A stretch of DNA of 64,000 bases, taken from Bacteroidaceae bacterium (lineage in GTDB: Bacteria; Bacillota_I; Bacilli_A; RFN20; CAG-826). The DNA lies in NCBI GenBank assembly GCA_963624045.1, contig CAVFNI010000006.1, forward strand, positions 6,166 to 70,165, read 5' to 3'. Position numbers and translations under genes: made by a program. Under the pieces are notes generated by a model, which saw only the letters and a program-made list of their open reading frames with translations, made no database searches and was not told the origin of the DNA. Shown one piece after another: positions 1 to 64,000 of this stretch (positions are counted from its first letter, which is position 1; each line of letters begins with the position of its first letter).

Positions 1-40
1 GCCTTGTAAGGGCGATGCTCTCCCGCTGAGCTAAGCATCC
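1..40 (-). tRNA. Partial tRNA-Val (anticodon TAC), 5' portion only. The gene runs off the window start.
   Basis: Reverse complement reads GGATGCT-TA-GCTC-AGCGGGA-GAGC-A-TCGCC-CTTACAA-GGCG: acceptor arm, D arm and anticodon arm with loop CTTACAA. It resembles B. subtilis tRNA-Val(UAC). A TTGACG-17-TATATT promoter lies about 30 nt upstream on the same strand. Confidence 0.5.
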
Positions 41-71
41 GCTAGAGATGACGCCTAAACGTGCGTCAATA

Positions 72-100
72 AATATACCATCGACCCCCTATCCCGTCAA
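72..100 (-). promoter_or_regulatory. Sigma-A-like promoter (TTGACG, 17-nt spacer, TATATT) reading toward the tRNA-Val.
   Basis: Reverse complement of 72-100 gives TTGACGggatagggggtcgatggTATATT. Confidence 0.5.
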
Positions 101-175
101 ATTGTTTTTATACGGTTTTAAAATCTCGTTGCCATCGAAGTAAAATAGCCGTAAGACAAGAGGTGTTTCGTTGAT

Positions 176-210
176 ATAAAAACTCCCATTCGTCAGATAA
201 ACGGATGGGG
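176..210 (-). terminator. Intrinsic terminator downstream of guaB.
   Basis: Minus strand: CCCATCCG-tttatctga-CGAATGGG followed by AGTTTTTAT. Confidence 0.6.
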
Positions 211-236
211 TTTTGCATGGTTTTTGAGATTTTTAG

Positions 237-1709
237 TTATTCGCCGTGTTTGGAATAATTAGGCGCTTCAACGGTGATATTGACATCATGCGGATGGCTT
301 TCGCGGAGCCCGGCGTTGGTGATTTGAACGAAATAAGCGTTCTTTCGTAAGGCCTCTAAGTCTTTGGCGCCGCAATAACCCATGCCACTGCGAATGCCGC
401 CGCATAATTGATAAATGGTGTCCGACAGCGGTCCTTTGAAGGCGACCCGTCCTTCGATCCCTTCGGGAACAAGTTTACGAGCGCTAGTGGAAGCGCTTTG
501 GAAATAGCGATCGGCGCTCCCCCGCTTCATCGCGGCTAAACTGCCCATTCCAACATAAGATTTAAAACGACGGCCTTGATATATGATTTCTTCGCCTGGC
601 GCTTCGACAGTGCCTGCAAGCAAAGAGCCAAGCATCACGCTATCGGCGCCGATGGCGAGCGCTTTGACGATGTCGCCGCTATATTTGATACCGCCATCGG
701 CAATTACCATGACGCCTTTATCGCGACAATAGGAACTCACTTCATCAACAGCCGAGGCTTGTGGCATGCCGACGCCGCTTACGACACGAGTCGTGCAAAT
801 CGAACCAGGGCCAATGCCGACTTTGACGCACGAAGCGCCGGCTTCGATAAGGTCATTGGCGGCCTCTTTAGTCACGATGTTGCCGGCAATGATCGGCAAC
901 GCCGGATAAGCGGCATGAATATCTCGGACAGTCTTAAGGATATTGGCGCTATGGCCATGAGCGCTATCGACCGTCAAAACGTCGACATCGGCTTCATAAA
1001 GGGCTTTGACCCGTTCTAATGTATTGCTTCCAACCCCGACGGCGGCACCGCATAGCAATCGGCCTTTCGAATCTTTGGCCGCTTGGGGATAATCCTTCTT
1101 CTTATCGATATCTTTAGAGGTGATTAAGCCAACCAAGATGCCGTTTTTATCGACAATCGGCAATTTCTCAATGCGGTTCTTCCATAAGATGAGTTGCGCT
1201 TCTTCTAAAGTGATACCTTCCTTGCCCGTAACTAAATTATCTTTGGTCATAATTTCTTCGACGGGCGTCTCGTCGGCCTTAAGGTAACGGATATCCCGGT
1301 TGGTTACGATGCCGATGAGTTTCATATTCCTATCGACAACCGGGAGTCCCGAGATGGAATAATGATGTAGCAAAGCCTCCGCTTCAGCGACAGTTTGCTC
1401 AGGACGGAGGGTAATAGGATCTAGGACCATGCCCGATTCGTTGCGTTTGACCAATTCAACGTTTTTCTTTTGGTCTTCGATCGACATATTCTTATGAATC
1501 ATACCGATCCCGCCTTCACGGGCTAAAGCGATGGCCATCGGCGCCTCGGTGACGGTGTCCATGGCGGCGCTAACAATGGGAATATTAAGAACGATCGACG
1601 GCGTTAGATATGTCTTGAGCGATACTTCGCTAGGCACCACTTCGGAGCGTTGCGGTATTAAAAGAATGTCGTCATAAGTAAGACCCAATTTGATGTCGCT
1701 TAATTTCAT
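237..1709 (-). CDS. guaB: IMP dehydrogenase.
   Basis: 490 aa with a TIM barrel and CBS pair. The catalytic-loop Cys motif [11 protein letters not shown] and the active-site loop GGIKYSGD are present. Confidence 0.95.
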
Positions 1710-1738
1710 GTTTTTCTCCTTTATACAAAAAACGGCGA

Positions 1739-2728
1739 CTAATCGCCGTTATTCGTTTTGAAATCCTCATTGGATGCGTAGGCCGCATAAACGGCGGAGA
1801 GGGGGTTATTGGTGACGATGCGATCGATGCATTCTGCTAACATGCTAGCTAATCGCACCACGCGCACGGTCTTAAGTTTGGAGAAACGCTCATCGAGAGG
1901 GATGGAATCGGTGACGATAATTTCTTCGAATGGGCCACTAGAAAGAAGATCGTAACAAGGATCGCTAAAGACGGCGTGGGTGGCAGCAATTTTGACGTTT
2001 TTGGCACCCGCCGCTAACAATGCATTGGCACCGATAACCGCGCTTTTGCCCGTGTCAATCATGTCGTCGATCATAACGCATTCCTTGCCTTTGACTTCGC
2101 CAATAATGCTCATCGCCTCAGGTTCGAGCTTAGAATTGCGCCGCTTATCGATGATGGCTAGTGGCGCATCCAATTGCTCAGCCAATAGTCTGGCGCGGGT
2201 AACGCCGCCATGATCAGGGGAGACTACCACGATATTCGAACAATCGGGATGCTCGCTCAATAAGGCGCGCCCAAGCAAAGGAACCGCCGTCAAATCGTCG
2301 ACCAAGCATGAGAAAAAGCCTTGGATTTGGGCGGCATGAAGATTGACGGTGACCACGCGGTCGACGCCCGCCGTCGTCAATAAGTGAGCGACTAAAGCAG
2401 CCGTAATCGGCTGACGCGGTTTGGCCTTGCGGTCTTGCCTAGCATAGCCAAAATAAGGGATGATGAGATTAATTTCCCTAGCGCTGCTTCTCCTTAAAGC
2501 GTCCACGAAAATCAAAGTTTCCATCAAATTGTCGTTAACGGGCGGGCAAGTCGATTGGATGATGAAGACATCCTTTCCCCGCACCGTCTCTAACGGCTCG
2601 ACGATGATTTCCCCCGATGGGAAATGCTTGATGCTTCTTTGACCCAAGGAAACATGTAATTTCTTGGCGATTGAAGAAGCCAAATCCTGGTTGGCGGATA
2701 ATGAGAATAAAATCGCATTGTCGAGCAT
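1739..2728 (-). CDS. prs: Ribose-phosphate pyrophosphokinase (PRPP synthetase).
   Basis: 329 aa. PRPP-binding motif IIDDMIDTGKS and a typical Prs N-terminus. Confidence 0.92.
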   Translation of the reverse strand: MLDNAILFSLSANQDLASSIAKKLHVSLGQRSIKHFPSGEIIVEPLETVRGKDVFIIQSTCPPVNDNLMETLIFVDALRRSSAREINLIIPYFGYARQDRKAKPRQPITAALVAHLLTTAGVDRVVTVNLHAAQIQGFFSCLVDDLTAVPLLGRALLSEHPDCSNIVVVSPDHGGVTRARLLAEQLDAPLAIIDKRRNSKLEPEAMSIIGEVKGKECVMIDDMIDTGKSAVIGANALLAAGAKNVKIAATHAVFSDPCYDLLSSGPFEEIIVTDSIPLDERFSKLKTVRVVRLASMLAECIDRIVTNNPLSAVYAAYASNEDFKTNNGD

Positions 2729-2791
2729 GATGACTACTTTCTCCTCTGTTTTTCAAGGCATTTACCTTTATGACATTTTATTATGCTACGA

Positions 2792-2806
2792 GACATTCAG
2801 AATGTC
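2792..2806. promoter_or_regulatory. Perfect 7-1-7 palindrome GACATTCaGAATGTC in the divergent prs/hpt promoter region. Candidate operator.
   Basis: Seen directly in the sequence. The core TTCAGAA resembles the centre of Firmicutes CodY boxes (AATTTTCWGAAAATT). Confidence 0.3.
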
Positions 2807-2931
2807 TTTCCAGAATTGCTTTTTTCTTTGAGATAGCGCTTTCTTTACCTAAACGCGAAAAAATGTCTTATATTGGATTATTAAATAAACGCGCCTAACG
2901 TCATTAGGCTATTCCAAAAGAGGTGAATCAA

Positions 2932-3489
2932 ATGCAAGAACTTGTGATGTCCCATGAAGAAATCATCGCAGCGACCGACCGCATCGGGAGGGAATTAAGC
3001 GAGCGCCTTAAAAACGACGAAAGGCTCCCCGTCTTCGTCTGCGTCATGAAAGGGGCGGCCAATTTCATGATCGACCTTATCGAACACCTATCCATCGACA
3101 CATTGGTCGACTATATCCAAATATCCAGCTATTCTGGCGATCAAAGCACTGGCAACATTGTCCTCAAACAAGATATTAAGCTAGATGTCGAAGGGCGCAG
3201 CCTCGTCATCGTCGAAGACGTCATTGACACAGGTCTATCCATGAAATATTTGATCGAACATTTCCAAAACAATTACAAGCCTAAGCAAATCATCGTCGCC
3301 GCTCTCCTAGATAAAGCGTGCGCAAGGAAAGTGCCCGTGCAAATCGATTATGTCGGCAAGACCTTAAAAGAAAACAAATTCGTCGTTGGATATGGGCTCG
3401 ATTACCGTGAGCTCCACCGCAACGACCCCTACATCTATGTGCCCACCCCCGAAGAGGTGCGTGCGATGGATGAGCTTATCGACCGCTAA
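2932..3489 (+). CDS. hpt: Hypoxanthine-guanine phosphoribosyltransferase.
   Basis: PRT-fold motif VIVEDVIDTGLS. The RBS GAGGTG lies 7 nt before the ATG at 2932. The ORF-track start at 2923 is a GTG inside that RBS. Confidence 0.9.
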   Translation: MQELVMSHEEIIAATDRIGRELSERLKNDERLPVFVCVMKGAANFMIDLIEHLSIDTLVDYIQISSYSGDQSTGNIVLKQDIKLDVEGRSLVIVEDVIDTGLSMKYLIEHFQNNYKPKQIIVAALLDKACARKVPVQIDYVGKTLKENKFVVGYGLDYRELHRNDPYIYVPTPEEVRAMDELIDR

Positions 3490-3490
3490 A

Positions 3491-3534
3491 AGAAAAGCAC
3501 CTTCCTTCGTTTGGCGAAAGAGAGGTGCTTTTTA
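3491..3534. terminator. Bidirectional intrinsic terminator between the convergent hpt and upp genes.
   Basis: AAAGCACCT...AGGTGCTTT, a 9-bp stem flanked by an A-run and a T-run. Confidence 0.7.
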
Positions 3535-3535
3535 A

Positions 3536-4183
3536 TTACTTAATCGTCCCGAAAATGCGGTCGCCAGCATCCCCAAGGCCGGGGCAGATGTAGGCGCGAT
3601 CATTCAATTCGCGGTCCAAAGCACCGATATATAGCGGCACATCGGGATTGGCTTTGACGAAGGCCTCCACCCCTTCGGGGGCCGCTATTATGCAGATGAA
3701 GGAAAGCTTTTTGGCGCCATGGCTCCTTAGCATCTTGATGGCGTCGATGGCGCTGCCTCCCGTCGCGAGCATCGGATCAAGGACATAAACGTCCATATCC
3801 TCAAGGCCGCTAGGGAGCTTGCAATAATATTCGTGCGGTTCATGGGTCACTTCATCGCGATATAAACCGATATGTCCAACATGGGCCGTCGGCACTAAGG
3901 CAGTCAAGCCATCGACCATCCCCATGCCAGCGCGGAGGATGGGAACGAAACAAAGTTTGCTTCCTTCCACCATCGGCTCAACGCTGTCTTCAATCGGAGT
4001 ATGGACGGTCACGGGAACCGTTTGGAGGCTACGAAGGGCTTCATAGCCTTCCATCATGGCAATTTCCTTGACGAATTGACGGAATTCGCCCGTAGGGGTC
4101 TCCTTCATCCGCAAATGGGAGATCTTGTGTTTGAGCAAAGGATGGGATAAGAGGGTAACGTTAGGATAGTCTTTGATGTTCAT
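3536..4183 (-). CDS. upp: Uracil phosphoribosyltransferase.
   Basis: UPRTase motifs are present (DPMLATGGS). Start chosen at MNIKDYPNV, which does not overlap the upstream permease stop. The ORF track extends it to 4237. Confidence 0.9.
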   Translation of the reverse strand: MNIKDYPNVTLLSHPLLKHKISHLRMKETPTGEFRQFVKEIAMMEGYEALRSLQTVPVTVHTPIEDSVEPMVEGSKLCFVPILRAGMGMVDGLTALVPTAHVGHIGLYRDEVTHEPHEYYCKLPSGLEDMDVYVLDPMLATGGSAIDAIKMLRSHGAKKLSFICIIAAPEGVEAFVKANPDVPLYIGALDRELNDRAYICPGLGDAGDRIFGTIK

Positions 4184-4196
4184 ATTTTTCTCCTGG

Positions 4197-5741
4197 TTAG
4201 TTATTGGAGCTAGGCTCTTGCGGTTGTTTAGGATCACGGAGCATAACGTTCATGAGAATGCCAAGGAGCATGCTGACGGCGGTTGAGGTGATGGTGACGG
4301 TCGTATCTTTGATAACGAAGCTGATGATGAGGCCGCCAATGCCCGCCACGAGGATGACGGAAGCCACGAAGATGTTTTTGGTCTTGGACATGTCGATCTG
4401 CTCGTTGATAAGCATTTTAACGCCGCTGGCTGCGATAAAGCCATATAGAAGCAAGGAAACGCCACCCGTAACGCAAGTCGGAATCGTCTGGACGACACAC
4501 ATGATGGGCGAAAGGAAACCGAGCAAGATGCTCATGATGCAAGCGAGGATGATGACTTTGACGCTGGCGACTTTAGTAACGCCAACGACGGCGACGTTCT
4601 CACCATAAGTCGTATTGGCCGCGCCGCAAAGGAGACCGCTGACGGCGGTGGCGATGCCATCCCCCGCCAAAGTCCTCGAAAGGCCGGGGTCTTCTAAGAG
4701 GTCGCGTCCAATGATGCCAGAAAGGTTCTTATGGTCGCCGATATGCTCACAAATCGTAACTAAGGAAACGGGAATGAAGAGGAGCGCGATGCTGCCGATT
4801 TGGCCACCTGTCACGGAGACGGCGGCGTTGAAATTCTCAGGTAAGAAAACAAAGCTAGGCAAATCGATGAAGCTCTTGACGCCGATGTTGGTGAAATTAT
4901 TGACGATCGGCGAGAAGTCGACGATATGGAAATAATCGTTGTGGCAACCATAATATCCGATGGCGGTGAAGATCGCCGCGGTCAGATATCCGGCAAGCAT
5001 GCCGACGACGAAGGGAATGAGACTCAAGGTCTTTTTGCCGTAATGCGCGCAAATGGCGGTGACGGCCATGCCGACTAGGCCCGATAAAATGGCGATAAGG
5101 TTATAACTGTCGCCGCTGCCGCTAGAAGCCATAAGGTTATTGACGGCGCTGACGCTTAAGCCAAGGCCAATGACCATGATGACGGGTCCGATGACAACGG
5201 TCGGAAGAAGTTTGTTGAGCCATTCGACCCCGGCGAAGCGGATGACGATGGCCACGATGACATAAACGAGGCCGACCATAGCCATGCCGATTGGCAAAGC
5301 CCAAAGGTTGCCCATATAACCGATGACGGTGTCGCCGGCGAGCGCCTCAACGATTTGTCCTTCAGCGCCCATTTTGACAGGAATGGCCCCCAAAGCAAGG
5401 CCGCCGCACATCGGGGCGATATAAGCGAAGCTGGAAGCTAAGAAGACCGGGCTTTTCATCTTCGTAAGAAGAATATAAATAAGGGTACCAACGCCTGCTG
5501 CGACTAATGTCGGCGCGATCATCGTCTGCGCTAAGCTAACGCCATTGATATTGACGTAAGGAACAACGGCGCCCGAATTGGCGAACCCGTTCCCTACCGT
5601 CGCCGAAGAAAACACCAGTAATGGTACGGTGATGCAAGCGACAAACATCGCCAGCACGTGTTGAATAGCCAAGATGATCCATTCGGAGATCTTCTTGGGG
5701 CTCTCATTCACATCTAGAATGAGCTTTTTTGCTTGGTCCAT
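4197..5741 (-). CDS. Uracil/xanthine permease of the NCS2 family (PyrP/UraA-like).
   Basis: 514 aa polytopic membrane protein. The N-terminus and LQHxLAMF motif resemble UraA/PyrP. It is co-directional with upp and immediately upstream of it. Confidence 0.8.
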   Translation of the reverse strand: MDQAKKLILDVNESPKKISEWIILAIQHVLAMFVACITVPLLVFSSATVGNGFANSGAVVPYVNINGVSLAQTMIAPTLVAAGVGTLIYILLTKMKSPVFLASSFAYIAPMCGGLALGAIPVKMGAEGQIVEALAGDTVIGYMGNLWALPIGMAMVGLVYVIVAIVIRFAGVEWLNKLLPTVVIGPVIMVIGLGLSVSAVNNLMASSGSGDSYNLIAILSGLVGMAVTAICAHYGKKTLSLIPFVVGMLAGYLTAAIFTAIGYYGCHNDYFHIVDFSPIVNNFTNIGVKSFIDLPSFVFLPENFNAAVSVTGGQIGSIALLFIPVSLVTICEHIGDHKNLSGIIGRDLLEDPGLSRTLAGDGIATAVSGLLCGAANTTYGENVAVVGVTKVASVKVIILACIMSILLGFLSPIMCVVQTIPTCVTGGVSLLLYGFIAASGVKMLINEQIDMSKTKNIFVASVILVAGIGGLIISFVIKDTTVTITSTAVSMLLGILMNVMLRDPKQPQEPSSNN

Positions 5742-5776
5742 GCCTAAGCCCTCCTTTTCTTTCCCATCCCATTTTT

Positions 5777-5807
5777 AGAAAAAAGGGACCTAGAAGTCTA
5801 AGTCCCT
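5777..5807 (-). terminator. Attenuator-like intrinsic terminator in the 5' leader of the permease-upp operon.
   Basis: Minus strand: AGGGAC-ttagacttctag-GTCCCT followed by TTTTTTCT, about 30 nt before the RBS AAAGGAGGG. A second G-rich/U6 element (GTAGGGGGATTTTTT) lies further upstream and can pair with a distal GTCCCCCT. Confidence 0.45.
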
Positions 5808-6107
5808 GAAATTGATAAATGAGATGAATATTTGGGAAGAAGGAACCCGTAAAGAAGAAAAAATCCCCCTACGTTTGGTAAGAGGTTTCAGCTTCAAGCT
5901 CCGGAGTTCCATTTTTCTTTCCGGAAGAAAACTCTAACAAGGAAAGGGGACGGAAACAATCATTTTTTATAAACGATTTTCGACCTCAAAAATATTTTCC
6001 AAACCTCTTTCCAAAGGAAAGGGGAGGCAAGATGAAAGATGTAACCAAAAATGAAAGTGCTTTCACCACCAAAGGGGGTGGTTTTCTTTTAAAATTAGGC
6101 AGTCGAA

Positions 6108-6173
6108 GTCGTATATGCCGGTAATATGGTCCAGCAGTCTCTACGCCCTCTCCTCAAAACTGGGCACTACGAC
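6108..6173 (+). ncRNA. Purine (guanine-type) riboswitch-like aptamer upstream of the PbuG-like permease.
   Basis: P1 GUCGUA/UACGAC. The P2 loop UAAUAUGGU is identical to pbuE/xpt L2. J2/3 is GUCUCUAC and J3/1 is ...CACUA. P3 has a non-canonical loop. Total 66 nt. Confidence 0.45.
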
Positions 6174-6188
6174 GAAAATCCCTAGGAG

Positions 6189-6214
6189 CGAAACGGCAGC
6201 TCTTTCGGCTTTTT
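6189..6214 (+). terminator. Terminator of the riboswitch expression platform.
   Basis: CGAAA-cggcagctc-TTTCG GC TTTTTG. Confidence 0.4.
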
Positions 6215-6277
6215 GTCTCTCTGACCTTCTTACCCCATTATGCTTCTGACAGCATTCTTCTCATAAGGAGGGTAACC

Positions 6278-7825
6278 ATGGAAGAAGCAATTATGGCCGA
6301 ATCTCCGTCTAATGGAAATGGATCTTGGAGCCCCAAAACTGGTTTCGGGCGCTTTTTAGACCGCTATTTCCACATCTCCGAAAGAGGCTCTAGCATCGTT
6401 AGGGAACTCATCGGTGGTCTCATCATCTTCTTGGCGATGTTTTACATCTTGCCGCTTAATTCCAACATGCTTTCGGGCGACTGGGCCAACATTCTCACCG
6501 GCGTCGACACCGCTTCTAACGTCAAAACGTCTATCGATGGCGTTGTATCGATCCTAATCTATGGCGATGTCTGGGCAACCGTCAGCGAAGTCCGCGCCGC
6601 CATCTTCGCCGCTACCGCCATCAGCGCCGCCGTTACCACCATCTTGATGGGATTCTATGGCAAACTCCCAGTTGGTCTTGCCAGCGGCCTTGGCATCAAT
6701 TCTTTAGTTGCCTACACCGTCATGCTTGGCATGGGCTTTAACCTCGCTCAATCGATGTGCATCGTCTTGCTTGACGGCGTTCTCTTCTTAATCATCAGCC
6801 TTACTCCTTTACGCGCTTGGATTGTCAGAAACATCCCTAAATCGCTTAAATTCGCCATTTCCGCCGGCATTGGCTTCTTCATCGCCTTTATCGGCTTCCA
6901 AAACATCGGCATCATCGTTCCAAGCACCGCGACCGCCGTTACCTTTGGCGATTTTACTAGCCCCGCCGTCATCATGGGCATCGTCGGTGTCGTCATCGTT
7001 TTGGTCCTTTCTTCTTTGCCACAAAATAAGAAATGGTCTTTCTGGGTCTCCAAATTCGCCGTCATCATCAGCATCGTTTTAATGGGCGTCGTCTGCGCTT
7101 CGATGGGTCAAGCTGGCGTCGCTGGCATGCCAACCTTCTACGATTCTAGCTACCACATCAGCGAACTTGGCAACATCGGTAAAATCTTTGGCTGCTGCTT
7201 CTATGGATTCGATGCCTTCGCCAACCCCATGGCCATCGCCTTCACCTTCGCTCTTCTCTTCGTCGATTTCTTCGACACCGCCGGCACCTTAGTCGGCGTT
7301 GAAGCGGGAGCGGGCATGGTCGATGACAATGGCAACATCACCGTCAACGATCGTCCGGCGATGGTCACCGATGCCATCGGCACTTGCTTTGGCGCCGTTT
7401 GCGGCACCACCACCGTCACCTCCTTCGTCGAAAGCACCACCGGCGTCGCCGCTGGGGCGAGGACGGGCTTAGCTGCCGTCGTGACTGGTTTGCTATTCGC
7501 CTTGAGCTTAGCCATCTATCCGGCCCTTGGCATGTTCTCCTCTAGCTCCGTCACAGGGCTAGCGCTCGTCTATGTCGGCGTTTGCATGTTCAAAAACCTC
7601 GAGAAACTCGAATGGCACGACTGGATCGCTGTCGGAAGCGGCTTCTTCACCATCTTGGTGATGACCATCTCCTATAGCATCAGTGATGGCATCGCTTGGG
7701 GCTTTATCTCCTACACCATCATGACTTTGGCCGCTGGCAAATTCAAAAAGAGCGACATCACCGTCGCTTGCTGCTCCGCCGCCTTCTTGGCCATCTATAT
7801 AATGAAGGCTGCGTTAAAGATTTAA
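6278..7825 (+). CDS. Guanine/hypoxanthine permease of the NCS2 AzgA/PbuG type.
   Basis: 515 aa. The N-terminus FGRFLDRYFHISERGSSIVRELIGGLIIFLAMFYIL matches the PbuG/PbuO family. RBS AGGAGG lies 6 nt upstream. Confidence 0.85.
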   Translation: MEEAIMAESPSNGNGSWSPKTGFGRFLDRYFHISERGSSIVRELIGGLIIFLAMFYILPLNSNMLSGDWANILTGVDTASNVKTSIDGVVSILIYGDVWATVSEVRAAIFAATAISAAVTTILMGFYGKLPVGLASGLGINSLVAYTVMLGMGFNLAQSMCIVLLDGVLFLIISLTPLRAWIVRNIPKSLKFAISAGIGFFIAFIGFQNIGIIVPSTATAVTFGDFTSPAVIMGIVGVVIVLVLSSLPQNKKWSFWVSKFAVIISIVLMGVVCASMGQAGVAGMPTFYDSSYHISELGNIGKIFGCCFYGFDAFANPMAIAFTFALLFVDFFDTAGTLVGVEAGAGMVDDNGNITVNDRPAMVTDAIGTCFGAVCGTTTVTSFVESTTGVAAGARTGLAAVVTGLLFALSLAIYPALGMFSSSSVTGLALVYVGVCMFKNLEKLEWHDWIAVGSGFFTILVMTISYSISDGIAWGFISYTIMTLAAGKFKKSDITVACCSAAFLAIYIMKAALKI

Positions 7826-7846
7826 TCAAAACATCATAAGGAATTT

Positions 7847-7877
7847 GGGGAGAGGATGATATTTCTCTCCCCTTTTT
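7847..7877 (+). terminator. Intrinsic terminator after the permease gene.
   Basis: GGGGAGAG-gatgatattt-CTCTCCCC followed by TTTTT. Confidence 0.75.
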
Positions 7878-7905
7878 GCTAAGATATCGTGAATTGGAGA
7901 GAAGC

Positions 7906-9447
7906 ATGGAAAGAGAAATGATCGTCGTCCTCGATTTCGGAGGGCAATATAACGAATTAATCGCCAGGCGCGTGCGGGATTTATCCGTCTATAGCGAGGT
8001 CTGGCCCTATAACGTCCCTTTAACGAAATTAGAAGACCCACGTATAAAGGGGATCATCTTCACGGGCGGCCCGCGCAGCGTCTATGAAGAGGGCGCCCCC
8101 AGTGTCCATAAAGAAATCTTCGCCCTTGGCAAACCGATTCTAGGCATTTGCTATGGAGCGCAGGAAATGGCTTACCAACTAGGCGGAGAGGTCATTCCCT
8201 GCGAGAAAAAGGAATTCGGATTGACATCTATAAAGAATCTTTGCGCCTCTCCTTTGCTTAAGGATATCCCCCTCACCCATAACGTCTTCATGTCCCATGG
8301 CGACCATGTCGAGAGATTGCCTGATGGATTTAGTGTCATTGCCTCCAGCGAAACGACGAAAAACGCCGCTTTTGCGGACGAAAATAGAAAATTGTACGGT
8401 GTTCAATTCCATCCCGAAGTGGAACATTCCGTCTATGGGAAGCAAATTCTGGCCAATTTCGTCTATGATATCGCCAAATGCAATAAATCATGGCAAATGG
8501 AGGATTATATCAACGAAAGCATCGCCGCCATTCGTCGAAAAGTCGGCGATAATTACGTCCTATGCGCCCTCTCTGGCGGCGTCGATAGCGCAGTCACTGC
8601 CGCCCTTATCGATAAAGCTATCGGCGAGCATCTTATCTGCGTCTTCGTTGACCATGGCTTATTAAGGAAAGATGAAGCCGTCGAAGTTCGGAAGGTCTTT
8701 GGAAAAGAAGGGCGATTCGCATTAGATTTTCGCCCCGTGGACGCTTCCAAGATGTTTTTGAAAGCCCTTGAAGGCGTAAGCGAGCCCGAGGAAAAACGCA
8801 AAATCATCGGCAAAACCTTCATCGATGTTTTTGAAAAGGAAGAAAAGAAGATCACAAAACCCTGTTTTTTGGCCCAAGGAACGATCTACCCCGATCGCAT
8901 CGAATCGGGGCTAGGGATCTCGGCTAAAATCAAATCCCACCATAATGTCGGCGGCTTGCCAAAGAATATCGATTTTTTAGGATTAATAGAGCCTCTCGAC
9001 CATCTATTCAAAGACGAAGTGCGGCGTCTTGGCCTCTCTTTGGGGTTACCTTCTTCCTTGGTCAATCGGCAACCCTTTCCCGGCCCGGGGTTAGGAATTC
9101 GTATCATCGGCGAGGTAACCCCCGAAAAAATCAAAATCGTCCAAGAAGCCGACGCCATCTTCCGCGAGGAAATGGCCAAAGGTGCCTTTGATAAGAACGC
9201 TTCTCAATATTTTGCCGCCCTCTCCAACATGAAAAGCGTCGGGGTCAAAGGGGATTACCGAAGCTATGAATACGCCGTCGTGCTTAGGGCCGTCCAAACC
9301 GATGATTTCATGACCGCCTCGCCCATGGCCCTCCCTTATGACTTCCTAACGAGGGTAAGCGACCGAATCGTCAACGAAGTCGCCGGTGTCAACCGCGTCC
9401 TTTATGATTTCACGAGCAAGCCGCCCGCCACGATCGAATTAGAATGA
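7906..9447 (+). CDS. guaA: GMP synthase (glutamine-hydrolysing).
   Basis: GATase1 domain plus ATP pyrophosphatase PP-loop SGGVDS. Start set at MEREMIVVLDFGGQY. The ORF-track start at 7876 lies inside the upstream terminator. Confidence 0.93.
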   Translation: MEREMIVVLDFGGQYNELIARRVRDLSVYSEVWPYNVPLTKLEDPRIKGIIFTGGPRSVYEEGAPSVHKEIFALGKPILGICYGAQEMAYQLGGEVIPCEKKEFGLTSIKNLCASPLLKDIPLTHNVFMSHGDHVERLPDGFSVIASSETTKNAAFADENRKLYGVQFHPEVEHSVYGKQILANFVYDIAKCNKSWQMEDYINESIAAIRRKVGDNYVLCALSGGVDSAVTAALIDKAIGEHLICVFVDHGLLRKDEAVEVRKVFGKEGRFALDFRPVDASKMFLKALEGVSEPEEKRKIIGKTFIDVFEKEEKKITKPCFLAQGTIYPDRIESGLGISAKIKSHHNVGGLPKNIDFLGLIEPLDHLFKDEVRRLGLSLGLPSSLVNRQPFPGPGLGIRIIGEVTPEKIKIVQEADAIFREEMAKGAFDKNASQYFAALSNMKSVGVKGDYRSYEYAVVLRAVQTDDFMTASPMALPYDFLTRVSDRIVNEVAGVNRVLYDFTSKPPATIELE

Positions 9448-9450
9448 TGG

Positions 9451-10350
9451 TTATAAGGCGAAGGCCGCCACTATCACGATCCCGCCTAGCAATAGCAACA
9501 GGCCGAATGGCATCTTTTTGCTGAATTTCTCTTTGAGGACAAGAAAGAGAAAGAGCATCGTCAAAGCGATGGAGAATTTGCCAACGGAGGTTATGGTAAC
9601 GGCATTTGACCCCTCGTAATTGAAGGCGGCGTATCCTAAAAACCAACAAACCCCGGTCATCACCCCCGAAAGGGTGAGAAACAACCAATTCCTTTTCCCA
9701 ACCGTTTTTAATTTGGGAATCTCTTTCTTAGCCAAAACGATGGCCATGGCGAAAAGAAAAACGGCCGTTGCCCTTAGGAAGGTACCAGATGAACTAGAGG
9801 TACTACCAATCCCAACTTGACGAAGAAAGACAACAATGCGGCGAAGGTGGCACTCAAAACGGCGTAAATCATCCATTTGTTCCCGTCTTTGATGGCCACA
9901 TCCTTCTTTTCGATCATAAGTAACGTTCCGCCAAGCATAAGAACCATAGCCAAAAGCGACATCGAAATAGTCAAAGGATCTCCATTATGCGTCGTTTCGT
10001 CATAAAAAACGAGGAAGAGAATGCTAGAGAGGACGAAGCTCGATTTATCGATGGGGGCGACTTGACTAATGTTGCCTAGTTACAAAGCGCGGTAATAGCA
10101 AAGCCATGATACCCCCGTTGCTAAACCCGATAAGGACAAAAAGAGATGATTTTGTCATGTTAGTTCGGGAAAAAACGAAAAGCTGCTGGCAGAAAGGCAT
10201 TAAAAGAGCCGAGCAAAATAGCACGATAAGCGTGCGGTAAGCCGAAGCGAAATCACTATTGACATCCTTAATGCCTATTTTAGCCAGGATATTCGTAAGA
10301 CTCGTCGCTATGGCGGAGCTAATAGCCATCAATACCCAAAGCATCGCCAT
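9451..10350 (-). pseudogene. Disrupted DMT/EamA-family transporter gene, split into three ORF fragments by frameshifts and stops.
   Basis: Three minus-strand ORFs (10350-10066, 9974-9774, 9876-9451) each encode hydrophobic EamA-like segments. The frame switches A-B-A with an in-frame stop at 10066. Confidence 0.55.
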
Positions 10351-10442
10351 AACTATATTCCCCTAGGAGAGAGCAAGAGGTCATTATTTCTTCTAGAGGA
10401 GAGAACGCTTATAGTTATCTAAGAACACGCGGGAGGAAGATT

Positions 10443-12023
10443 ATGTCGAAGCCAACGGTCGTTATCATCGGTGCCGGACCCGCCGGTTTAAGCGCCGCCT
10501 ATGAATTATCGAAGAACGGCGATTATGAAATCGTGGTCTTAGAAAGCGAGGAGCATGTCGGCGGCATTTCGCGAACGGCTTCTTATAAAGGCAACCGCAT
10601 GGATATCGGCGGCCACCGCTTCTTTAGCAAAAGCGAGCGAATCAACGCCTTATGGGAAGAGCTTATGCCCACCCAAGGTGCTCCCGCGCTCGACGATATC
10701 GCCTTGAAACGGGAAAAGAAATGGGCGATAGGTGGCCCCGATCCCGAAAAAAGCGATAACGTGATGCTTATAAGAGGACGCGTTTCCCGTATCTACTTCT
10801 TGAAGAAATTCTTCGATTATCCTATTTCCCTTAAACTACAAACCTTTGTCAATATGGGCCTTTGGCGCACTATCCGCTGCGGCTTTGGGTATTTGGGGAG
10901 CAGTTTGCATAAACGAAAAGAAGATTCGTTAGAGGATTTCTACATCAATCGTTTTGGCAAGCCCCTCTACCAACTATTCTTCGAAGATTATACCGAAAAG
11001 CTTTGGGGCGTCTCCCCGAAGGAACTCTCACCCGATTGGGGAGCCCAAAGAGTCAAGGGGCTATCCTTATGGAAGGCTTTGGGGTCCGCCCTTAGCAAAC
11101 CCTTCAAGAAAAAACCAAAAGATGTGGAAACCACCCTTATCGAGGAATTCAAATACCCCAAATACGGACCAGGGGAATTATACGAAAGAATGCGCGATAT
11201 CCTCGTCGAAAGAGGCGTCAAATTCTTCTATGGCAAACAAGTCTCCAAGATCGAATTAAACGAACAAGGCGCGATAACCGCCGTGATTTCCGCGGATAAC
11301 GAAAGATTCGTTGGCGATTATTTCCTTTCAAGCATGCCGATCAAAGACCTTTTCTTGGCCATCGGCGAGGAAAAAATGAGCAAAGAAGCCTTTAAGGCGG
11401 CCTCTACTTTGCCTTACCGCGACTTCATTACCGTCGGAATATTGTTAAACCGCCTAGCCATCAAAAACAAAACGAAGATCAAAACCCTCAATGATTTGGT
11501 GCCCGACAATTGGATTTACGTCCAAGAGAGATCGGTCAAGATGGGACGCATCCAAATCTTCAATAACTGGTCCCCATATATGGTCGCCGATCCCTTCCAT
11601 CAGGTTTGGATGGGACTAGAATATTTCGCCAGCGAAGGCGACGCGCTTTGGGAGATGGATCAAGATGATTTCATCGCCATGGCCGTAAACGAATTGCTTT
11701 CCATGGGCTTAATAGCCTCCAAAGAGGATGTGCTAGACGCCACGATGATCAAAGTGAAGAAAGCCTATCCCGCTTATTTTGGCTCCTATCAGGACTTCCC
11801 TAAGGTGCGCAAGGAATTAGATAAGATAAATAACCTATATTGCATCGGAAGGAATGGGCAACACCGTTATAACAACATGGACCATTCGATGCTGACTGGC
11901 CTTATTGCCGCCGATAACATCATTAATGGCATTGCCGACAAGAATAACATTTGGTCGGTCAACACCGAAAGCGATTATCACGAAGAAAAAAATGAAGATA
12001 ATCGGCCAACCCAATCCAAATAA
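10443..12023 (+). CDS. NAD(P)/FAD-dependent oxidoreductase of the amine-oxidase/phytoene-desaturase-like superfamily.
   Basis: N-terminal Rossmann dinucleotide motif VVIIGAGPAGLSAAYEL...VLES. 526 aa. Confidence 0.75.
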   Translation: MSKPTVVIIGAGPAGLSAAYELSKNGDYEIVVLESEEHVGGISRTASYKGNRMDIGGHRFFSKSERINALWEELMPTQGAPALDDIALKREKKWAIGGPDPEKSDNVMLIRGRVSRIYFLKKFFDYPISLKLQTFVNMGLWRTIRCGFGYLGSSLHKRKEDSLEDFYINRFGKPLYQLFFEDYTEKLWGVSPKELSPDWGAQRVKGLSLWKALGSALSKPFKKKPKDVETTLIEEFKYPKYGPGELYERMRDILVERGVKFFYGKQVSKIELNEQGAITAVISADNERFVGDYFLSSMPIKDLFLAIGEEKMSKEAFKAASTLPYRDFITVGILLNRLAIKNKTKIKTLNDLVPDNWIYVQERSVKMGRIQIFNNWSPYMVADPFHQVWMGLEYFASEGDALWEMDQDDFIAMAVNELLSMGLIASKEDVLDATMIKVKKAYPAYFGSYQDFPKVRKELDKINNLYCIGRNGQHRYNNMDHSMLTGLIAADNIINGIADKNNIWSVNTESDYHEEKNEDNRPTQSK

Positions 12024-12068
12024 CGCGGATTTGCTAATGATTTTACGAAATTCGTTAAATTTTACCGT

Positions 12069-13976
12069 TTGCTTATGAAACTAAAGATAAAGAAGCTAAT
12101 CGCCTCGATATCCACTTTGCTATTAGCGGTAGCAAGCGTTTTAATCACCTGCTTCGCCTTGATTAATAGCGATGTCAATATGAATAGCAAACAAGGCCTG
12201 CCCGACCTAAAAGGCGGCATCATCGATTTTAACGGCTACAACATCGGCGAGAAATACGTGAAGCAACATATGAAGGGAGAATACGAATTCTTCTATAAGA
12301 AGTGGATTGTCGAGGATAATTACCTCGGCGAACCCGATGCGAAAGTAAATGTCCCCCACCATTACCAAGACACCGTTATCGACGGGCAAAGGCTTCCTAA
12401 TGACGGCCATTCCTCTTATCGCGTATATATAAAAGGGTTGCCCGTCGGCACGAAAGTATGGTTCATTAACAACAATTTCGTCGGAGGGTTTTACGCTTAT
12501 ATAAATAAGGGATTGGTCGTCAAATACGGGACTAGAGAAAAAACGGGCAATTGCCTAAGTAACGGCGGCGATGACATGACGAAGGAATACGTCGTTCAAG
12601 ACGAGAGTCCATTGGAAGTTGTTTTCGAGGTTTCTTCCTCCTTCCAAGGCGGCCTAACTTCCCCGGCAAGGCTCGTCATCAACACCTTGGGGAGGAACCC
12701 GACCTCCCAATATCTGACCAATAATATCGGCTTCGTGATTTTAGGAATCGTCCTTTCTCTTCTCATCATCTCCTTCGTCGTGAATATCAACGTCTCGCGC
12801 AAGGATTTCTCTTTCGCCATCCTGATGGGGCTTATTTCCATTATGGTTTTCTTCTCAATCGACGTCTATTGGCGCATCCTTTCCATCGTCAAGCTAAATA
12901 CCTATAACCCCATCATCTTTATTACCCTGCTTATCTCAATATCTTTGGCCTTCGCCCTCTATTTTCATTTGGCCAAATCGCACAAAATCCAAGGAAACAA
13001 ATTTTATTGGATAGCCTTCTCCATCATCTCTTCCTTATCGATCGCTCTTTATTTCATCTTGATGGGTAGTTTCATGCAAGTGGTTCCCCTGATGCTATCC
13101 TTGCTTAATTTCTTAGTGCTGATGCCGCCATTGGCAAGCGGCATCTTCGAAGGGAAGAAAGTAAACATTGCCTTCCTTTTCATCATCTTTTGCTTATTGA
13201 CGTATTTTTCCATCACCTTCTTCGATCTCGAAAACATCATGATCGCCGGAACCGAGCAGGCCATTTCCTATGTTCTCTTGCCTTTGATTATCACAATTAT
13301 CGTCCTCTATCGTCTTTTTAGCGTCTCCCGCACCAAGAAATACATCAAGGCCATCGAAAAGGAAAAGGAAGCCGAACGCTTAAAAGCGGACGCTCTAAAA
13401 GAACAAATCAAACCCCATTTTGTCTTCAATTGCCTCACTAGCATCCAAAGCGCTTATAAAGAAAACACCGATAAAGGGGAGAAAATGATCACCATGTTTT
13501 CCAAACACCTTAGAAACAACCTTCAATCTTCCTCCTATGACCTCGTTCCTTTCGAAACCGAATTATCCAATATTCTTAATTACGTCAAATTAGAGAACGC
13601 CAGAAAGGAAAAGGAGATAGAGCTTTTGCTCGATTTAGAGGAAACAAATTTCTCTTTGCCTCCCTTAAGCTTAGAGCCTTTCGTCGAAAATGCCGTCAAG
13701 CATTCGCAAATCGAGACAAAAGAAGACGGATATATCGAATTATCCACTCATAAAGACGAAAGGCATATAATCATAACCATCGTCGATAACGGCGTAGGCT
13801 TCGATACGAAAAAAATAAGCAGCTCGTCGGTGGGCTTATCCAACGCCAAAGAGCGCTTAACCTTGATTTTGGGCGCCAAAACGAGAATCGAATCGGAAAT
13901 CGGCAAGGGAACCAAGATTCGTATATCCATCCCTTTCCCTAAACAGGAGGAAGCAAATGAACGCAATTGTAATTGA
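12069..13976 (+). CDS. Sensor histidine kinase, 7TMR-DISM type with a LytS/YehU-family kinase core.
   Basis: Signal anchor, then an extracytoplasmic domain of about 180 aa and a 7-TM block. The His_kinase (PF06580-like) H-box is KPHFVFNCLTSIQS, followed by a HATPase_c domain (DNGVGF). Confidence 0.85.
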   Translation: MLMKLKIKKLIASISTLLLAVASVLITCFALINSDVNMNSKQGLPDLKGGIIDFNGYNIGEKYVKQHMKGEYEFFYKKWIVEDNYLGEPDAKVNVPHHYQDTVIDGQRLPNDGHSSYRVYIKGLPVGTKVWFINNNFVGGFYAYINKGLVVKYGTREKTGNCLSNGGDDMTKEYVVQDESPLEVVFEVSSSFQGGLTSPARLVINTLGRNPTSQYLTNNIGFVILGIVLSLLIISFVVNINVSRKDFSFAILMGLISIMVFFSIDVYWRILSIVKLNTYNPIIFITLLISISLAFALYFHLAKSHKIQGNKFYWIAFSIISSLSIALYFILMGSFMQVVPLMLSLLNFLVLMPPLASGIFEGKKVNIAFLFIIFCLLTYFSITFFDLENIMIAGTEQAISYVLLPLIITIIVLYRLFSVSRTKKYIKAIEKEKEAERLKADALKEQIKPHFVFNCLTSIQSAYKENTDKGEKMITMFSKHLRNNLQSSSYDLVPFETELSNILNYVKLENARKEKEIELLLDLEETNFSLPPLSLEPFVENAVKHSQIETKEDGYIELSTHKDERHIIITIVDNGVGFDTKKISSSSVGLSNAKERLTLILGAKTRIESEIGKGTKIRISIPFPKQEEANERNCN

Positions 13977-14736
13977 TGACGAAAAAGAATCCCTTTTGCT
14001 ATTCGCCTCCCATCTCATCGACGTCCCTAACATCAGCCTCAACATCTTCTCATCGAAATGCGAAGAAGCCCTTTCTTATACCCGTAATAACCATGTTGAT
14101 GCCGCGTTCTTAGATATCGTTATGCCTAAGAATAACGGCATCGATATCGCCGAGGAACTAATCAAAATAAACCCTCATATCAAAATCATCTTCATCACGG
14201 GATATGCCCAAGACGTCGAGCGAATCAAAAGGAGATTGGGCAGGAATTTCTTTGATTTCTGCTATAAGCCATATGACGAAGAGACGATTAAAGGGATTTT
14301 GGTAAGACTCCTTAATGAAGAGAGAATCCGTGTTCGTTTTGTATCCTTCCCTCGCTTCGACGTCTATGTGAATGATGTCTTGCTCGATTTCGAAAGAACA
14401 AAAGCCAAGGAATTATTAGCTTTGCTCGTCGATCATCATGGAGGCGAGGTCAGTATGGAAGAGGCCATCACCAAATTATGGATCGACAAAAAGACGGATT
14501 TGGCCAAAAGGCTATATCGCGACGCCGTCAGCCGCCTCAAAATGAAATTGAGGCAATATGGCATCGAACACATCGTGACTTTCAACCGCGCGCGGGCTTT
14601 TTTAAACCTTAATGGCCTCTCTTGCGACTATTGGGATTATCTAAACAAGAAAAACACCGCCTTCCATGGCGAATACATGAGGCCCTATGAATGGGCCATT
14701 GAAACGGAAGAGAGACTCGTTTGCGAAATGGAATAA
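13957..14736 (+). CDS. DNA-binding response regulator (receiver domain plus SARP/OmpR-like winged helix).
   Basis: Receiver DD...D(FLDIVMP)...K. The C-terminal region FPRFDVYVNDVLLDFERTKAKELLALLVDHHGGEVSMEEAITKLW resembles the winged HTH of the SARP/BTAD/trans_reg_C family. It overlaps the kinase gene by 20 nt. Confidence 0.8.
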   Translation: MNAIVIDDEKESLLLFASHLIDVPNISLNIFSSKCEEALSYTRNNHVDAAFLDIVMPKNNGIDIAEELIKINPHIKIIFITGYAQDVERIKRRLGRNFFDFCYKPYDEETIKGILVRLLNEERIRVRFVSFPRFDVYVNDVLLDFERTKAKELLALLVDHHGGEVSMEEAITKLWIDKKTDLAKRLYRDAVSRLKMKLRQYGIEHIVTFNRARAFLNLNGLSCDYWDYLNKKNTAFHGEYMRPYEWAIETEERLVCEME

Positions 14737-14807
14737 AATAACCCCCTTCCGTTGGCTCTTTGTTGGCGCTTCATTTTATATACTCTCCGATAAGGTGGTT
14801 TTTACAT

Positions 14808-17138
14808 ATGAAAAAAGAAGCGTCAGCTAAGAAAAACAGGGGAATCCGCTACATCTGGATCCTTATAACGACGATTTTGTTAGTCGGAATAGCGTCGATG
14901 GCATTTGACAGAATATTGTTTTCAAATCAAACATATGCCTCAGCGACAGCCAACGTTTTCCTCATGACCTTGTTCGCCGGCTCCGTGACGGCTGCGGGCC
15001 CTCTCTTATTCATAAGACTGGTTACATGTTTCATAAGGAAAGACCGCGGAGTGCTCATCAAAAACCGCATTAGTTTGATTGTGGGCGACATCGCTATCTT
15101 CATCATTCTTCCGACATATGCCTATGTTTTTTATCAAACAATGGCCAAAAGGTGCGTGGAAGAGGGGGATTGCACGATGGGCTACACCGTCGCCGGGGAA
15201 GGGTTCTTGCATCTTTTTAGTGGCCAAAACGACTGGATCATCTATCTCTCCATAGCCTTAGCGGCCGCTTTAATCGTCGTTTGCATCTTGATGAACGTTC
15301 TTCATATCGTCAAAACCAAGCCAGTTCGTCTCGTCATCAAAGAAGAAAAGAGAATCGCCAAAGAGAAAAAAGACGCCATAAAAGAAGAAAAAAGAGCCGA
15401 AGCAGAGCGGCAGGCCACCATTTTAAAAGCCAAGAAAGACGAAGAAAGAAGAGTGCAAGAAGAAAAGGCTTTAGAAGAAAAGAAAGCCAAAGAAGAAGCT
15501 AAACGCCTCGAAAAAGAAAAACGAGAGAAGGAAGCGGAGGAGAAAGCCTTGGCGAAACAAGAGGCCGAGCAAAAGAGTCTTTCGCAAAAACAAGAAAAAC
15601 AAAAAGCGATGGCCGCCGAAAGAAAACCAAGCGACAAGCTGACCGTCACGAAAAAAGAAGAAATCCCCAGCAAAAACGCTACGGAACCAATCACCGTACC
15701 TCCCAAAAAGAAAGAACTTACGCCAGAAGAAACAAGAAAAACCGTGTATAGGTTCTTCTCGTTTTATTTCATCCTTTTAATGATCTACGAATTCCTTTTC
15801 CTTCCTTATTTCTCTGACGAACCTGAATTCGGGCTCTTAACACTTATGCTCGGCGCCATCGGTCTTATCGTGAACATCGTCTTCATGATTATGGCTTATA
15901 TGAATCCTAAGAAAATCCGACTCGCTTTCAAAGAACTGGCCATCAATTTCGCCGTCTCGCAGTTCATCTCATTATTGTTATCTTTCGTCTTTTCTCCCCG
16001 CCACTACGATTATTATGATTACTATGGGGGGAGGATCGATTCCACTCCGTTATTATTCGTCTTCCCATCGCTTCTACTCATCGCGGAAATTGTTCTGCTG
16101 ATTCTATTTAGAAAAAAGACAAAGGAAACGAACCTTATCAATATCGGCATGCTGGCGTTGCCTATTCTCTTTAACTTTGTTGTGGCCACCTCTTGCCTTT
16201 GCGAAGCCCCGTGCCTTTTCTTCTTTTTATATAATAACCCCAACGAGGCAAAGATCGTTTCAATCGTCTGCATCGTTTTCGGGGTCATCGCCCTCCTCTT
16301 CTTCGGATTAGGTGCCAAAGGCCTTTATCAATCCTTAGAATTATCCATTACATGCCCTCAAAAAGTTCGTTTGAGCGACGAGGAGAAACTCGCCGCCTTA
16401 AAGACGGAATTAGAGGAAGCCAACAAAAACGGCGATGTAGAAAAAGCAAGCAGAATCAACAAGAAGATCGCCGAATTATCGCAAACGGCCAAGCCGATTT
16501 CCTTCGAAGGGGAATCCAAATTCGATGGCGGTTTGCTGCAATTGATCGGCTGGAGGATCTTAGGCGCCTTAGTCACCGGCATCACCTTCGGCATCGGCTA
16601 TCCGTGGTCGGTCTGCTTTGTCGAAAGGTGGGTGACCAAACACACCACCATCAATGGACGTCGACTTAAGTTCAATGGCAAGGGCATTCAATTGTTCGGC
16701 AAATATATCATCTGGCTCTTGCTTACGCTAATCACCTTCGGCATCTATTCCTTCTGGCTCGTCATCAAAATGAAGAAATGGGTCATCTCTCACACCAATT
16801 TCGCCGATGCCTCGCCCGAGGAAGAAAGCGTCAAATCCAAATTCGATGGCCGCTTATTGCAACTCATAGGATATAACATCCTCGGTTTCCTTATTACCAT
16901 CTTTACCTTAGGCATCGGCTATCCTTGGGCCGAATGTCTCGTCGTCAATTGGGAAAGCAAACACACCATTATCAATGGCAAACGGGAAGCTTTCGATGGC
17001 AAGGGCATTCAATTGTTCGGCAAATATATAATCTGGCTCTTGCTTACGCTAATCACCTTCGGCATCTACGCCTTCTGGCTGTCGATAAAGATGAGAAAAT
17101 GGGTCACCTCCCATACGCATTTCTACGAAGAAAAATAA
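14808..17138 (+). CDS. Large polytopic membrane protein with an N-terminal TM block, a K/E-rich low-complexity linker, a second TM block and two tandem DUF898 (YjgN-like) repeats.
   Basis: Start at AAGGTGG-N9-ATG (MKKEASAKK). The C-terminal repeats contain GIGYPW...KHTxING...GKGIQLFGKYIIWLLLTLITFGIY.FW twice, matching the DUF898 signature (GIYYPW / NTxLEG). Confidence 0.7.
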   Translation: MKKEASAKKNRGIRYIWILITTILLVGIASMAFDRILFSNQTYASATANVFLMTLFAGSVTAAGPLLFIRLVTCFIRKDRGVLIKNRISLIVGDIAIFIILPTYAYVFYQTMAKRCVEEGDCTMGYTVAGEGFLHLFSGQNDWIIYLSIALAAALIVVCILMNVLHIVKTKPVRLVIKEEKRIAKEKKDAIKEEKRAEAERQATILKAKKDEERRVQEEKALEEKKAKEEAKRLEKEKREKEAEEKALAKQEAEQKSLSQKQEKQKAMAAERKPSDKLTVTKKEEIPSKNATEPITVPPKKKELTPEETRKTVYRFFSFYFILLMIYEFLFLPYFSDEPEFGLLTLMLGAIGLIVNIVFMIMAYMNPKKIRLAFKELAINFAVSQFISLLLSFVFSPRHYDYYDYYGGRIDSTPLLFVFPSLLLIAEIVLLILFRKKTKETNLINIGMLALPILFNFVVATSCLCEAPCLFFFLYNNPNEAKIVSIVCIVFGVIALLFFGLGAKGLYQSLELSITCPQKVRLSDEEKLAALKTELEEANKNGDVEKASRINKKIAELSQTAKPISFEGESKFDGGLLQLIGWRILGALVTGITFGIGYPWSVCFVERWVTKHTTINGRRLKFNGKGIQLFGKYIIWLLLTLITFGIYSFWLVIKMKKWVISHTNFADASPEEESVKSKFDGRLLQLIGYNILGFLITIFTLGIGYPWAECLVVNWESKHTIINGKREAFDGKGIQLFGKYIIWLLLTLITFGIYAFWLSIKMRKWVTSHTHFYEEK
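16677..16747 (+). repeat. Intragenic near-identical 71-bp direct repeat, copy 1 (DUF898 repeat unit).
   Basis: ggcaagggcattcaattgttcggcaaatatatCatctggctcttgcttacgctaatcaccttcggcatcta recurs at 16998-17068 with a single mismatch. Confidence 0.8.
16998..17068 (+). repeat. Intragenic near-identical 71-bp direct repeat, copy 2.
   Basis: Same sequence as the 16677-16747 copy, one mismatch. Confidence 0.8.
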
Positions 17139-17158
17139 AGAAATCCATCTTCCTTTCA

Positions 17159-17186
17159 AAGCCTTCTCACCTTAGAAGGCTTTTTG
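17159..17186 (+). terminator. Intrinsic terminator after the DUF898 gene.
   Basis: AAGCCTTCT-cacctt-AGAAGGCTT followed by TTT. Confidence 0.75.
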
Positions 17187-17318
17187 ATTGGCCAAAGCCT
17201 CTTTCGTCCTATCGTTTCTATAAAATCCTTCATCGTCCCCATTCGTATGAAAATCCCTTTAAGCGTGCGCGCGAAAAGCCTAAAATAGAGCCACCGAACT
17301 AGGAGGTTTGGAAAGAAT

Positions 17319-18206
17319 ATGTTAGTAAACGCAACGAGGATGTTAAAAATCGCCCACGAGAATCATTACGCGGTCGGACAATTTAACATCAACAACCTAG
17401 AATGGACGAAAGCCATTCTTTTGACGGCCCAAGAGCTTAATTCGCCGGTTATTTTGGGCGTAAGCGAGGGAGCAGCCAAATATATGGGCGGCTTCAAAGT
17501 CGTCGCCGCCATGGTCAAAGCCATGGATGAGAGCCTTAATATCAGCGTGCCAGTCGTCTTACATCTCGATCATGGCACTTACGAAGGTGCTAAAGCTTGC
17601 ATCGCGGCCGGATTTACTTCGATTATGTTCGACGGCTCGCATTTCCCTTTCGAAGAAAACATCAAGAAAACCAAAGAATTGGTCGCCTTGGCTCACGACA
17701 AAGGCCTATCCATTGAAGCGGAAGTTGGCGCTATCGGGGGGACCGAGGACGGCGTGACGGCCGATGGCGAGGTCGCCGATCCCGAAGAATGCAAAAAGAT
17801 CGTCGCTTTAGGCGTCGATTTCTTAGCGGCCGGCATTGGCAATATCCACGGCATCTACCCCACCGATTGGAAAGGACTTCATTTCGACGCCCTCGAGGCT
17901 ATCTCCAAAGCCACGGACGGGATCCCTCTCGTCCTTCATGGCGGCACGGGCATCCCCGATGATCAAATCAAACACGCCATTCACGATGGCATGAGCAAAA
18001 TCAACGTCAACACCGATTGCCAACTTGTCTTCGCTCAAGCCACCATCGATTATTGCGCGGCCGGAAAAGCCTCTCCCACTGCCGATAACGAATCCAAAGG
18101 CTATGATCCTCGCAAGCTTCTTAAGCCCGGATTCCTCGCCATCCAAGCGAAGGTCAAAGAAAAGATGGAACTCTTCGGTTCCATCGGCAAAGCCGATCTC
18201 GACTAA
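17319..18206 (+). CDS. fba: Fructose-bisphosphate aldolase, class II.
   Basis: 295 aa with class II FBA metal and substrate motifs (HLDHG, GxHG). RBS AGGAGG. Confidence 0.93.
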   Translation: MLVNATRMLKIAHENHYAVGQFNINNLEWTKAILLTAQELNSPVILGVSEGAAKYMGGFKVVAAMVKAMDESLNISVPVVLHLDHGTYEGAKACIAAGFTSIMFDGSHFPFEENIKKTKELVALAHDKGLSIEAEVGAIGGTEDGVTADGEVADPEECKKIVALGVDFLAAGIGNIHGIYPTDWKGLHFDALEAISKATDGIPLVLHGGTGIPDDQIKHAIHDGMSKINVNTDCQLVFAQATIDYCAAGKASPTADNESKGYDPRKLLKPGFLAIQAKVKEKMELFGSIGKADLD

Positions 18207-18220
18207 ATTACCATTCCAAA

Positions 18221-18246
18221 GGCTCGCCGCGATGCGGGCCTTTTTT
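18221..18246 (+). terminator. Intrinsic terminator after fba.
   Basis: GGCTCGC-cgcgat-GCGGGCC (7-bp stem with a G-U pair) followed by TTTTTTG. Confidence 0.6.
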
Positions 18247-18280
18247 GTCGGCAAAGAAGAACCGCTCGTTTCACTCTTTT

Positions 18281-18321
18281 TTGCAACGAGCAGACCTCGT
18301 TGCATTTTTGCTTGCAACGAG
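18281..18321 (+). promoter_or_regulatory. Leader element with three copies of the decamer TTGCAACGAG in direct-inverted-direct arrangement. The first pair forms a terminator-like hairpin followed by T5.
   Basis: TTGCAACGAG-cagac-CTCGTTGCA-TTTTTGC-TTGCAACGAG, immediately upstream of the RBS and ATG of the AlbA_2 gene. Alternative pairing of copy 3 with the inverted copy is possible. Confidence 0.4.
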
Positions 18322-18346
18322 ACATAATTTAAACGGAGGTAATCCA

Positions 18347-19600
18347 ATGGAAAAAGAAAACAAGCATCTAGAATACAAAGAAAACGCAACTAAATCCTAC
18401 CTTAAGACGGTATCGGCCTTCGCAAACTATCATACCGGCAGAATCGTGTTCGGTATCACCGACGATTATCAAATCCTGCCAATCAAAGACCAAAAAGCCT
18501 TCCGTGAAAACCTCGAAAATCAAATAAATGATTCGATCGCCCCCCAACCAGAATATTCTTTATCAAGCAACCAGGATGGCACAATCACCCTTGCGGTCTA
18601 TAAAGGAGAAAACCAACCATATCTATATCATGGTAAGGCCTTTAAAAGGAACGATACAGCAACAATAGAATGCGATGACTTAGAATTAAGAAGACTGATA
18701 CTTCTCGGCAAGAAAATCGACTATGAGACTTTGCCTTATAGCAAAGGGAGCCTTTCTTTTTCGTTCATTGGAACGCAATTAAAAAAGCGAATGGGGTTGG
18801 AAAATTTTTCGTTGGATACCTTAAAAACGCTTGAACTATATAGTGATAAGAGGGGCTATAACAACGCCGCCGCCTTACTTGCCGACACCAATTCCTTTCC
18901 TGGCCTAGATATTGCCGTATTTGGCGACAACGAAAACATTATAAAAGAACGGTATAGCTTCTTCGGGCGCTCATTGGTCGAGCAATATTTTTCCGCGATC
19001 GAAGTTTTCAAAAGATATTATTCGTACGAAGAGATCAGAGGCGCTCTCCGTGAAAAGAAGGTTTTGATTCCGGAAGAAGCTTTTCGTGAAACCATTGCCA
19101 ATTCTTTGATTCACCGCACATATGACGTCAAAGCAAACACCAAAATAGCGATGTATCCTGACCACATTTTGGTTTCCTCACCAGGCGGACTACCAGTCGG
19201 AATCAACAAGGAGCAATACTTAGATGGCGATTTTTCAGTATTAAGAAACCCTATCATCGCCAATGTTTTTCATCGTCTTGGCATCGTGGAAGTCTTTGCA
19301 ACTGGAATAAACCGTATTAAGTCATCATATAAGACAAGCTATTCCAAACCAACATTCATCGTCAAAGACGATTCGATTGGAGTTCTTTTGCCATTAACGA
19401 AAAAAGAAACCGATTTAAGCGAAAACGAACAAAAAATCCTCGATAAAATGAAAAACGCCACCGCATATTCCAGACAAGAGCTTGAAAAAATGTCCTACTT
19501 AAGCAAACCATCGTTAATCAGGGCAATCAACAATCTAATTGATAAAGGAATTGTTTGCAAAATCGGTAAATCTTCCAAAACCGCCTATATTCGAAAATAA
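18347..19600 (+). CDS. Putative transcriptional regulator with an N-terminal Schlafen-like AlbA_2 (divergent AAA_4) domain and a C-terminal HATPase_c_4/HTH domain (COG2865 'RecG-like' regulator).
   Basis: Start at GGAGGT-N6-ATG (MEKENKHLEYKE). The HLEYKE, FANYHTGRIVFG and C-terminal wHTH-like segments are typical of this family. The ORF-track start at 18245 lies inside the leader hairpins. Confidence 0.6.
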   Translation: MEKENKHLEYKENATKSYLKTVSAFANYHTGRIVFGITDDYQILPIKDQKAFRENLENQINDSIAPQPEYSLSSNQDGTITLAVYKGENQPYLYHGKAFKRNDTATIECDDLELRRLILLGKKIDYETLPYSKGSLSFSFIGTQLKKRMGLENFSLDTLKTLELYSDKRGYNNAAALLADTNSFPGLDIAVFGDNENIIKERYSFFGRSLVEQYFSAIEVFKRYYSYEEIRGALREKKVLIPEEAFRETIANSLIHRTYDVKANTKIAMYPDHILVSSPGGLPVGINKEQYLDGDFSVLRNPIIANVFHRLGIVEVFATGINRIKSSYKTSYSKPTFIVKDDSIGVLLPLTKKETDLSENEQKILDKMKNATAYSRQELEKMSYLSKPSLIRAINNLIDKGIVCKIGKSSKTAYIRK

Positions 19601-19809
19601 CAGTCGCGTCCATAAATGGATTTGAGCGCAAATAAACATCTAGAAATAAATATCCTTATAACGACATTTTCAATTAACCGATTTGACAGCCATTTCCCTA
19701 TGTGCTACTTTAATAGTGAAGCCACGGCTTCAAAGAGCGCTTTATTTTCTACACCGACTGTCAATTGGGGCTAGAACAGGAGGTGATGGCTAGTTGATAA
19801 GGCGCTCTT

Positions 19810-19851
19810 TTTTAATGAAAACCCTTCGTTGGCGATAGGCTAACGAAGGGG
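19810..19851 (-). terminator. Intrinsic terminator downstream of pepF, in the convergent intergenic region.
   Basis: Minus strand: CCCTTCGTT-agcctatcgcc-AACGAAGGG followed by TTTTCATTAAAAAAG. Confidence 0.65.
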
Positions 19852-19861
19852 TGATGTAGCA

Positions 19862-21568
19862 TTAATCGACGTTATAGGAGGATAAAATCTTCTTTAAAGG
19901 AGTAATCGTCTTTTTTAAGACGCCATCATCGAAAGGCACTTTAAGGCCATCCTTCCTCACCAATTCGCAGAAAGGATATTTTCCGCCCATCTTGCAAAGC
20001 TTGAGGTATTTCTTCCAGGCTTTTTCGTGGTTCTTGCGATCGAGGATAAAGAATTGGAAGGCCAACACCTGAGCCAAGGTGTAGTCGATGTAATAGAAGG
20101 GGCTAGTGAAGATATGCGATTGGGTTAGCCAACGATGGCCGCTATACATATATGGGCAATCCTTTTCCGCCTCCACTTTCCAAGGGGTGTATTTAAGCTC
20201 CAATTGATGCCATTTCTCATCGCGCTCAGCAGGCGAGGCGTCAGGGTTTTCATAAACCCAATGCTGGAATTCGTCGACCGTCACGCCATAAGGCAAGAAG
20301 GAAATCGAATCGGCCAAATGGACATATCGATATCTTTCTGGCGAATCAAAGAAGAGATCCATATACGGCTCAGCAAAGAATTCCATCGACATCGAATCGA
20401 TTTCGCAGCTTTCCATCGTCGGCATGCGATATTCGGGAATCTTGATGTTGCGGGCCATATAGGCTTGGAAACTATGGCCGAATTCATGGGTCAAGACGTC
20501 AACATCGCCGCTCGTGCCATTGAAATTAGAGAAGATGATCGGGCATTTATGGACGGGGAAATAAGTCATATAGCCACCGCTTTGCTTGCCTGGTTTAGCG
20601 TCTAAGAACATCAAATGATGCTCATCCATGAAACGGAAGAAGAAAGAGGTATCAGGCGATAAAGCATCATACATCTTTTTAGCGGCTTCCACTTTCTCGG
20701 CAGTGCTTCCCTTAGGCAAGGGATTGCCATCGACGAAATGCACGCCCATATCGGTGATGTGCGGTTCTTTGATTCCTAAGTGCTTAAGTTGTTTCTTGAC
20801 GATGTCGCCAACGAAAGGGGTAACGACTTCTTGGATTTGCTTGCGGTAATTGGCTACCATTTCGGCGTTATAATCGAAACGGTTCATTCTAATATAACCG
20901 AGTTCAACGTAATTCTTATAACCAAGTTTCTTGGCCATTTGATCGCGGACTTTGACTAATTCGTCATAAATTCCTTCCAATTCGTCTTTTCTCGTCTCTA
21001 GATACCCGTAATACGCCTCTTCCGCCTCTAAACGGGTTTGGCGATCTTTGTCGGAGAGGAATTTCCCCATCTGCGGCAAATTATAAGTTTCATTGCGGAA
21101 AGGAACCTTAATGGAGGCGATGGCCGCATCGTAACGCATCTGCAATTCGTTTTCCTTTTGGGCTTCCTCCACCACCCTTTCGTCGAAGGCTTTAAGAGAA
21201 TATTCGTACATGGTAAAGAGGAAAGACCCCAATTTCTCCTCAAGCTCTTTGCGGTAAGGCGAAGCGACGAATAATTTGGTGAATCCTTGCATCTCCAAAG
21301 AAATAAGAGGGAGCATCTCATTGATTTTGTTCATCGCCTTCTCATATTTCTTATTGGTTGTCTCCAAGCTGAAGAGGACTTGGATATGTGTGATATCGTC
21401 GGTTATCTTATCGTTTAATTTGCTCATCTTCTTATAAGCGAGCAAGCTCTCTTGGGCGTTTTTAGCTTCCTTAAGCTCCGTGATGATGGACGACATCTTT
21501 TTCTTGATGCCTTCTAGTGAAGGGACATGGAAGGTCCAATCCTCGAATTTCTGTAATTCTTTTGCCAT
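19862..21568 (-). CDS. pepF: Oligoendopeptidase F (M3B metallopeptidase).
   Basis: 568 aa with zinc-binding motif HEFGH. Confidence 0.9.
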   Translation of the reverse strand: MAKELQKFEDWTFHVPSLEGIKKKMSSIITELKEAKNAQESLLAYKKMSKLNDKITDDITHIQVLFSLETTNKKYEKAMNKINEMLPLISLEMQGFTKLFVASPYRKELEEKLGSFLFTMYEYSLKAFDERVVEEAQKENELQMRYDAAIASIKVPFRNETYNLPQMGKFLSDKDRQTRLEAEEAYYGYLETRKDELEGIYDELVKVRDQMAKKLGYKNYVELGYIRMNRFDYNAEMVANYRKQIQEVVTPFVGDIVKKQLKHLGIKEPHITDMGVHFVDGNPLPKGSTAEKVEAAKKMYDALSPDTSFFFRFMDEHHLMFLDAKPGKQSGGYMTYFPVHKCPIIFSNFNGTSGDVDVLTHEFGHSFQAYMARNIKIPEYRMPTMESCEIDSMSMEFFAEPYMDLFFDSPERYRYVHLADSISFLPYGVTVDEFQHWVYENPDASPAERDEKWHQLELKYTPWKVEAEKDCPYMYSGHRWLTQSHIFTSPFYYIDYTLAQVLAFQFFILDRKNHEKAWKKYLKLCKMGGKYPFCELVRKDGLKVPFDDGVLKKTITPLKKILSSYNVD

Positions 21569-21572
21569 AATT

Positions 21573-21944
21573 TTATTTCCTTTCTATTTTCCTAAATTGA
21601 ATGTCCTTCGCCTTATTTGCCTTTCTTTTGTTTAAAGTCATCGGCAAGATCGGAAGCACTTCGTCCGATAGTCGCAAGAAACCGCCATTCTTGGCGGTCG
21701 TATAATCGCAAACGAGATATCCATGCCGCTTTAAAGTGGCAATCATGAGTTTGATGGATTTCGATTTCTTACTTGGCAAATAGCCAAAGGAATCCGCTTC
21801 CCATAAAACGAATGGCACAGTGGCCGAACCGGTGAGCAACGACACCAAGCCGTCTTCGTTCATCTCGTATCCTAAGCGATACGCTTCGGCAACGGCGAAG
21901 AGGAGATGAATATGTCGAAGGGGTATCTTTCTCTTCTTCTCCAT
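21573..21944 (-). CDS. Hypothetical protein.
   Basis: Start moved to the internal MEKKRK so that it does not overlap the divergent nfu gene. 124 aa, basic, with no recognisable motif. Confidence 0.4.
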   Translation of the reverse strand: MEKKRKIPLRHIHLLFAVAEAYRLGYEMNEDGLVSLLTGSATVPFVLWEADSFGYLPSKKSKSIKLMIATLKRHGYLVCDYTTAKNGGFLRLSDEVLPILPMTLNKRKANKAKDIQFRKIERK

Positions 21945-22047
21945 GCACGGATTATAAAGCAAAACGAAGATAATGAAACGCGAAAAAGAAGGAAAGACAT
22001 CGTATTTCTTGAAAGGATGATGGCAGGAAACTAGAATACAAGGCGTT

Positions 22048-22344
22048 ATGGAAGACATCGAAAGACAAATCGACATCGTATTAGACAAAATCCGCCCTTT
22101 CTTGCAACGGGAAGGCGGCGATGTGGAATTGATCGGTTTCAAAGATGGCGTCGTCTACATTCGAATGGTTGGCGCGTGCGAAGGCTGCGCCTATGTCGAT
22201 CAGGATATTTCTAGCGGCGTCGAAGTAATCTTAATGGAAGAGGTACCTGGAATCATTCGTTGCGACGCATCGATGAATGTGCCGGAAGACGTCATGAATG
22301 CATATATCGAACGAAAAAAGCAAGAAAATAGCGACAATATATAA
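22048..22344 (+). CDS. NifU-like Fe-S cluster carrier (Nfu-type).
   Basis: 98 aa. The CxxC motif GACEGCAY sits in an Nfu/NifU C-terminal fold. Confidence 0.8.
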   Translation: MEDIERQIDIVLDKIRPFLQREGGDVELIGFKDGVVYIRMVGACEGCAYVDQDISSGVEVILMEEVPGIIRCDASMNVPEDVMNAYIERKKQENSDNI

Positions 22345-22373
22345 AAAACGGGCTTAAAAAAGCCTGTTTTTTA
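22343..22373. terminator. Bidirectional terminator shared by nfu and the convergent suhB-like gene.
   Basis: AAAAAA-CGGGCTT-aaaa-AAGCCTG-TTTTTTAT. The suhB stop codon lies within the stem. Confidence 0.65.
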
Positions 22374-23136
22374 TATCGTTAAGCAGAATATAGCCATCAT
22401 GATTATAGACATCGTCGCGGTTATACGCATAATGACTGCCATCGGGTTTTATCATATATCCGCCCGCTTCAGTGACGATGAGATCGCCAGGCGCGACGTC
22501 CCACTCCTTAGTGCCGCCGCTAAAACGATAAAACATATCGGCCTCGCCTTTAGCGATGGCTAAGAATTTGGTGGCAGCCCCTAGAATTCGCACTTCGGCG
22601 ATTTCTTTTTCATGGCGCTTAATCAATTCCTTTTCCTTCTCCACGGAGAAGCTTCTAGACAAGAGGCAAATGTAAGGAGGGGTATTTCGCTTGCTGGCCG
22701 ATAAGCGGCGTAATTTGCCATCTTTGTTTCTAAGATACGCCCCTTCTCCTTTAATGGCGTAAGACAATTCGCCCTTCACGGGGACGTTAATCACTCCCAC
22801 GACGATCTCATGCTTATATGCCAAAGCAATGTTGGTGGTGAATTCATCGTTATGATGGACGAATTCCTGGGTGCCATCCACTGGATCGACGATGAAGACA
22901 TAATCGTTAGAAAGCCTCTCTTTAGTGTCTTTGCTCTCCTCCGTCAAGAAGGCGTATTCAGGGAATTTCGTATGAAGATAGGTACGGATAATGGCATCGG
23001 CCTCTTTGTCCGCTTTAGTGACCACCGAATGGTCTTCCTTCAAATCGACGGCGAAATCAGTATGGTATATCTCCAATATCCTCTTTTGGGCCAAAAGGGC
23101 CGCTTCTTGCATCGCTTCTAATTCTTTTTCCCACAT
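22354..23136 (-). CDS. Inositol monophosphatase-family protein.
   Basis: IMPase motifs DPVDGT and WDVAPG. Start at MWEKELE with GGAG 8 nt upstream. The upstream HAD gene's stop TGA overlaps ATGAATATG. Confidence 0.85.
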   Translation of the reverse strand: MWEKELEAMQEAALLAQKRILEIYHTDFAVDLKEDHSVVTKADKEADAIIRTYLHTKFPEYAFLTEESKDTKERLSNDYVFIVDPVDGTQEFVHHNDEFTTNIALAYKHEIVVGVINVPVKGELSYAIKGEGAYLRNKDGKLRRLSASKRNTPPYICLLSRSFSVEKEKELIKRHEKEIAEVRILGAATKFLAIAKGEADMFYRFSGGTKEWDVAPGDLIVTEAGGYMIKPDGSHYAYNRDDVYNHDGYILLNDIKNRLF

Positions 23137-23138
23137 AT

Positions 23139-23936
23139 TCATTGCTCCAAAAACCAATTGTTTATTGCATAAGATACGCCGTCATCGTGACAAGAAAGGG
23201 TCACTTTCTTAGCCACGGCTTGGCATTCAGGGGTGGCGTTGCCCATGGCAATGCCATAAAAATCCTTAAGCATTTTGACATCATTGCCTTCGTCGCCGAA
23301 AGTCACGATGTCATTATAATCGCTCACGCCAATTAACGAGGCCAATTGAGTTATGCCATAGGCTTTATCGACTTTCTTTTCCATATATTCACAAAACCTC
23401 GGGGTGCTTCTGACGCTAGTCAAATCCTTCGGAGCAGGATGATTCATCAAATCGCTAACGAGGGCAATATCCTCACTTACCGCCATGAATTTCATGATTC
23501 GATCAGATGGCTTCAAAGGATTTTCCTTAAGCAAACGGACCTGAACATTATTCCAAATCCGCTCATTGCGAAGAGCCATGGAATCCTCAAATCCGCAAAC
23601 TTCGGTGGCGGTAAAGCAATAAATGTCCATTCCTTTTTCGATCAAAGGCAGATGGTCGTTATGGAATTTCTCAAAGACGGCGAAGGGAAAGCCATTATCG
23701 TATATGAGTTTCCCCTTGTTATCGTAAACAGCCGCCCCATTCAAGGAGACAGCGTAAAGCCTCTCTTGAATCAAAGGTTTTAAAAAAGGCGCTATGCCGC
23801 TATAAGGACGACCGCTGGCGATCGTGACGAAATGGCCTCTTTTTTGCAAATTCCTAATCGCATCAATAGTCGACTGCCGAAAGGAACCTCCCGCTTCTAG
23901 GATTGTCCCGTCGATATCAAAACAGAATAATTTCAT
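23139..23936 (-). CDS. Cof-type HAD-IIB family hydrolase.
   Basis: Motif I FCFDIDGTIL. C-terminal GDEGNDVKML. Confidence 0.85.
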   Translation of the reverse strand: MKLFCFDIDGTILEAGGSFRQSTIDAIRNLQKRGHFVTIASGRPYSGIAPFLKPLIQERLYAVSLNGAAVYDNKGKLIYDNGFPFAVFEKFHNDHLPLIEKGMDIYCFTATEVCGFEDSMALRNERIWNNVQVRLLKENPLKPSDRIMKFMAVSEDIALVSDLMNHPAPKDLTSVRSTPRFCEYMEKKVDKAYGITQLASLIGVSDYNDIVTFGDEGNDVKMLKDFYGIAMGNATPECQAVAKKVTLSCHDDGVSYAINNWFLEQ

Positions 23937-23953
23937 ATTTTTCCCATAATTAC

Positions 23954-23983
23954 AAAAAAGAAGCTTTGCAGCTTCCTTTTTTT
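23954..23983. terminator. Bidirectional intrinsic terminator.
   Basis: AAAAAA-GAAGC-tttgca-GCTTC-CTTTTTTT. Confidence 0.5.
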
Positions 23984-23996
23984 CGTTCTCGTTAAT

Positions 23997-24227
23997 TTAT
24001 TTGAACCAGAACGGATAATCGAAAAGAAGAATGCAGACGATATCGAGGATCCATCCGACAGTTCCTGCCGCGATAATCCAAAGAATCGCTAAGATTAATT
24101 GAATCGCGCTGCCATTCTTAATGGATTTGGCAATACGCCAAATGGCCCACGTGATATCGAGGATCCAAAGGCAAAGAACGACCTTAAGCCATTTCGGATT
24201 CTTTTCCATCCACTTGCAATATCCCAT
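23997..24227 (-). CDS. Small two-TM membrane protein (hypothetical).
   Basis: Start at GGAG-N7-ATG (MGYCKWMEKNPK). Two hydrophobic helices. Confidence 0.45.
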   Translation of the reverse strand: MGYCKWMEKNPKWLKVVLCLWILDITWAIWRIAKSIKNGSAIQLILAILWIIAAGTVGWILDIVCILLFDYPFWFK

Positions 24228-24336
24228 TTTTGTACTCCTTCCTAGAACAATTATACTCAATCAGACGTTTTGTTTAAGAAAATGCGTTAACAATTTTCAC
24301 GATAGACAAAAAGCAAAAACGAAAACATGGAAAGCG

Positions 24337-24768
24337 TTATTTCACGCCCAAAGAAGAAAGGGTTTCTTCGGGAGCTTTTTCTTCCAAGCCTTCTTCAGAA
24401 GAAGGCATCCCCTCTTCATCGGGTTCCAATAATTTGCCTTCGATTTCGGCGTTATATTCCTTCTCTTCCTTCTTATCCTCTTCGTCGTCGTCACTTTCGT
24501 CGACATCGGTGTAAACGTCATTGACGTCGATATGGACTTTATCGTAAGTATGGCGGGAGCGAAGGTCCCATTTATTGTCGGTCAAAGCGACGAAATGGCC
24601 ATCAAGGGTTAGTTGCGTGTAGAAATCGCCGATGCGCTCGTCGCGTTCCGCCTCATTCATGTCGAGAGCTTTGACCACGGCGTCATAAAGTTCTTGAAAA
24701 GTGAGCTCATGATTAGAAGCGGTCATCACTTCGTGGGCGACGTCAAGCATGCTTTTTTGGTTGTTCAT
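24337..24768 (-). CDS. rpoE: DNA-directed RNA polymerase delta subunit.
   Basis: N-terminal HARE-HTH (LTFQELYDAV...) and a long acidic D/E-rich C-terminal tail, characteristic of Firmicutes RpoE. Confidence 0.85.
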   Translation of the reverse strand: MNNQKSMLDVAHEVMTASNHELTFQELYDAVVKALDMNEAERDERIGDFYTQLTLDGHFVALTDNKWDLRSRHTYDKVHIDVNDVYTDVDESDDDEEDKKEEKEYNAEIEGKLLEPDEEGMPSSEEGLEEKAPEETLSSLGVK

Positions 24769-24795
24769 TTTTATTCTCCTAATTTTTAATCGTTT

Positions 24796-26424
24796 TTACA
24801 TCCGTTCAGGGGCGGATACGCCAATTATTGCCAAGGCATTACGCAAGACGATTTGACAAGCCTTGATCAGGGAGAGGCGGCTAGCCGTGCCCTTCTCGTC
24901 TATACGGTCGATGATCTTCGTCGAGGCGTAATATTCGTGGATCAATTGCGACAAACGGTCGATATAGCCAGCCACTTTATGCGGTGCCCTAGCCTTCGCC
25001 GCGCCCTCTATCATACTAGGAAAATCCATCAGTTGCTTCAAAATATCGTCTTCTTTTCCTTCGAGGAAGGCGTTTTCGTCATATTGGATACCAATATCGG
25101 CGCCTAACGCCAAAAGCGAAGAACAACGGGCATGCGCATATTGAGCGTAATAAACGGGGTTTTCTTTGCTATGGCTAGTTGCAAGATTCATATCGAAATC
25201 CAAATGGGTGTCGCCAGAACGGGCGCTAAAGAAATAACGAACGGCATCCTTCCCCACTTCGGCGACAAGTTCGCGGTGGGTGATCGATTTGCCGGTCCTT
25301 TTGCTCATTTTGACTTCTTGACCGTCACGATAAACACGAACCATCTGATAGATTTCCGCCTGCAAAATGTCGGGGGAGAAGCCCTTCATCATCATCGCGC
25401 TCTTCATACGGGCCACATAGCCATGATGGTCGGCCCCCAATAAATCAACGAGGAAATCATAACCGCGGGAAAGTTTCTCGTAGTGATAGCAAACATCGGG
25501 CATGAAATACGTATAGAGTCCATCTTTCTTGATGATCGGTCGGTCCTTATCATCCAAGAAAGCGCTCGTTTTTAGATATGTTGCGCCATCTTGCGTATAG
25601 ACATAGCCCGCTTCCTTAAGCTCTTCGATGGTTTTTTCGATGCGATTATTCTTCCGAATATCGGATTCATAGCTATAACGATCGAAGACCACTCCGAAAT
25701 CAAATAGATCTTTCTTGATTTTCGCAAGTTCATGATCGATGCCGAAACGGATGAAAAAATCATGACTTTCTTGATTATCTGCCAAATAACGATCGCCATA
25801 TTCCTTTTGTATTTCTTTGGCGATGTCGATCAGATCGACGCCATGGTAATCATCTTCCGCTAGGGAAAGCGGCTCGCCATAAAGCTCATGATAGCGCGCT
25901 CTAAGGGAATGGCCTAGATGCTCGACTTGGTTGCCGCAGTCGTTGACGTAATATTCGCGGGTGACATCATATCCAGCTTTCTTATATAAAGATGCCACCG
26001 CATCTCCCAAAGCGGCCCCGCGCGTATGACCCAAATGTAAATCACCCGTGGGATTGGCGCTCACGTATTCAACGTTTACCTTGACGCCTTTCTTTTTGCC
26101 ATCGCCATAAGCGTCCCCCGCTTGCAAAATTACTGGGATAATGGCGGAAAGAGCCGCTTTCTTCATGAAGAAATTAATGAAGCCAGGACCGGCGATTTCA
26201 ATTTTCTCAATGGCCGTCTCATCAATCTTCGTCACAATCTCCTTGGCGAAATCGAGAGGGGTTTTACCGTGCTTTTTGGCAAATTTCAAAGCGAAATTGC
26301 TGGCATAATCGCCATGAAGAGGGTCTTTCGAGCGATCGATTTTAATTTCCGATACAGGGATGTCGTATCCATTAAGCGAGGCGGCTTTTGCTAGCGCCTC
26401 CATCAATAAATTTTCGTTATTCAT
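24796..26424 (-). CDS. argS: Arginine--tRNA ligase.
   Basis: HIGH motif variant (PTGDLHLGH), KMSKR motif, DALR anticodon-binding domain. Start at MNNENLL with GGAG 7 nt upstream. Confidence 0.93.
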   Translation of the reverse strand: MNNENLLMEALAKAASLNGYDIPVSEIKIDRSKDPLHGDYASNFALKFAKKHGKTPLDFAKEIVTKIDETAIEKIEIAGPGFINFFMKKAALSAIIPVILQAGDAYGDGKKKGVKVNVEYVSANPTGDLHLGHTRGAALGDAVASLYKKAGYDVTREYYVNDCGNQVEHLGHSLRARYHELYGEPLSLAEDDYHGVDLIDIAKEIQKEYGDRYLADNQESHDFFIRFGIDHELAKIKKDLFDFGVVFDRYSYESDIRKNNRIEKTIEELKEAGYVYTQDGATYLKTSAFLDDKDRPIIKKDGLYTYFMPDVCYHYEKLSRGYDFLVDLLGADHHGYVARMKSAMMMKGFSPDILQAEIYQMVRVYRDGQEVKMSKRTGKSITHRELVAEVGKDAVRYFFSARSGDTHLDFDMNLATSHSKENPVYYAQYAHARCSSLLALGADIGIQYDENAFLEGKEDDILKQLMDFPSMIEGAAKARAPHKVAGYIDRLSQLIHEYYASTKIIDRIDEKGTASRLSLIKACQIVLRNALAIIGVSAPERM

Positions 26425-26908
26425 TTCCATTCTCCTTGCATACCAATATCGTGGCAATGGCTTTGATGGCCTCCTTCTTGCCGACGGCGTCAAGGCCTTC
26501 GTTAGTCATCGCCTTAATGGAGATATCGTCAATCTTAATCCCTAACAAAGAGGCGATGTTTTGACGCATCGTCAAGATATATCCCGATAAATGCGGTTCT
26601 TCGGCGCAAATAGACGAATCGATATTCGTAAGTCGATAGCCTTGCTGACAAACGATGTCATAGCACTTCTTTAAGATGATGGAACTAGAAATCCCCTCGG
26701 TGCTCGGATCGGAAGGCGGAAAGAGGGCGCCGATATCACCTTGGGCCACGCTCCCTAACAAAGCGTCGCTAATCGCATGATAAAGAACATCGGCATCGCT
26801 ATGCCCTAATAACCCTTTAGAATATGGAATGCTTACCCCACCAATAATCAAAGGGCGCCCTGCCACTAAAACGTGGATATCCTCGCCATAACCAATTCGA
26901 AATTCCAT
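26417..26908 (-). CDS. ispF: 2-C-methyl-D-erythritol 2,4-cyclodiphosphate synthase.
   Basis: 163 aa with IspF motifs (GYGEDIH, HSDADV). Confidence 0.9.
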   Translation of the reverse strand: MEFRIGYGEDIHVLVAGRPLIIGGVSIPYSKGLLGHSDADVLYHAISDALLGSVAQGDIGALFPPSDPSTEGISSSIILKKCYDIVCQQGYRLTNIDSSICAEEPHLSGYILTMRQNIASLLGIKIDDISIKAMTNEGLDAVGKKEAIKAIATILVCKENGNE

Positions 26909-26909
26909 C

Positions 26910-28076
26910 TTATTTGCTCACATTAAAACGGAAAAAGACGATATCGCCGTCTTTCATCGGGTATTCTTTCCCTTCGCTTCGCATCTTGCCCGCCTCTTTG
27001 ACGGCCACTTCGACTTTCTGTCCCAAAGGGGCGTCCCCTTCCTTCATCGGAAAGGATTTGCTCGCTTCGTAAAAATCGGCGAAGGAATAAACCTCAGCGC
27101 GGATAAATCCTTTTTCGAAATCGCTATGGATAACACCGGCACATGATGGGGCCAACATCCCATTGCGGAAGGTCCACGCCCGGCATTCGTCGCTTCCGCA
27201 CGTTAGGAAAGTCGATAAATTCAAAAGCTTATAGGCCGCTTTAACCAATTTATCCAAGCCAGATTCGGTTTGTCCCATCGATTCAAGAAAATCCTTCTTA
27301 TCAGAGAGATTATCAAGTTGGGATATCTCATATTCGATTTGGCAGGACAACGGAATCACAATAGCCCCTTCATCGTTAGCCTTCTTCGTGACCGCTTGAT
27401 AATATTTAGAAGCGGATAAATCGGCATAATCATCAGCAGCCACGTTAGCGACATATAAAATCGGCTTCAACGACAAAAGGAAGAAATTCTTTTTGGCATA
27501 GGCCAATTGTTCATCGCTTAGGCCTTTGACTAAACGAGCTGACTTGCCCTCCTCCAAAACGGACTTGAGGGCGGTTAGAATCGGCATTTCGTAGATGGCT
27601 TCTTTATCATGAGCGATACGCGCACGAGTTTCTTGCTTGGCGATTCGAGCATTAACCGAATCCAAATCGGCCATCGAAAGTTCCAAATCAATGACTTCGA
27701 TATCGTTAATGGGATCGACCGGTTCGTCGTTATAGCGCAAGACAGAAGGGTTTTCGAAACAACGAACCACTTCCACAATCGCATCGCATTCTCTGATGGC
27801 CGCCAAAAACTGATTTCCTAAACCTTCGCCTTTGGAGGCGCCTTTGACAAGCCCGGCGATATCATAAAATTCAAATGTGGCGTTAATTTTTTTCTTAGGG
27901 GCAAAATATTTGGTCAAATAATCGAGTCTTTCATCGGGTACCGTCACCACGCCGGTGTTGGGGTTGATGGTGGCAAAAGGATAATTCTCCGCCAAGACGT
28001 GCGAATTGGTGATCGCATTAAACAAAGTCGATTTGCCAACATTGGGTAAACCGACAATTCCTGCTTTAAGTGCCAT
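26910..28076 (-). CDS. ychF: Ribosome-binding ATPase YchF (Obg-family GTPase).
   Basis: G1 motif GLPNVGKST, TGS domain, C-terminal GDIVFFRFNV. Confidence 0.92.
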   Translation of the reverse strand: MALKAGIVGLPNVGKSTLFNAITNSHVLAENYPFATINPNTGVVTVPDERLDYLTKYFAPKKKINATFEFYDIAGLVKGASKGEGLGNQFLAAIRECDAIVEVVRCFENPSVLRYNDEPVDPINDIEVIDLELSMADLDSVNARIAKQETRARIAHDKEAIYEMPILTALKSVLEEGKSARLVKGLSDEQLAYAKKNFFLLSLKPILYVANVAADDYADLSASKYYQAVTKKANDEGAIVIPLSCQIEYEISQLDNLSDKKDFLESMGQTESGLDKLVKAAYKLLNLSTFLTCGSDECRAWTFRNGMLAPSCAGVIHSDFEKGFIRAEVYSFADFYEASKSFPMKEGDAPLGQKVEVAVKEAGKMRSEGKEYPMKDGDIVFFRFNVSK

Positions 28077-28100
28077 AAATACCTTCTACTTCCGTTTCGT

Positions 28101-28117
28101 TAGAGATTATATCTCTA
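28101..28117. promoter_or_regulatory. 7-3-7 inverted repeat TAGAGAT-tat-ATCTCTA in the ychF upstream region.
   Basis: Seen directly in the sequence. Function unknown. Confidence 0.25.
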
Positions 28118-28142
28118 GATAACGTCCATTCAAACACGAAAA

Positions 28143-28176
28143 AACATAATAAAAACCTCCGCGTAAGGCAGAGGTT
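28143..28176 (-). terminator. Intrinsic terminator after the cold-shock gene.
   Basis: Minus strand: AACCTC-tgccttacgcg-GAGGTT followed by TTTTATTATG. Confidence 0.6.
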
Positions 28177-28192
28177 CAGTCTTGTTCAACGA

Positions 28193-28393
28193 TTAGTCAA
28201 CTTTTTTAACGTTCTTAGCGCGTGGACCACGTTCGGATTCTTCGACTTCGAACTCGACGGCTTCGCCTGGTTCGGCAGTCTTGTATTCGTCCATGATCAA
28301 GGCGCTATAATGGAAAAAGTAGTCTTTGTTGTCTTCAGCGTGAATGAAGCCATAGCCTTTTTCCTTGTTGAACATTTTGACTGTTCCCTTCAT
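28193..28393 (-). CDS. Cold-shock protein (CspA family).
   Basis: 66 aa. RNP motifs KGYGFI and YFFHYSAL. TATAGT -10 box and a 5'UTR of about 50 nt. Confidence 0.95.
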   Translation of the reverse strand: MKGTVKMFNKEKGYGFIHAEDNKDYFFHYSALIMDEYKTAEPGEAVEFEVEESERGPRAKNVKKVD

Positions 28394-28495
28394 ATGCTCC
28401 TTACCTTCCTGGTTCTCTCTTGCGAAACAACCGCTTGATACTATAGCACGCTTTGGAAAAGGGAAGAAAGATAAAAAATAGAGATTTTTCGGGTT

Positions 28496-31273
28496 TTATG
28501 TTTCCTCCTCCCGACTAAAACCGCTTTTACGAAGCATTAATTTGATAAAAACGCCAGCCAATAGCAAAGAAAGCAGATAAACGAAAAACAAGCTGAAATG
28601 CGGTAAAAAATCCATTTGAAAAGATGACGACAAGCCAAACGAATCCCTTATCGCCCCCTCGAAAAAGACTTCCACGAAGCTTAAAGAGAAGAAGGCCGTC
28701 CCAAAGGCGGAACTTAAAAGAAGGAAAACGCCCGAAAAATGACTATCGAAAATTCTTTCTTTCGAAAAACCCAAGCAAAACAAATAACGTCCTTCCGCTT
28801 TGTTTTCTACGATATGTAGCAATGAAACGGCTAGCAAAAGCAAAAAACTAGAGAGCAAGCAAACGCCCGAGGCAAAAGAAAGAATCGTGGAAATATATCC
28901 CACCACTTGGGCGACGCTTTCGGAGATGATAGAGCTAGGATCGATGAAAGAATAGGATGGGTAGCGCGAGGATAAATGCGCAAGCAGTTCCTTGGCGTTC
29001 GCTTCATCCTTTAGAAGCAAAAGGCATTCGCGCGGTTCCAAAGAGAAAACGCTCATCCCTAATCGCGCCCGAAAGAAATCGATGAGCCAATACGAATCGC
29101 TTACAATCACGTCGTTTTCTAATGATGAAACGCCAACGACCTTAAGCTCGGCAAAGCCGTAATCACGATAGAGCGTTCCCTCAAGCAGATTGGTTTCTCG
29201 CGCTCCTGCGACATAGACGCTTTTGGGATTGCCTAACCGTTCATAAAGAGGACGCGAAAGAACGATTTCATCTAACCCATTGGGCGCCACGCCCTCAGAA
29301 ACGCTCGATAGATCGCTCGAGAAGGTCAAGGCGGCGCTCCTTGGCCTTAGATAGCTTCCTATGGCGAGTCCATCGGGGATCTCTGGCAAAATCGCCATCG
29401 CTTCCTTGCCCACTTTGGAAACGGAATCGGCGTATTCGGCGACGGTGCTTTGCTCTTTGCCTAGAATGAAAGGCTCTCGAAATCCCATCGCCATTGCCGC
29501 CGGATAAGCACGGTAAGCCCCCTCTCCTAAAGGTGTAAGCGAAAGGAAACGCGATGAATTAGCAATAGCATCGATATCTTCTTGCTTTAAGCCAAAACGA
29601 TTGGCAGAAAAAACGAAATAACGGCAATCGGCACGCCGAACGCCGATATCGTTATGACTTTGATCATAACGGTAGGAATCCTTGTCAAAGAGATAATCGC
29701 GCCACCCCTCTTTCCTCGTTTGCGTTAAAAAGTCTTCCTCGTCGCGAATGTCACGAAAACCATAAGCCTTATGGAGCGTCCAAGGCGTCGAAAAGGAAGA
29801 TCCATCACTAGAAGGCAAACGCATCCTTTCCTCATATATGGCTTCATTCCAAAGGGTGTCGAGATGAAAGATCGTCGGCGTTTCGAATTCCATTATTCCT
29901 TTAATGAAAAAGCTTTCGTGGTCGTAGTATCCCCAATCCGCATTCTCCGTCCAAAGTTCTATCGCCAATTTGTGGTTCAAAAGAAAAGAGGCGACGGCCT
30001 GATAATTGCTTTCGACATAAAAACATTTAGCTAAATCGCGCATCACCTTTTGGGGAAAGCCCAAAACGATGTCATCGACTTCTAGCACCTTCGGCCTAGA
30101 GGGAAAGACGGCATTCGTAGGATAATCGGATAAAAGCAAATAATCGTTGATGCTTCTAGCGCTCATCGAAGCAAATGAATATCGCTTAGAGCCATAACGG
30201 ATGGACATATCGTTGGCGTCTTTGAACATCTGCTCAAAAGAAGAAAGATAGGATGCGCATAGTTCAAGAGAATCGTCATAATTATTAGCCAAAAGACGCA
30301 ATTTATTTTGAGAGGCGGAAAGAACGTTGGATAAAGACGGTTGGTTGCTATTTCGTAAGGACATCACAATCGACCCTTCGCCCGTCAAAGAAGAAAAAGC
30401 CGTCTCGATTTTCTTAGAAACATCTCGAGAAAGGAACAAGCTTAAACCAAAAGCCAGGAAAGAAAACGATAGAAGCGCAACCGATAACCCCGTTCTGATT
30501 TTCTTTGCCTTGAATAAATGCGCGGCATGTTTGAGCCAAAAAAGAAAGGAAGAGGAACGCTTTTGCTTCTTTAATGGCACGTCGCTCTGCTTTTCTTCTA
30601 AAGAAAATAGAGGCTTTTTGCAGGTGATTTTATGATTTTCAATCAAATAAACGGCATCGGCTGCCTTGCTAAAAAGAACTTCATCGTGGCTGCTAACAAG
30701 AACTAGCCGCCTTTTAGATGTGCGCTTAAGTAGCTCTAATAAACAAAGGGCAATATCGGGATCGAGGGCCCCCGTCGGTTCGTCACAAAGAAGAAAGGCG
30801 GGATCGTTGATGATGGCGCGTACAAAGGAGAGACGTTGTTTTTCGCCACCCGAGAGAGTAAAAGCCAACGCCTTCTTTTTGTTTGCCAATCCCACATCAC
30901 TTAATAAAGCTTCCGCCCTTATTTTCTTCTCTTTAGATGATAGCTTCTCCCCCTCCAATGGCATCATAGCGTTATCGAGAACGCTTTCATGAGGCAACAA
31001 ATCGAAATTCTGACGCAAAAAACCAATGTTTTGTAGCCGAAAATCCGATCTTTCGGTTTCCGACATCCGTTTAAAGAAACGACCAAAACAACATACCTCC
31101 CCGTCATAATCGATATCGATACCCGATAGCATCTCAAAGAGGGTGCTTTTCCCCGAGCCGCTTGCGCCCAAAAGCAAAATGAGACCTTTTGACGGCAAAG
31201 CCAAATTAACGTCTTGATAGATCTTTTGCTGACCAAAAGCCTTGTTAATATTCCTTAATTCCAAAGCGCTCAT
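28496..31273 (-). CDS. Fused ABC transporter ATP-binding/permease protein (MacB/FtsX-like) with an extracytoplasmic domain of about 550 aa.
   Basis: Walker A GASGSGKST, signature LSGGEKQR, Walker B LLCDEPT, H-loop SSHDE. The C-terminal FtsX-type 4-TM region follows. ATGA start overlaps the stop of the upstream paralog. Confidence 0.85.
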   Translation of the reverse strand: MSALELRNINKAFGQQKIYQDVNLALPSKGLILLLGASGSGKSTLFEMLSGIDIDYDGEVCCFGRFFKRMSETERSDFRLQNIGFLRQNFDLLPHESVLDNAMMPLEGEKLSSKEKKIRAEALLSDVGLANKKKALAFTLSGGEKQRLSFVRAIINDPAFLLCDEPTGALDPDIALCLLELLKRTSKRRLVLVSSHDEVLFSKAADAVYLIENHKITCKKPLFSLEEKQSDVPLKKQKRSSSFLFWLKHAAHLFKAKKIRTGLSVALLSFSFLAFGLSLFLSRDVSKKIETAFSSLTGEGSIVMSLRNSNQPSLSNVLSASQNKLRLLANNYDDSLELCASYLSSFEQMFKDANDMSIRYGSKRYSFASMSARSINDYLLLSDYPTNAVFPSRPKVLEVDDIVLGFPQKVMRDLAKCFYVESNYQAVASFLLNHKLAIELWTENADWGYYDHESFFIKGIMEFETPTIFHLDTLWNEAIYEERMRLPSSDGSSFSTPWTLHKAYGFRDIRDEEDFLTQTRKEGWRDYLFDKDSYRYDQSHNDIGVRRADCRYFVFSANRFGLKQEDIDAIANSSRFLSLTPLGEGAYRAYPAAMAMGFREPFILGKEQSTVAEYADSVSKVGKEAMAILPEIPDGLAIGSYLRPRSAALTFSSDLSSVSEGVAPNGLDEIVLSRPLYERLGNPKSVYVAGARETNLLEGTLYRDYGFAELKVVGVSSLENDVIVSDSYWLIDFFRARLGMSVFSLEPRECLLLLKDEANAKELLAHLSSRYPSYSFIDPSSIISESVAQVVGYISTILSFASGVCLLSSFLLLLAVSLLHIVENKAEGRYLFCLGFSKERIFDSHFSGVFLLLSSAFGTAFFSLSFVEVFFEGAIRDSFGLSSSFQMDFLPHFSLFFVYLLSLLLAGVFIKLMLRKSGFSREEET

Positions 31274-33324
31274 TCTTCTTTCAATTCCTTAGATAACGAT
31301 TTTCTCGATAGCCATAACAACGGAAGGCGAGCCGCAAACAAAATAAGCAAGGCGAGCATCAGTAAGAAAAAACACGGCAAAAAGAGAGGAATCCCCGCAA
31401 AAGAAAGGTATGGAATACTGATAAGGCCGTCCAAAGAGAAACGCGCATTAAGCAAAGAAGAGCAAAGGTGAGCGAGTGGATAAGAAAGAAGGAAGGCAAA
31501 AAGTAGAGAGAGCAAAGAATTGATGGCTAGACGGTCTTCAAAGAAACGGATGCGCCAGCCCTTCGGCATCCCTAACGTGTCTAGGAGAGCCAAAAACCTC
31601 CTTTGCTCGATGAAAGAGGAATTAATTAGAGCAGATAAAGCGGAAAAAGCCAAAGCTATTTCCGCGGCAAGGAAAGGCAATAAGGCCGTTTTGGTGGCTT
31701 GCCACAAAGAAGAAAAGGCTTCTTGCGACGACCATAGAACGTTGCTTAATTCATAATCAAGAGGCATATCATTAGCGGCCTTCTTAAGTGCCCTTGCGTC
31801 GCTTTCGTCAAAAAAGAGATGATAGGAATAAGATGATATCTCTTCACTAGACGAGGAATTTTCCACCAACGAATACACGTTACTATCGGCAACCGCCATC
31901 TCCTTGGCCTTCATCTCGAAAGCCGGATAGCTATAATAAACGCGCGGCAAGGAAAGGAAGGCGAAATCCTTGACGATGCCTAAAACAATGAACCGGAAAG
32001 AGAAAGAAAAATCATATTTCTCTTCGCGATACAACAGATTGGTTTCATAGGAAACTTCAATAAGCGCTTCAATGGGATCCTCTAATAGAGCAGCCATCGC
32101 TTCGTTAACCAACACATAATCTAAGCAAGAACCGCTAGGGCATTCGCCTTCGAGCAAGAAATGACGGCTACGGTTTGACAAGGAGATGTCCCAAATGGGG
32201 CAAAATGAGACGCTTTCTCTTAGATATCCATTTTGGCGGTATGGTAAAGAAGAAGGGAAAAAGAAAGAATAATCGTTTTCCAAATGGGCGCTAGGAAAGG
32301 AAGATAACATTTTTACGGCTTCGTTCTTCGTGGGTCTCTCCATGCGCGTCAAATATAAGGAAGTGCCGCTTATCTCCGTTTTCTTTTTCTTAGCGAGGCT
32401 AGAGGAAAGATATAGCAACGAGCGGTCTTCTCCGTCGCTTAAAAAAGCCGAGCCCCCTTCCCAAAAACCAAAAAACAACAGCAAAGAAAGGAACATCATC
32501 GTCCCGATGGCAAAGGAAATGACATCTTTCCTCCGTTCTTTCTTAAATTTCCTTTTTCCTAACATCCTTAGTAGCGAAAAGCCGCCGCTTCTATTTCTCT
32601 TTTCCTTTCTATCGCTAACGGGGAGAGGCGTCTTTGCCTCTTCCTTTTGTTTTCCTTTCCTTACTAATGACAAGCTTCCTTTCTCTAACCTAAGAAAAAC
32701 ATCAGCGAACTTTTTAGCAAGGTCTAAATCGTGGCTAACCATCAAAACCAGATGGGTTTTAGCGTACTTTTTGAGAATTTCCATAATAAAGATGGCGTTC
32801 TTATGATCGAGGGCCCCCGTCGGCTCATCACAAAATAGAAGCGGAGGCTCTTTGATGACGGCCCTTAAAAAAGCCACTCTCGATTTCTCTCCGCCACTCA
32901 ATAAAGAAGCCTTTTTATAGACGAGCTGAGACAGAGAAAAATCCGCGAATAATCTTTCCGCCCGCTTAATGGCATCGGCTTTCGTTTCGCCATTTATGAG
33001 CAAGGGAATGATGACGTTCTCGATGGCGGTCAAATCTCCATCCAAATGATGATGTTGGAAAAGGAAAGCCACATTCCTCTGACGATAAAGGCCGGCTTCT
33101 TTCTGGCTGAGGCACATAACGTCCTTTCCTTCATAGAGGATTTCGCCATCATCGGCTTTCTCTAATGTCGCCAAGATATGAAGGAAAGTGCTTTTGCCCG
33201 ATCCGCTAGGCCCCGTCACAATAAAAAGCCCAGAAGAGGGAAAATCGATATGGACGTTAGCAAATAAAAGACGCTTCTTATCGCCCTCGACAATGCTTTT
33301 GCTTAAATTCCTAACCGATAGCAT
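31270..33324 (-). CDS. Fused ABC transporter ATP-binding/permease protein (MacB/FtsX-like), paralog.
   Basis: Walker A GPSGSGKST, signature LSGGEKSR, Walker B LLFCDEPTGALD. C-terminal FtsX-like TM helices with an extracytoplasmic domain of about 250 aa. Confidence 0.85.
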   Translation of the reverse strand: MLSVRNLSKSIVEGDKKRLLFANVHIDFPSSGLFIVTGPSGSGKSTFLHILATLEKADDGEILYEGKDVMCLSQKEAGLYRQRNVAFLFQHHHLDGDLTAIENVIIPLLINGETKADAIKRAERLFADFSLSQLVYKKASLLSGGEKSRVAFLRAVIKEPPLLFCDEPTGALDHKNAIFIMEILKKYAKTHLVLMVSHDLDLAKKFADVFLRLEKGSLSLVRKGKQKEEAKTPLPVSDRKEKRNRSGGFSLLRMLGKRKFKKERRKDVISFAIGTMMFLSLLLFFGFWEGGSAFLSDGEDRSLLYLSSSLAKKKKTEISGTSLYLTRMERPTKNEAVKMLSSFPSAHLENDYSFFFPSSLPYRQNGYLRESVSFCPIWDISLSNRSRHFLLEGECPSGSCLDYVLVNEAMAALLEDPIEALIEVSYETNLLYREEKYDFSFSFRFIVLGIVKDFAFLSLPRVYYSYPAFEMKAKEMAVADSNVYSLVENSSSSEEISSYSYHLFFDESDARALKKAANDMPLDYELSNVLWSSQEAFSSLWQATKTALLPFLAAEIALAFSALSALINSSFIEQRRFLALLDTLGMPKGWRIRFFEDRLAINSLLSLLFAFLLSYPLAHLCSSLLNARFSLDGLISIPYLSFAGIPLFLPCFFLLMLALLILFAARLPLLWLSRKSLSKELKEE

Positions 33325-33358
33325 CCTACACTTATATATAGGGTGCGTTTATCAAAAA

Positions 33359-34654
33359 TTATTCCTCTTTTTCTTTAGGTGACACGGCCAACTTCTCGAC
33401 GGCCCCGTTTCTATCGACAGCCAAAACCTTGATGGAATAGCCTTTATAGGATACCTCATCCCCTGGTTTGGCGAATTTATCATCCAATAATTCGACGATA
33501 TAGCCGCCAATCGTGACGTATTCGGTGTCAGTTTCGTCGAAATCGATGCCTAGGAGATTGCAAAAATCCTCCAACGTCAAAGAACCGTCGACGATATAGC
33601 CACCGTCTTTCTTCTTAAGGTATTTGGCTTCGGGGTCATCTTTCTCATCCCAGATTTCCCCGACGATTTCCTCTAAGATGTCCTCCATCGTGATGAGCCC
33701 TTCGACACCGCCATATTCATCCATGACGATGCCAAAATGCTTCTTCTGCCTCTTGAAGGCCTTAAGGACGTCATTGATCTCCGCGCTACGCGGGAAGCGC
33801 AACGGCTCTTCCAACAAATTCTCCAAATTAAGCAATTGGCCACTCATCTTAGCCAACATGAGATTCTTCGTCTTGACGAAACCGATGATGTTATCGATGG
33901 TGTCACGGTATACGGGGACGCGGCTATAATGATAGACCTTTGGGTTATTGGAGACTTCTTCGATATCCTCGTCGATATCGATGGCAAAAACGTCGACGCG
34001 CGGCGTCATCACCTCATAGGCTTCCGTGTGGGTATAGCGGATCGTCTCATGAAGAATGTTCGCCTTTTCCTCATCGACCACGCCTTGTTCTTCGATGCCG
34101 TCGACCATTTCATGCAAATCGTCTTCGCTTATGGCAATATCCGAAACGTTTTTGATGATCGGCTTCGAAAGAAGGTCACCGAAACCGCTCACTAAGAAAG
34201 TGATGGGGAAAGTAAGCCAAGAAAGAACCTTCAAAGGAAGCGAATACCACGCCACCAATTTGAGGTTATAAATTTTGCCAAAGCTCTTAGCAATGATCTC
34301 GCCAAAAGTGATTTTGACAACGAGACAAATCATCGAAGCGACGAAGCCCCACAATTCCGCTTCAGAGGAGGTGCCGCTAAAAAGCTCGACGCAGATGGTG
34401 ACGCCTAGCAAGGTGCTGACCGAATCTAGACCGGCGTTGACGGTGTCGTTCAATAGCAAAATCGTAGAAATCGTCTGAGGATAATGATCGGAGAGTTTCT
34501 TCGCGGTCTTTAGGCGTTGGCTGTTTGGTTGCTTACGGCACATCTCCTCTAACCTAATGGCGCTTACCGAACCATAAGCCATATCGCTACTCGAAAACCA
34601 AAAAGAAAGGAGAAGAAGAACGAAAAGAGCTATAGAATAAATAGTGATTAGCAT
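33359..34654 (-). CDS. CNNM/CorC-family (hemolysin-C-like) membrane protein: DUF21 + CBS pair + CorC_HlyC.
   Basis: 431 aa. N-terminal 4-TM DUF21, tandem CBS, C-terminal transporter-associated domain. Confidence 0.85.
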   Translation of the reverse strand: MLITIYSIALFVLLLLSFWFSSSDMAYGSVSAIRLEEMCRKQPNSQRLKTAKKLSDHYPQTISTILLLNDTVNAGLDSVSTLLGVTICVELFSGTSSEAELWGFVASMICLVVKITFGEIIAKSFGKIYNLKLVAWYSLPLKVLSWLTFPITFLVSGFGDLLSKPIIKNVSDIAISEDDLHEMVDGIEEQGVVDEEKANILHETIRYTHTEAYEVMTPRVDVFAIDIDEDIEEVSNNPKVYHYSRVPVYRDTIDNIIGFVKTKNLMLAKMSGQLLNLENLLEEPLRFPRSAEINDVLKAFKRQKKHFGIVMDEYGGVEGLITMEDILEEIVGEIWDEKDDPEAKYLKKKDGGYIVDGSLTLEDFCNLLGIDFDETDTEYVTIGGYIVELLDDKFAKPGDEVSYKGYSIKVLAVDRNGAVEKLAVSPKEKEE

Positions 34655-35766
34655 CTTTTTTCTCCTTTCTTATAAATGGTCTTTCGGTCATTGGATTCGT
34701 CGATGTCTTCGACCAATTCTTCTAAAATATCTTCCATGGAGACGATGCCCACGACTTGGCCACCGCTCATGACGACCCCTAAATGAGTTAAGGCGGCGTT
34801 AAGTTTTTCAAAAGCGTCATTCAAAGTCATATCGATATCGATATAAACCGGTTGCTCCATGATGGAACGGAAATCCAAATGCGGGTCTTTGGCATATTCC
34901 TCGAAATAGATTTTGACCACCAAGACACCAATGATGTTTGTCTTCTCTTCGTCGTAAATAGGCAAACGCGAATAAGGGCAATCCATGATGGTTTTATTAA
35001 TATCGGCAATCGAAAGATTGGCGGCGTTGAGGGCAAAGGTATCCGCCAAAGAGGTATAAACTTGACGAACTTTGACCTGATCAAAGGAAAAGACGTTATC
35101 GATTAATTCCGTTTCGTCGTTTTCAAAAAGGGCTTCAGCTGGTTTTTCCTCGTCATCTTCATCCATAGGCTCATCGACAACGGCTTGTTTGGTGCTTTCG
35201 ATGATCTCCTCTTTGGACAAAAGGTTTTGATCGGTCACTTTGAAAATCTTATGGACCAAAAAGAGGATAGAACGGAACAAAAGAATAATCGGATAGGCAG
35301 GGAGGGAAAAGATGAAAACAGGATAGGCCAAGAACGCCGCCATGCGATTGGGTAAGGATTTGCTAAGGATTTTTGGCAAAGTATCACTTACAACGTACAC
35401 CAAAGCAGCCATCACGATGGTCGATAAGATGGCATCAAGACCGGAAAAAAGACCCCATTCCTTACTAAGCTCATAAAATAGCATAGCACTTAAGTAGGAC
35501 ATGATTGTTTGGACAATGTTGTTACCAACTAAGATCGAAACCAAAGTGTTATCGAATTTGTCGACCAATCGGCAAACCAATTTGGCGGTAAAATTGCCCT
35601 TATTGGCCAAAGCCTGAAAATGGTAACGATTGCAATTGGAAAAGGCGTTTTCGCTAGCGCTAAAAAGGGCGCTGACAAATAACAAGACGGCAACGATGAT
35701 CCAACAAACCCAACTCGGCATCCCCCAGATGGTCGAAGCATCCGCGGAAAGCGTATTGTTTAGCAT
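34648..35766 (-). CDS. CNNM-family DUF21 + CBS-pair membrane protein (no CorC_HlyC domain), tandem paralog.
   Basis: Start uncertain: ATG MLNNTL at 35766, or a GTG 21 nt upstream that has an AAGGAGAA RBS. The ORF track extends to 35853. Confidence 0.7.
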   Translation of the reverse strand: MLNNTLSADASTIWGMPSWVCWIIVAVLLFVSALFSASENAFSNCNRYHFQALANKGNFTAKLVCRLVDKFDNTLVSILVGNNIVQTIMSYLSAMLFYELSKEWGLFSGLDAILSTIVMAALVYVVSDTLPKILSKSLPNRMAAFLAYPVFIFSLPAYPIILLFRSILFLVHKIFKVTDQNLLSKEEIIESTKQAVVDEPMDEDDEEKPAEALFENDETELIDNVFSFDQVKVRQVYTSLADTFALNAANLSIADINKTIMDCPYSRLPIYDEEKTNIIGVLVVKIYFEEYAKDPHLDFRSIMEQPVYIDIDMTLNDAFEKLNAALTHLGVVMSGGQVVGIVSMEDILEELVEDIDESNDRKTIYKKGEKRC

Positions 35767-35892
35767 CGTACACGAATCAGGGTCCACGTCGGTAATTCTC
35801 CTTGAATGGCGAATAGTATAGCAAAAATTGTCAATATAGCAAATTATGGCCACTTCTCTTCACGCGCTTATGCCGATCAAATAAGCAAATAA

Positions 35893-35923
35893 CGCAAAAA
35901 ATAAGCGGGTTGGCCCGCTTATT
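35893..35923 (-). terminator. Intrinsic terminator downstream of the lipoprotein gene.
   Basis: Minus strand: AATAAGCGGG-ccaa-CCCGCTTATT followed by TTTTTGCG. Confidence 0.8.
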
Positions 35924-35943
35924 AAGGATTTTATCCGTTCCTT

Positions 35944-38430
35944 TTATGACACTGGATAAACCTGGGTGAAGGTCATTTGGAAGTTATATAGAGGAATATC
36001 CGGATGAATCGTAACGATGAACGAATCTGGGCCGGTATAACCAGTATAGATTGTGGATTTTCCCGAAAGCACTTTCGCTATTTTATTTTCCTTTTGGCGC
36101 TCGGTGCCATCTTGATTGTACATAGCGTGGTAATTTTTATCGGTGATATCTTCACCATCTCTATTCACGATATTAAATTCAAAGAACTTGCCTTCGGGAA
36201 GGGTAATCTCATAGAAACCATATTGGCCGGTGTTTATGCTTGTGGCGCCAGTTCCCTCACTCGGAGAGAAAGTATAAGTCTTTTCGTCAGCGCTCATAGC
36301 GAAAGTTCCGTGCGTAACCATATATCCGCAACCGCCATCGAGTTCCTCATTGCAATAGCCGGTTTTGTAATACCCATCAAGGTGCGTATGAACGCTCGTT
36401 ACCTTACCCACCAAAGCGGCTTTGCCACTAGAAGCGGCCAAGAAGCTGACGAATTCGTCACCTACTTGCACGGGGTAGGCATTGCCGGGATTAAATTCGA
36501 AGGTGACCTTCCTTTCTTCGCCAGTTGGTATCGATGAAACATGTTTATTGTCACTATCTCTAATTTCGATAATTTCGGCATTATTTACTTGCATTCCTTT
36601 GCCGCTAAGATCACTAAAGCTGTTATTACCAGAGGCATAAGTCATTGAAAGATCGGGGACAAAATAAAGGCGGGGCTTCTCGTAATATTTATATTCGTAG
36701 GTCGAAAGGTTCTTTAATGTCACGTCGAATTGCGGAATGGATTTAGCGCTTTCGGCATCTCCCCATATAGATAAACCGGCGCCTCCATAAACGGAATTAA
36801 ACAATTCTTTTATATCCGAAGAATCTGGGGAAATTAAATAAAGCTTGACGAAATCGTATTCGAATCTTCCTGCTCTATCGATGCTATTGCCGTTATTATC
36901 TTCAATTTTCTCCACTTGCGCCGGCTTTACGATGTGCGAGAAATAAACGGTATCGCCGACGGCCACTTGCCCAGCTTGAATGTAACCTGTCGAAATGACT
37001 TCGGTATATGTGCTGTTTATTTTTGCCGTTTGAACGAGGCGGAATGTCTCGTCGTTAAGAACCTCCAGGGTGAGCGTCATGCCATCCCATTCTTCAGGCT
37101 CCTCGTATGTGTAATTACCATCAGAAAGAAGCAAATGTTCAGATGAGAATTCGTGCGTACCGATCTGCCACATTTCTTTGTCGCCTTGTTGGGCGTCGTC
37201 ATACAAATAGACGTCGTCCCCTGGCAAAACACCATCCTCTTCGGTGAAGCGATAGATGAGGTCGTAATGTCTCTCCAAAGCGCTACGGGTGAATTTCCCA
37301 CTCTTAGCGGAAGAAGGGAGAGTCAAGGTCCTCTTGGTGGAAATCGTATATGTGTCCTTATCCAAAACGAGCTTATAATTCGCGGCGTCATCGCCTGATA
37401 AGGTTATGTTTCCTTTAGAAAGGGAGGCGCTCGCAGTTACGTAGGAATAACCATAATCGACATCAACGTTAATGTCGTCTCCATCAACCGCGCCATATTT
37501 AACCAGAACATCAGTCTTTTCGTCTTTGACGTTAGAAATCGTTTTGGTACTGGTGCCATCATAAACTTTATCGAGGTTTAGCCCCGTGCCCAAAACACGT
37601 TGCTCAATCACGAAAGTCACTTGCATTTCGTTGGCTTTAAAATCCTCGCCCTCAGAGATAGCCGCCTTAATTTTGTATGTGCCGACGTTTTTAGGCGCAT
37701 CGGCGGCCTCATACCAAGCGGAATCTCCCTCTTTTTGATAGGTAACGGTAACGGCGCCATTCTGGCAAGAGAAACTATCCGCGTTGATAAAAGCGCTGAT
37801 CTTTCTGCCATCATAAATGCCTTTCAATTGATCTTGGCTTATTAGCAATGTGATCGGCGAATCCTTCTTTTCGAGCATCGGGATGGTTTCGTTTTTCTCA
37901 TAGGAGCAAGTAAGGCAAGTATAATGTTGCGATCCATTCGCCGTGTATGTAGCTGGCGTATCGACAACTGGCTCCGTCGAGAAATTATGCTCGGCATAAG
38001 AATCCTTTTCGTCGGTATGGGCGCAAGTGGCCTTATGCCAATGATGGGTTTCGTTTTGCTCCCAGTTTTCGGTATCGAAGGTATGAACGTGCTCTATCAC
38101 CGGAAGAACTTCCTCCTTCTTATAAGAGCAGGTCAAACAGGTATAGGTCTTAATGCCCGTCTCGGTCTCGGTAGCGGGTTTCGTTTCCGTCCCCTCGTCG
38201 AAATTGTGTTTGGCTTTCTCGGAGACGTCGGTATGACCGTTTGCGAGGCACTTTTTCCAGTGATATTCCTCATCATACGTGTAGGTATCGCTGTAACTAT
38301 GCTTCACCTCCGAAGACGACGGCGTAGAATCGCTAGAGGCAGAGCCACTATCGGATGATTCCCGATGTCCGCATGCGGAAAGCATACCAAGCATGGCAAG
38401 AGAGGACGCCAAAAGCAGTTTTTTGTTCAT
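35944..38430 (-). CDS. Large surface lipoprotein with two Cys/His-rich repeats, YDG/MBG-like repeats and a C-terminal region of about 450 aa of unknown fold.
   Basis: Start at MNKKLLLASSLAMLGMLSACGH, a canonical lipoprotein signal with lipobox LSAC. The repeats read HxWHKxxCxxxHTD...HNF...TYTCLTCSY.K.E and KVYDGTST. 828 aa from this start. Confidence 0.75.
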   Translation of the reverse strand: MNKKLLLASSLAMLGMLSACGHRESSDSGSASSDSTPSSSEVKHSYSDTYTYDEEYHWKKCLANGHTDVSEKAKHNFDEGTETKPATETETGIKTYTCLTCSYKKEEVLPVIEHVHTFDTENWEQNETHHWHKATCAHTDEKDSYAEHNFSTEPVVDTPATYTANGSQHYTCLTCSYEKNETIPMLEKKDSPITLLISQDQLKGIYDGRKISAFINADSFSCQNGAVTVTYQKEGDSAWYEAADAPKNVGTYKIKAAISEGEDFKANEMQVTFVIEQRVLGTGLNLDKVYDGTSTKTISNVKDEKTDVLVKYGAVDGDDINVDVDYGYSYVTASASLSKGNITLSGDDAANYKLVLDKDTYTISTKRTLTLPSSAKSGKFTRSALERHYDLIYRFTEEDGVLPGDDVYLYDDAQQGDKEMWQIGTHEFSSEHLLLSDGNYTYEEPEEWDGMTLTLEVLNDETFRLVQTAKINSTYTEVISTGYIQAGQVAVGDTVYFSHIVKPAQVEKIEDNNGNSIDRAGRFEYDFVKLYLISPDSSDIKELFNSVYGGAGLSIWGDAESAKSIPQFDVTLKNLSTYEYKYYEKPRLYFVPDLSMTYASGNNSFSDLSGKGMQVNNAEIIEIRDSDNKHVSSIPTGEERKVTFEFNPGNAYPVQVGDEFVSFLAASSGKAALVGKVTSVHTHLDGYYKTGYCNEELDGGCGYMVTHGTFAMSADEKTYTFSPSEGTGATSINTGQYGFYEITLPEGKFFEFNIVNRDGEDITDKNYHAMYNQDGTERQKENKIAKVLSGKSTIYTGYTGPDSFIVTIHPDIPLYNFQMTFTQVYPVS

Positions 38431-38475
38431 GGTAATTATCCATTCCTTTCTAGTAATAGAATACAAGAAAGAACT

Positions 38476-38483
38476 CCCCCCCC
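38476..38483. repeat. C8 (G8 on the coding strand) homopolymeric tract in the lipoprotein promoter/5' region.
   Basis: ctCCCCCCCCgc on the plus strand, about 45 nt upstream of the lipoprotein ATG and adjacent to TTGACT. The surrounding 100 bp are extremely AT-rich. Confidence 0.8.
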
Positions 38484-38584
38484 GCAAGAGTCAAATATAA
38501 AAATTTTTATTTTTACAAATTAATATTTTATCTATTTATTATTGAATTATTTTAATAAATGTAATTGTATTTTAATCTTGTCAA

Positions 38585-38800
38585 TCAAAAACCAATCGGT
38601 CCTTCGTGTTTGGCGATAACCTTTTTTAGCGAATGATTGAAATGGTCGCGGTCCATCATAATGACGTTGCCACACCCCAAACATCTGATTTTGATATCCG
38701 CACCCACGCGGACGATTTGAAAACGCTTGAAATGATTGGCGCAAGGATGGGATTTCTTCATCTCCACCTCATCGTATAAAGAATAAATTATTTGTTCCAT
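38585..38800 (-). CDS. DUF951-family small zinc-ribbon protein.
   Basis: 71 aa. EVEMKKSHPCANHF...RVGADIKIRCLGCGNVIMMDRDHF matches the conserved DUF951 pattern (CxN...GADIKIxCxGCxxxIMM). Confidence 0.6.
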   Translation of the reverse strand: MEQIIYSLYDEVEMKKSHPCANHFKRFQIVRVGADIKIRCLGCGNVIMMDRDHFNHSLKKVIAKHEGPIGF

Positions 38801-40401
38801 GGCTCCTCTTCCATCAAAACGGCGTTAGGCGTTTTAGGTAAGCCTGGCATCCGTAAAATGGAGCCCGACAAAGGAATCACGAAATCCGCGCCGCTAGCGA
38901 GCTCAATATCGCGGATATGGAAGGCTTCATCGATAGGGGCGCCTATTTTTTTAGGATCGTCGCTAAGGGACATCGGCGTCTTGGCCATGCACACATAGGC
39001 ATCGCGATACGGAGAGGTTTCTAGGAAATTTAGCTTTTTAAGAGCTTCCTCGCTATAGATGACTTCGTTAGAACGATAAATCTCTTTGGCAATCGTCTCG
39101 ATTTTGCCCTGGATGGAAGAAACCTTCTCGTATAGCGGTTTATAAGCGGATGGCTTTTGGCACGCTTCAATGACTTTCTTTGCCAAATCGGTCGTGCCTT
39201 CCCCACCTTTGTTAACCCCTTCGCTGAGAGCGAAAGACGCACCCATTTTGGTTAATTTGCTAGATAAAAAACTAATCTCGTTATCGGTGTCGGAAGCGAA
39301 GCGATTGATGGCGATAACAACATTGACGCCGAATTTCATGAGGTTTTCATAATGGATTTTTAGATTTTCGAAACCTTTATCTATTGCCGCTTCATTTTCT
39401 TTTTCTAATTCTTCGAAAGGAACGCCGCCATGGAGCTTAAGGGCGCGAACGGAAGCAACAAGCACGATGGCGGATGGCGAGAAATCGCCAACCCTTGAAA
39501 CGATATCCAAAAATTTCTCGGCGCCTAAATCGCTACCAAAACCTGCTTCAGTGATGACATATGGAGCGATTGAGAGGGCGAATTTCGTGGCGATGACGCT
39601 GCTAGCGCCATGAGCGATGTTGGCGAAAGGCCCGCCATGCAACAAGACAGGGTTCCCTTCGCTTGTTCTCACCAAATTCGGCTTGAAAGCGTGCTTCATC
39701 AATCGCATCACGGCGTGAGTCAAACGCAAATCCTCGACAGTAATCGGTTTATCATCATAAGAATAAGCGACGACGATACGCTTAAGACGATTTAAGAAAT
39801 CATCTTTCGAAGTCGCTAAGCACAAGATGGCCATCAGTTCGCTAGCCACGCTGATATTGAAACCGTCTTTGCGCGGCACTCCATCAGTCTTGCCGCCTAG
39901 TCCGACCTCGATATGACGAAGGCTACGGTCATTCATGTCGATGGCCCTCTTCCATAAAATCCTCGCGGGGTCGATATTTAGGGGATTGCCAAAATATAAG
40001 CTATTGTCCAAACATGAGGAAATGAGGTTATTGGCTGAGGTTATGGCATGGATGTCGCCTGTAAAATGAAGGTTGATCTCCTCTTCGGGCAAAAGGGAGG
40101 CTTTCTTAGCCCCCGTCGCCCCGCCTTTCATGCCGAAAACCGGCCCTAAAGCCGGCTCACGCAAGCAAAGCAAGGCTTTCTCTCCGATTTTATAAAAACC
40201 TTCGGTGAGACCTATGGCTGTAGTCGTCTTCCCTTCCCCTGCCTTAGTCGGGGTCATGGCCGTCACCAAAATCAAATGCCCTGACTTATTGTTAACGGGC
40301 ACTTTATCGATATCAATTTTGGCTATCTCTTGGCCATAAGGCTCTAAAGCTATGGAAGGTATTCCGATCTGCCTAGCGACGCTTTCGATTAAAAGTTCCA
40401 T
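38788..40401 (-). CDS. fhs: Formate--tetrahydrofolate ligase.
   Basis: 537 aa. Motifs PTKAGEGKTTT and FTHSA-like. Confidence 0.93.
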   Translation of the reverse strand: MELLIESVARQIGIPSIALEPYGQEIAKIDIDKVPVNNKSGHLILVTAMTPTKAGEGKTTTAIGLTEGFYKIGEKALLCLREPALGPVFGMKGGATGAKKASLLPEEEINLHFTGDIHAITSANNLISSCLDNSLYFGNPLNIDPARILWKRAIDMNDRSLRHIEVGLGGKTDGVPRKDGFNISVASELMAILCLATSKDDFLNRLKRIVVAYSYDDKPITVEDLRLTHAVMRLMKHAFKPNLVRTSEGNPVLLHGGPFANIAHGASSVIATKFALSIAPYVITEAGFGSDLGAEKFLDIVSRVGDFSPSAIVLVASVRALKLHGGVPFEELEKENEAAIDKGFENLKIHYENLMKFGVNVVIAINRFASDTDNEISFLSSKLTKMGASFALSEGVNKGGEGTTDLAKKVIEACQKPSAYKPLYEKVSSIQGKIETIAKEIYRSNEVIYSEEALKKLNFLETSPYRDAYVCMAKTPMSLSDDPKKIGAPIDEAFHIRDIELASGADFVIPLSGSILRMPGLPKTPNAVLMEEEPWNK

Positions 40402-40437
40402 GTCGTTATTTTCCTCTTACTAAATATTCTATGGTAT

Positions 40438-41124
40438 TCATTTGAGAAGTTCACTAATCGCTAGATATGCGAGCAGCAATCCCGCCGCCGAAGGGACCAT
40501 CATCATCGAAGATGGGGTAAAGCGTCTAATCAACGGCAATTCCTTGGAAGCCACTACCCTAACATCCTTCAATTTGATTCCCTTCTCCCTTAATATCTTC
40601 CGAAGTTTTTTGGCCAAAGGGTCGCCGCTTGTCTTATCGAGGGTCGTTTGATATACGGCGCTAGGATCAAGGCGATTGCCCATCCCCAGTGACACAAAAA
40701 GAGGTTTTCCTGATGATGATGCCGCTTCAATAAGGGCGACTTTGGCCGACAAATCATCCACGGCATCCACCCAAATGTCAGCGTCGAGGAATTCGGGCCG
40801 CTTCAAAGACGAAGAATCGATCTTCAAATTAAGCGTCTTAACTTGGCTATCAGGCCTAATCGAATAAGCGCGACGAAAAGCCACCTCGCTTTTGCTTTTG
40901 CCAATATCTTTATATTCAAAAAGCATCTGTCGGTTCAGATTGCTTTCCTCAACGTTATCGAAATCAACGCCGATAAGCGAAGAAACGCCGCTTCTTAAAA
41001 GGGCTTCATAGCATGTTCCGCCGACGCCGCCTAAACCAAAAACCACCACTTTTCCCGCGCGGATTTTCATTAATCCCTCTTCGCCTAACAATGGCAATAT
41101 CCGTTCATCGATATGAGAAATCAT
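40438..41124 (-). CDS. tcdA: tRNA threonylcarbamoyladenosine dehydratase (ThiF/MoeB-family E1-like).
   Basis: Rossmann motif VFGLGGVGG. Start at AAGGAGG-N6-ATG (MISHIDER), overlapping the miaA 3' end. The ORF track extends to 41256. Confidence 0.8.
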   Translation of the reverse strand: MISHIDERILPLLGEEGLMKIRAGKVVVFGLGGVGGTCYEALLRSGVSSLIGVDFDNVEESNLNRQMLFEYKDIGKSKSEVAFRRAYSIRPDSQVKTLNLKIDSSSLKRPEFLDADIWVDAVDDLSAKVALIEAASSSGKPLFVSLGMGNRLDPSAVYQTTLDKTSGDPLAKKLRKILREKGIKLKDVRVVASKELPLIRRFTPSSMMMVPSAAGLLLAYLAISELLK

Positions 41125-41980
41125 CAACAACCTCCTTAGCGGAATGCACTTCTTTCGTTTGAAACTGGTGACGGAAGAAAGTCTCTTGACGTTTGACGTA
41201 ATGCCTAGTGTCCATGACGATGGCTCGCTTAACCTCATCCAGACCGATGAGCCCATCGCGATAGGGAAAAAATTCTTTGATGCCGATCGCGCTATAAACG
41301 CCCTTGATCGTTTTTACCCCTGCAATCTGCGGCATAACCTCCTTTTCAAGGCCGTCATCAAACATCTTCTCCATCCTTCGTTCAATTCTTTCATACAATT
41401 CTTCGCGATTAGGCGATAACCGATAAAAAGCGGTCGGATAAATCGGGGCGTGCTTTTGTTTGGATAAAAAGGAGGTTTTGCTTTCTCCTAGCGCCAAGCA
41501 GATTTCCAATGACCTTAACACCCGACGGCGGTTCTGGAAAGGGATCTTCTTGGCCTCCAATGGATCTAATTCCTCTAATTTTTGATGCAAGGACAAATCG
41601 TCCATCGTCAAATATGGCGACATATTCACCTTAGAAGTATCGAGAGTCAAATCATAATCGTAAATGGCGCTGCGGATGTATAAACCGCTTCCGCCAACAA
41701 GAATCGGCGTTTTCTTCCTATTTAGGACTTCTTCGATTTTCTTTCTCGCGTCTTTTTGGTAGCGATGTAGGTCATAAGGATCCAAAGAGGAGACAAAGCG
41801 AAAAAGATGATGCGGTACTTTTCTAATCATCGCTTCATCGGGGCACATGGTGGCGATAGGAAAGTCCCGATAGACCTGAAAGGCGTCGGCGTTAATGATT
41901 TCGCCATCAATCTGTGAGGCCACCTCGATTGCCGTCTTACTTTTGCCTGAGGCCGTCGGTCCCATCAAGACCAAAATCAT
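41105..41980 (-). CDS. miaA: tRNA dimethylallyltransferase.
   Basis: P-loop GPTASGKS. 291 aa. Confidence 0.92.
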   Translation of the reverse strand: MILVLMGPTASGKSKTAIEVASQIDGEIINADAFQVYRDFPIATMCPDEAMIRKVPHHLFRFVSSLDPYDLHRYQKDARKKIEEVLNRKKTPILVGGSGLYIRSAIYDYDLTLDTSKVNMSPYLTMDDLSLHQKLEELDPLEAKKIPFQNRRRVLRSLEICLALGESKTSFLSKQKHAPIYPTAFYRLSPNREELYERIERRMEKMFDDGLEKEVMPQIAGVKTIKGVYSAIGIKEFFPYRDGLIGLDEVKRAIVMDTRHYVKRQETFFRHQFQTKEVHSAKEVVDDFSYR

Positions 41981-43713
41981 TTAAGAACCTCAGCAATAGC
42001 TTTTAATTCACTTCCCGCTTCATCTTTAAGCACTTGGTAATTCGCCAAGGCGGGGTGAGAATTGATTTCCTTTTCGAGCGCCAATAACCGCTCCTTAGCC
42101 TCTTGGTGTTTGTCGACATCACCGATTGAAAGAGCCAACTCCTTCTTGGCGGCGGCGTATTTTTCCCCTAATTCCGTAAGGTAAGGATCATTAGAAAGGC
42201 TTTCGCTAAGCTTTTTAAATTGCTTTAGCAAAGGATCAACTCCCATCAAATATGCCACGTCTTTGGCTTTTTCTAGCAAAGGGTCACCTATTAATTCGCC
42301 ATGCAGAGAATATGTCTTCGAGGCGTTTATTTTCACAGGGACAATCGCGCCCTTCAAATATGCTGGCCCATCGAAATGAATCAATTTGCCATTTCGGGCG
42401 TATCCGCTTAGCTTATTGGGGTCTTTTTTGCTTGGTCCCTCAACCAATACGTCGATGGTTTTTCCTAGCATTTCCTCGCTGGATTTAGCCGTTAGGTCAT
42501 CAACGACCGCCTTTAAGCGAAGGAATCTCTCTTTGGTAACTTCCGGATCGACCTGTTTCATTTTGGCGGCCGGAGTCCCTATGCGCGGCGAATAAATAAA
42601 GGTATAAGCGCTAGAATAGCCCACTTCTTTCATCAAACTTAAAGTGTCGGAGAATTCCTCTTCCGTCTCGCCAGGAAAGCCGACGATGATATCCGTAGTC
42701 AAAGCGATATCCGGTATCTTCTTCTTGATGCGGGAGACCAAATCGAGATATTCTTCGCGACTATATCTTCTCCCCATGCGGCGAAGGCAAGATGAGGAAC
42801 CGCTTTGGACGGGGAGATGGAGCCAATGATCGATATTGGGATATTTGGCCATCGCTTCGATCATCTCATCGGTGAATTGGCTGGGATAGGAAGTCAAGAA
42901 CCTTAGGCGTGGCACCCCCAAAGCCGCGACCCTCTCCAACAAGGAAGCAAAGGTTGTGCCATCATGCAAATCAAGCCCATAGCTATTGACGTTTTGTCCT
43001 AATAAGGTGATTTGCTTATATCCCGTTTCGACTAATTCGCGGCATTCTTTCAACACGTCTTCCATTTTGCGGCTTCTTTCCCTGCCGCGCGTATAAGGCA
43101 CGATGCAATAAGTGCAAAATTTATCGCACCCATAGGAGATATTGACATAGGCTTCATAAGAAGATAATCGTAGCGATGGCATCTGTTCAACCACTTCGCT
43201 TGAGAAGGAAGAAGACGAAACCACCGCCCGTTTTTCTTCGATCACTTTGCTTAAGAGCGATGGCAGTTTGTTTATCTCATGGGTTCCGATGATCAAAGAA
43301 ATGAATGGGTAAGTCTTTAGCAAAGATTCGGCCACCCCTTCTTCCCCCATCACGCAGCCAGATAAAACCAACAAAAAGGATGGATTCTTCTCTTTATTGG
43401 CTTTAAATGAGCCGATTTCGCCATAAATCTTCTCTTCGGCGTTTTCGCGCACGGCGCAGGTATTGATGATGGCGATATCCGCCTCTTCAGGTTTATCGGT
43501 ACGAAGGAAGCCCGCTTTCGCAAGATACCCCGCCATCGTCTCCTCGTCCCGATAATTGGCTTGGCAACCGTAGGTGCGGATATAAAATTTCTTCCCTGCG
43601 CCAAAAACACATAAATTCAAAGGGATACGTCCGTCATCGTAAGAACGTTGGACGGGCGGCCTTTGGGCGGCGGTAGTTTTATTTGGTGTTTCCAGAATGA
43701 GCGCCTTTTTCAT
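41977..43713 (-). CDS. miaB: tRNA-2-methylthio-N6-dimethylallyladenosine synthase MiaB with a C-terminal YmcA/YlbF (Com_YlbF, Ric)-like extension.
   Basis: MTTase N domain (YIRTYGCQAN), radical SAM CDKFCTYC, TRAM domain, then an extra helical segment of about 100 aa (...LALEKEINSHPALANYQVLKDEA...) with the YmcA/YlbF pattern. Confidence 0.8.
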   Translation of the reverse strand: MKKALILETPNKTTAAQRPPVQRSYDDGRIPLNLCVFGAGKKFYIRTYGCQANYRDEETMAGYLAKAGFLRTDKPEEADIAIINTCAVRENAEEKIYGEIGSFKANKEKNPSFLLVLSGCVMGEEGVAESLLKTYPFISLIIGTHEINKLPSLLSKVIEEKRAVVSSSSFSSEVVEQMPSLRLSSYEAYVNISYGCDKFCTYCIVPYTRGRERSRKMEDVLKECRELVETGYKQITLLGQNVNSYGLDLHDGTTFASLLERVAALGVPRLRFLTSYPSQFTDEMIEAMAKYPNIDHWLHLPVQSGSSSCLRRMGRRYSREEYLDLVSRIKKKIPDIALTTDIIVGFPGETEEEFSDTLSLMKEVGYSSAYTFIYSPRIGTPAAKMKQVDPEVTKERFLRLKAVVDDLTAKSSEEMLGKTIDVLVEGPSKKDPNKLSGYARNGKLIHFDGPAYLKGAIVPVKINASKTYSLHGELIGDPLLEKAKDVAYLMGVDPLLKQFKKLSESLSNDPYLTELGEKYAAAKKELALSIGDVDKHQEAKERLLALEKEINSHPALANYQVLKDEAGSELKAIAEVLK

Positions 43714-43910
43714 ATTGCTGCCTCCATAACGAAGTTTAATTATTTTTGCGCGCTTACGCGAGAGAAAGAAGCGCGTGACTCAAACAAAGTGTATCGATGT
43801 ATTTGTACTAACTAAAATCGTCCTCGCTTCCCTTGCTAAAGGTCATTAAGGAAAGATGGACCGCGTGGCGGCCCATCATTTTCTTTGCGTTCCTAAAGCG
43901 GGGACGCCCA

Positions 43911-45476
43911 TTATTTAGCAGTCTCCACCGCGCGATATTCGCGAATGACGGATACTTTGATTTGACCAGGATAAGTCATCGTAGTCTCGATTTGCTCGCG
44001 AAGCTGTTGCGCCATCTTAATCGCTTCAACATCGCTTACCTTCTCAGGAATCACCATCACGCGGATTTCGCGGCCCGCTTGCATGGCGTAGGCTTGTTGC
44101 ACGCCCTCATATCCTTTGGCAATCTCCTCAAGCTTGGTGATACGCTTGGTGTAATTCTCCAAAGATTCGCTGCGGGCGCCAGGACGGGCGGCGCTTAAAG
44201 TATCGGCGGCCATCACCAAATGGGCGATCACGCTCTTAGCGGGAACATCGCCATGATGCGATTCAATAGAATTGACGACCACTTCCGGTTCATTGTATTT
44301 ACGAGCTAATTCAGCACCGAGTTGAACGTGGCTGCCTTCTTGTTCAAAATCGACGGCCTTGCCGATGTCATGAAGCAAGCCGGCGCGCTTAGCTAAATTC
44401 TGATCGAGGCCGAGTTCAGCGGCCATGATACCGGTTAGATATGCCGCCTCAATAGAATGCTGCAAGACATTTTGGCCATAGGATGTGCGGTATTTTAAGC
44501 GACCTAAAATGCTAAGAAGCTCGCGGTTAATGTGGGCCAAACCCAAACGGTTGGCGGCATCGATGCCAGCACGCGTACAATCGGCTTGGACGTCGTTACG
44601 GAATTTGTTGGCGACCTCTTCGATACGGCCCGGCTGGATGCGGCCATCCTTAACCAATGCTTCCAGGGTGCGCTTGGCCACTTCGCGGCGAATCGGATCA
44701 AAACAAGAAATCGTGATTACTTCTGGAGTGTCGTCAATCACCAAATCGACCCCCAACGTCGCTTCTAGGACGCGGATGTTACGGCCTTCGCGCCCGATGA
44801 TGCGGCCCTTAAGTTCGTCGGTCGGCAAAGAGATGACGGCCACCGAACGTTCTGTGGTAACCTCTTGGGCGTATTTATCGCAAGCTAAAGACAAAAGGTC
44901 TTTGGCCTTCTCTTCGGCCGTTTGCTCCGCTTCGTCCTCGGCGTTTTTGATATAAGCGGCGATTTCGCTCGACATCTTGTTTTCGACGCGGGCCATGATT
45001 TCGTCGTGAGCTTCCTTGACAGACATTCCACTTACCTTTTCTAGTTCGGCGATGATGCCATCGATTTTCTCGCTCAATTCCTGACTCTTCTTGTCGGTTT
45101 CTTCGATTTTCTTATCGAGCATGTCGTTTTTGGCGTCAAGGGACGTTTCCTTCTTTAATAAGGCGTTGTCCCTTTGATTGATCGCCTCTTCGCGGGCATC
45201 CAATTTGTTTTGCTGCAATTGTGCCTCTTGCTTCATCAAACGAATTTCGTTTTGCGCCTCTTGCTTCATTTCGAAAGCGATTTGCTTGGCGTCTAGTTCG
45301 GCGTTTTTAGTCGTCCGTTCCGCTTTAATTTCCGCGTCACGGATGATTTGCTTAGCCGTCTTTTCGCTCGTTTTAACCTTCGTTCCACCAACTAAATGGA
45401 GGAAGAGGTAGACTAAAGCGCCACCGATAACGAGCGCCACAACGGAGGCAATGAGGATCCAATACCAATTGATCAT
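43911..45476 (-). CDS. rny: Ribonuclease Y.
   Basis: N-terminal TM, coiled coil, KH domain (GREGRNIR), HD domain (HD...). 521 aa. Confidence 0.95.
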   Translation of the reverse strand: MINWYWILIASVVALVIGGALVYLFLHLVGGTKVKTSEKTAKQIIRDAEIKAERTTKNAELDAKQIAFEMKQEAQNEIRLMKQEAQLQQNKLDAREEAINQRDNALLKKETSLDAKNDMLDKKIEETDKKSQELSEKIDGIIAELEKVSGMSVKEAHDEIMARVENKMSSEIAAYIKNAEDEAEQTAEEKAKDLLSLACDKYAQEVTTERSVAVISLPTDELKGRIIGREGRNIRVLEATLGVDLVIDDTPEVITISCFDPIRREVAKRTLEALVKDGRIQPGRIEEVANKFRNDVQADCTRAGIDAANRLGLAHINRELLSILGRLKYRTSYGQNVLQHSIEAAYLTGIMAAELGLDQNLAKRAGLLHDIGKAVDFEQEGSHVQLGAELARKYNEPEVVVNSIESHHGDVPAKSVIAHLVMAADTLSAARPGARSESLENYTKRITKLEEIAKGYEGVQQAYAMQAGREIRVMVIPEKVSDVEAIKMAQQLREQIETTMTYPGQIKVSVIREYRAVETAK

Positions 45477-45591
45477 AATAAATCTATCTCCTTATTCAAA
45501 AGATCCTTCCCAAAAAGAAAGATATGCTATGAGCATATTTATAACGGATATACCCGAGATAAAGCTCTGAATATGCAACCCTAATGGGATA

Positions 45592-45606
45592 GGTACCTTT
45601 TGGTAC
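45592..45606. promoter_or_regulatory. Palindrome GGTACC-TTTT-GGTAC within the 365-nt rny leader/promoter region.
   Basis: Seen directly in the sequence. Possible operator or RNA hairpin. Confidence 0.25.
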
Positions 45607-45803
45607 GCCATCATTGTAAACCTTAAATAAAAAATGGGCTATAGATAGTTTCATGAGAAAGGGCATATAGCCAATAAACGCACGCCAAAAGAATCTCACC
45701 TGCGCCCCAAAAACATCATCAAAAGAAAAAATATGGCGCTTTTGACGGGGTTATTGCGAAAATTGGCACCCTTTGGAAAATTTAAATTAAGCAAACCTTC
45801 TAA

Positions 45804-45832
45804 TCAAAAAAAGGGGCGCGCCCCTTTTTTTC
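45804..45832. terminator. Bidirectional intrinsic terminator (recA 3' end).
   Basis: AAAAAAA-GGGGCGCGCCCC-TTTTTTT, a perfect GC palindrome with A-run and T-run flanks. Confidence 0.85.
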
Positions 45833-45841
45833 GTTCAATGG

Positions 45842-46876
45842 TTAATCCTCATCTGAAGAAACGCTTTCGCCTTTCATGGCCTCGCGTATCTTTTTCTCCA
45901 TGGCGTCCGCCACGTCTTTATTTTCTTTGAAGTAGGCTTTGGCAGCTTCGCGGCCATTGCCGATCTTCTGCCCATCCAATTCATACCAATTGCCGCTCTT
46001 GCTAAGGAATGAATGTTCTAAGGCTAGATCGACGATTTCCCCTTCACGAGAAATGCCTTGCCCGTATATGACATCGACGCTGCAATTGCGGAAAGGCGGG
46101 GCAACTTTATTCTTAACGACCTTCACTCGCACGGTGTTCCCGATGATGTCGGAACCTTGCTTGATGGCCTCTTGCCGCCTTAAATCAACGCGGATAGACG
46201 CATAGAATTTGAGGGCGCGCCCGCCAGTCGTGACTTCGGGATTGCCATACATCACGCCGACTTTTTCTCGCAGCTGATTAATGAAGATCACCAAACAATT
46301 AGTGCGCGAAAGGATGCCGGCCAATTTGCGCATGGCTTTGGACATCAAACGCGCTTGCAGCCCAACTTGGTTATCGCTCATCACACCATCGAGTTCTTGT
46401 TGGGGAACCAAAGCCGCCACCGAATCGACGATGATGATGTCGATGGCGCCGCTATTGGCGAGCATCTCCACGATCTCAAGAGCCTGTTCACCACTATCTG
46501 GTTGCGAAAGGATGAGTTCATCAATATTAACGCCCAGTTTCTCAGCATATTCCGGATCAATCGCGTGCTCAGCATCAACATAAGCAGCCCTTCCGCCCAT
46601 CTTTTGCGCTTCGCTAACGGCCTCTAAAGCCAAAGTCGTTTTGCCTGAACTTTCAGGACCATAAATTTCAACGATTCTCCCTTTTGGATAACCGCCGATG
46701 CCCAAAACCTGATCGATCAATAAGCTTCCCGAAGGAATGACGTCAACATCGACATGGGGTTTCTCCCCCATCTTCATGACGGCCCCTTTCCCATAGGCCT
46801 TCTCGATTTCCCGAATCGCCCTCGCTAAAGCCTCGTCTTTGTTTGGTTGGATTTCTTCTTCAATTTTTTTAGCCAT
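45842..46876 (-). CDS. recA: Recombinase RecA.
   Basis: Walker [10 protein letters not shown]. 344 aa. RBS GGAGG. Confidence 0.97.
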
Positions 46877-46932
46877 GATTAATGTGCCTCCACTATTCCT
46901 ATAGGTGTCTTTTGACGAAAATGAATCGCTTT

Positions 46933-47412
46933 TTATTCTTCGAAGATAGCGATGAGCTGATCAAGCATCATGTCGACACAAGCGTCGCGCACCTCGTTTC
47001 TCATCAAAGTGAAATCCTGTTGCATCTGCATGCGCCCCCAGGGAGTGGCTATCGTCATGTTGACCCTTCCTACCGGGGCCATGCCAAGTTCGCTAGAAGG
47101 TCCGGCGTTGCCTGTAAAGGAAACGCAGACATCGACGCCCAATTTATGACGCCCGCCTTGAGCCATTTCATTGGCCACTTGCTGAGAAACGACCCCATAA
47201 TCCTTAATTGTCTCCGGATTAACGCCGGCTAAAGCGACTTTCTCTTCGCTCCAATAAGTGACTAACGAGCCTTTGAAAACCTTACTGGCACCAGGAACGC
47301 TTGTAATCGCGCTGGCGAAAAGACCGCCAGTTAAAGATTCCACCGCCCCTAAAGTGAGGCCTTTGTTGGAAAGAGATGAAATTACCCTTCGCGCTTTTTC
47401 GTTTTCAATCAT
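46933..47412 (-). CDS. Standalone CinA C-terminal domain protein (nicotinamide-nucleotide amidohydrolase PncC-like).
   Basis: 159 aa CinA_C (ESLTGG, TGxAGP). No MoCF N-terminal domain. Sits between pgsA and recA as cinA does in B. subtilis. Confidence 0.85.
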
Positions 47413-48035
47413 TTCTCGCCCTCCTTGAGCACATGACGGTTGCTAATAATATAAACGATTCCGGATACGACCGACATCAATGTGGCCATATATACGAAAA
47501 TCATCGCGATGCGGCAATATGGCGACCACGAGGCATCGAAATAGCTAAAGGGCCAACCGTTGAGGAAAACCATAGGGATAGCCACCATTTGCAAGACCGT
47601 TTTAGCCTTACCGAAGATGTTGGCGGCCAAAATAAGACCTTTGCCAGCAGCAATGAAACGAAAGGCATCAACGATCAGATCGCGAGCGATCATAAGAAGG
47701 GCGCAAAAGAAAGGAATAGTAAGATTATTGGCGTCAAAATGCGGCAACATCAAATAAAGCAAAGACGCATTGACTAACAATTTGTCGGCAATCGGATCGA
47801 GGAATTTTCCTAAATCGGTGACTTGGTGCCATTTTCTAGCCAAATAGCCATCAAGAAAGTCCGTCAATGAAGCGAAAATAAAAACGACGCAAGCAATCAA
47901 ATAAACCAAATTGACTGGTCCGTATGTTGGAATCGATAAATTGGGAATGAAATCCAAAACGATCAATGCGCCAAATAGCAAAGCCACGATGAGGATGCGG
48001 CAGCAAGTAATTTTCGTAGGAATATTGATTTTCAT
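47409..48035 (-). CDS. pgsA: CDP-diacylglycerol--glycerol-3-phosphate 3-phosphatidyltransferase.
   Basis: CDP-alcohol phosphotransferase motif DxxDGxxAR...G...D...D. Start at MKINIPTKIT, because the ORF-track start at 48053 lies inside rnpB. Confidence 0.88.
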   Translation of the reverse strand: MKINIPTKITCCRILIVALLFGALIVLDFIPNLSIPTYGPVNLVYLIACVVFIFASLTDFLDGYLARKWHQVTDLGKFLDPIADKLLVNASLLYLMLPHFDANNLTIPFFCALLMIARDLIVDAFRFIAAGKGLILAANIFGKAKTVLQMVAIPMVFLNGWPFSYFDASWSPYCRIAMIFVYMATLMSVVSGIVYIISNRHVLKEGEK

Positions 48036-48046
48036 AATGTTTGAGT

Positions 48047-48390
48047 GGAGCATCCGGCCCGATAAGCCATGTTCTGTCGAGGGCGAACATTCATCTCAGG
48101 TTTCCCTGGAAGGGTCGTCTTCATTTGGATTTCCCTTCTTCCCCTACCAAATTTGGGTTTCTCGCTTGTGGGGTTTACCGCGTTTCACCTTGTTGTCGCC
48201 AACAAGCTCGTCTCTGTGGCACCTTGGGGAGAATCGTCTACGGGAGACTCCTCTCACGCCGTCACGCGCTCCGGGCGTGCCTAGGCTTATTGATTAACCT
48301 AGCGCAATCACTACATCCGTCGCAGGATGTGCGAGCATGGACTTTCCTCTGGTTTCCCAGCGGTCGCCTGGGCCGGATTAGCCGCTTCGT
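48047..48390 (-). ncRNA. rnpB: RNase P RNA, type B (Bacillus-type).
   Basis: Reverse complement contains AGAGGAAAGUCCAUGCUCGCAC (P4 region, identical to B. subtilis), a P3 hairpin CCCAGgcgaccgCUGGG, ends able to form P1, and the second P4 strand near the 3' end. Lies between the gpsB-like gene and pgsA. Confidence 0.85.
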
Positions 48391-48782
48391 TTTTTGAGGG
48401 TCGATGGGTCATAGCCTTCGCTATAAAGGAATCCTTCCAATTGGTTGACGCGTTGGATGTAACGCATGTTCTCGGCGTTCGGAACGTCGCCCGGTTTAAT
48501 CGATTCGAGTTTTTTCCTCATCACCGAATTCTCCCGTTCGAGTTCCCGCATCCTTTCGTAATCGCTTTGGTAGGATGCCGTTTTGCCACATTCCTTGGAA
48601 TAAGCTTGACGCAATTCCTCAATTTGGGCGTCCTTGGAAGAGATGATGCTCTCAAAAGCGTCGTAATCGCGAATGATTCGATCCAAGAAAGCGTCCACTT
48701 GTTCGGGATTATATCCCTTGACGTCCTTCTCGAATTTCTCTTTGTAGATGGTGTCGATTGAGAGTTCTACTTTCTTTTCCAT
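48378..48782 (-). CDS. DivIVA-domain protein, GpsB-like.
   Basis: N-terminal DivIVA motif KEKFEKDVKGYNPEQVDAFLD. 134 aa. The stop codon abuts or overlaps the 5' end of rnpB. Confidence 0.7.
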   Translation of the reverse strand: MEKKVELSIDTIYKEKFEKDVKGYNPEQVDAFLDRIIRDYDAFESIISSKDAQIEELRQAYSKECGKTASYQSDYERMRELERENSVMRKKLESIKPGDVPNAENMRYIQRVNQLEGFLYSEGYDPSTLKKRSG

Positions 48783-48881
48783 GGCGCCCTTAAATTATAT
48801 TTAAGCCCTTCTTAGCTTACAAGCACTCAAAACGTCAGCCATATAGGCAAAGAAGCGATGATGGACTAAAATGTGATCGAT

Positions 48882-49607
48882 ATGAAAATTCTTAACAAGG
48901 CCATCAAAAACGCCGATTGTCTCGTCTTCATGGATTTGGAGGCGACCGCTCTCAGCCATGAATTGATTGAAATCGGCGCTTACCGCGTGCTTTTACATGA
49001 CGATGGCACACCGAAGAAAATCCACCTTCCTTTCAAGCGCTACGTCAAAGCGAAATCGCCTATTGGCAAAATCGTCGTCGATATGACCGGCATCACCGAA
49101 GAAATGCTAAAACGAAATGCCATTCCTTTTGAAAAAGCCATGGAGGATTTTCGTGATTATGTAGGCAATTATTGGAAAAGCGCCCGTTTTTTGACCTTTG
49201 GCCCTCACGATATGGTGATCCTTCATTCCACGATGGCCATTAATCGCGATGCCAACCCCGAATTCGTAAGGCATATTTCCGGCCGTTATTTGGATTTTCA
49301 AGGCTTTTTAAGTCAATACATCCAAGACCGCAACGGCAATCCTTTATCTTTGTCCAATTACCTAAAAACATTTGAACTTTCTTTTGAAGGGCAAGAGCAT
49401 GACGCCTGCGCCGATGCTTATAACCTATATCGCCTATATGAATCGCTATTCAAACGAAAAGATATCTTGATTAAACAATACGAAATGACCTTATCGCATA
49501 ACCACAAATTGCCCACTCCTTTGAAAGAAGCCTTCCGTCGCTTAAATGAGGGGGAAGATCTGACGGTGGAAAAATGGCGCAAAGCCATCGGGGAGACCTT
49601 CGAATGA
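48882..49607 (+). CDS. DEDDh-family 3'-5' exonuclease (DnaQ/KapD-like).
   Basis: Exo I DLEAT, Exo III HDACADA. ATG at 48882; the ORF track uses a GTG at 48873. Confidence 0.75.
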   Translation: MKILNKAIKNADCLVFMDLEATALSHELIEIGAYRVLLHDDGTPKKIHLPFKRYVKAKSPIGKIVVDMTGITEEMLKRNAIPFEKAMEDFRDYVGNYWKSARFLTFGPHDMVILHSTMAINRDANPEFVRHISGRYLDFQGFLSQYIQDRNGNPLSLSNYLKTFELSFEGQEHDACADAYNLYRLYESLFKRKDILIKQYEMTLSHNHKLPTPLKEAFRRLNEGEDLTVEKWRKAIGETFE

Positions 49608-50224
49608 ACATCCACTATCCGCCAGGCATCCATCCAAAAGCAAAGGCCAATATCGAATCAAAAGGAAAAAAAATAAGCCCTTTAAAGGGACGCCGCATCT
49701 ATAGCGCGGCTAACCGCGGTCAATCTTTCGAAGACGACATTAACGAAACCAATGAATATTATCGCGAAAATGATTTGGCCATCGTCTATAAAAGGCCCAC
49801 TCCTATCAATATCGTCAAGGTTGATTATTCCCAAGGCGCCATCATCACCAAAGCGTATTTCGAAACGCAAAGCACCACTGATTATAACGGTGTCATTCAA
49901 GGAAAATATGTTGATTTCGAAGCCAAAAGCACCCACTCAAAAACCTCCTTGCCGCTCAATAACATCGCTAAGCAGCAAATAACGCACCTTGAAGCCGTAA
50001 TCAGAAACGGAGGCATCGCCTTCTTTTTAATCGAATTGACTTTGTTCTCCGAGGTTTATTTGTTGCCGGCCAAATATGTATGCGATTTTTATCGACAAAA
50101 GCCCCGCAAATCGATTCCCTTTTCCGAAATCAAGAAAAACGGGTACGCCGTTAAGGAAGGATATCGTCCGCGCATCGATTACCTACCCGTCGTTTTGGAA
50201 GTCTTCTTCCACCACAAACAATGA
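49604..50224 (+). CDS. recU: Holliday junction resolvase RecU.
   Basis: Motifs YKRPTPI, DYNGVIQGKYVDFEAK and FFLIE. ATGA overlap with the upstream exonuclease gene. Confidence 0.88.
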   Translation: MNIHYPPGIHPKAKANIESKGKKISPLKGRRIYSAANRGQSFEDDINETNEYYRENDLAIVYKRPTPINIVKVDYSQGAIITKAYFETQSTTDYNGVIQGKYVDFEAKSTHSKTSLPLNNIAKQQITHLEAVIRNGGIAFFLIELTLFSEVYLLPAKYVCDFYRQKPRKSIPFSEIKKNGYAVKEGYRPRIDYLPVVLEVFFHHKQ

Positions 50225-50826
50225 TCTTTGAGCCCGCATTCGTCGCATTTCGGCTTAACGGCCGTGCAAATATTTCGCCCAAAGGCAATTAAGGCGTGAT
50301 GCAAAAATGCTCTTTCTTCGGACGGGAAAGATTTCTCTAAAATACGCTCGATTTGCAATGGATTTTCGTTTTTTCGCGCATAACCAAGGCGTTTGGATAT
50401 CCTCGCTATGTGCGTGTCAACAGGCAAAAAGGGTTGCTTTGCCCTTTCTACCAAGAAGACGCCGGCGGTTTTTCTTCCGACGCCCGGCAAAGCGATAAGT
50501 TTCTCTCGGTCAAAAGGGATAAGACCATGATATTCGCTTTCAAGCCTTTGCGATAAATTGAGAAGGTTTTTGGCTTTGTTATGGTATAGCCCGAGGCTTT
50601 TGATCAATTCTTCGATATCGGCAAGGGAGGCTTTTGACATCGCCAAAGACGAAGGATAACGAGCAAAGAGATTGCCGCTCACCTTATTAACGGCAGCATC
50701 GGTAGTTTGAGCGCTCAAAACAATGGCCACTAAACACTCGAAATCGTTATGAAAGAGAAGTTCGCAATGAGCGTCATGGAAACGCGCATGCAAATAAGAA
50801 GAAACGTCTTGACTCTTTTTTGTCAA
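50179..50826 (-). CDS. nth: Endonuclease III.
   Basis: HhH-GPD plus 4Fe-4S cluster loop CTAVKPKCDECGLKDHC. Confidence 0.92.
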   Translation of the reverse strand: MTKKSQDVSSYLHARFHDAHCELLFHNDFECLVAIVLSAQTTDAAVNKVSGNLFARYPSSLAMSKASLADIEELIKSLGLYHNKAKNLLNLSQRLESEYHGLIPFDREKLIALPGVGRKTAGVFLVERAKQPFLPVDTHIARISKRLGYARKNENPLQIERILEKSFPSEERAFLHHALIAFGRNICTAVKPKCDECGLKDHCLWWKKTSKTTGR

Positions 50827-50827
50827 C

Positions 50828-51487
50828 TCATTCCCCCCACATGCTTTTGGTTAAAGCGATGGTCGCTTCGATGTCTTTATCCCAATTGTCGTTGATTGCG
50901 CTAGCCCCTTCCTTGAGAAGATCGTTTTCCTTGCGGCGGGCTTTAAGAGTCTTCTCGACGGCCCGAATGGTTTTCTTGCCGCTTTTGATGGTATCTAGCA
51001 AAGCGTTCTTAATTTCATCCACCGAATATGAAGAATTAAGCCATTCGGAAATAGTATCCCTCTCTAGCGGAGATAAAGTGCGGGATAGGCGTTCTTCGAA
51101 AAAGGAAAGCAAGCCCGAAAGAAGATTGGCCTCGTTCTCGCCCACTAACGATAGACGTTGCCTCTCTAATGTATCGGCGAAGATGGCATAACATTTTTCT
51201 CTTAGCGGAGCAATTGAGGTTTCCATCTTCTCTTTCATAGCGAAGGTAAGGAAGCCTCGCTTAAGCATCGAATCCATCAACTTGTTGATCTCACTAGGGC
51301 TTTTGCCCATCTTCAAAGAAAGCATGTCGGCGTTGATGAAATGATTGCCTTGTTCTAAAAGGTGATCGATCATGAGGACCACAATCGCTTCTTCGTCACT
51401 AAGTCCTATTTTCTTATATGTCTCCAAGAGAACATAAGCAAAAGGAACGGCGTTTTGATAGGGATTTTTCATATTTGTCCTTTCCAT
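50828..51487 (-). CDS. dnaD: DNA replication protein DnaD.
   Basis: DnaD_dom C-terminal motif (LSPLE...ISEWL..SYS.DEIKNAL). Upstream of nth, as in B. subtilis. Confidence 0.8.
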   Translation of the reverse strand: MERTNMKNPYQNAVPFAYVLLETYKKIGLSDEEAIVVLMIDHLLEQGNHFINADMLSLKMGKSPSEINKLMDSMLKRGFLTFAMKEKMETSIAPLREKCYAIFADTLERQRLSLVGENEANLLSGLLSFFEERLSRTLSPLERDTISEWLNSSYSVDEIKNALLDTIKSGKKTIRAVEKTLKARRKENDLLKEGASAINDNWDKDIEATIALTKSMWGE

Positions 51488-52089
51488 CCTTTCTTCCTTT
51501 CTTCATCTAATTTAGCAGGAGATATTTCCTTTAGAAGAGGTCTTAATTCCATGATTGCTCGAGCACTGTCTTGATCCAAAACAAATCCAAGCGAAGAGGC
51601 GAAACGTTCTGCTCTAGCGATTCGCAAGGGGTCTTCTTTGATACGCAAATATGGGTCGCCGATAAAACGAATTATTCCCTCTTGCAAATCATCCATCCCA
51701 TGGTGGTAATCCAGAACGCGATAGTCCTTATCTAAATACAGTGCGTTGATGGTAAAATCACGTCGGCAAGAATCCTTTCGGGGGTCTTTGATGAAGAGAA
51801 TATCATCGGGATGACGGTGATCGGCGTATTCCCTTTCCTCGCGAAGCGTCGCTATGTCACAATGTCTATCAAGGATTTTTGTTTTCAAAACGCCATATTT
51901 AGCAAAAACACCATTAGCATCTGGCAAAAAAATAAGACTTTCCTTAGGCAAAGCATCGGTAACGAAATCAAAGTCATGAACTTCCTTATTGAGCAAATAA
52001 TCCCGTACCGATCCGCCGACTAAATAAAGAGAAAATCCCTTCCGGGAATATATTTCATTAAGATAATCAAAAACCGGCAAGCGCTTCAT
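51469..52089 (-). CDS. Short class-II nucleotidyltransferase (CCA-adding / poly(A) polymerase head-and-neck only), 206 aa.
   Basis: Motifs GGxVRD (LVGGSVRDYLL), DxD (HDFDF), RRD (RRDFTINALY) and ED/ERxxR (EDPLRIARAERFA) are present. There are no body/tail domains, and the ORF ends overlapping the dnaD start. Confidence 0.7.
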   Translation of the reverse strand: MKRLPVFDYLNEIYSRKGFSLYLVGGSVRDYLLNKEVHDFDFVTDALPKESLIFLPDANGVFAKYGVLKTKILDRHCDIATLREEREYADHRHPDDILFIKDPRKDSCRRDFTINALYLDKDYRVLDYHHGMDDLQEGIIRFIGDPYLRIKEDPLRIARAERFASSLGFVLDQDSARAIMELRPLLKEISPAKLDEERKKGWKGQI

Positions 52090-52125
52090 AAAGATATTTT
52101 AGCATGCTCAAAAGGAAAGCTCATT

Positions 52126-52154
52126 CGAAAGAAAAGGCCCCGCGTAGCGGAGCC
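52126..52154 (-). terminator. Intrinsic terminator after hup.
   Basis: Minus strand: GGCTCCGC-tac-GCGGGGCC followed by TTTTCTTTCG. Confidence 0.65.
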
Positions 52155-52179
52155 TGAGTGTTCAACTTCTTTAAAACAA

Positions 52180-52452
52180 TTAGTTGAGCTTCTCTTTGAG
52201 GCCTTTGGAAACCTTGAAAGAGACGGAAGTGCTGGCTGGGATGCTGATCTTCTCTTGGGTAGAAGGATTGGTTCCCTCGCGAGCGGCGCGATGCTTCTTC
52301 TCGAAGATGCCAAAACCAGAGATTTTGACGGCATCACCCTTGACAAGGGCTTCGGTGACGACGTCCACAACGGCGTCGACAGCAGCTTCGGCATCTCTCT
52401 TGGAGAGTTCGGCTTTCGCGGCAACGGCTTCGATTAATTCAGCTTTATTCAT
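52180..52452 (-). CDS. hup: DNA-binding protein HU.
   Basis: 90 aa. MNKAELIEAVA...GFGIFE...R.GRNP.T. Confidence 0.95.
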   Translation of the reverse strand: MNKAELIEAVAAKAELSKRDAEAAVDAVVDVVTEALVKGDAVKISGFGIFEKKHRAAREGTNPSTQEKISIPASTSVSFKVSKGLKEKLN

Positions 52453-52658
52453 TGAGTTTTTCCTCCTTATAGCTAAATCGATACAATTAAATTATCATCT
52501 CTTGACCTTTGTGACAAGAGTGGTTTTGCAAAAAAAGTGCGATGGTAACAAGATATTTCGCCATTTTTGGGAGCTAAAAACATTTTTGAATTGTAAAAAT
52601 CTAGATTTTATCGATGTTTTTTCCGCAAAAAATTCATATAGTGCCGATGACATGAAGA

Positions 52659-53966
52659 TCATTTGCGCAGTCGATAAATAATATGAATTGGCGTACCATC
52701 GAAGTCGAAAGAATCACGCAGACGGTTTTCCAGATATCGGGTGTAAGAGAAATGGGCCGTCTCAGGATTATTGCAAAAGAACACGAACGTCGGAGGGTTG
52801 ACCGAAACCTGATTGGCGAAAACAATTTTTAAACGCCCATGATTGAAATTTGGGGAAGGGTTCATCGCTTGAGCATCGCGGATGATGTCGTTTAGAAGCG
52901 GCGTCGGTATCCTTCGTAAACTTGCCTCGTGCACCATCTTGATCTTAGGAAGAATGGCTTCTACGCCGGCGCCGCTAGAAGCGCTCACGAAAAGAATCGG
53001 AGCATAATCGAGGAATTTAAATTGCTCACGAATGTCTTTGACGAATTCCTCTTTGCTCTTTCCTTGAGCTTTGGCCAAATCCCATTTATTCACAATAACA
53101 ATGATGGGTTTATGTTCGTCGACCGCATAGCCGACGACATGTTTGTCTTGTTCTAAAATCGGCGAGGATGCGTCGAGCAAAAAGAGGACAATTTGACTGC
53201 GTTCAATCGATGACAAAGCGCGTAAGGCGGCATATTTATCGATAGCTTCGAAGATCTTGCCCCTCTTTAATAATCCAGCCGTATCAATCAAAACGTAATT
53301 GTCGCCATCACGAGAAAAAGGAGTATCGATAGCATCTCTTGTGGTGCCGGAAATAGGCGATACGAGCGTTCTTTCCTTGCCTAAAATTCGATTCGAAAGG
53401 GAGCTTTTCCCTACATTTGGGCGTCCAATCAAGGAAAAGGTGATAGCGTTTTCGTATGTGGGGATTTCTTTCTCGGGCAGAGCGTGAATAATAGCATCGA
53501 GCAAGTCACCGATGCCAATGCCATGGGCCCCGCTTACGAGGTAGGGATCGCCAAAGCCTAGCGAATAAAATTCGGCGGCGTTGGCAGCCTCTTCAATGTT
53601 GTCTATTTTATTGACGGCTAGGAAAATAGGTTTCTTTTGGCCATAAAGCATTTTTGCGATGAAGCGATCATCGCCGCTTAAGCCTTTTTTACCATCGACG
53701 ACAAAGACGATCAAATCGCTTTCTTGCAAAGCTAGTTCGACTTGCGCCCTAATTAAATCTTGAAATGGCACGTCTTTGGCCTGAATACCGCCCGTATCGA
53801 TCAAGGTAAAGGTCTTCGTAAGCCATGTGCATTTGCCGTAAATGCGGTCGCGAGTAACGCCCGGCGTCGGCTCAACGATCGATTTTCTTTCCCCGACGAA
53901 ACGATTAAAAAGGGTGCTCTTGCCTGACGAAGGAGATCCAATGAAGCTGACCGTTCCTAAAGCCAT
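52659..53966 (-). CDS. der: Ribosome-biogenesis GTPase Der (EngA).
   Basis: Two tandem GTPase domains (GxPNVGKS twice) plus a KH-like C-terminus. Confidence 0.93.
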   Translation of the reverse strand: MALGTVSFIGSPSSGKSTLFNRFVGERKSIVEPTPGVTRDRIYGKCTWLTKTFTLIDTGGIQAKDVPFQDLIRAQVELALQESDLIVFVVDGKKGLSGDDRFIAKMLYGQKKPIFLAVNKIDNIEEAANAAEFYSLGFGDPYLVSGAHGIGIGDLLDAIIHALPEKEIPTYENAITFSLIGRPNVGKSSLSNRILGKERTLVSPISGTTRDAIDTPFSRDGDNYVLIDTAGLLKRGKIFEAIDKYAALRALSSIERSQIVLFLLDASSPILEQDKHVVGYAVDEHKPIIVIVNKWDLAKAQGKSKEEFVKDIREQFKFLDYAPILFVSASSGAGVEAILPKIKMVHEASLRRIPTPLLNDIIRDAQAMNPSPNFNHGRLKIVFANQVSVNPPTFVFFCNNPETAHFSYTRYLENRLRDSFDFDGTPIHIIYRLRK

Positions 53967-54646
53967 CAGGCGACTCCTTTGCCAGTCTTTTCTTTGATGA
54001 TGCGAAGAACTTCGGCGACCACTTCTTCCACATTCATATCAGATGTATCAAGAAGAACGCTATCAGGAGCGGCTTTCAAAGGCGCGAAATCGCGGTGGGA
54101 ATCGATATAATCGCGTTGACGAACGTTTTCTTTGACTTCTTCTAATGTCGTAGGAATGCCCTTTTGAACATTTTCTTCGTATCGGCGCATAGCTCTAGTA
54201 TCCACCGAGGCAATCTGAAAGATTTTCACTTGGGCATGAGGCAAAACGTAGGTTCCTATATCGCGACCATCCATCACCACCGAACGTTTCGTGGCCATCT
54301 CTCTTTGCAATTCCACCAATTTCAAACGGACGGGCTTCATGGCCGCAATATAACTGACGTTTCCAGAAACAGGAGCTTCTCTGATGGCTTCGGTAACATC
54401 TTCGTCATTGCAATATACGCGATTATCTTCGGCCAATTCGATTTTAATTGTCGGGATCAAAGTGACGGCTTCTTGCTCGTTTTGTGGATTAAGGCCCCTC
54501 TTAATAACAGCGTAAGTAAAAGCCCGGTACATCGCGCCCGTATCGATATAAGTCATTTTGAGTTTTTCAGCGACTTTCTTAGCTACGGTACTTTTGCCTG
54601 CCGCAGCAGGCCCATCGATTGCGACTGCAATTATTTCTTCTGCCAT
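53966..54646 (-). CDS. cmk: Cytidylate kinase.
   Basis: P-loop IAIDGPAAAGKST. Start at MAEEII. The ORF track begins 9 codons upstream. Confidence 0.9.
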   Translation of the reverse strand: MAEEIIAVAIDGPAAAGKSTVAKKVAEKLKMTYIDTGAMYRAFTYAVIKRGLNPQNEQEAVTLIPTIKIELAEDNRVYCNDEDVTEAIREAPVSGNVSYIAAMKPVRLKLVELQREMATKRSVVMDGRDIGTYVLPHAQVKIFQIASVDTRAMRRYEENVQKGIPTTLEEVKENVRQRDYIDSHRDFAPLKAAPDSVLLDTSDMNVEEVVAEVLRIIKEKTGKGVA

Positions 54647-54648
54647 TA

Positions 54649-54957
54649 TTATTTCCTCACCCACAAAAACCAAAGAGCAATCATACCTGCCACCGCTACG
54701 ACTAGCAAAACAAATTTAAAAATGAGCGCTCTTCTCTTTTTGGAAAGATAGACGCCCCAAGGGGTTACCTTTTTCGTGGGCAAGCCTTTGGCCGTGACAG
54801 CGCTAGAAGCGCGGCCTTTCTCCAATAATAGAGCTGTCTCTTCATCAGAAGCGTTCGTAAAATGTGGCTTATTCTTGAATTTGTCGGCTGGGGTAGCAGC
54901 AATTTTCGAGCGATATCGCGCCCATTTCTCCATCCTGGTTTTCATAGACTCCAACAT
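54649..54957 (-). CDS. Small hypothetical protein with a C-terminal TM anchor.
   Basis: 102 aa. Basic N-terminal region and a single C-terminal hydrophobic helix. No homolog recognised. Confidence 0.4.
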   Translation of the reverse strand: MLESMKTRMEKWARYRSKIAATPADKFKNKPHFTNASDEETALLLEKGRASSAVTAKGLPTKKVTPWGVYLSKKRRALIFKFVLLVVAVAGMIALWFLWVRK

Positions 54958-55151
54958 TCTAGCCGTTTTTCTTGGCTCTAAAAAGACTCATGTCGCTTTT
55001 GTCAAAACCATTTTTATAAAGGCGTTTGTCAATGAAAATTTAAAACGAGAAATTTGATGCTTCGGGAACGATTTCGAACCGAAACACTCAAAAAAGTATA
55101 TTGAATTTTCAGATAGACCCATCTAACACCCTAATTAGAAGAAATGAAGAT

Positions 55152-56588
55152 ATGAAAATTATCGGCAGGAAGAAAGAAAACGAAGAATTAATGCGTCTCT
55201 ACAAAAGCGGCAAACCAGAATTGGTAGCCGTTTATGGTCGTAGAAGAGTTGGCAAAACATTTCTTATCAACGCCTTGTTCGCCGGCAAAATAACCTTTTC
55301 TCATACTGGGGTCTCCCCCGACGACTTAGCAAAATCGGGTGAAAAGAAAATGAAGCTCCAATTGAGCGCATTCTATGGTTCTTTGCTTTCGCAAGGCATG
55401 CGGCCGAGCAAAAAACCTGGCTCTTGGATCGAAGCCTTAACTTTGCTGATCGAATTTTTGGAAAGCAAGAAAAACGGGCAAAGGCAGGTCGTCTTCATCG
55501 ACGAGCTACCATGGATCGATACCATCCGCTCTGATTTCATATCATCTTTCGGCTGGTTTTGGAATCAATGGGCTTGCAAGCAAAATGATCTGATGCTGAT
55601 CGTATGCGGTTCGGCGAATTCTTGGATCAATGGCCATCTGATTAACGCTCACGGTGGATTATATAATCGTCTGACTTATACCCTTCGCCTCACATCATTT
55701 TCATTAAAAGAATCGTTGGATTACCTTGCGAATAAAAACGCCAAAACAAGCAAATATAAAGTCGCGATAATCGACATGGTCCTCGGCGGGATACCATATT
55801 ACCTGGAATATTATCAAGAGAATCTATCGATAGAAGAAAACATCGATAACTTCTTTTTCAAAGATAATGCCAAGTTAAGATCCGAATTCAATAACCTTTT
55901 CAGTTCGACCTTCGCCGATGACAAATTAACAAAAAGAATAGTTATTGCCTTAGCCGGACGCAACAAAGGATATACGAGAAAAGAATTGTTGGAAGCTATA
56001 GGCGCATCCGATGGCGAAGCTATATCCAAATGCCTGGAAGCGCTTAAATATAGCGACTTCGTCATCGAATATGTTCCATTCATGGAAAAGAAAAACAAAA
56101 GATATTACAAGGTAGTAGACCCCTTTTGCTTCTTCTATCTCAAATTTGTCCATAACCAAAAGTCTTTGAACAAAGACATGTTCTTTGATTGCGAGAATTC
56201 CTCTTGGAGAGGGCTCGCTTTCGAAAACCTATGCCTCTATCATCTCAATGAAATCAAATCGGCACTTGGTATAAGGTCCGTTAACACCATCCAATTTTCA
56301 TGGTGCGCCAAAGAAAGCGCCGCTCTTCACGGAGCCCAAATAGACCTCCTAATCGAAAGAAAAGACAATATAATCTCTTTATGCGAGATGAAATTCTATA
56401 ACAAAGAATTCAAAGTGGATAAGCAATATCATTTAAACCTAATGAATAAAATCGAACAACTAGCTTCGCATTCTAAAAAGAAATACACCATTATCCCAAC
56501 GCTAATCACAACTTTCGGCTTGCAAAAAAGCGATTATTTCGATGATTTTGGGGCGGTCATAACGTTAGATGACCTCTTTATGGAATAA
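55152..56588 (+). CDS. AAA+ ATPase of the COG1672 type (archaeal-type ATPase domain plus DUF234).
   Basis: Walker A GRRRVGKT, Walker B VVFIDE, C-terminal DUF234-like region. Start uncertain: MKIIGRK at 55152, or the ORF-track start at 55101. Confidence 0.7.
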   Translation: MKIIGRKKENEELMRLYKSGKPELVAVYGRRRVGKTFLINALFAGKITFSHTGVSPDDLAKSGEKKMKLQLSAFYGSLLSQGMRPSKKPGSWIEALTLLIEFLESKKNGQRQVVFIDELPWIDTIRSDFISSFGWFWNQWACKQNDLMLIVCGSANSWINGHLINAHGGLYNRLTYTLRLTSFSLKESLDYLANKNAKTSKYKVAIIDMVLGGIPYYLEYYQENLSIEENIDNFFFKDNAKLRSEFNNLFSSTFADDKLTKRIVIALAGRNKGYTRKELLEAIGASDGEAISKCLEALKYSDFVIEYVPFMEKKNKRYYKVVDPFCFFYLKFVHNQKSLNKDMFFDCENSSWRGLAFENLCLYHLNEIKSALGIRSVNTIQFSWCAKESAALHGAQIDLLIERKDNIISLCEMKFYNKEFKVDKQYHLNLMNKIEQLASHSKKKYTIIPTLITTFGLQKSDYFDDFGAVITLDDLFME

Positions 56589-56725
56589 TCGACACCAGGG
56601 AGGTTAAATTATCAATATTATAGTTAGCCATAACTAACGAAAAGATTAGATGCCATCTATACTTTAGTGATTGAAAGACAGCGCTTTTCGTTCTAAAATT
56701 ACGTCGTTTCAAACGGAGGAAAACC

Positions 56726-56911
56726 ATGAAAAAAGTCAAGGTCAACGCTGAGGCCTGCATCGGATGCGGCCTTTGCATCGGCAATGCCCCAGACGTCTTC
56801 GCCTTCAGCGATGACGGCAAAAGCGAGGTAATCGGAGAAGTCGCCGACGAAACCGTCGTCGAAGAGACCATCGCCTCTTGCCCAGTTGCCGCAATTGAGT
56901 GGGACGACTAA
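56726..56911 (+). CDS. Small 4Fe-4S ferredoxin.
   Basis: 61 aa, CIGCGLC...C...CP. RBS GGAGGA. Confidence 0.85.
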   Translation: MKKVKVNAEACIGCGLCIGNAPDVFAFSDDGKSEVIGEVADETVVEETIASCPVAAIEWDD

Positions 56912-56923
56912 TTCGAGAAATCA

Positions 56924-56949
56924 AATCGGGCTTCACGGCCCGATTTTTT
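56924..56949. terminator. Bidirectional terminator between the ferredoxin and the RibU-like gene.
   Basis: AATCGGGC-ttcacg-GCCCGATT followed by TTTTTT. Confidence 0.7.
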
Positions 56950-57652
56950 ATTGCCTAACTTCCTCGAAACGCAAGGCTTTATGAAGAGCCTTGTATATAA
57001 AGAAGGTTAAGAACAAAACGGCTCCATCTTTAATGAGATTGAGAGGCAAAACACAATAGAATCCATAGGACCAACCAAGATCGCTAACCGAGGCATTGGC
57101 CATTTGGCACAAAGCTAGCAACTGGCTTTGATCGTAACCCATAACGGCGATATAGAAAGGTAACATCACGTATATATTGAGCAACAAAGCGGCTAAATTT
57201 TGCGTTAATAACGAAACGAGAAAACCAATAAAAACACCTTTGAGGTTTCTTTTCTTGCGATAAATAATCGTGGCCACCACCACAAAAGAAAGGCTAAGAC
57301 AAAAATCCGTCAATTCGCCTACGCCCAGGGTGCTGCTCATCGGAAGCTTAATGAGCGTTTTAACGAGCAAAACGACAACGGCCGTCCAAGGACCATAAGC
57401 ATAGCCGGCCACAAAAGCGGGTATCTCATCAAAGTGAAGAGAAAGAAAAGAAGGAAGGAACGGCAATTTAAGATTAAAGACGGGGACGATATATAAAATC
57501 GTTGATATAGCGCCGAAGATCCCCGCCCGAGCCGCTAATTTTGCATAATTAAACGATGTGTTGCCTCTTTCTTTGAAGAAAACGGCGAAAAGGGCCACCG
57601 AAAAAACGATAAAAGCCGCCAATGAGACGAATTCACGAGATCCTATGGTCAT
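56948..57652 (-). CDS. ribU: ECF-transporter substrate-specific (S) component, riboflavin type (RibU-like).
   Basis: 234 aa, 6 TM. LSLHFDEIPAFVAGYAYGPWTA resembles RibU/YpaA. An FMN riboswitch lies directly upstream. Confidence 0.75.
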   Translation of the reverse strand: MTIGSREFVSLAAFIVFSVALFAVFFKERGNTSFNYAKLAARAGIFGAISTILYIVPVFNLKLPFLPSFLSLHFDEIPAFVAGYAYGPWTAVVVLLVKTLIKLPMSSTLGVGELTDFCLSLSFVVVATIIYRKKRNLKGVFIGFLVSLLTQNLAALLLNIYVMLPFYIAVMGYDQSQLLALCQMANASVSDLGWSYGFYCVLPLNLIKDGAVLFLTFFIYKALHKALRFEEVRQ

Positions 57653-57656
57653 ATAT

Positions 57657-57798
57657 TCCTCCTGCTTCAGGAGGTAAAAGAAACGTTTTGGCCTCTCTTA
57701 TCCGGACTTTACCGTTGGCATCGGAATTGCGCCGATTCATGCTTTCGCTTGCGGGCTATACCGCCAGTCGGCGTATCTAACGCCGCCCTGAAGCGAAC
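57657..57798 (-). ncRNA. FMN riboswitch (RFN element) with an RBS-sequestering helix.
   Basis: Minus strand: CGCUUCAGGGCGG.GUUAGAUACGCCGACUGGCGGUAUAGCCCGCAAGCGAAAG ... GCCAACGGUAAAGUCCGGAUAAGAGAGGC. This matches the conserved RFN halves of the B. subtilis ribD leader (GGGGCAGGGUGAAAUUCCCGACCGGCGGUAGUAAAGC / CCGACAGUGAAAGUCUGGAUGGGAGAAGG). It is followed by ACCUCCUG-aag-CAGGAGG, which pairs with the SD. A TATAAT -10 sits just upstream. Confidence 0.8.
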
Positions 57799-57835
57799 AA
57801 ATTATACGCCAATTGCCAACGCAAAAGAAAAGGAA

Positions 57836-58645
57836 TTAATCGCCGTTGGCAAACCCTTCAAAATATCTCTTAGCTTCTTCTTCGTTAGAAAAGGAAAGAA
57901 CCACGCGATTATTCTCAAGAGTGATTTTCTTCGGTTTGACATTGCCTTTTACAGGGCGCCCCGCCAAAGAACGAACCATCTCTTCGGTAGCGCGCACCGA
58001 TAATTTCTCTTCATGAATCCTTTTTGCCGCCAAGAGAATATCTTCTTGGCTAAGACAAAGCAAAGCGCGTGCGTGCCCAAAGCTCAATTCTCCCGATGAA
58101 ACTTCTTTGATAATCGAATCAGGCAAGGAAAGTAGCCGCATGGTATTTGTCACCTGACTACGTGATTCATGAGATATTCTAGCCAGGATTTGCTGGGAAT
58201 ATTGGAATTTCGTCGATAATGCATTATATATATAAGCCATTTCCAAAATGTTCGATTCGCGTTGATCGCGCGTATCGGCAAGCAGAATCAAAAGCATTTC
58301 TTCGTCCCCCATCGATGAAACGATCGTAGGAACCGTCTCTAGCCCCGCGGCTTTAGCGCCAAAATAACGTTTTCTTCCCAATATCAATTCGTAATGCGAA
58401 CCTTTTTCCCGCACCAAAATGGGGCTGAAAATACCTTTCTCACGAATGGATTTCCCTAACTCGTCCAAGCGATTTTTAGGGAAGTGAACCCTTTTGATAT
58501 AAGCGTTGTCATCGATAAGCGATAATGGCAGATTTTTGCTATTAAGCGATTGATATTCCCTTTCCATCTCGGCGATAACATCGAACTTGGAGAAACGAGA
58601 AACCAATTCCGAAAGTGAGGCTGATCGCTTTTTCTTAGCGTTCAT
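57836..58645 (-). CDS. parB: Chromosome partitioning protein ParB (Spo0J).
   Basis: ParB N-terminal motif GERRxRA-like (ILGRKRYFGAKAAG) and HTH. Confidence 0.85.
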   Translation of the reverse strand: MNAKKKRSASLSELVSRFSKFDVIAEMEREYQSLNSKNLPLSLIDDNAYIKRVHFPKNRLDELGKSIREKGIFSPILVREKGSHYELILGRKRYFGAKAAGLETVPTIVSSMGDEEMLLILLADTRDQRESNILEMAYIYNALSTKFQYSQQILARISHESRSQVTNTMRLLSLPDSIIKEVSSGELSFGHARALLCLSQEDILLAAKRIHEEKLSVRATEEMVRSLAGRPVKGNVKPKKITLENNRVVLSFSNEEEAKRYFEGFANGD

Positions 58646-59405
58646 GGTCGATGATTTCCTTAGCCAAAGACAAATAAGCGATCGCTCCTTGTGAGGAGGG
58701 GCGGAAAGAACAAACGGATAAACCGTGCATCGAAGCTTCGGGAATCGAAATGTTTCTAGGGATTACGACGTCGAAGGTGTTCTCTTTAAAAAGGCCTCGG
58801 ACTTCCCTGGCGATTTCCGTATCCAAAGAATTACGCGCGTCGTACATCGTCAATAAGAACCCTTCGATTTTAAGGGACGGATTGAAGTCGTTTTGAATCC
58901 TGTTGATAGAAGAAAGAATGGCAGCCACCCCTTCCATGGCGAAGAATTCGCATTGAACAGGGATAATAATGGAGGAGGATGCCGCTAAAGCGTTGATGTT
59001 AAGCAAGCCCAAAGAGGGGGGACAATCGATGATGATGTAATCATAATTATCGTCCATTTGCGACAAAACGTTCTTTAGCAAGAAGAAAGGTTTAACGATG
59101 CCTTTATTTTGAATGGCGATATCGAGATTGGCCAATTTTAGGTTGCTTGGCAAAATATCGAGATCCTTTTCTTTCGTCTCTCGCACCGCTAAATCAATCG
59201 ATATGTCCCCTAACAAAACGTCGTAAACGGTCTTGGGCAAGGAGAGAGCGTCGATTCCCAAACCGCGGGAAGCGTTGCCTTGAGAATCGAAATCGATAAG
59301 CAAAACGCGGCGCCCGCTTCGCGCCAAAGCGCTCGAGAGATTGATGGCGGTCGTCGTTTTGCCAACCCCGCCCTTTTGATTGGCGATGGAAATGATTTTG
59401 CTCAT
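58635..59405 (-). CDS. parA: Chromosome partitioning ATPase ParA (Soj).
   Basis: Deviant Walker A KGGVGKTT. 256 aa. Confidence 0.93.
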   Translation of the reverse strand: MSKIISIANQKGGVGKTTTAINLSSALARSGRRVLLIDFDSQGNASRGLGIDALSLPKTVYDVLLGDISIDLAVRETKEKDLDILPSNLKLANLDIAIQNKGIVKPFFLLKNVLSQMDDNYDYIIIDCPPSLGLLNINALAASSSIIIPVQCEFFAMEGVAAILSSINRIQNDFNPSLKIEGFLLTMYDARNSLDTEIAREVRGLFKENTFDVVIPRNISIPEASMHGLSVCSFRPSSQGAIAYLSLAKEIIDHER

Positions 59406-59450
59406 GTGGATTTATGGTATCACTCTTAAGAGCCTATAAAAAGGAAGCTT

Positions 59451-60149
59451 CTACAAAGGCTTTTTAAGAATTTCTGGATACGGCCTAGGGAAACGGTGCG
59501 GCGTCTCTTTTTCCTTTTGAAAAAGGAAGAGGCATCTTTCACCAGCGCCTTCGGGCAATTGATACACCTCTTTTTTTATAAGCTTTAAATTTAAAACGGC
59601 AATAGCCTTCTTAGCGGCGCATAACTCTTCGTCGCCATTGGCGCCTTTCAAAGCCAAGACGTATCCTCCCACGCGTGGCAAGGAGGCGCAGATTTCTAAA
59701 AGGATGGGCAAAGGTGCCACCGCCCTTGCAGTCACGATATCGAAACCGCCGGCTTTCTTAAAATTCTCCACTCGAGAATTAACCACATTAACATTATTAA
59801 GCGATAGTGCGTCTTTGACGTTAGATAAAAAATCGCATTTTTTCTTGGTGGCATCTAATAAAGTAATGTGCGCATCGGGCGAAAAGATAGCAAACGGAAT
59901 GCCGGGAAATCCAGCGCCAGAACCAAAATCTAAAACGTTCTTGTCACCAATTTCGATGCATTTTAAAGGATATAGCGAATCATAAAAATGTTTGATAAGT
60001 ATATCCGATTCCATAGTGATGGAGGTTAGATTGAATTGCCGGTTGCTAGTCAAAATCATCTCTTGATAGAGGCGTAATTTTTCTATCTTCGCCATATCGG
60101 CATTGGGCAAGAATTCTTTTAGCAACGAAAAGAGAGTTTCATAATTCAT
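59451..60149 (-). CDS. rsmG: 16S rRNA (guanine527-N7)-methyltransferase.
   Basis: SAM-binding motif DFGSGAGFPG. Sits immediately downstream of mnmG, the usual mnmG-rsmG arrangement. Confidence 0.9.
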   Translation of the reverse strand: MNYETLFSLLKEFLPNADMAKIEKLRLYQEMILTSNRQFNLTSITMESDILIKHFYDSLYPLKCIEIGDKNVLDFGSGAGFPGIPFAIFSPDAHITLLDATKKKCDFLSNVKDALSLNNVNVVNSRVENFKKAGGFDIVTARAVAPLPILLEICASLPRVGGYVLALKGANGDEELCAAKKAIAVLNLKLIKKEVYQLPEGAGERCLFLFQKEKETPHRFPRPYPEILKKPL

Positions 60150-62029
60150 AATTGCCCCCTCCTTTTTAGGTTCAGCAAAATGATCGCCACATCCGTCGGG
60201 TTGACGCCCGAAATGCGGGCCGCTTGGCCAATCGAAGAAGGGCGAATTTTATCTAACTTCTCCCGCGCCTCCAAACGCAGGCCGTCCATATGCAGGTAAT
60301 CGAAATCGGAAGGCAAGCGTACCTCTTCTCTTTTTTTCTCATCTAAAGCGTCTTTGGTAGCCAAGGCGATATATCCCTCGTACTTGATCACCGTTTCAAG
60401 TGTCAGCTTATCTTGTGCGGACAAAGCAAAAGATGTCAGTTCTGGCATATATTTTTCGATTTTTTCATATTCAACGAAGGGACGTTTCAACAATTCGAAA
60501 GCGTTATGCCCACTCGATATGTCATGATAACCAAGCGACGATAAATATTCGCCAATGCCACTTTTGGGGGAAATATTATGAGTCGAAAGGTATTCTTTGG
60601 CACCTTCGATTCTTTCTTTTCTCCTAAGGAAGCATCGATAACGATTTTCGTCGGCCAAACCGATTTCATGACTCTTTTCGGTCAAACGAAAATCGGCGTT
60701 ATCGTGACGAAGAAGCAAACGATATTCGGCCCTAGAAGAAAGAAGACGGTATGGCTCCTCCGCCCCTTTTGAGACAAGATCATCGATCATGACGCCGATA
60801 TAGGCCTCATCTCTTCTTAAAACAAACGGAGGCAGCCCATCGATATAGCGGGCAGCGTTAATGCCAGCCATGAGGCCTAGCGCAGCGGCCTCCTCATAGC
60901 CGCTAGTACCGCAGATCTGACCGGCCACGTATAGGCCTCTATATGTTTTAATGGCCAACGAAGAATCGAATTGGAAGGAAGCGAGGGCATCATATTCGAT
61001 TTGATAGGCGTCTTTTAGAATCGCCGCCTGTTCTAATCCAGGCAAAGTATGGACAAGCCGAACTTGCATATCATGGTCAAAACCAGTGCTAAATCCTTGT
61101 AAATAGATGGAGTCTCCATCTTCCGTTTCCGGCTCTAAAAAAAGCTGATGCCTTTCCTTATCGGGGAAGCGAAGGATCTTCGACTCAATCGAAGGGCAAT
61201 ACCGCGGCCCGCTCGATTGAATAAGACCATTGGTGACCGCGCTCTCGGGAAGATTTTCGAGAATCAGTTTCTTAGTGTTGTCATTCGTATAAATCAAATA
61301 GCAAGGAAGCTGTTTCTCTAGCGGAGTGAATTCTTTGGTTAGATATGAGAAAGCCAATTCGCCATCCATCCCGTTTTCAACCTTGGCCTTAGAAAAATCG
61401 ATGGTCTTTTTGCTAATACGTGGCGGAGTGCCCGTTTTCAAGCGGAAAAGAGCGATTCCCATCCTCTTTAAAGCGGCGCTTAATCCGATAGCCGAGGCTT
61501 CGCCATCAGGTCCGCCAGGCGTGCACGCATGTCCTTTAAGAATAGAACTTTCCATATAGGTGCCAGTGGTAAGAATGACCGCCTTGGCGCGAATCTCTTC
61601 ATCATTTTGAAGCCTGACGCCATGAACTTCGTTTTCATCGTATAGCAAATCGACAACCATGCCTTCGCGCACTTCGATATCGGAATGGTTGAAAATGATA
61701 TCTTGGACATGCCTAGGATAACCGATTTTATCGACTTGGGCGCGTAGGCACTGGACACCCGGGCCTTTGCGCGTGTTCAAAAACTTTATTTGCAAAGGAT
61801 GATGATCGGAGAGAATCCCCATCATTCCGCCTAAGGCATCGATTTCACGAACCACGATTCCCTTGGCGCTACCTCCGATATGCGGATTGCAAGGCGTATT
61901 GGCAATCATCTTCTTGTTCAAGGTCAATAAAAGAACCTTTTTGTGAAGATGAGACAAAGCGAAAGCGCTCTCTACTCCAGCGTGTCCTCCACCGACTACT
62001 ATCGCATCAAAATCGTAATTTCCCTGCAT
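60146..62029 (-). CDS. mnmG: tRNA uridine 5-carboxymethylaminomethyl modification enzyme MnmG (GidA).
   Basis: FAD motif VVGGGHAG. 627 aa. Confidence 0.95.
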   Translation of the reverse strand: MQGNYDFDAIVVGGGHAGVESAFALSHLHKKVLLLTLNKKMIANTPCNPHIGGSAKGIVVREIDALGGMMGILSDHHPLQIKFLNTRKGPGVQCLRAQVDKIGYPRHVQDIIFNHSDIEVREGMVVDLLYDENEVHGVRLQNDEEIRAKAVILTTGTYMESSILKGHACTPGGPDGEASAIGLSAALKRMGIALFRLKTGTPPRISKKTIDFSKAKVENGMDGELAFSYLTKEFTPLEKQLPCYLIYTNDNTKKLILENLPESAVTNGLIQSSGPRYCPSIESKILRFPDKERHQLFLEPETEDGDSIYLQGFSTGFDHDMQVRLVHTLPGLEQAAILKDAYQIEYDALASFQFDSSLAIKTYRGLYVAGQICGTSGYEEAAALGLMAGINAARYIDGLPPFVLRRDEAYIGVMIDDLVSKGAEEPYRLLSSRAEYRLLLRHDNADFRLTEKSHEIGLADENRYRCFLRRKERIEGAKEYLSTHNISPKSGIGEYLSSLGYHDISSGHNAFELLKRPFVEYEKIEKYMPELTSFALSAQDKLTLETVIKYEGYIALATKDALDEKKREEVRLPSDFDYLHMDGLRLEAREKLDKIRPSSIGQAARISGVNPTDVAIILLNLKRRGQL

Positions 62030-62033
62030 TTCC

Positions 62034-63443
62034 TTATCCGATTGAATTAGACATGTCGAGTTTTATCAAGCGATTTAATTCAATCGCGTATTCCATCGGC
62101 AATTCTTTGGCGAATGGTTCGATGAAACCCATGATGATGGAATTAGTAGCTTCTTCCTCGCTTAAACCGCGCGACATTAAATAAAATAATTGCTCCTCAT
62201 TTATCTTCGAGACGGTGGCTTCGTGCTCGATGAAGCTGCTGGCGTTATGAATTTCGTTTTTCGGATAGGTGTCGCTTTTGGACTTATCGTCGATGATAAG
62301 GGTATCGCATTCGACGTGCGAGTGGGCGTTTTCGGCGCCAGGAAGCATCCGCACCGTCCCGCGGTAATTGGCCACACCGCCATGTTTGCAAATCGATTTC
62401 GAGATGATATTGGAGGAAGTGTCTTTCCCCATATGGATCATTCTTGCACCATTATCTTGAAATTGATTATAACCGCCGACGGCGATCGAAATGACCGAGC
62501 CTTTGGCGCGCTCGCCTTTTAAGATACAAGCAGGGTATTTCATGTTCCTCATCGAACCGATGTTCCCGTCCACCCATTCCATCAAGGCATCATCTTCCAC
62601 CACCGCTCTTTGCGTGACTAAATTAACGATGTTACCCGACCAATTCTGCACAGTTGTATAACGGCATTTCGCCCGTGGTAAGACAATGATTTCCACCACC
62701 GCGGCATGCAAAGATTCTTTGCTATATATCGGAGCCGTGCACCCCTCGACATAATTGATCGAAGAATCTTCATCACAAATGATCAAAGAACGTTCGAATT
62801 GTCCGCTTTTTTCGTTGTTGATGCGGAAATAAGATTGCAAAGGCTTCTCAAGATGAACACCTTTAGGCACGTAAATGAAGGAACCGCCGCTCCAAACAGC
62901 GCCATTAAGGGCAGCGAATTTATTGTCGGTAAAAGGCACGACTGAACCGAAATATTTCCTGAATAGGTCGGGGAATAATTTGAGTCCCATGTCGGTCGAT
63001 AAGAAAATAACGCCTTTCTTTTCCACCTCTTCGAGCATGTTGTGGTAAACCACTTCTGATTCGTACTGCGTAGTAACTCCGGAAAGAAATTTCTGCTCGG
63101 CTTCGGGAATGCCGAGTTTGCTAAAGGTCTCTTTGACGGCATGAGGCACCTCGTCCCAGGATTGCGCCTCCGTTTGGGCCACTTTCGTATAATAGGTATA
63201 ACTATCAAAATCCAAAAACGAGAGATCGGGTCCATAAGAAGGCAAAGGCATCTTCAAAAAAGCCCGCAAAGCCTTCAAGCGATATTCGAGCATCCAATCT
63301 GGCTCCCCTTTTATCTTGGAAATTTCCCGGACGACCTGCTCATTAAGCCCTTTGCCGGTGCTATACAAACTTTTCTGATCGGTTTTAAAGTCGTACTTGT
63401 AATCGTCATTCAGAAAAGAGACGTCGCTATCGTTAATGCTCAT
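62034..63443 (-). CDS. sufB: Fe-S cluster assembly protein SufB.
   Basis: SufB/SufD beta-helix C-terminal region. Start at [11 protein letters not shown]. The ORF track begins 12 codons upstream. Confidence 0.9.
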
Positions 63444-63885
63444 GGCTCTCCTCCTTAAGCAATAATTCGCGCATGGCATCCCAACCCATCGTGGCGCAAT
63501 GAACCCTGGCGGCTTGCTTGCCGGTGTTTATAAAAACGATAGCTTCGTCAAGCACAGTTTCGTCGAATGGTTTCTCGGAAATCATCAAGAGATATTGTTC
63601 GATCAAATACAAGCCTTCTTTGGCGTCCATGCCAATAAGGCGATCGCACATGATATCCGTTGAAGCGCTGGAGATAGTACAAGCGACGCCTTCCCATCTA
63701 GCATCGACGACTTTGTCGTTTTGATATTTCAAATAGACGTCGAAAGAATCGATGCAATTAACGCTGTCGGTATGGACGGAAATATATTCGCTCCCATTGG
63801 TAGGCTTACCTTTATGACGAGGCGAAGAATAATGGTCCATAATGATTTCACGCATGATTTGCGGGGTTATTTCAAAAATAGGCAT
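63433..63885 (-). CDS. sufU: SUF-system Fe-S assembly scaffold SufU (NifU/IscU-like).
   Basis: 150 aa with three conserved Cys (NCID, GVACT, VHCA). Confidence 0.85.
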
Positions 63886-64000
63886 CGAGGAATTCCTTTC
63901 CGTGCTTCACAGCATCAACCAATTCATCAATCTCTTCATAGGTGGTATAAAAATAGAAACTCGCGCGGACAGTCGCTGGCGTCCCTAAAAAATCGGTGAG
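63872..64000 (-). CDS. sufS: Cysteine desulfurase SufS, C-terminal end. The gene continues beyond the window.
   Basis: Reverse-complement translation ...[33 protein letters not shown] matches a typical SufS C-terminus. Its stop overlaps the sufU start. Confidence 0.7.
   Translation of the reverse strand, partial: LTDFLGTPATVRASFYFYTTYEEIDELVDAVKHGKEFLDAYF

Follow-up and report, generated by a model that had tools for sequence, protein, structure and literature searches.

The window, as the 64,000-nucleotide stretch of DNA analysed here is called, encodes a class-II nucleotidyltransferase (NTase) limited to the head and neck domains, in an ORF of 206 amino acids with an ATG start (51469..52089, minus strand) that is the positional ortholog of cca. 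The usual CCA-adding enzymes of class II have the four-domain shape of a "seahorse", in which the body and tail, the very parts that are missing here, hold the tRNA. The catalytic core of the NTase is intact and under purifying selection, and its short length and synteny are conserved. Sequence comparison thus supports the view that the gene is not broken and that the short form, kept in a large group of as yet uncultured bacteria from gut and rumen, is likely a working minimal enzyme.

The head of the NTase is a PolyA_pol domain (PF01743; residues 21–141, E = 2.6e-30), which is the sole Pfam match of the ORF, and among NCBIfam models PRK13299, the Firmicute CCA equivalog, ranks first, with 184.6 bits over profile positions 17–204 of 396, a score that lies under the equivalog cutoff of 290 bits. 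The PcnB models (TIGR01942/PRK11623) match more weakly than the CCA models (131 versus 185 bits) and their own cutoffs are not reached (131 bits against 305, and 111 bits against 702). In a gapless phmmer alignment to the PDB, NTase residues 15–200 correspond to residues 16–201 of the 404-residue Bacillus stearothermophilus (Bst) enzyme 1MIV, with an E-value of 7.9e-35.

The features by which a class-II CCA enzyme is recognized, namely a head with motif A, motifs B to E, and a flexible loop of full length, are all present in the ORF (the coordinates that follow are on the minus strand). Motif A (residues 25–41; 51967..52017) comprises GGSVRD at residues 25–30 and the catalytic DFD with Asp39 and Asp41; Gly25, Arg29, Asp30, Asp39, and Asp41 are invariant in 26 diverse and 48 close family members, and Asp78 provides the third carboxylate of the head. 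The flexible loop REYADHRHPD (residues 86–95; 51805..51834) is placed by the gapless 1MIV alignment on Bst Gly87–Glu96, the segment defined as the flexible loop in PMC2532741; it shows no deletion of the CC-adding type, and Tyr88, Asp90, Arg92, His93, and Pro94 are invariant in the family. Motif B, RRDFTINA (residues 109–116; 51742..51765), serves ribose recognition and retains Arg109, Arg110, Asp111, Thr113, and Asn115 without variation, while motif C reads DYHHGMDDL. [quoted passage not shown] The motif E region (residues 190–200; 51490..51522) is present, but carries a family-specific Arg-to-Lys change at residue 193.

An AF2 model of the NTase, built on 48 family sequences, has a pLDDT of 93.6, and its best Foldseek matches are 6QY6 and 1MIV, with an rmsd of 1.6–2.0 Å to the head and neck of these two structures. 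The TM-score is 0.84–0.85 on the query and 0.45–0.48 on the target; the latter value indicates that the model spans half of a canonical enzyme. The class-II catalytic core that the first-pass annotation had read in this ORF is therefore borne out, and its motifs and coordinates are confirmed.

The chain ends approximately six residues past motif E, inside the neck. This point corresponds to residue 201 in the 404-residue Bst enzyme, as located by the alignment to CCA/PAP enzymes that the first-pass annotation had proposed as a check, and the catalytic motifs are present in that alignment. The same annotation had described an ORF that ends after the neck, lacking the body and tail; the absence of the body and tail stands, but the stop falls within the neck, and sister forms of 220–235 aa carry the remainder. 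These sister forms make up a very abundant sub-family that keeps the rest of the neck (profile positions 205–232) and is also found upstream of dnaD. The NTase does without the tRNA-binding site of canonical enzymes, about 200 aa that comprise the last helix of the neck together with the body and tail. No Pfam domain is found past the head, and the body and tail domains PF12627 and PF13735, which bind the tRNA at its acceptor/T-arm and elbow, are absent from the ORF. The short-form family shows no compensating basic charge, with a median pI of 6.2.

The missing half was also sought elsewhere. In six-frame searches with a body/tail profile derived from 69 full-length enzymes, which detected the positive controls, neither the 64-kb window nor the ORFs of 20 related loci contained any body/tail-like coding sequence. 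The top sub-threshold matches fell on DnaD ORFs, but they were short, inconsistent across loci, and below 10 bits, so that DnaD was rejected as a disguised body/tail. A search with the C-terminal half of a related full-length cca (from locus L040, described below) as the query returned zero matches to stand-alone body/tail proteins; the same search did not retrieve close relatives of the query either. Within the 64-kb window, tblastn revealed no second PolyA_pol homologue, and the NTase is probably the only class-II enzyme in the genome.

The NTase gene is preceded by cmk, der, and hup and followed by dnaD and nth; the opposite strand there carries recU and the gene of a DEDD exonuclease. The dnaD ORF (DnaD_N and DnaB_2 domains; 50828..51487, minus strand) is translationally coupled to the NTase and probably starts at 51472, and nth, which encodes endonuclease III (50179..50826, minus strand), is the third gene of the NTase–dnaD–nth unit. 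The NTase stop codon TGA (51471..51469) lies inside the dnaD ORF, and the overlap of the stop with the dnaD start, already noted in the first-pass annotation, amounts to 19 nt if dnaD starts at its first ATG (51487) or to 4 nt (ATGA) if it starts at the second (51472); the 4-nt ATGA overlap is also used in the orthologous loci L001 and L003. The claim that the missing half is not encoded downstream proved correct as well, since the DNA that follows encodes a conserved DnaD in another frame and contains no body/tail remnant. The C-terminus of the NTase (GWKGQI and stop; 51469..51489, minus strand) includes Lys-Gly codons, AAAGGA, that make up a Shine–Dalgarno-like element, preceding the dnaD ATG (51472) by 5 nt. 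This element probably acts as the Shine–Dalgarno sequence of dnaD, and the conservation of the C-terminal K-G-W-K-G residues may be due in part to this double use as a ribosome-binding site. The slot occupied here by the NTase is, as we presume, that of asnS in the asnS–dnaD–nth operon of B. subtilis, a comparison made in the first-pass annotation; the more telling parallel is a full-length cca in the same slot of a relative (locus L040, described below).

Upstream of the NTase, an extended −10-like box (TGCTAAAAT; 52096..52104, minus strand) lies 6 nt before the ATG, with no Shine–Dalgarno sequence, and comparable boxes are found in L001 (TGCTAAGAT) and in locus L011 (TGCTAAAAT); a simple promoter scan gave no support for the box at 52096..52104. 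It is possible that the NTase–dnaD–nth mRNA is leaderless, with its transcript start at the TGCTAAAAT box. A terminator-like hairpin after hup (52135..52155, minus strand), with a 9-bp stem of which 7 pairs are GC, followed by a T-rich tail, would part hup from the NTase–dnaD–nth unit.

Several other features of the window were recorded. The DEDD exonuclease gene (RNase_T family, KapD/DnaQ-like, 3'–5'; 48873–49607, plus strand) overlaps the start of recU (49574–50224, plus strand) and is conserved beside recU in all related loci; a tie of this exonuclease to RNA 3'-end turnover is speculation. A class B RNase P RNA (222.8 bits; 48058–48375, minus strand), at a distance of about 3 kb from the NTase, lies between pgsA and a gpsB/divIVA-like gene. 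An FMN riboswitch (57686–57799, minus strand) is located upstream of an ECF-type transporter-like ORF, and a purine riboswitch (6089–6189, plus strand) upstream of a xanthine/uracil permease gene. Between a ferredoxin gene and cmk, there is a 495-aa ATPase-like ORF (55101–56588, plus strand) with no counterpart at this place in L001, L003, and L005, which may be a strain- or species-specific insertion.

The relationship of the NTase to cca is made visible by locus L040, from a MAG of an uncultured member of the Bacilli, in which a 354-aa cca with PolyA_pol and tRNA_NucTran2_2 domains lies directly upstream of dnaD–nth. This full-length cca and the short forms have the lineage markers Asp78, Tyr118, and Pro154 in common, and in the L040 protein the Arg of motif E is kept and the Gly of residue 62 is lost. 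Because a cca that bears the body and tail occupies the same slot, the NTase ORF is by position an ortholog of cca that has been stripped of its tRNA-binding half.

The short form is not peculiar to one genome. In a search of 5.8 billion proteins, the best 120 clusters were 51–100% identical to the NTase and 117 of these 120 were 195–216 aa in length; more than 110 protein clusters at 51–84% identity are all within this range. The ORF has 206 aa in all seven independent assemblies of the window's species. The order cmk–der–hup–NTase–dnaD–nth|recU–exonuclease is kept in each of the 14 short-form loci that could be read, at NTase identities down to about 41%; these loci include GTDB representative MAGs from rumen and gut labelled Bacilli or Erysipelotrichia bacterium, labels that are those of the submitters. 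A pattern scan of genome contigs gave, among the matches listed, mostly gammaproteobacterial full-length enzymes and at least about 10 short-form MAGs, and the window's own species is not among the matches listed in that scan. Among 48 close members, 48 positions are invariant, including every catalytic and templating residue. Synonymous divergence is saturated (pS 0.74–0.92, against pN 0.25–0.34), dN/dS is approximately 0.13 where computable, and the NTase diverges at about the rate of its housekeeping neighbours. The first-pass annotation had left a choice between a decayed cca gene and a genuinely minimal NTase, and had suggested that conservation of the short form in relatives be examined. 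With length, synteny, and catalytic residues kept in over 100 clusters down to about 40% identity, and with purifying selection, the decayed gene is rejected and the minimal NTase is supported. A sequencing frameshift was ruled out by the same length in independent assemblies together with the conserved DnaD in the other frame downstream.

The tRNA genes sampled beside the family encode their own 3' ends. In all eight tRNA genes examined, the CCA is encoded. Six of these come from the window's own species and lie on a contig that is 99.4% identical to the window and extends past its left edge, all of them ending in CCA; the other two, sampled in other family-bearing loci, do likewise. A tRNA-Val gene is cut by the left edge of the window (1–39), and a Val–Tyr–Gln–Lys–Leu tRNA cluster just outside it (L090, 11670–12109), with spacings of 3–25 nt, has encoded CCA throughout. 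As the CCA is encoded in the tRNA genes sampled (n = 8), only 3'-end repair would be needed. In the Mollicutes, which are related to the short-form group, the CCA is part of every tRNA gene and cca has been lost entirely (Grosjean et al. 2014, PMC4014445).

The reading that we favour, with a little better than even confidence, is that the NTase is a minimal, low-affinity nucleotidyltransferase for tRNA 3'-end repair. In this scheme, the cca ortholog carried by a clade of host-associated, as yet uncultured Bacilli would have lost the tRNA-anchoring body and tail, and in the sub-clade of the window's ORF the last neck helix as well, leaving a nucleotidyltransferase that presumably still works and has a CCA-type CTP/ATP pocket. 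The probable need would be restricted to restoring nibbled 3' ends, mainly A76 and perhaps C75, by distributive, low-affinity action on a single-stranded NCC overhang entering the head–neck cleft. We infer that tRNA is still the substrate, that its ends are repaired and the CCA is not built de novo, and that no partner is needed. [quoted passage not shown] Weak tRNA binding and a distributive mode of action are features of modern class-II enzymes, in which tight binding favours the reverse reaction, the removal of CCA (PMC9728577). Since weak binding is thus already normal in class-II enzymes and the CCA is encoded, loss of the anchoring domains is plausible. Against repair count the role of the body and tail as the tRNA-binding site of known enzymes (PMC3925840), the lack of compensating basic charge (median pI 6.2), the substitutions at residues 62 and 193, and the fusions to Peptidase_M19 and GT2 described below, which are not RNA-related domains; the literature searched yielded no experiment showing activity of the head and neck alone.

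The head–neck module occurs in a wider family, in which an exhaustive search of representatives and an NJ tree placed nearly all class-II proteins of 200–235 aa in one group. The same module is fused at the C-terminus to Peptidase_M19 (membrane dipeptidase/amidohydrolase) in proteins of about 547 aa, as in locus L007 (1070–2713), where the fusion occupies the syntenic slot dapB–[NTase::M19]–dnaD–nth–ponA–recU, and in P0132 it is fused to a family-2 (GT2) glycosyltransferase. The HxD metal motif of M19 is intact in four representatives (P0157, P0130, P0155, and P0190), whereas M19 is degenerate in P0140, P0144, and P0185 and the HxD motif has been lost in several fusions, with the NTase part staying conserved. 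The family is further marked by two diagnostic residues. Residue 62 (Phe62; 51904–51906), near the primer-positioning region, is Phe or Tyr in all forms that lack the body and tail, in contrast to a Gly conserved in 99% of 69 canonical enzymes, and residue 193 (Lys193; 51511–51513) is Lys in 99–100% of these forms, in contrast to Arg in 99% of the 69 full-length enzymes. The two substitutions could reflect a changed substrate.

These features favour the best of the alternatives, a rather unlikely one on balance, in which the head and neck, freed from the tRNA anchor, were neofunctionalised and act on something besides tRNA CCA ends, either by untethered tailing of other RNA 3' ends or by nucleotidylation of a non-RNA acceptor tied to the M19 and GT2 activities. 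Tailing of other RNA 3' ends is an option because the C-terminal part restricts the class-II core to CCA addition; a PAP core joined to a CCA C-terminus gives a CCA-adding enzyme, so that the C-terminal part sets the reaction (PMC2532741). The changes at residues 62 and 193 affect positions that are otherwise invariant, and the fusions to M19 and GT2 are repeated. The invariant loop, spring, and template are, however, specific to ordered C-then-A addition to RNA, and the positional orthology with cca likewise argues against a new substrate. M19 is degenerate or lost in many members in which the NTase is conserved, which indicates that the function of the NTase is independent of M19. Neither the NTase ORF nor the M19 fusion matched any model of PADLOC-DB; this result also speaks against neofunctionalisation, and a defence-system reading was rejected on it.

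A phage origin was likewise considered and rejected, as the matches in PHROG and BFVD prove to be tRNA nucleotidyltransferases of the ordinary kind, and the resemblance to short NTases of phages is only remote. Short phage proteins annotated as tRNA nucleotidyltransferases do occur (phrog_24229, with a profile length of 245, and BFVD entries of 170–230 aa), and the BFVD entries match the short-form family only as remote structures, at 10–17% identity.

A two-piece enzyme, in which the short catalytic subunit is served by the product of another gene for tRNA binding (a detached body/tail or else an RNA-binding protein of unrelated origin), would satisfy the canonical mechanism, in which the acceptor/T-arm has to be held by the body and tail (PMC3925840), and would suit a short form that has gained no extra positive charge. 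This arrangement is nonetheless improbable: the 69-region body/tail profile was blank across the window and the 20 related loci, its weak DnaD matches were spurious, and no conserved neighbour of unknown function stands beside the NTase gene. That the ORF is a non-functional remnant on the way to a Mollicutes-type loss of cca, or the product of a sequencing or assembly frameshift, deserves almost no credence, for although the Mollicutes lost cca and the encoded CCA makes the enzyme dispensable in principle, length, synteny, and catalytic residues are kept across hundreds of independent assemblies, purifying selection is strong, the AF2 fold is confident, and the downstream DNA is conserved dnaD with no trace of a body/tail.

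Under the favoured repair reading, the short form would be an intermediate between an entire cca and the gene's complete loss, as in the Mollicutes, and it has a bearing on the recent result that class-II enzymes benefit from binding tRNA weakly. A widespread catalytic half under purifying selection would amount to a natural test of the head and neck acting alone. We hold only as a tentative proposition, somewhat doubtful as it stands, that the family performs self-sufficient CCA/A76 repair with no tRNA anchor or else uses a new substrate marked by the M19 and GT2 fusions; if true, a self-sufficient repair enzyme would mean that the 3' end of a tRNA can be recognized without the body and tail. 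The full-text literature searched contained no account of a naturally occurring class-II enzyme made of head and neck only, and family members are annotated as "hypothetical protein" or "CCA tRNA nucleotidyltransferase" in the source databases; given these annotations, a dedicated family model is warranted for the short form.

Among known systems, the class-II CCA enzymes of the Bacillota (1MIV; 6QY6 from Planococcus halocryophilus; PRK13299) have the head and neck fold, motifs A–E, the flexible loop, and the EDxxR and RRD template in common with the NTase, which differs from them by Phe62 in place of Gly, Lys193 in place of the Arg of motif E, Tyr118, and Pro154. PcnB (poly(A) polymerase I; 3AQK–3AQN), the second-best match in both sequence and structure, has a homologous head and neck with the same template motif; however, it possesses body and leg domains of its own and a dispensable flexible loop, whereas the NTase has no C-terminal domains and an invariant loop. 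The 191-aa stand-alone protein NP_344798.1 of S. pneumoniae (2LA3), titled in the PDB as the head domain of a CCA-adding enzyme, is, like the NTase, a small protein of the Bacillota organized around a head that resembles that of CCA enzymes, but it is a remote structural match (15% identity, TM approximately 0.5, E = 4e-3) and belongs to a different family.

The CC-adders and A-adders, class-II enzymes with restricted or partial activities, set an earlier example of a CCA function that is divided or cut back, although they are full-length four-domain proteins, unlike the NTase. The CC-adders carry a deletion in the flexible loop, which is intact in the NTase, and the restriction of the A-adders is due to the C-terminal region, which the NTase does not have. 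The Mollicutes are reduced-genome relatives of the Bacillota and, like the NTase clade, have a relaxed need for de novo CCA synthesis; they deleted cca, whereas the NTase clade has kept the catalytic half under purifying selection.
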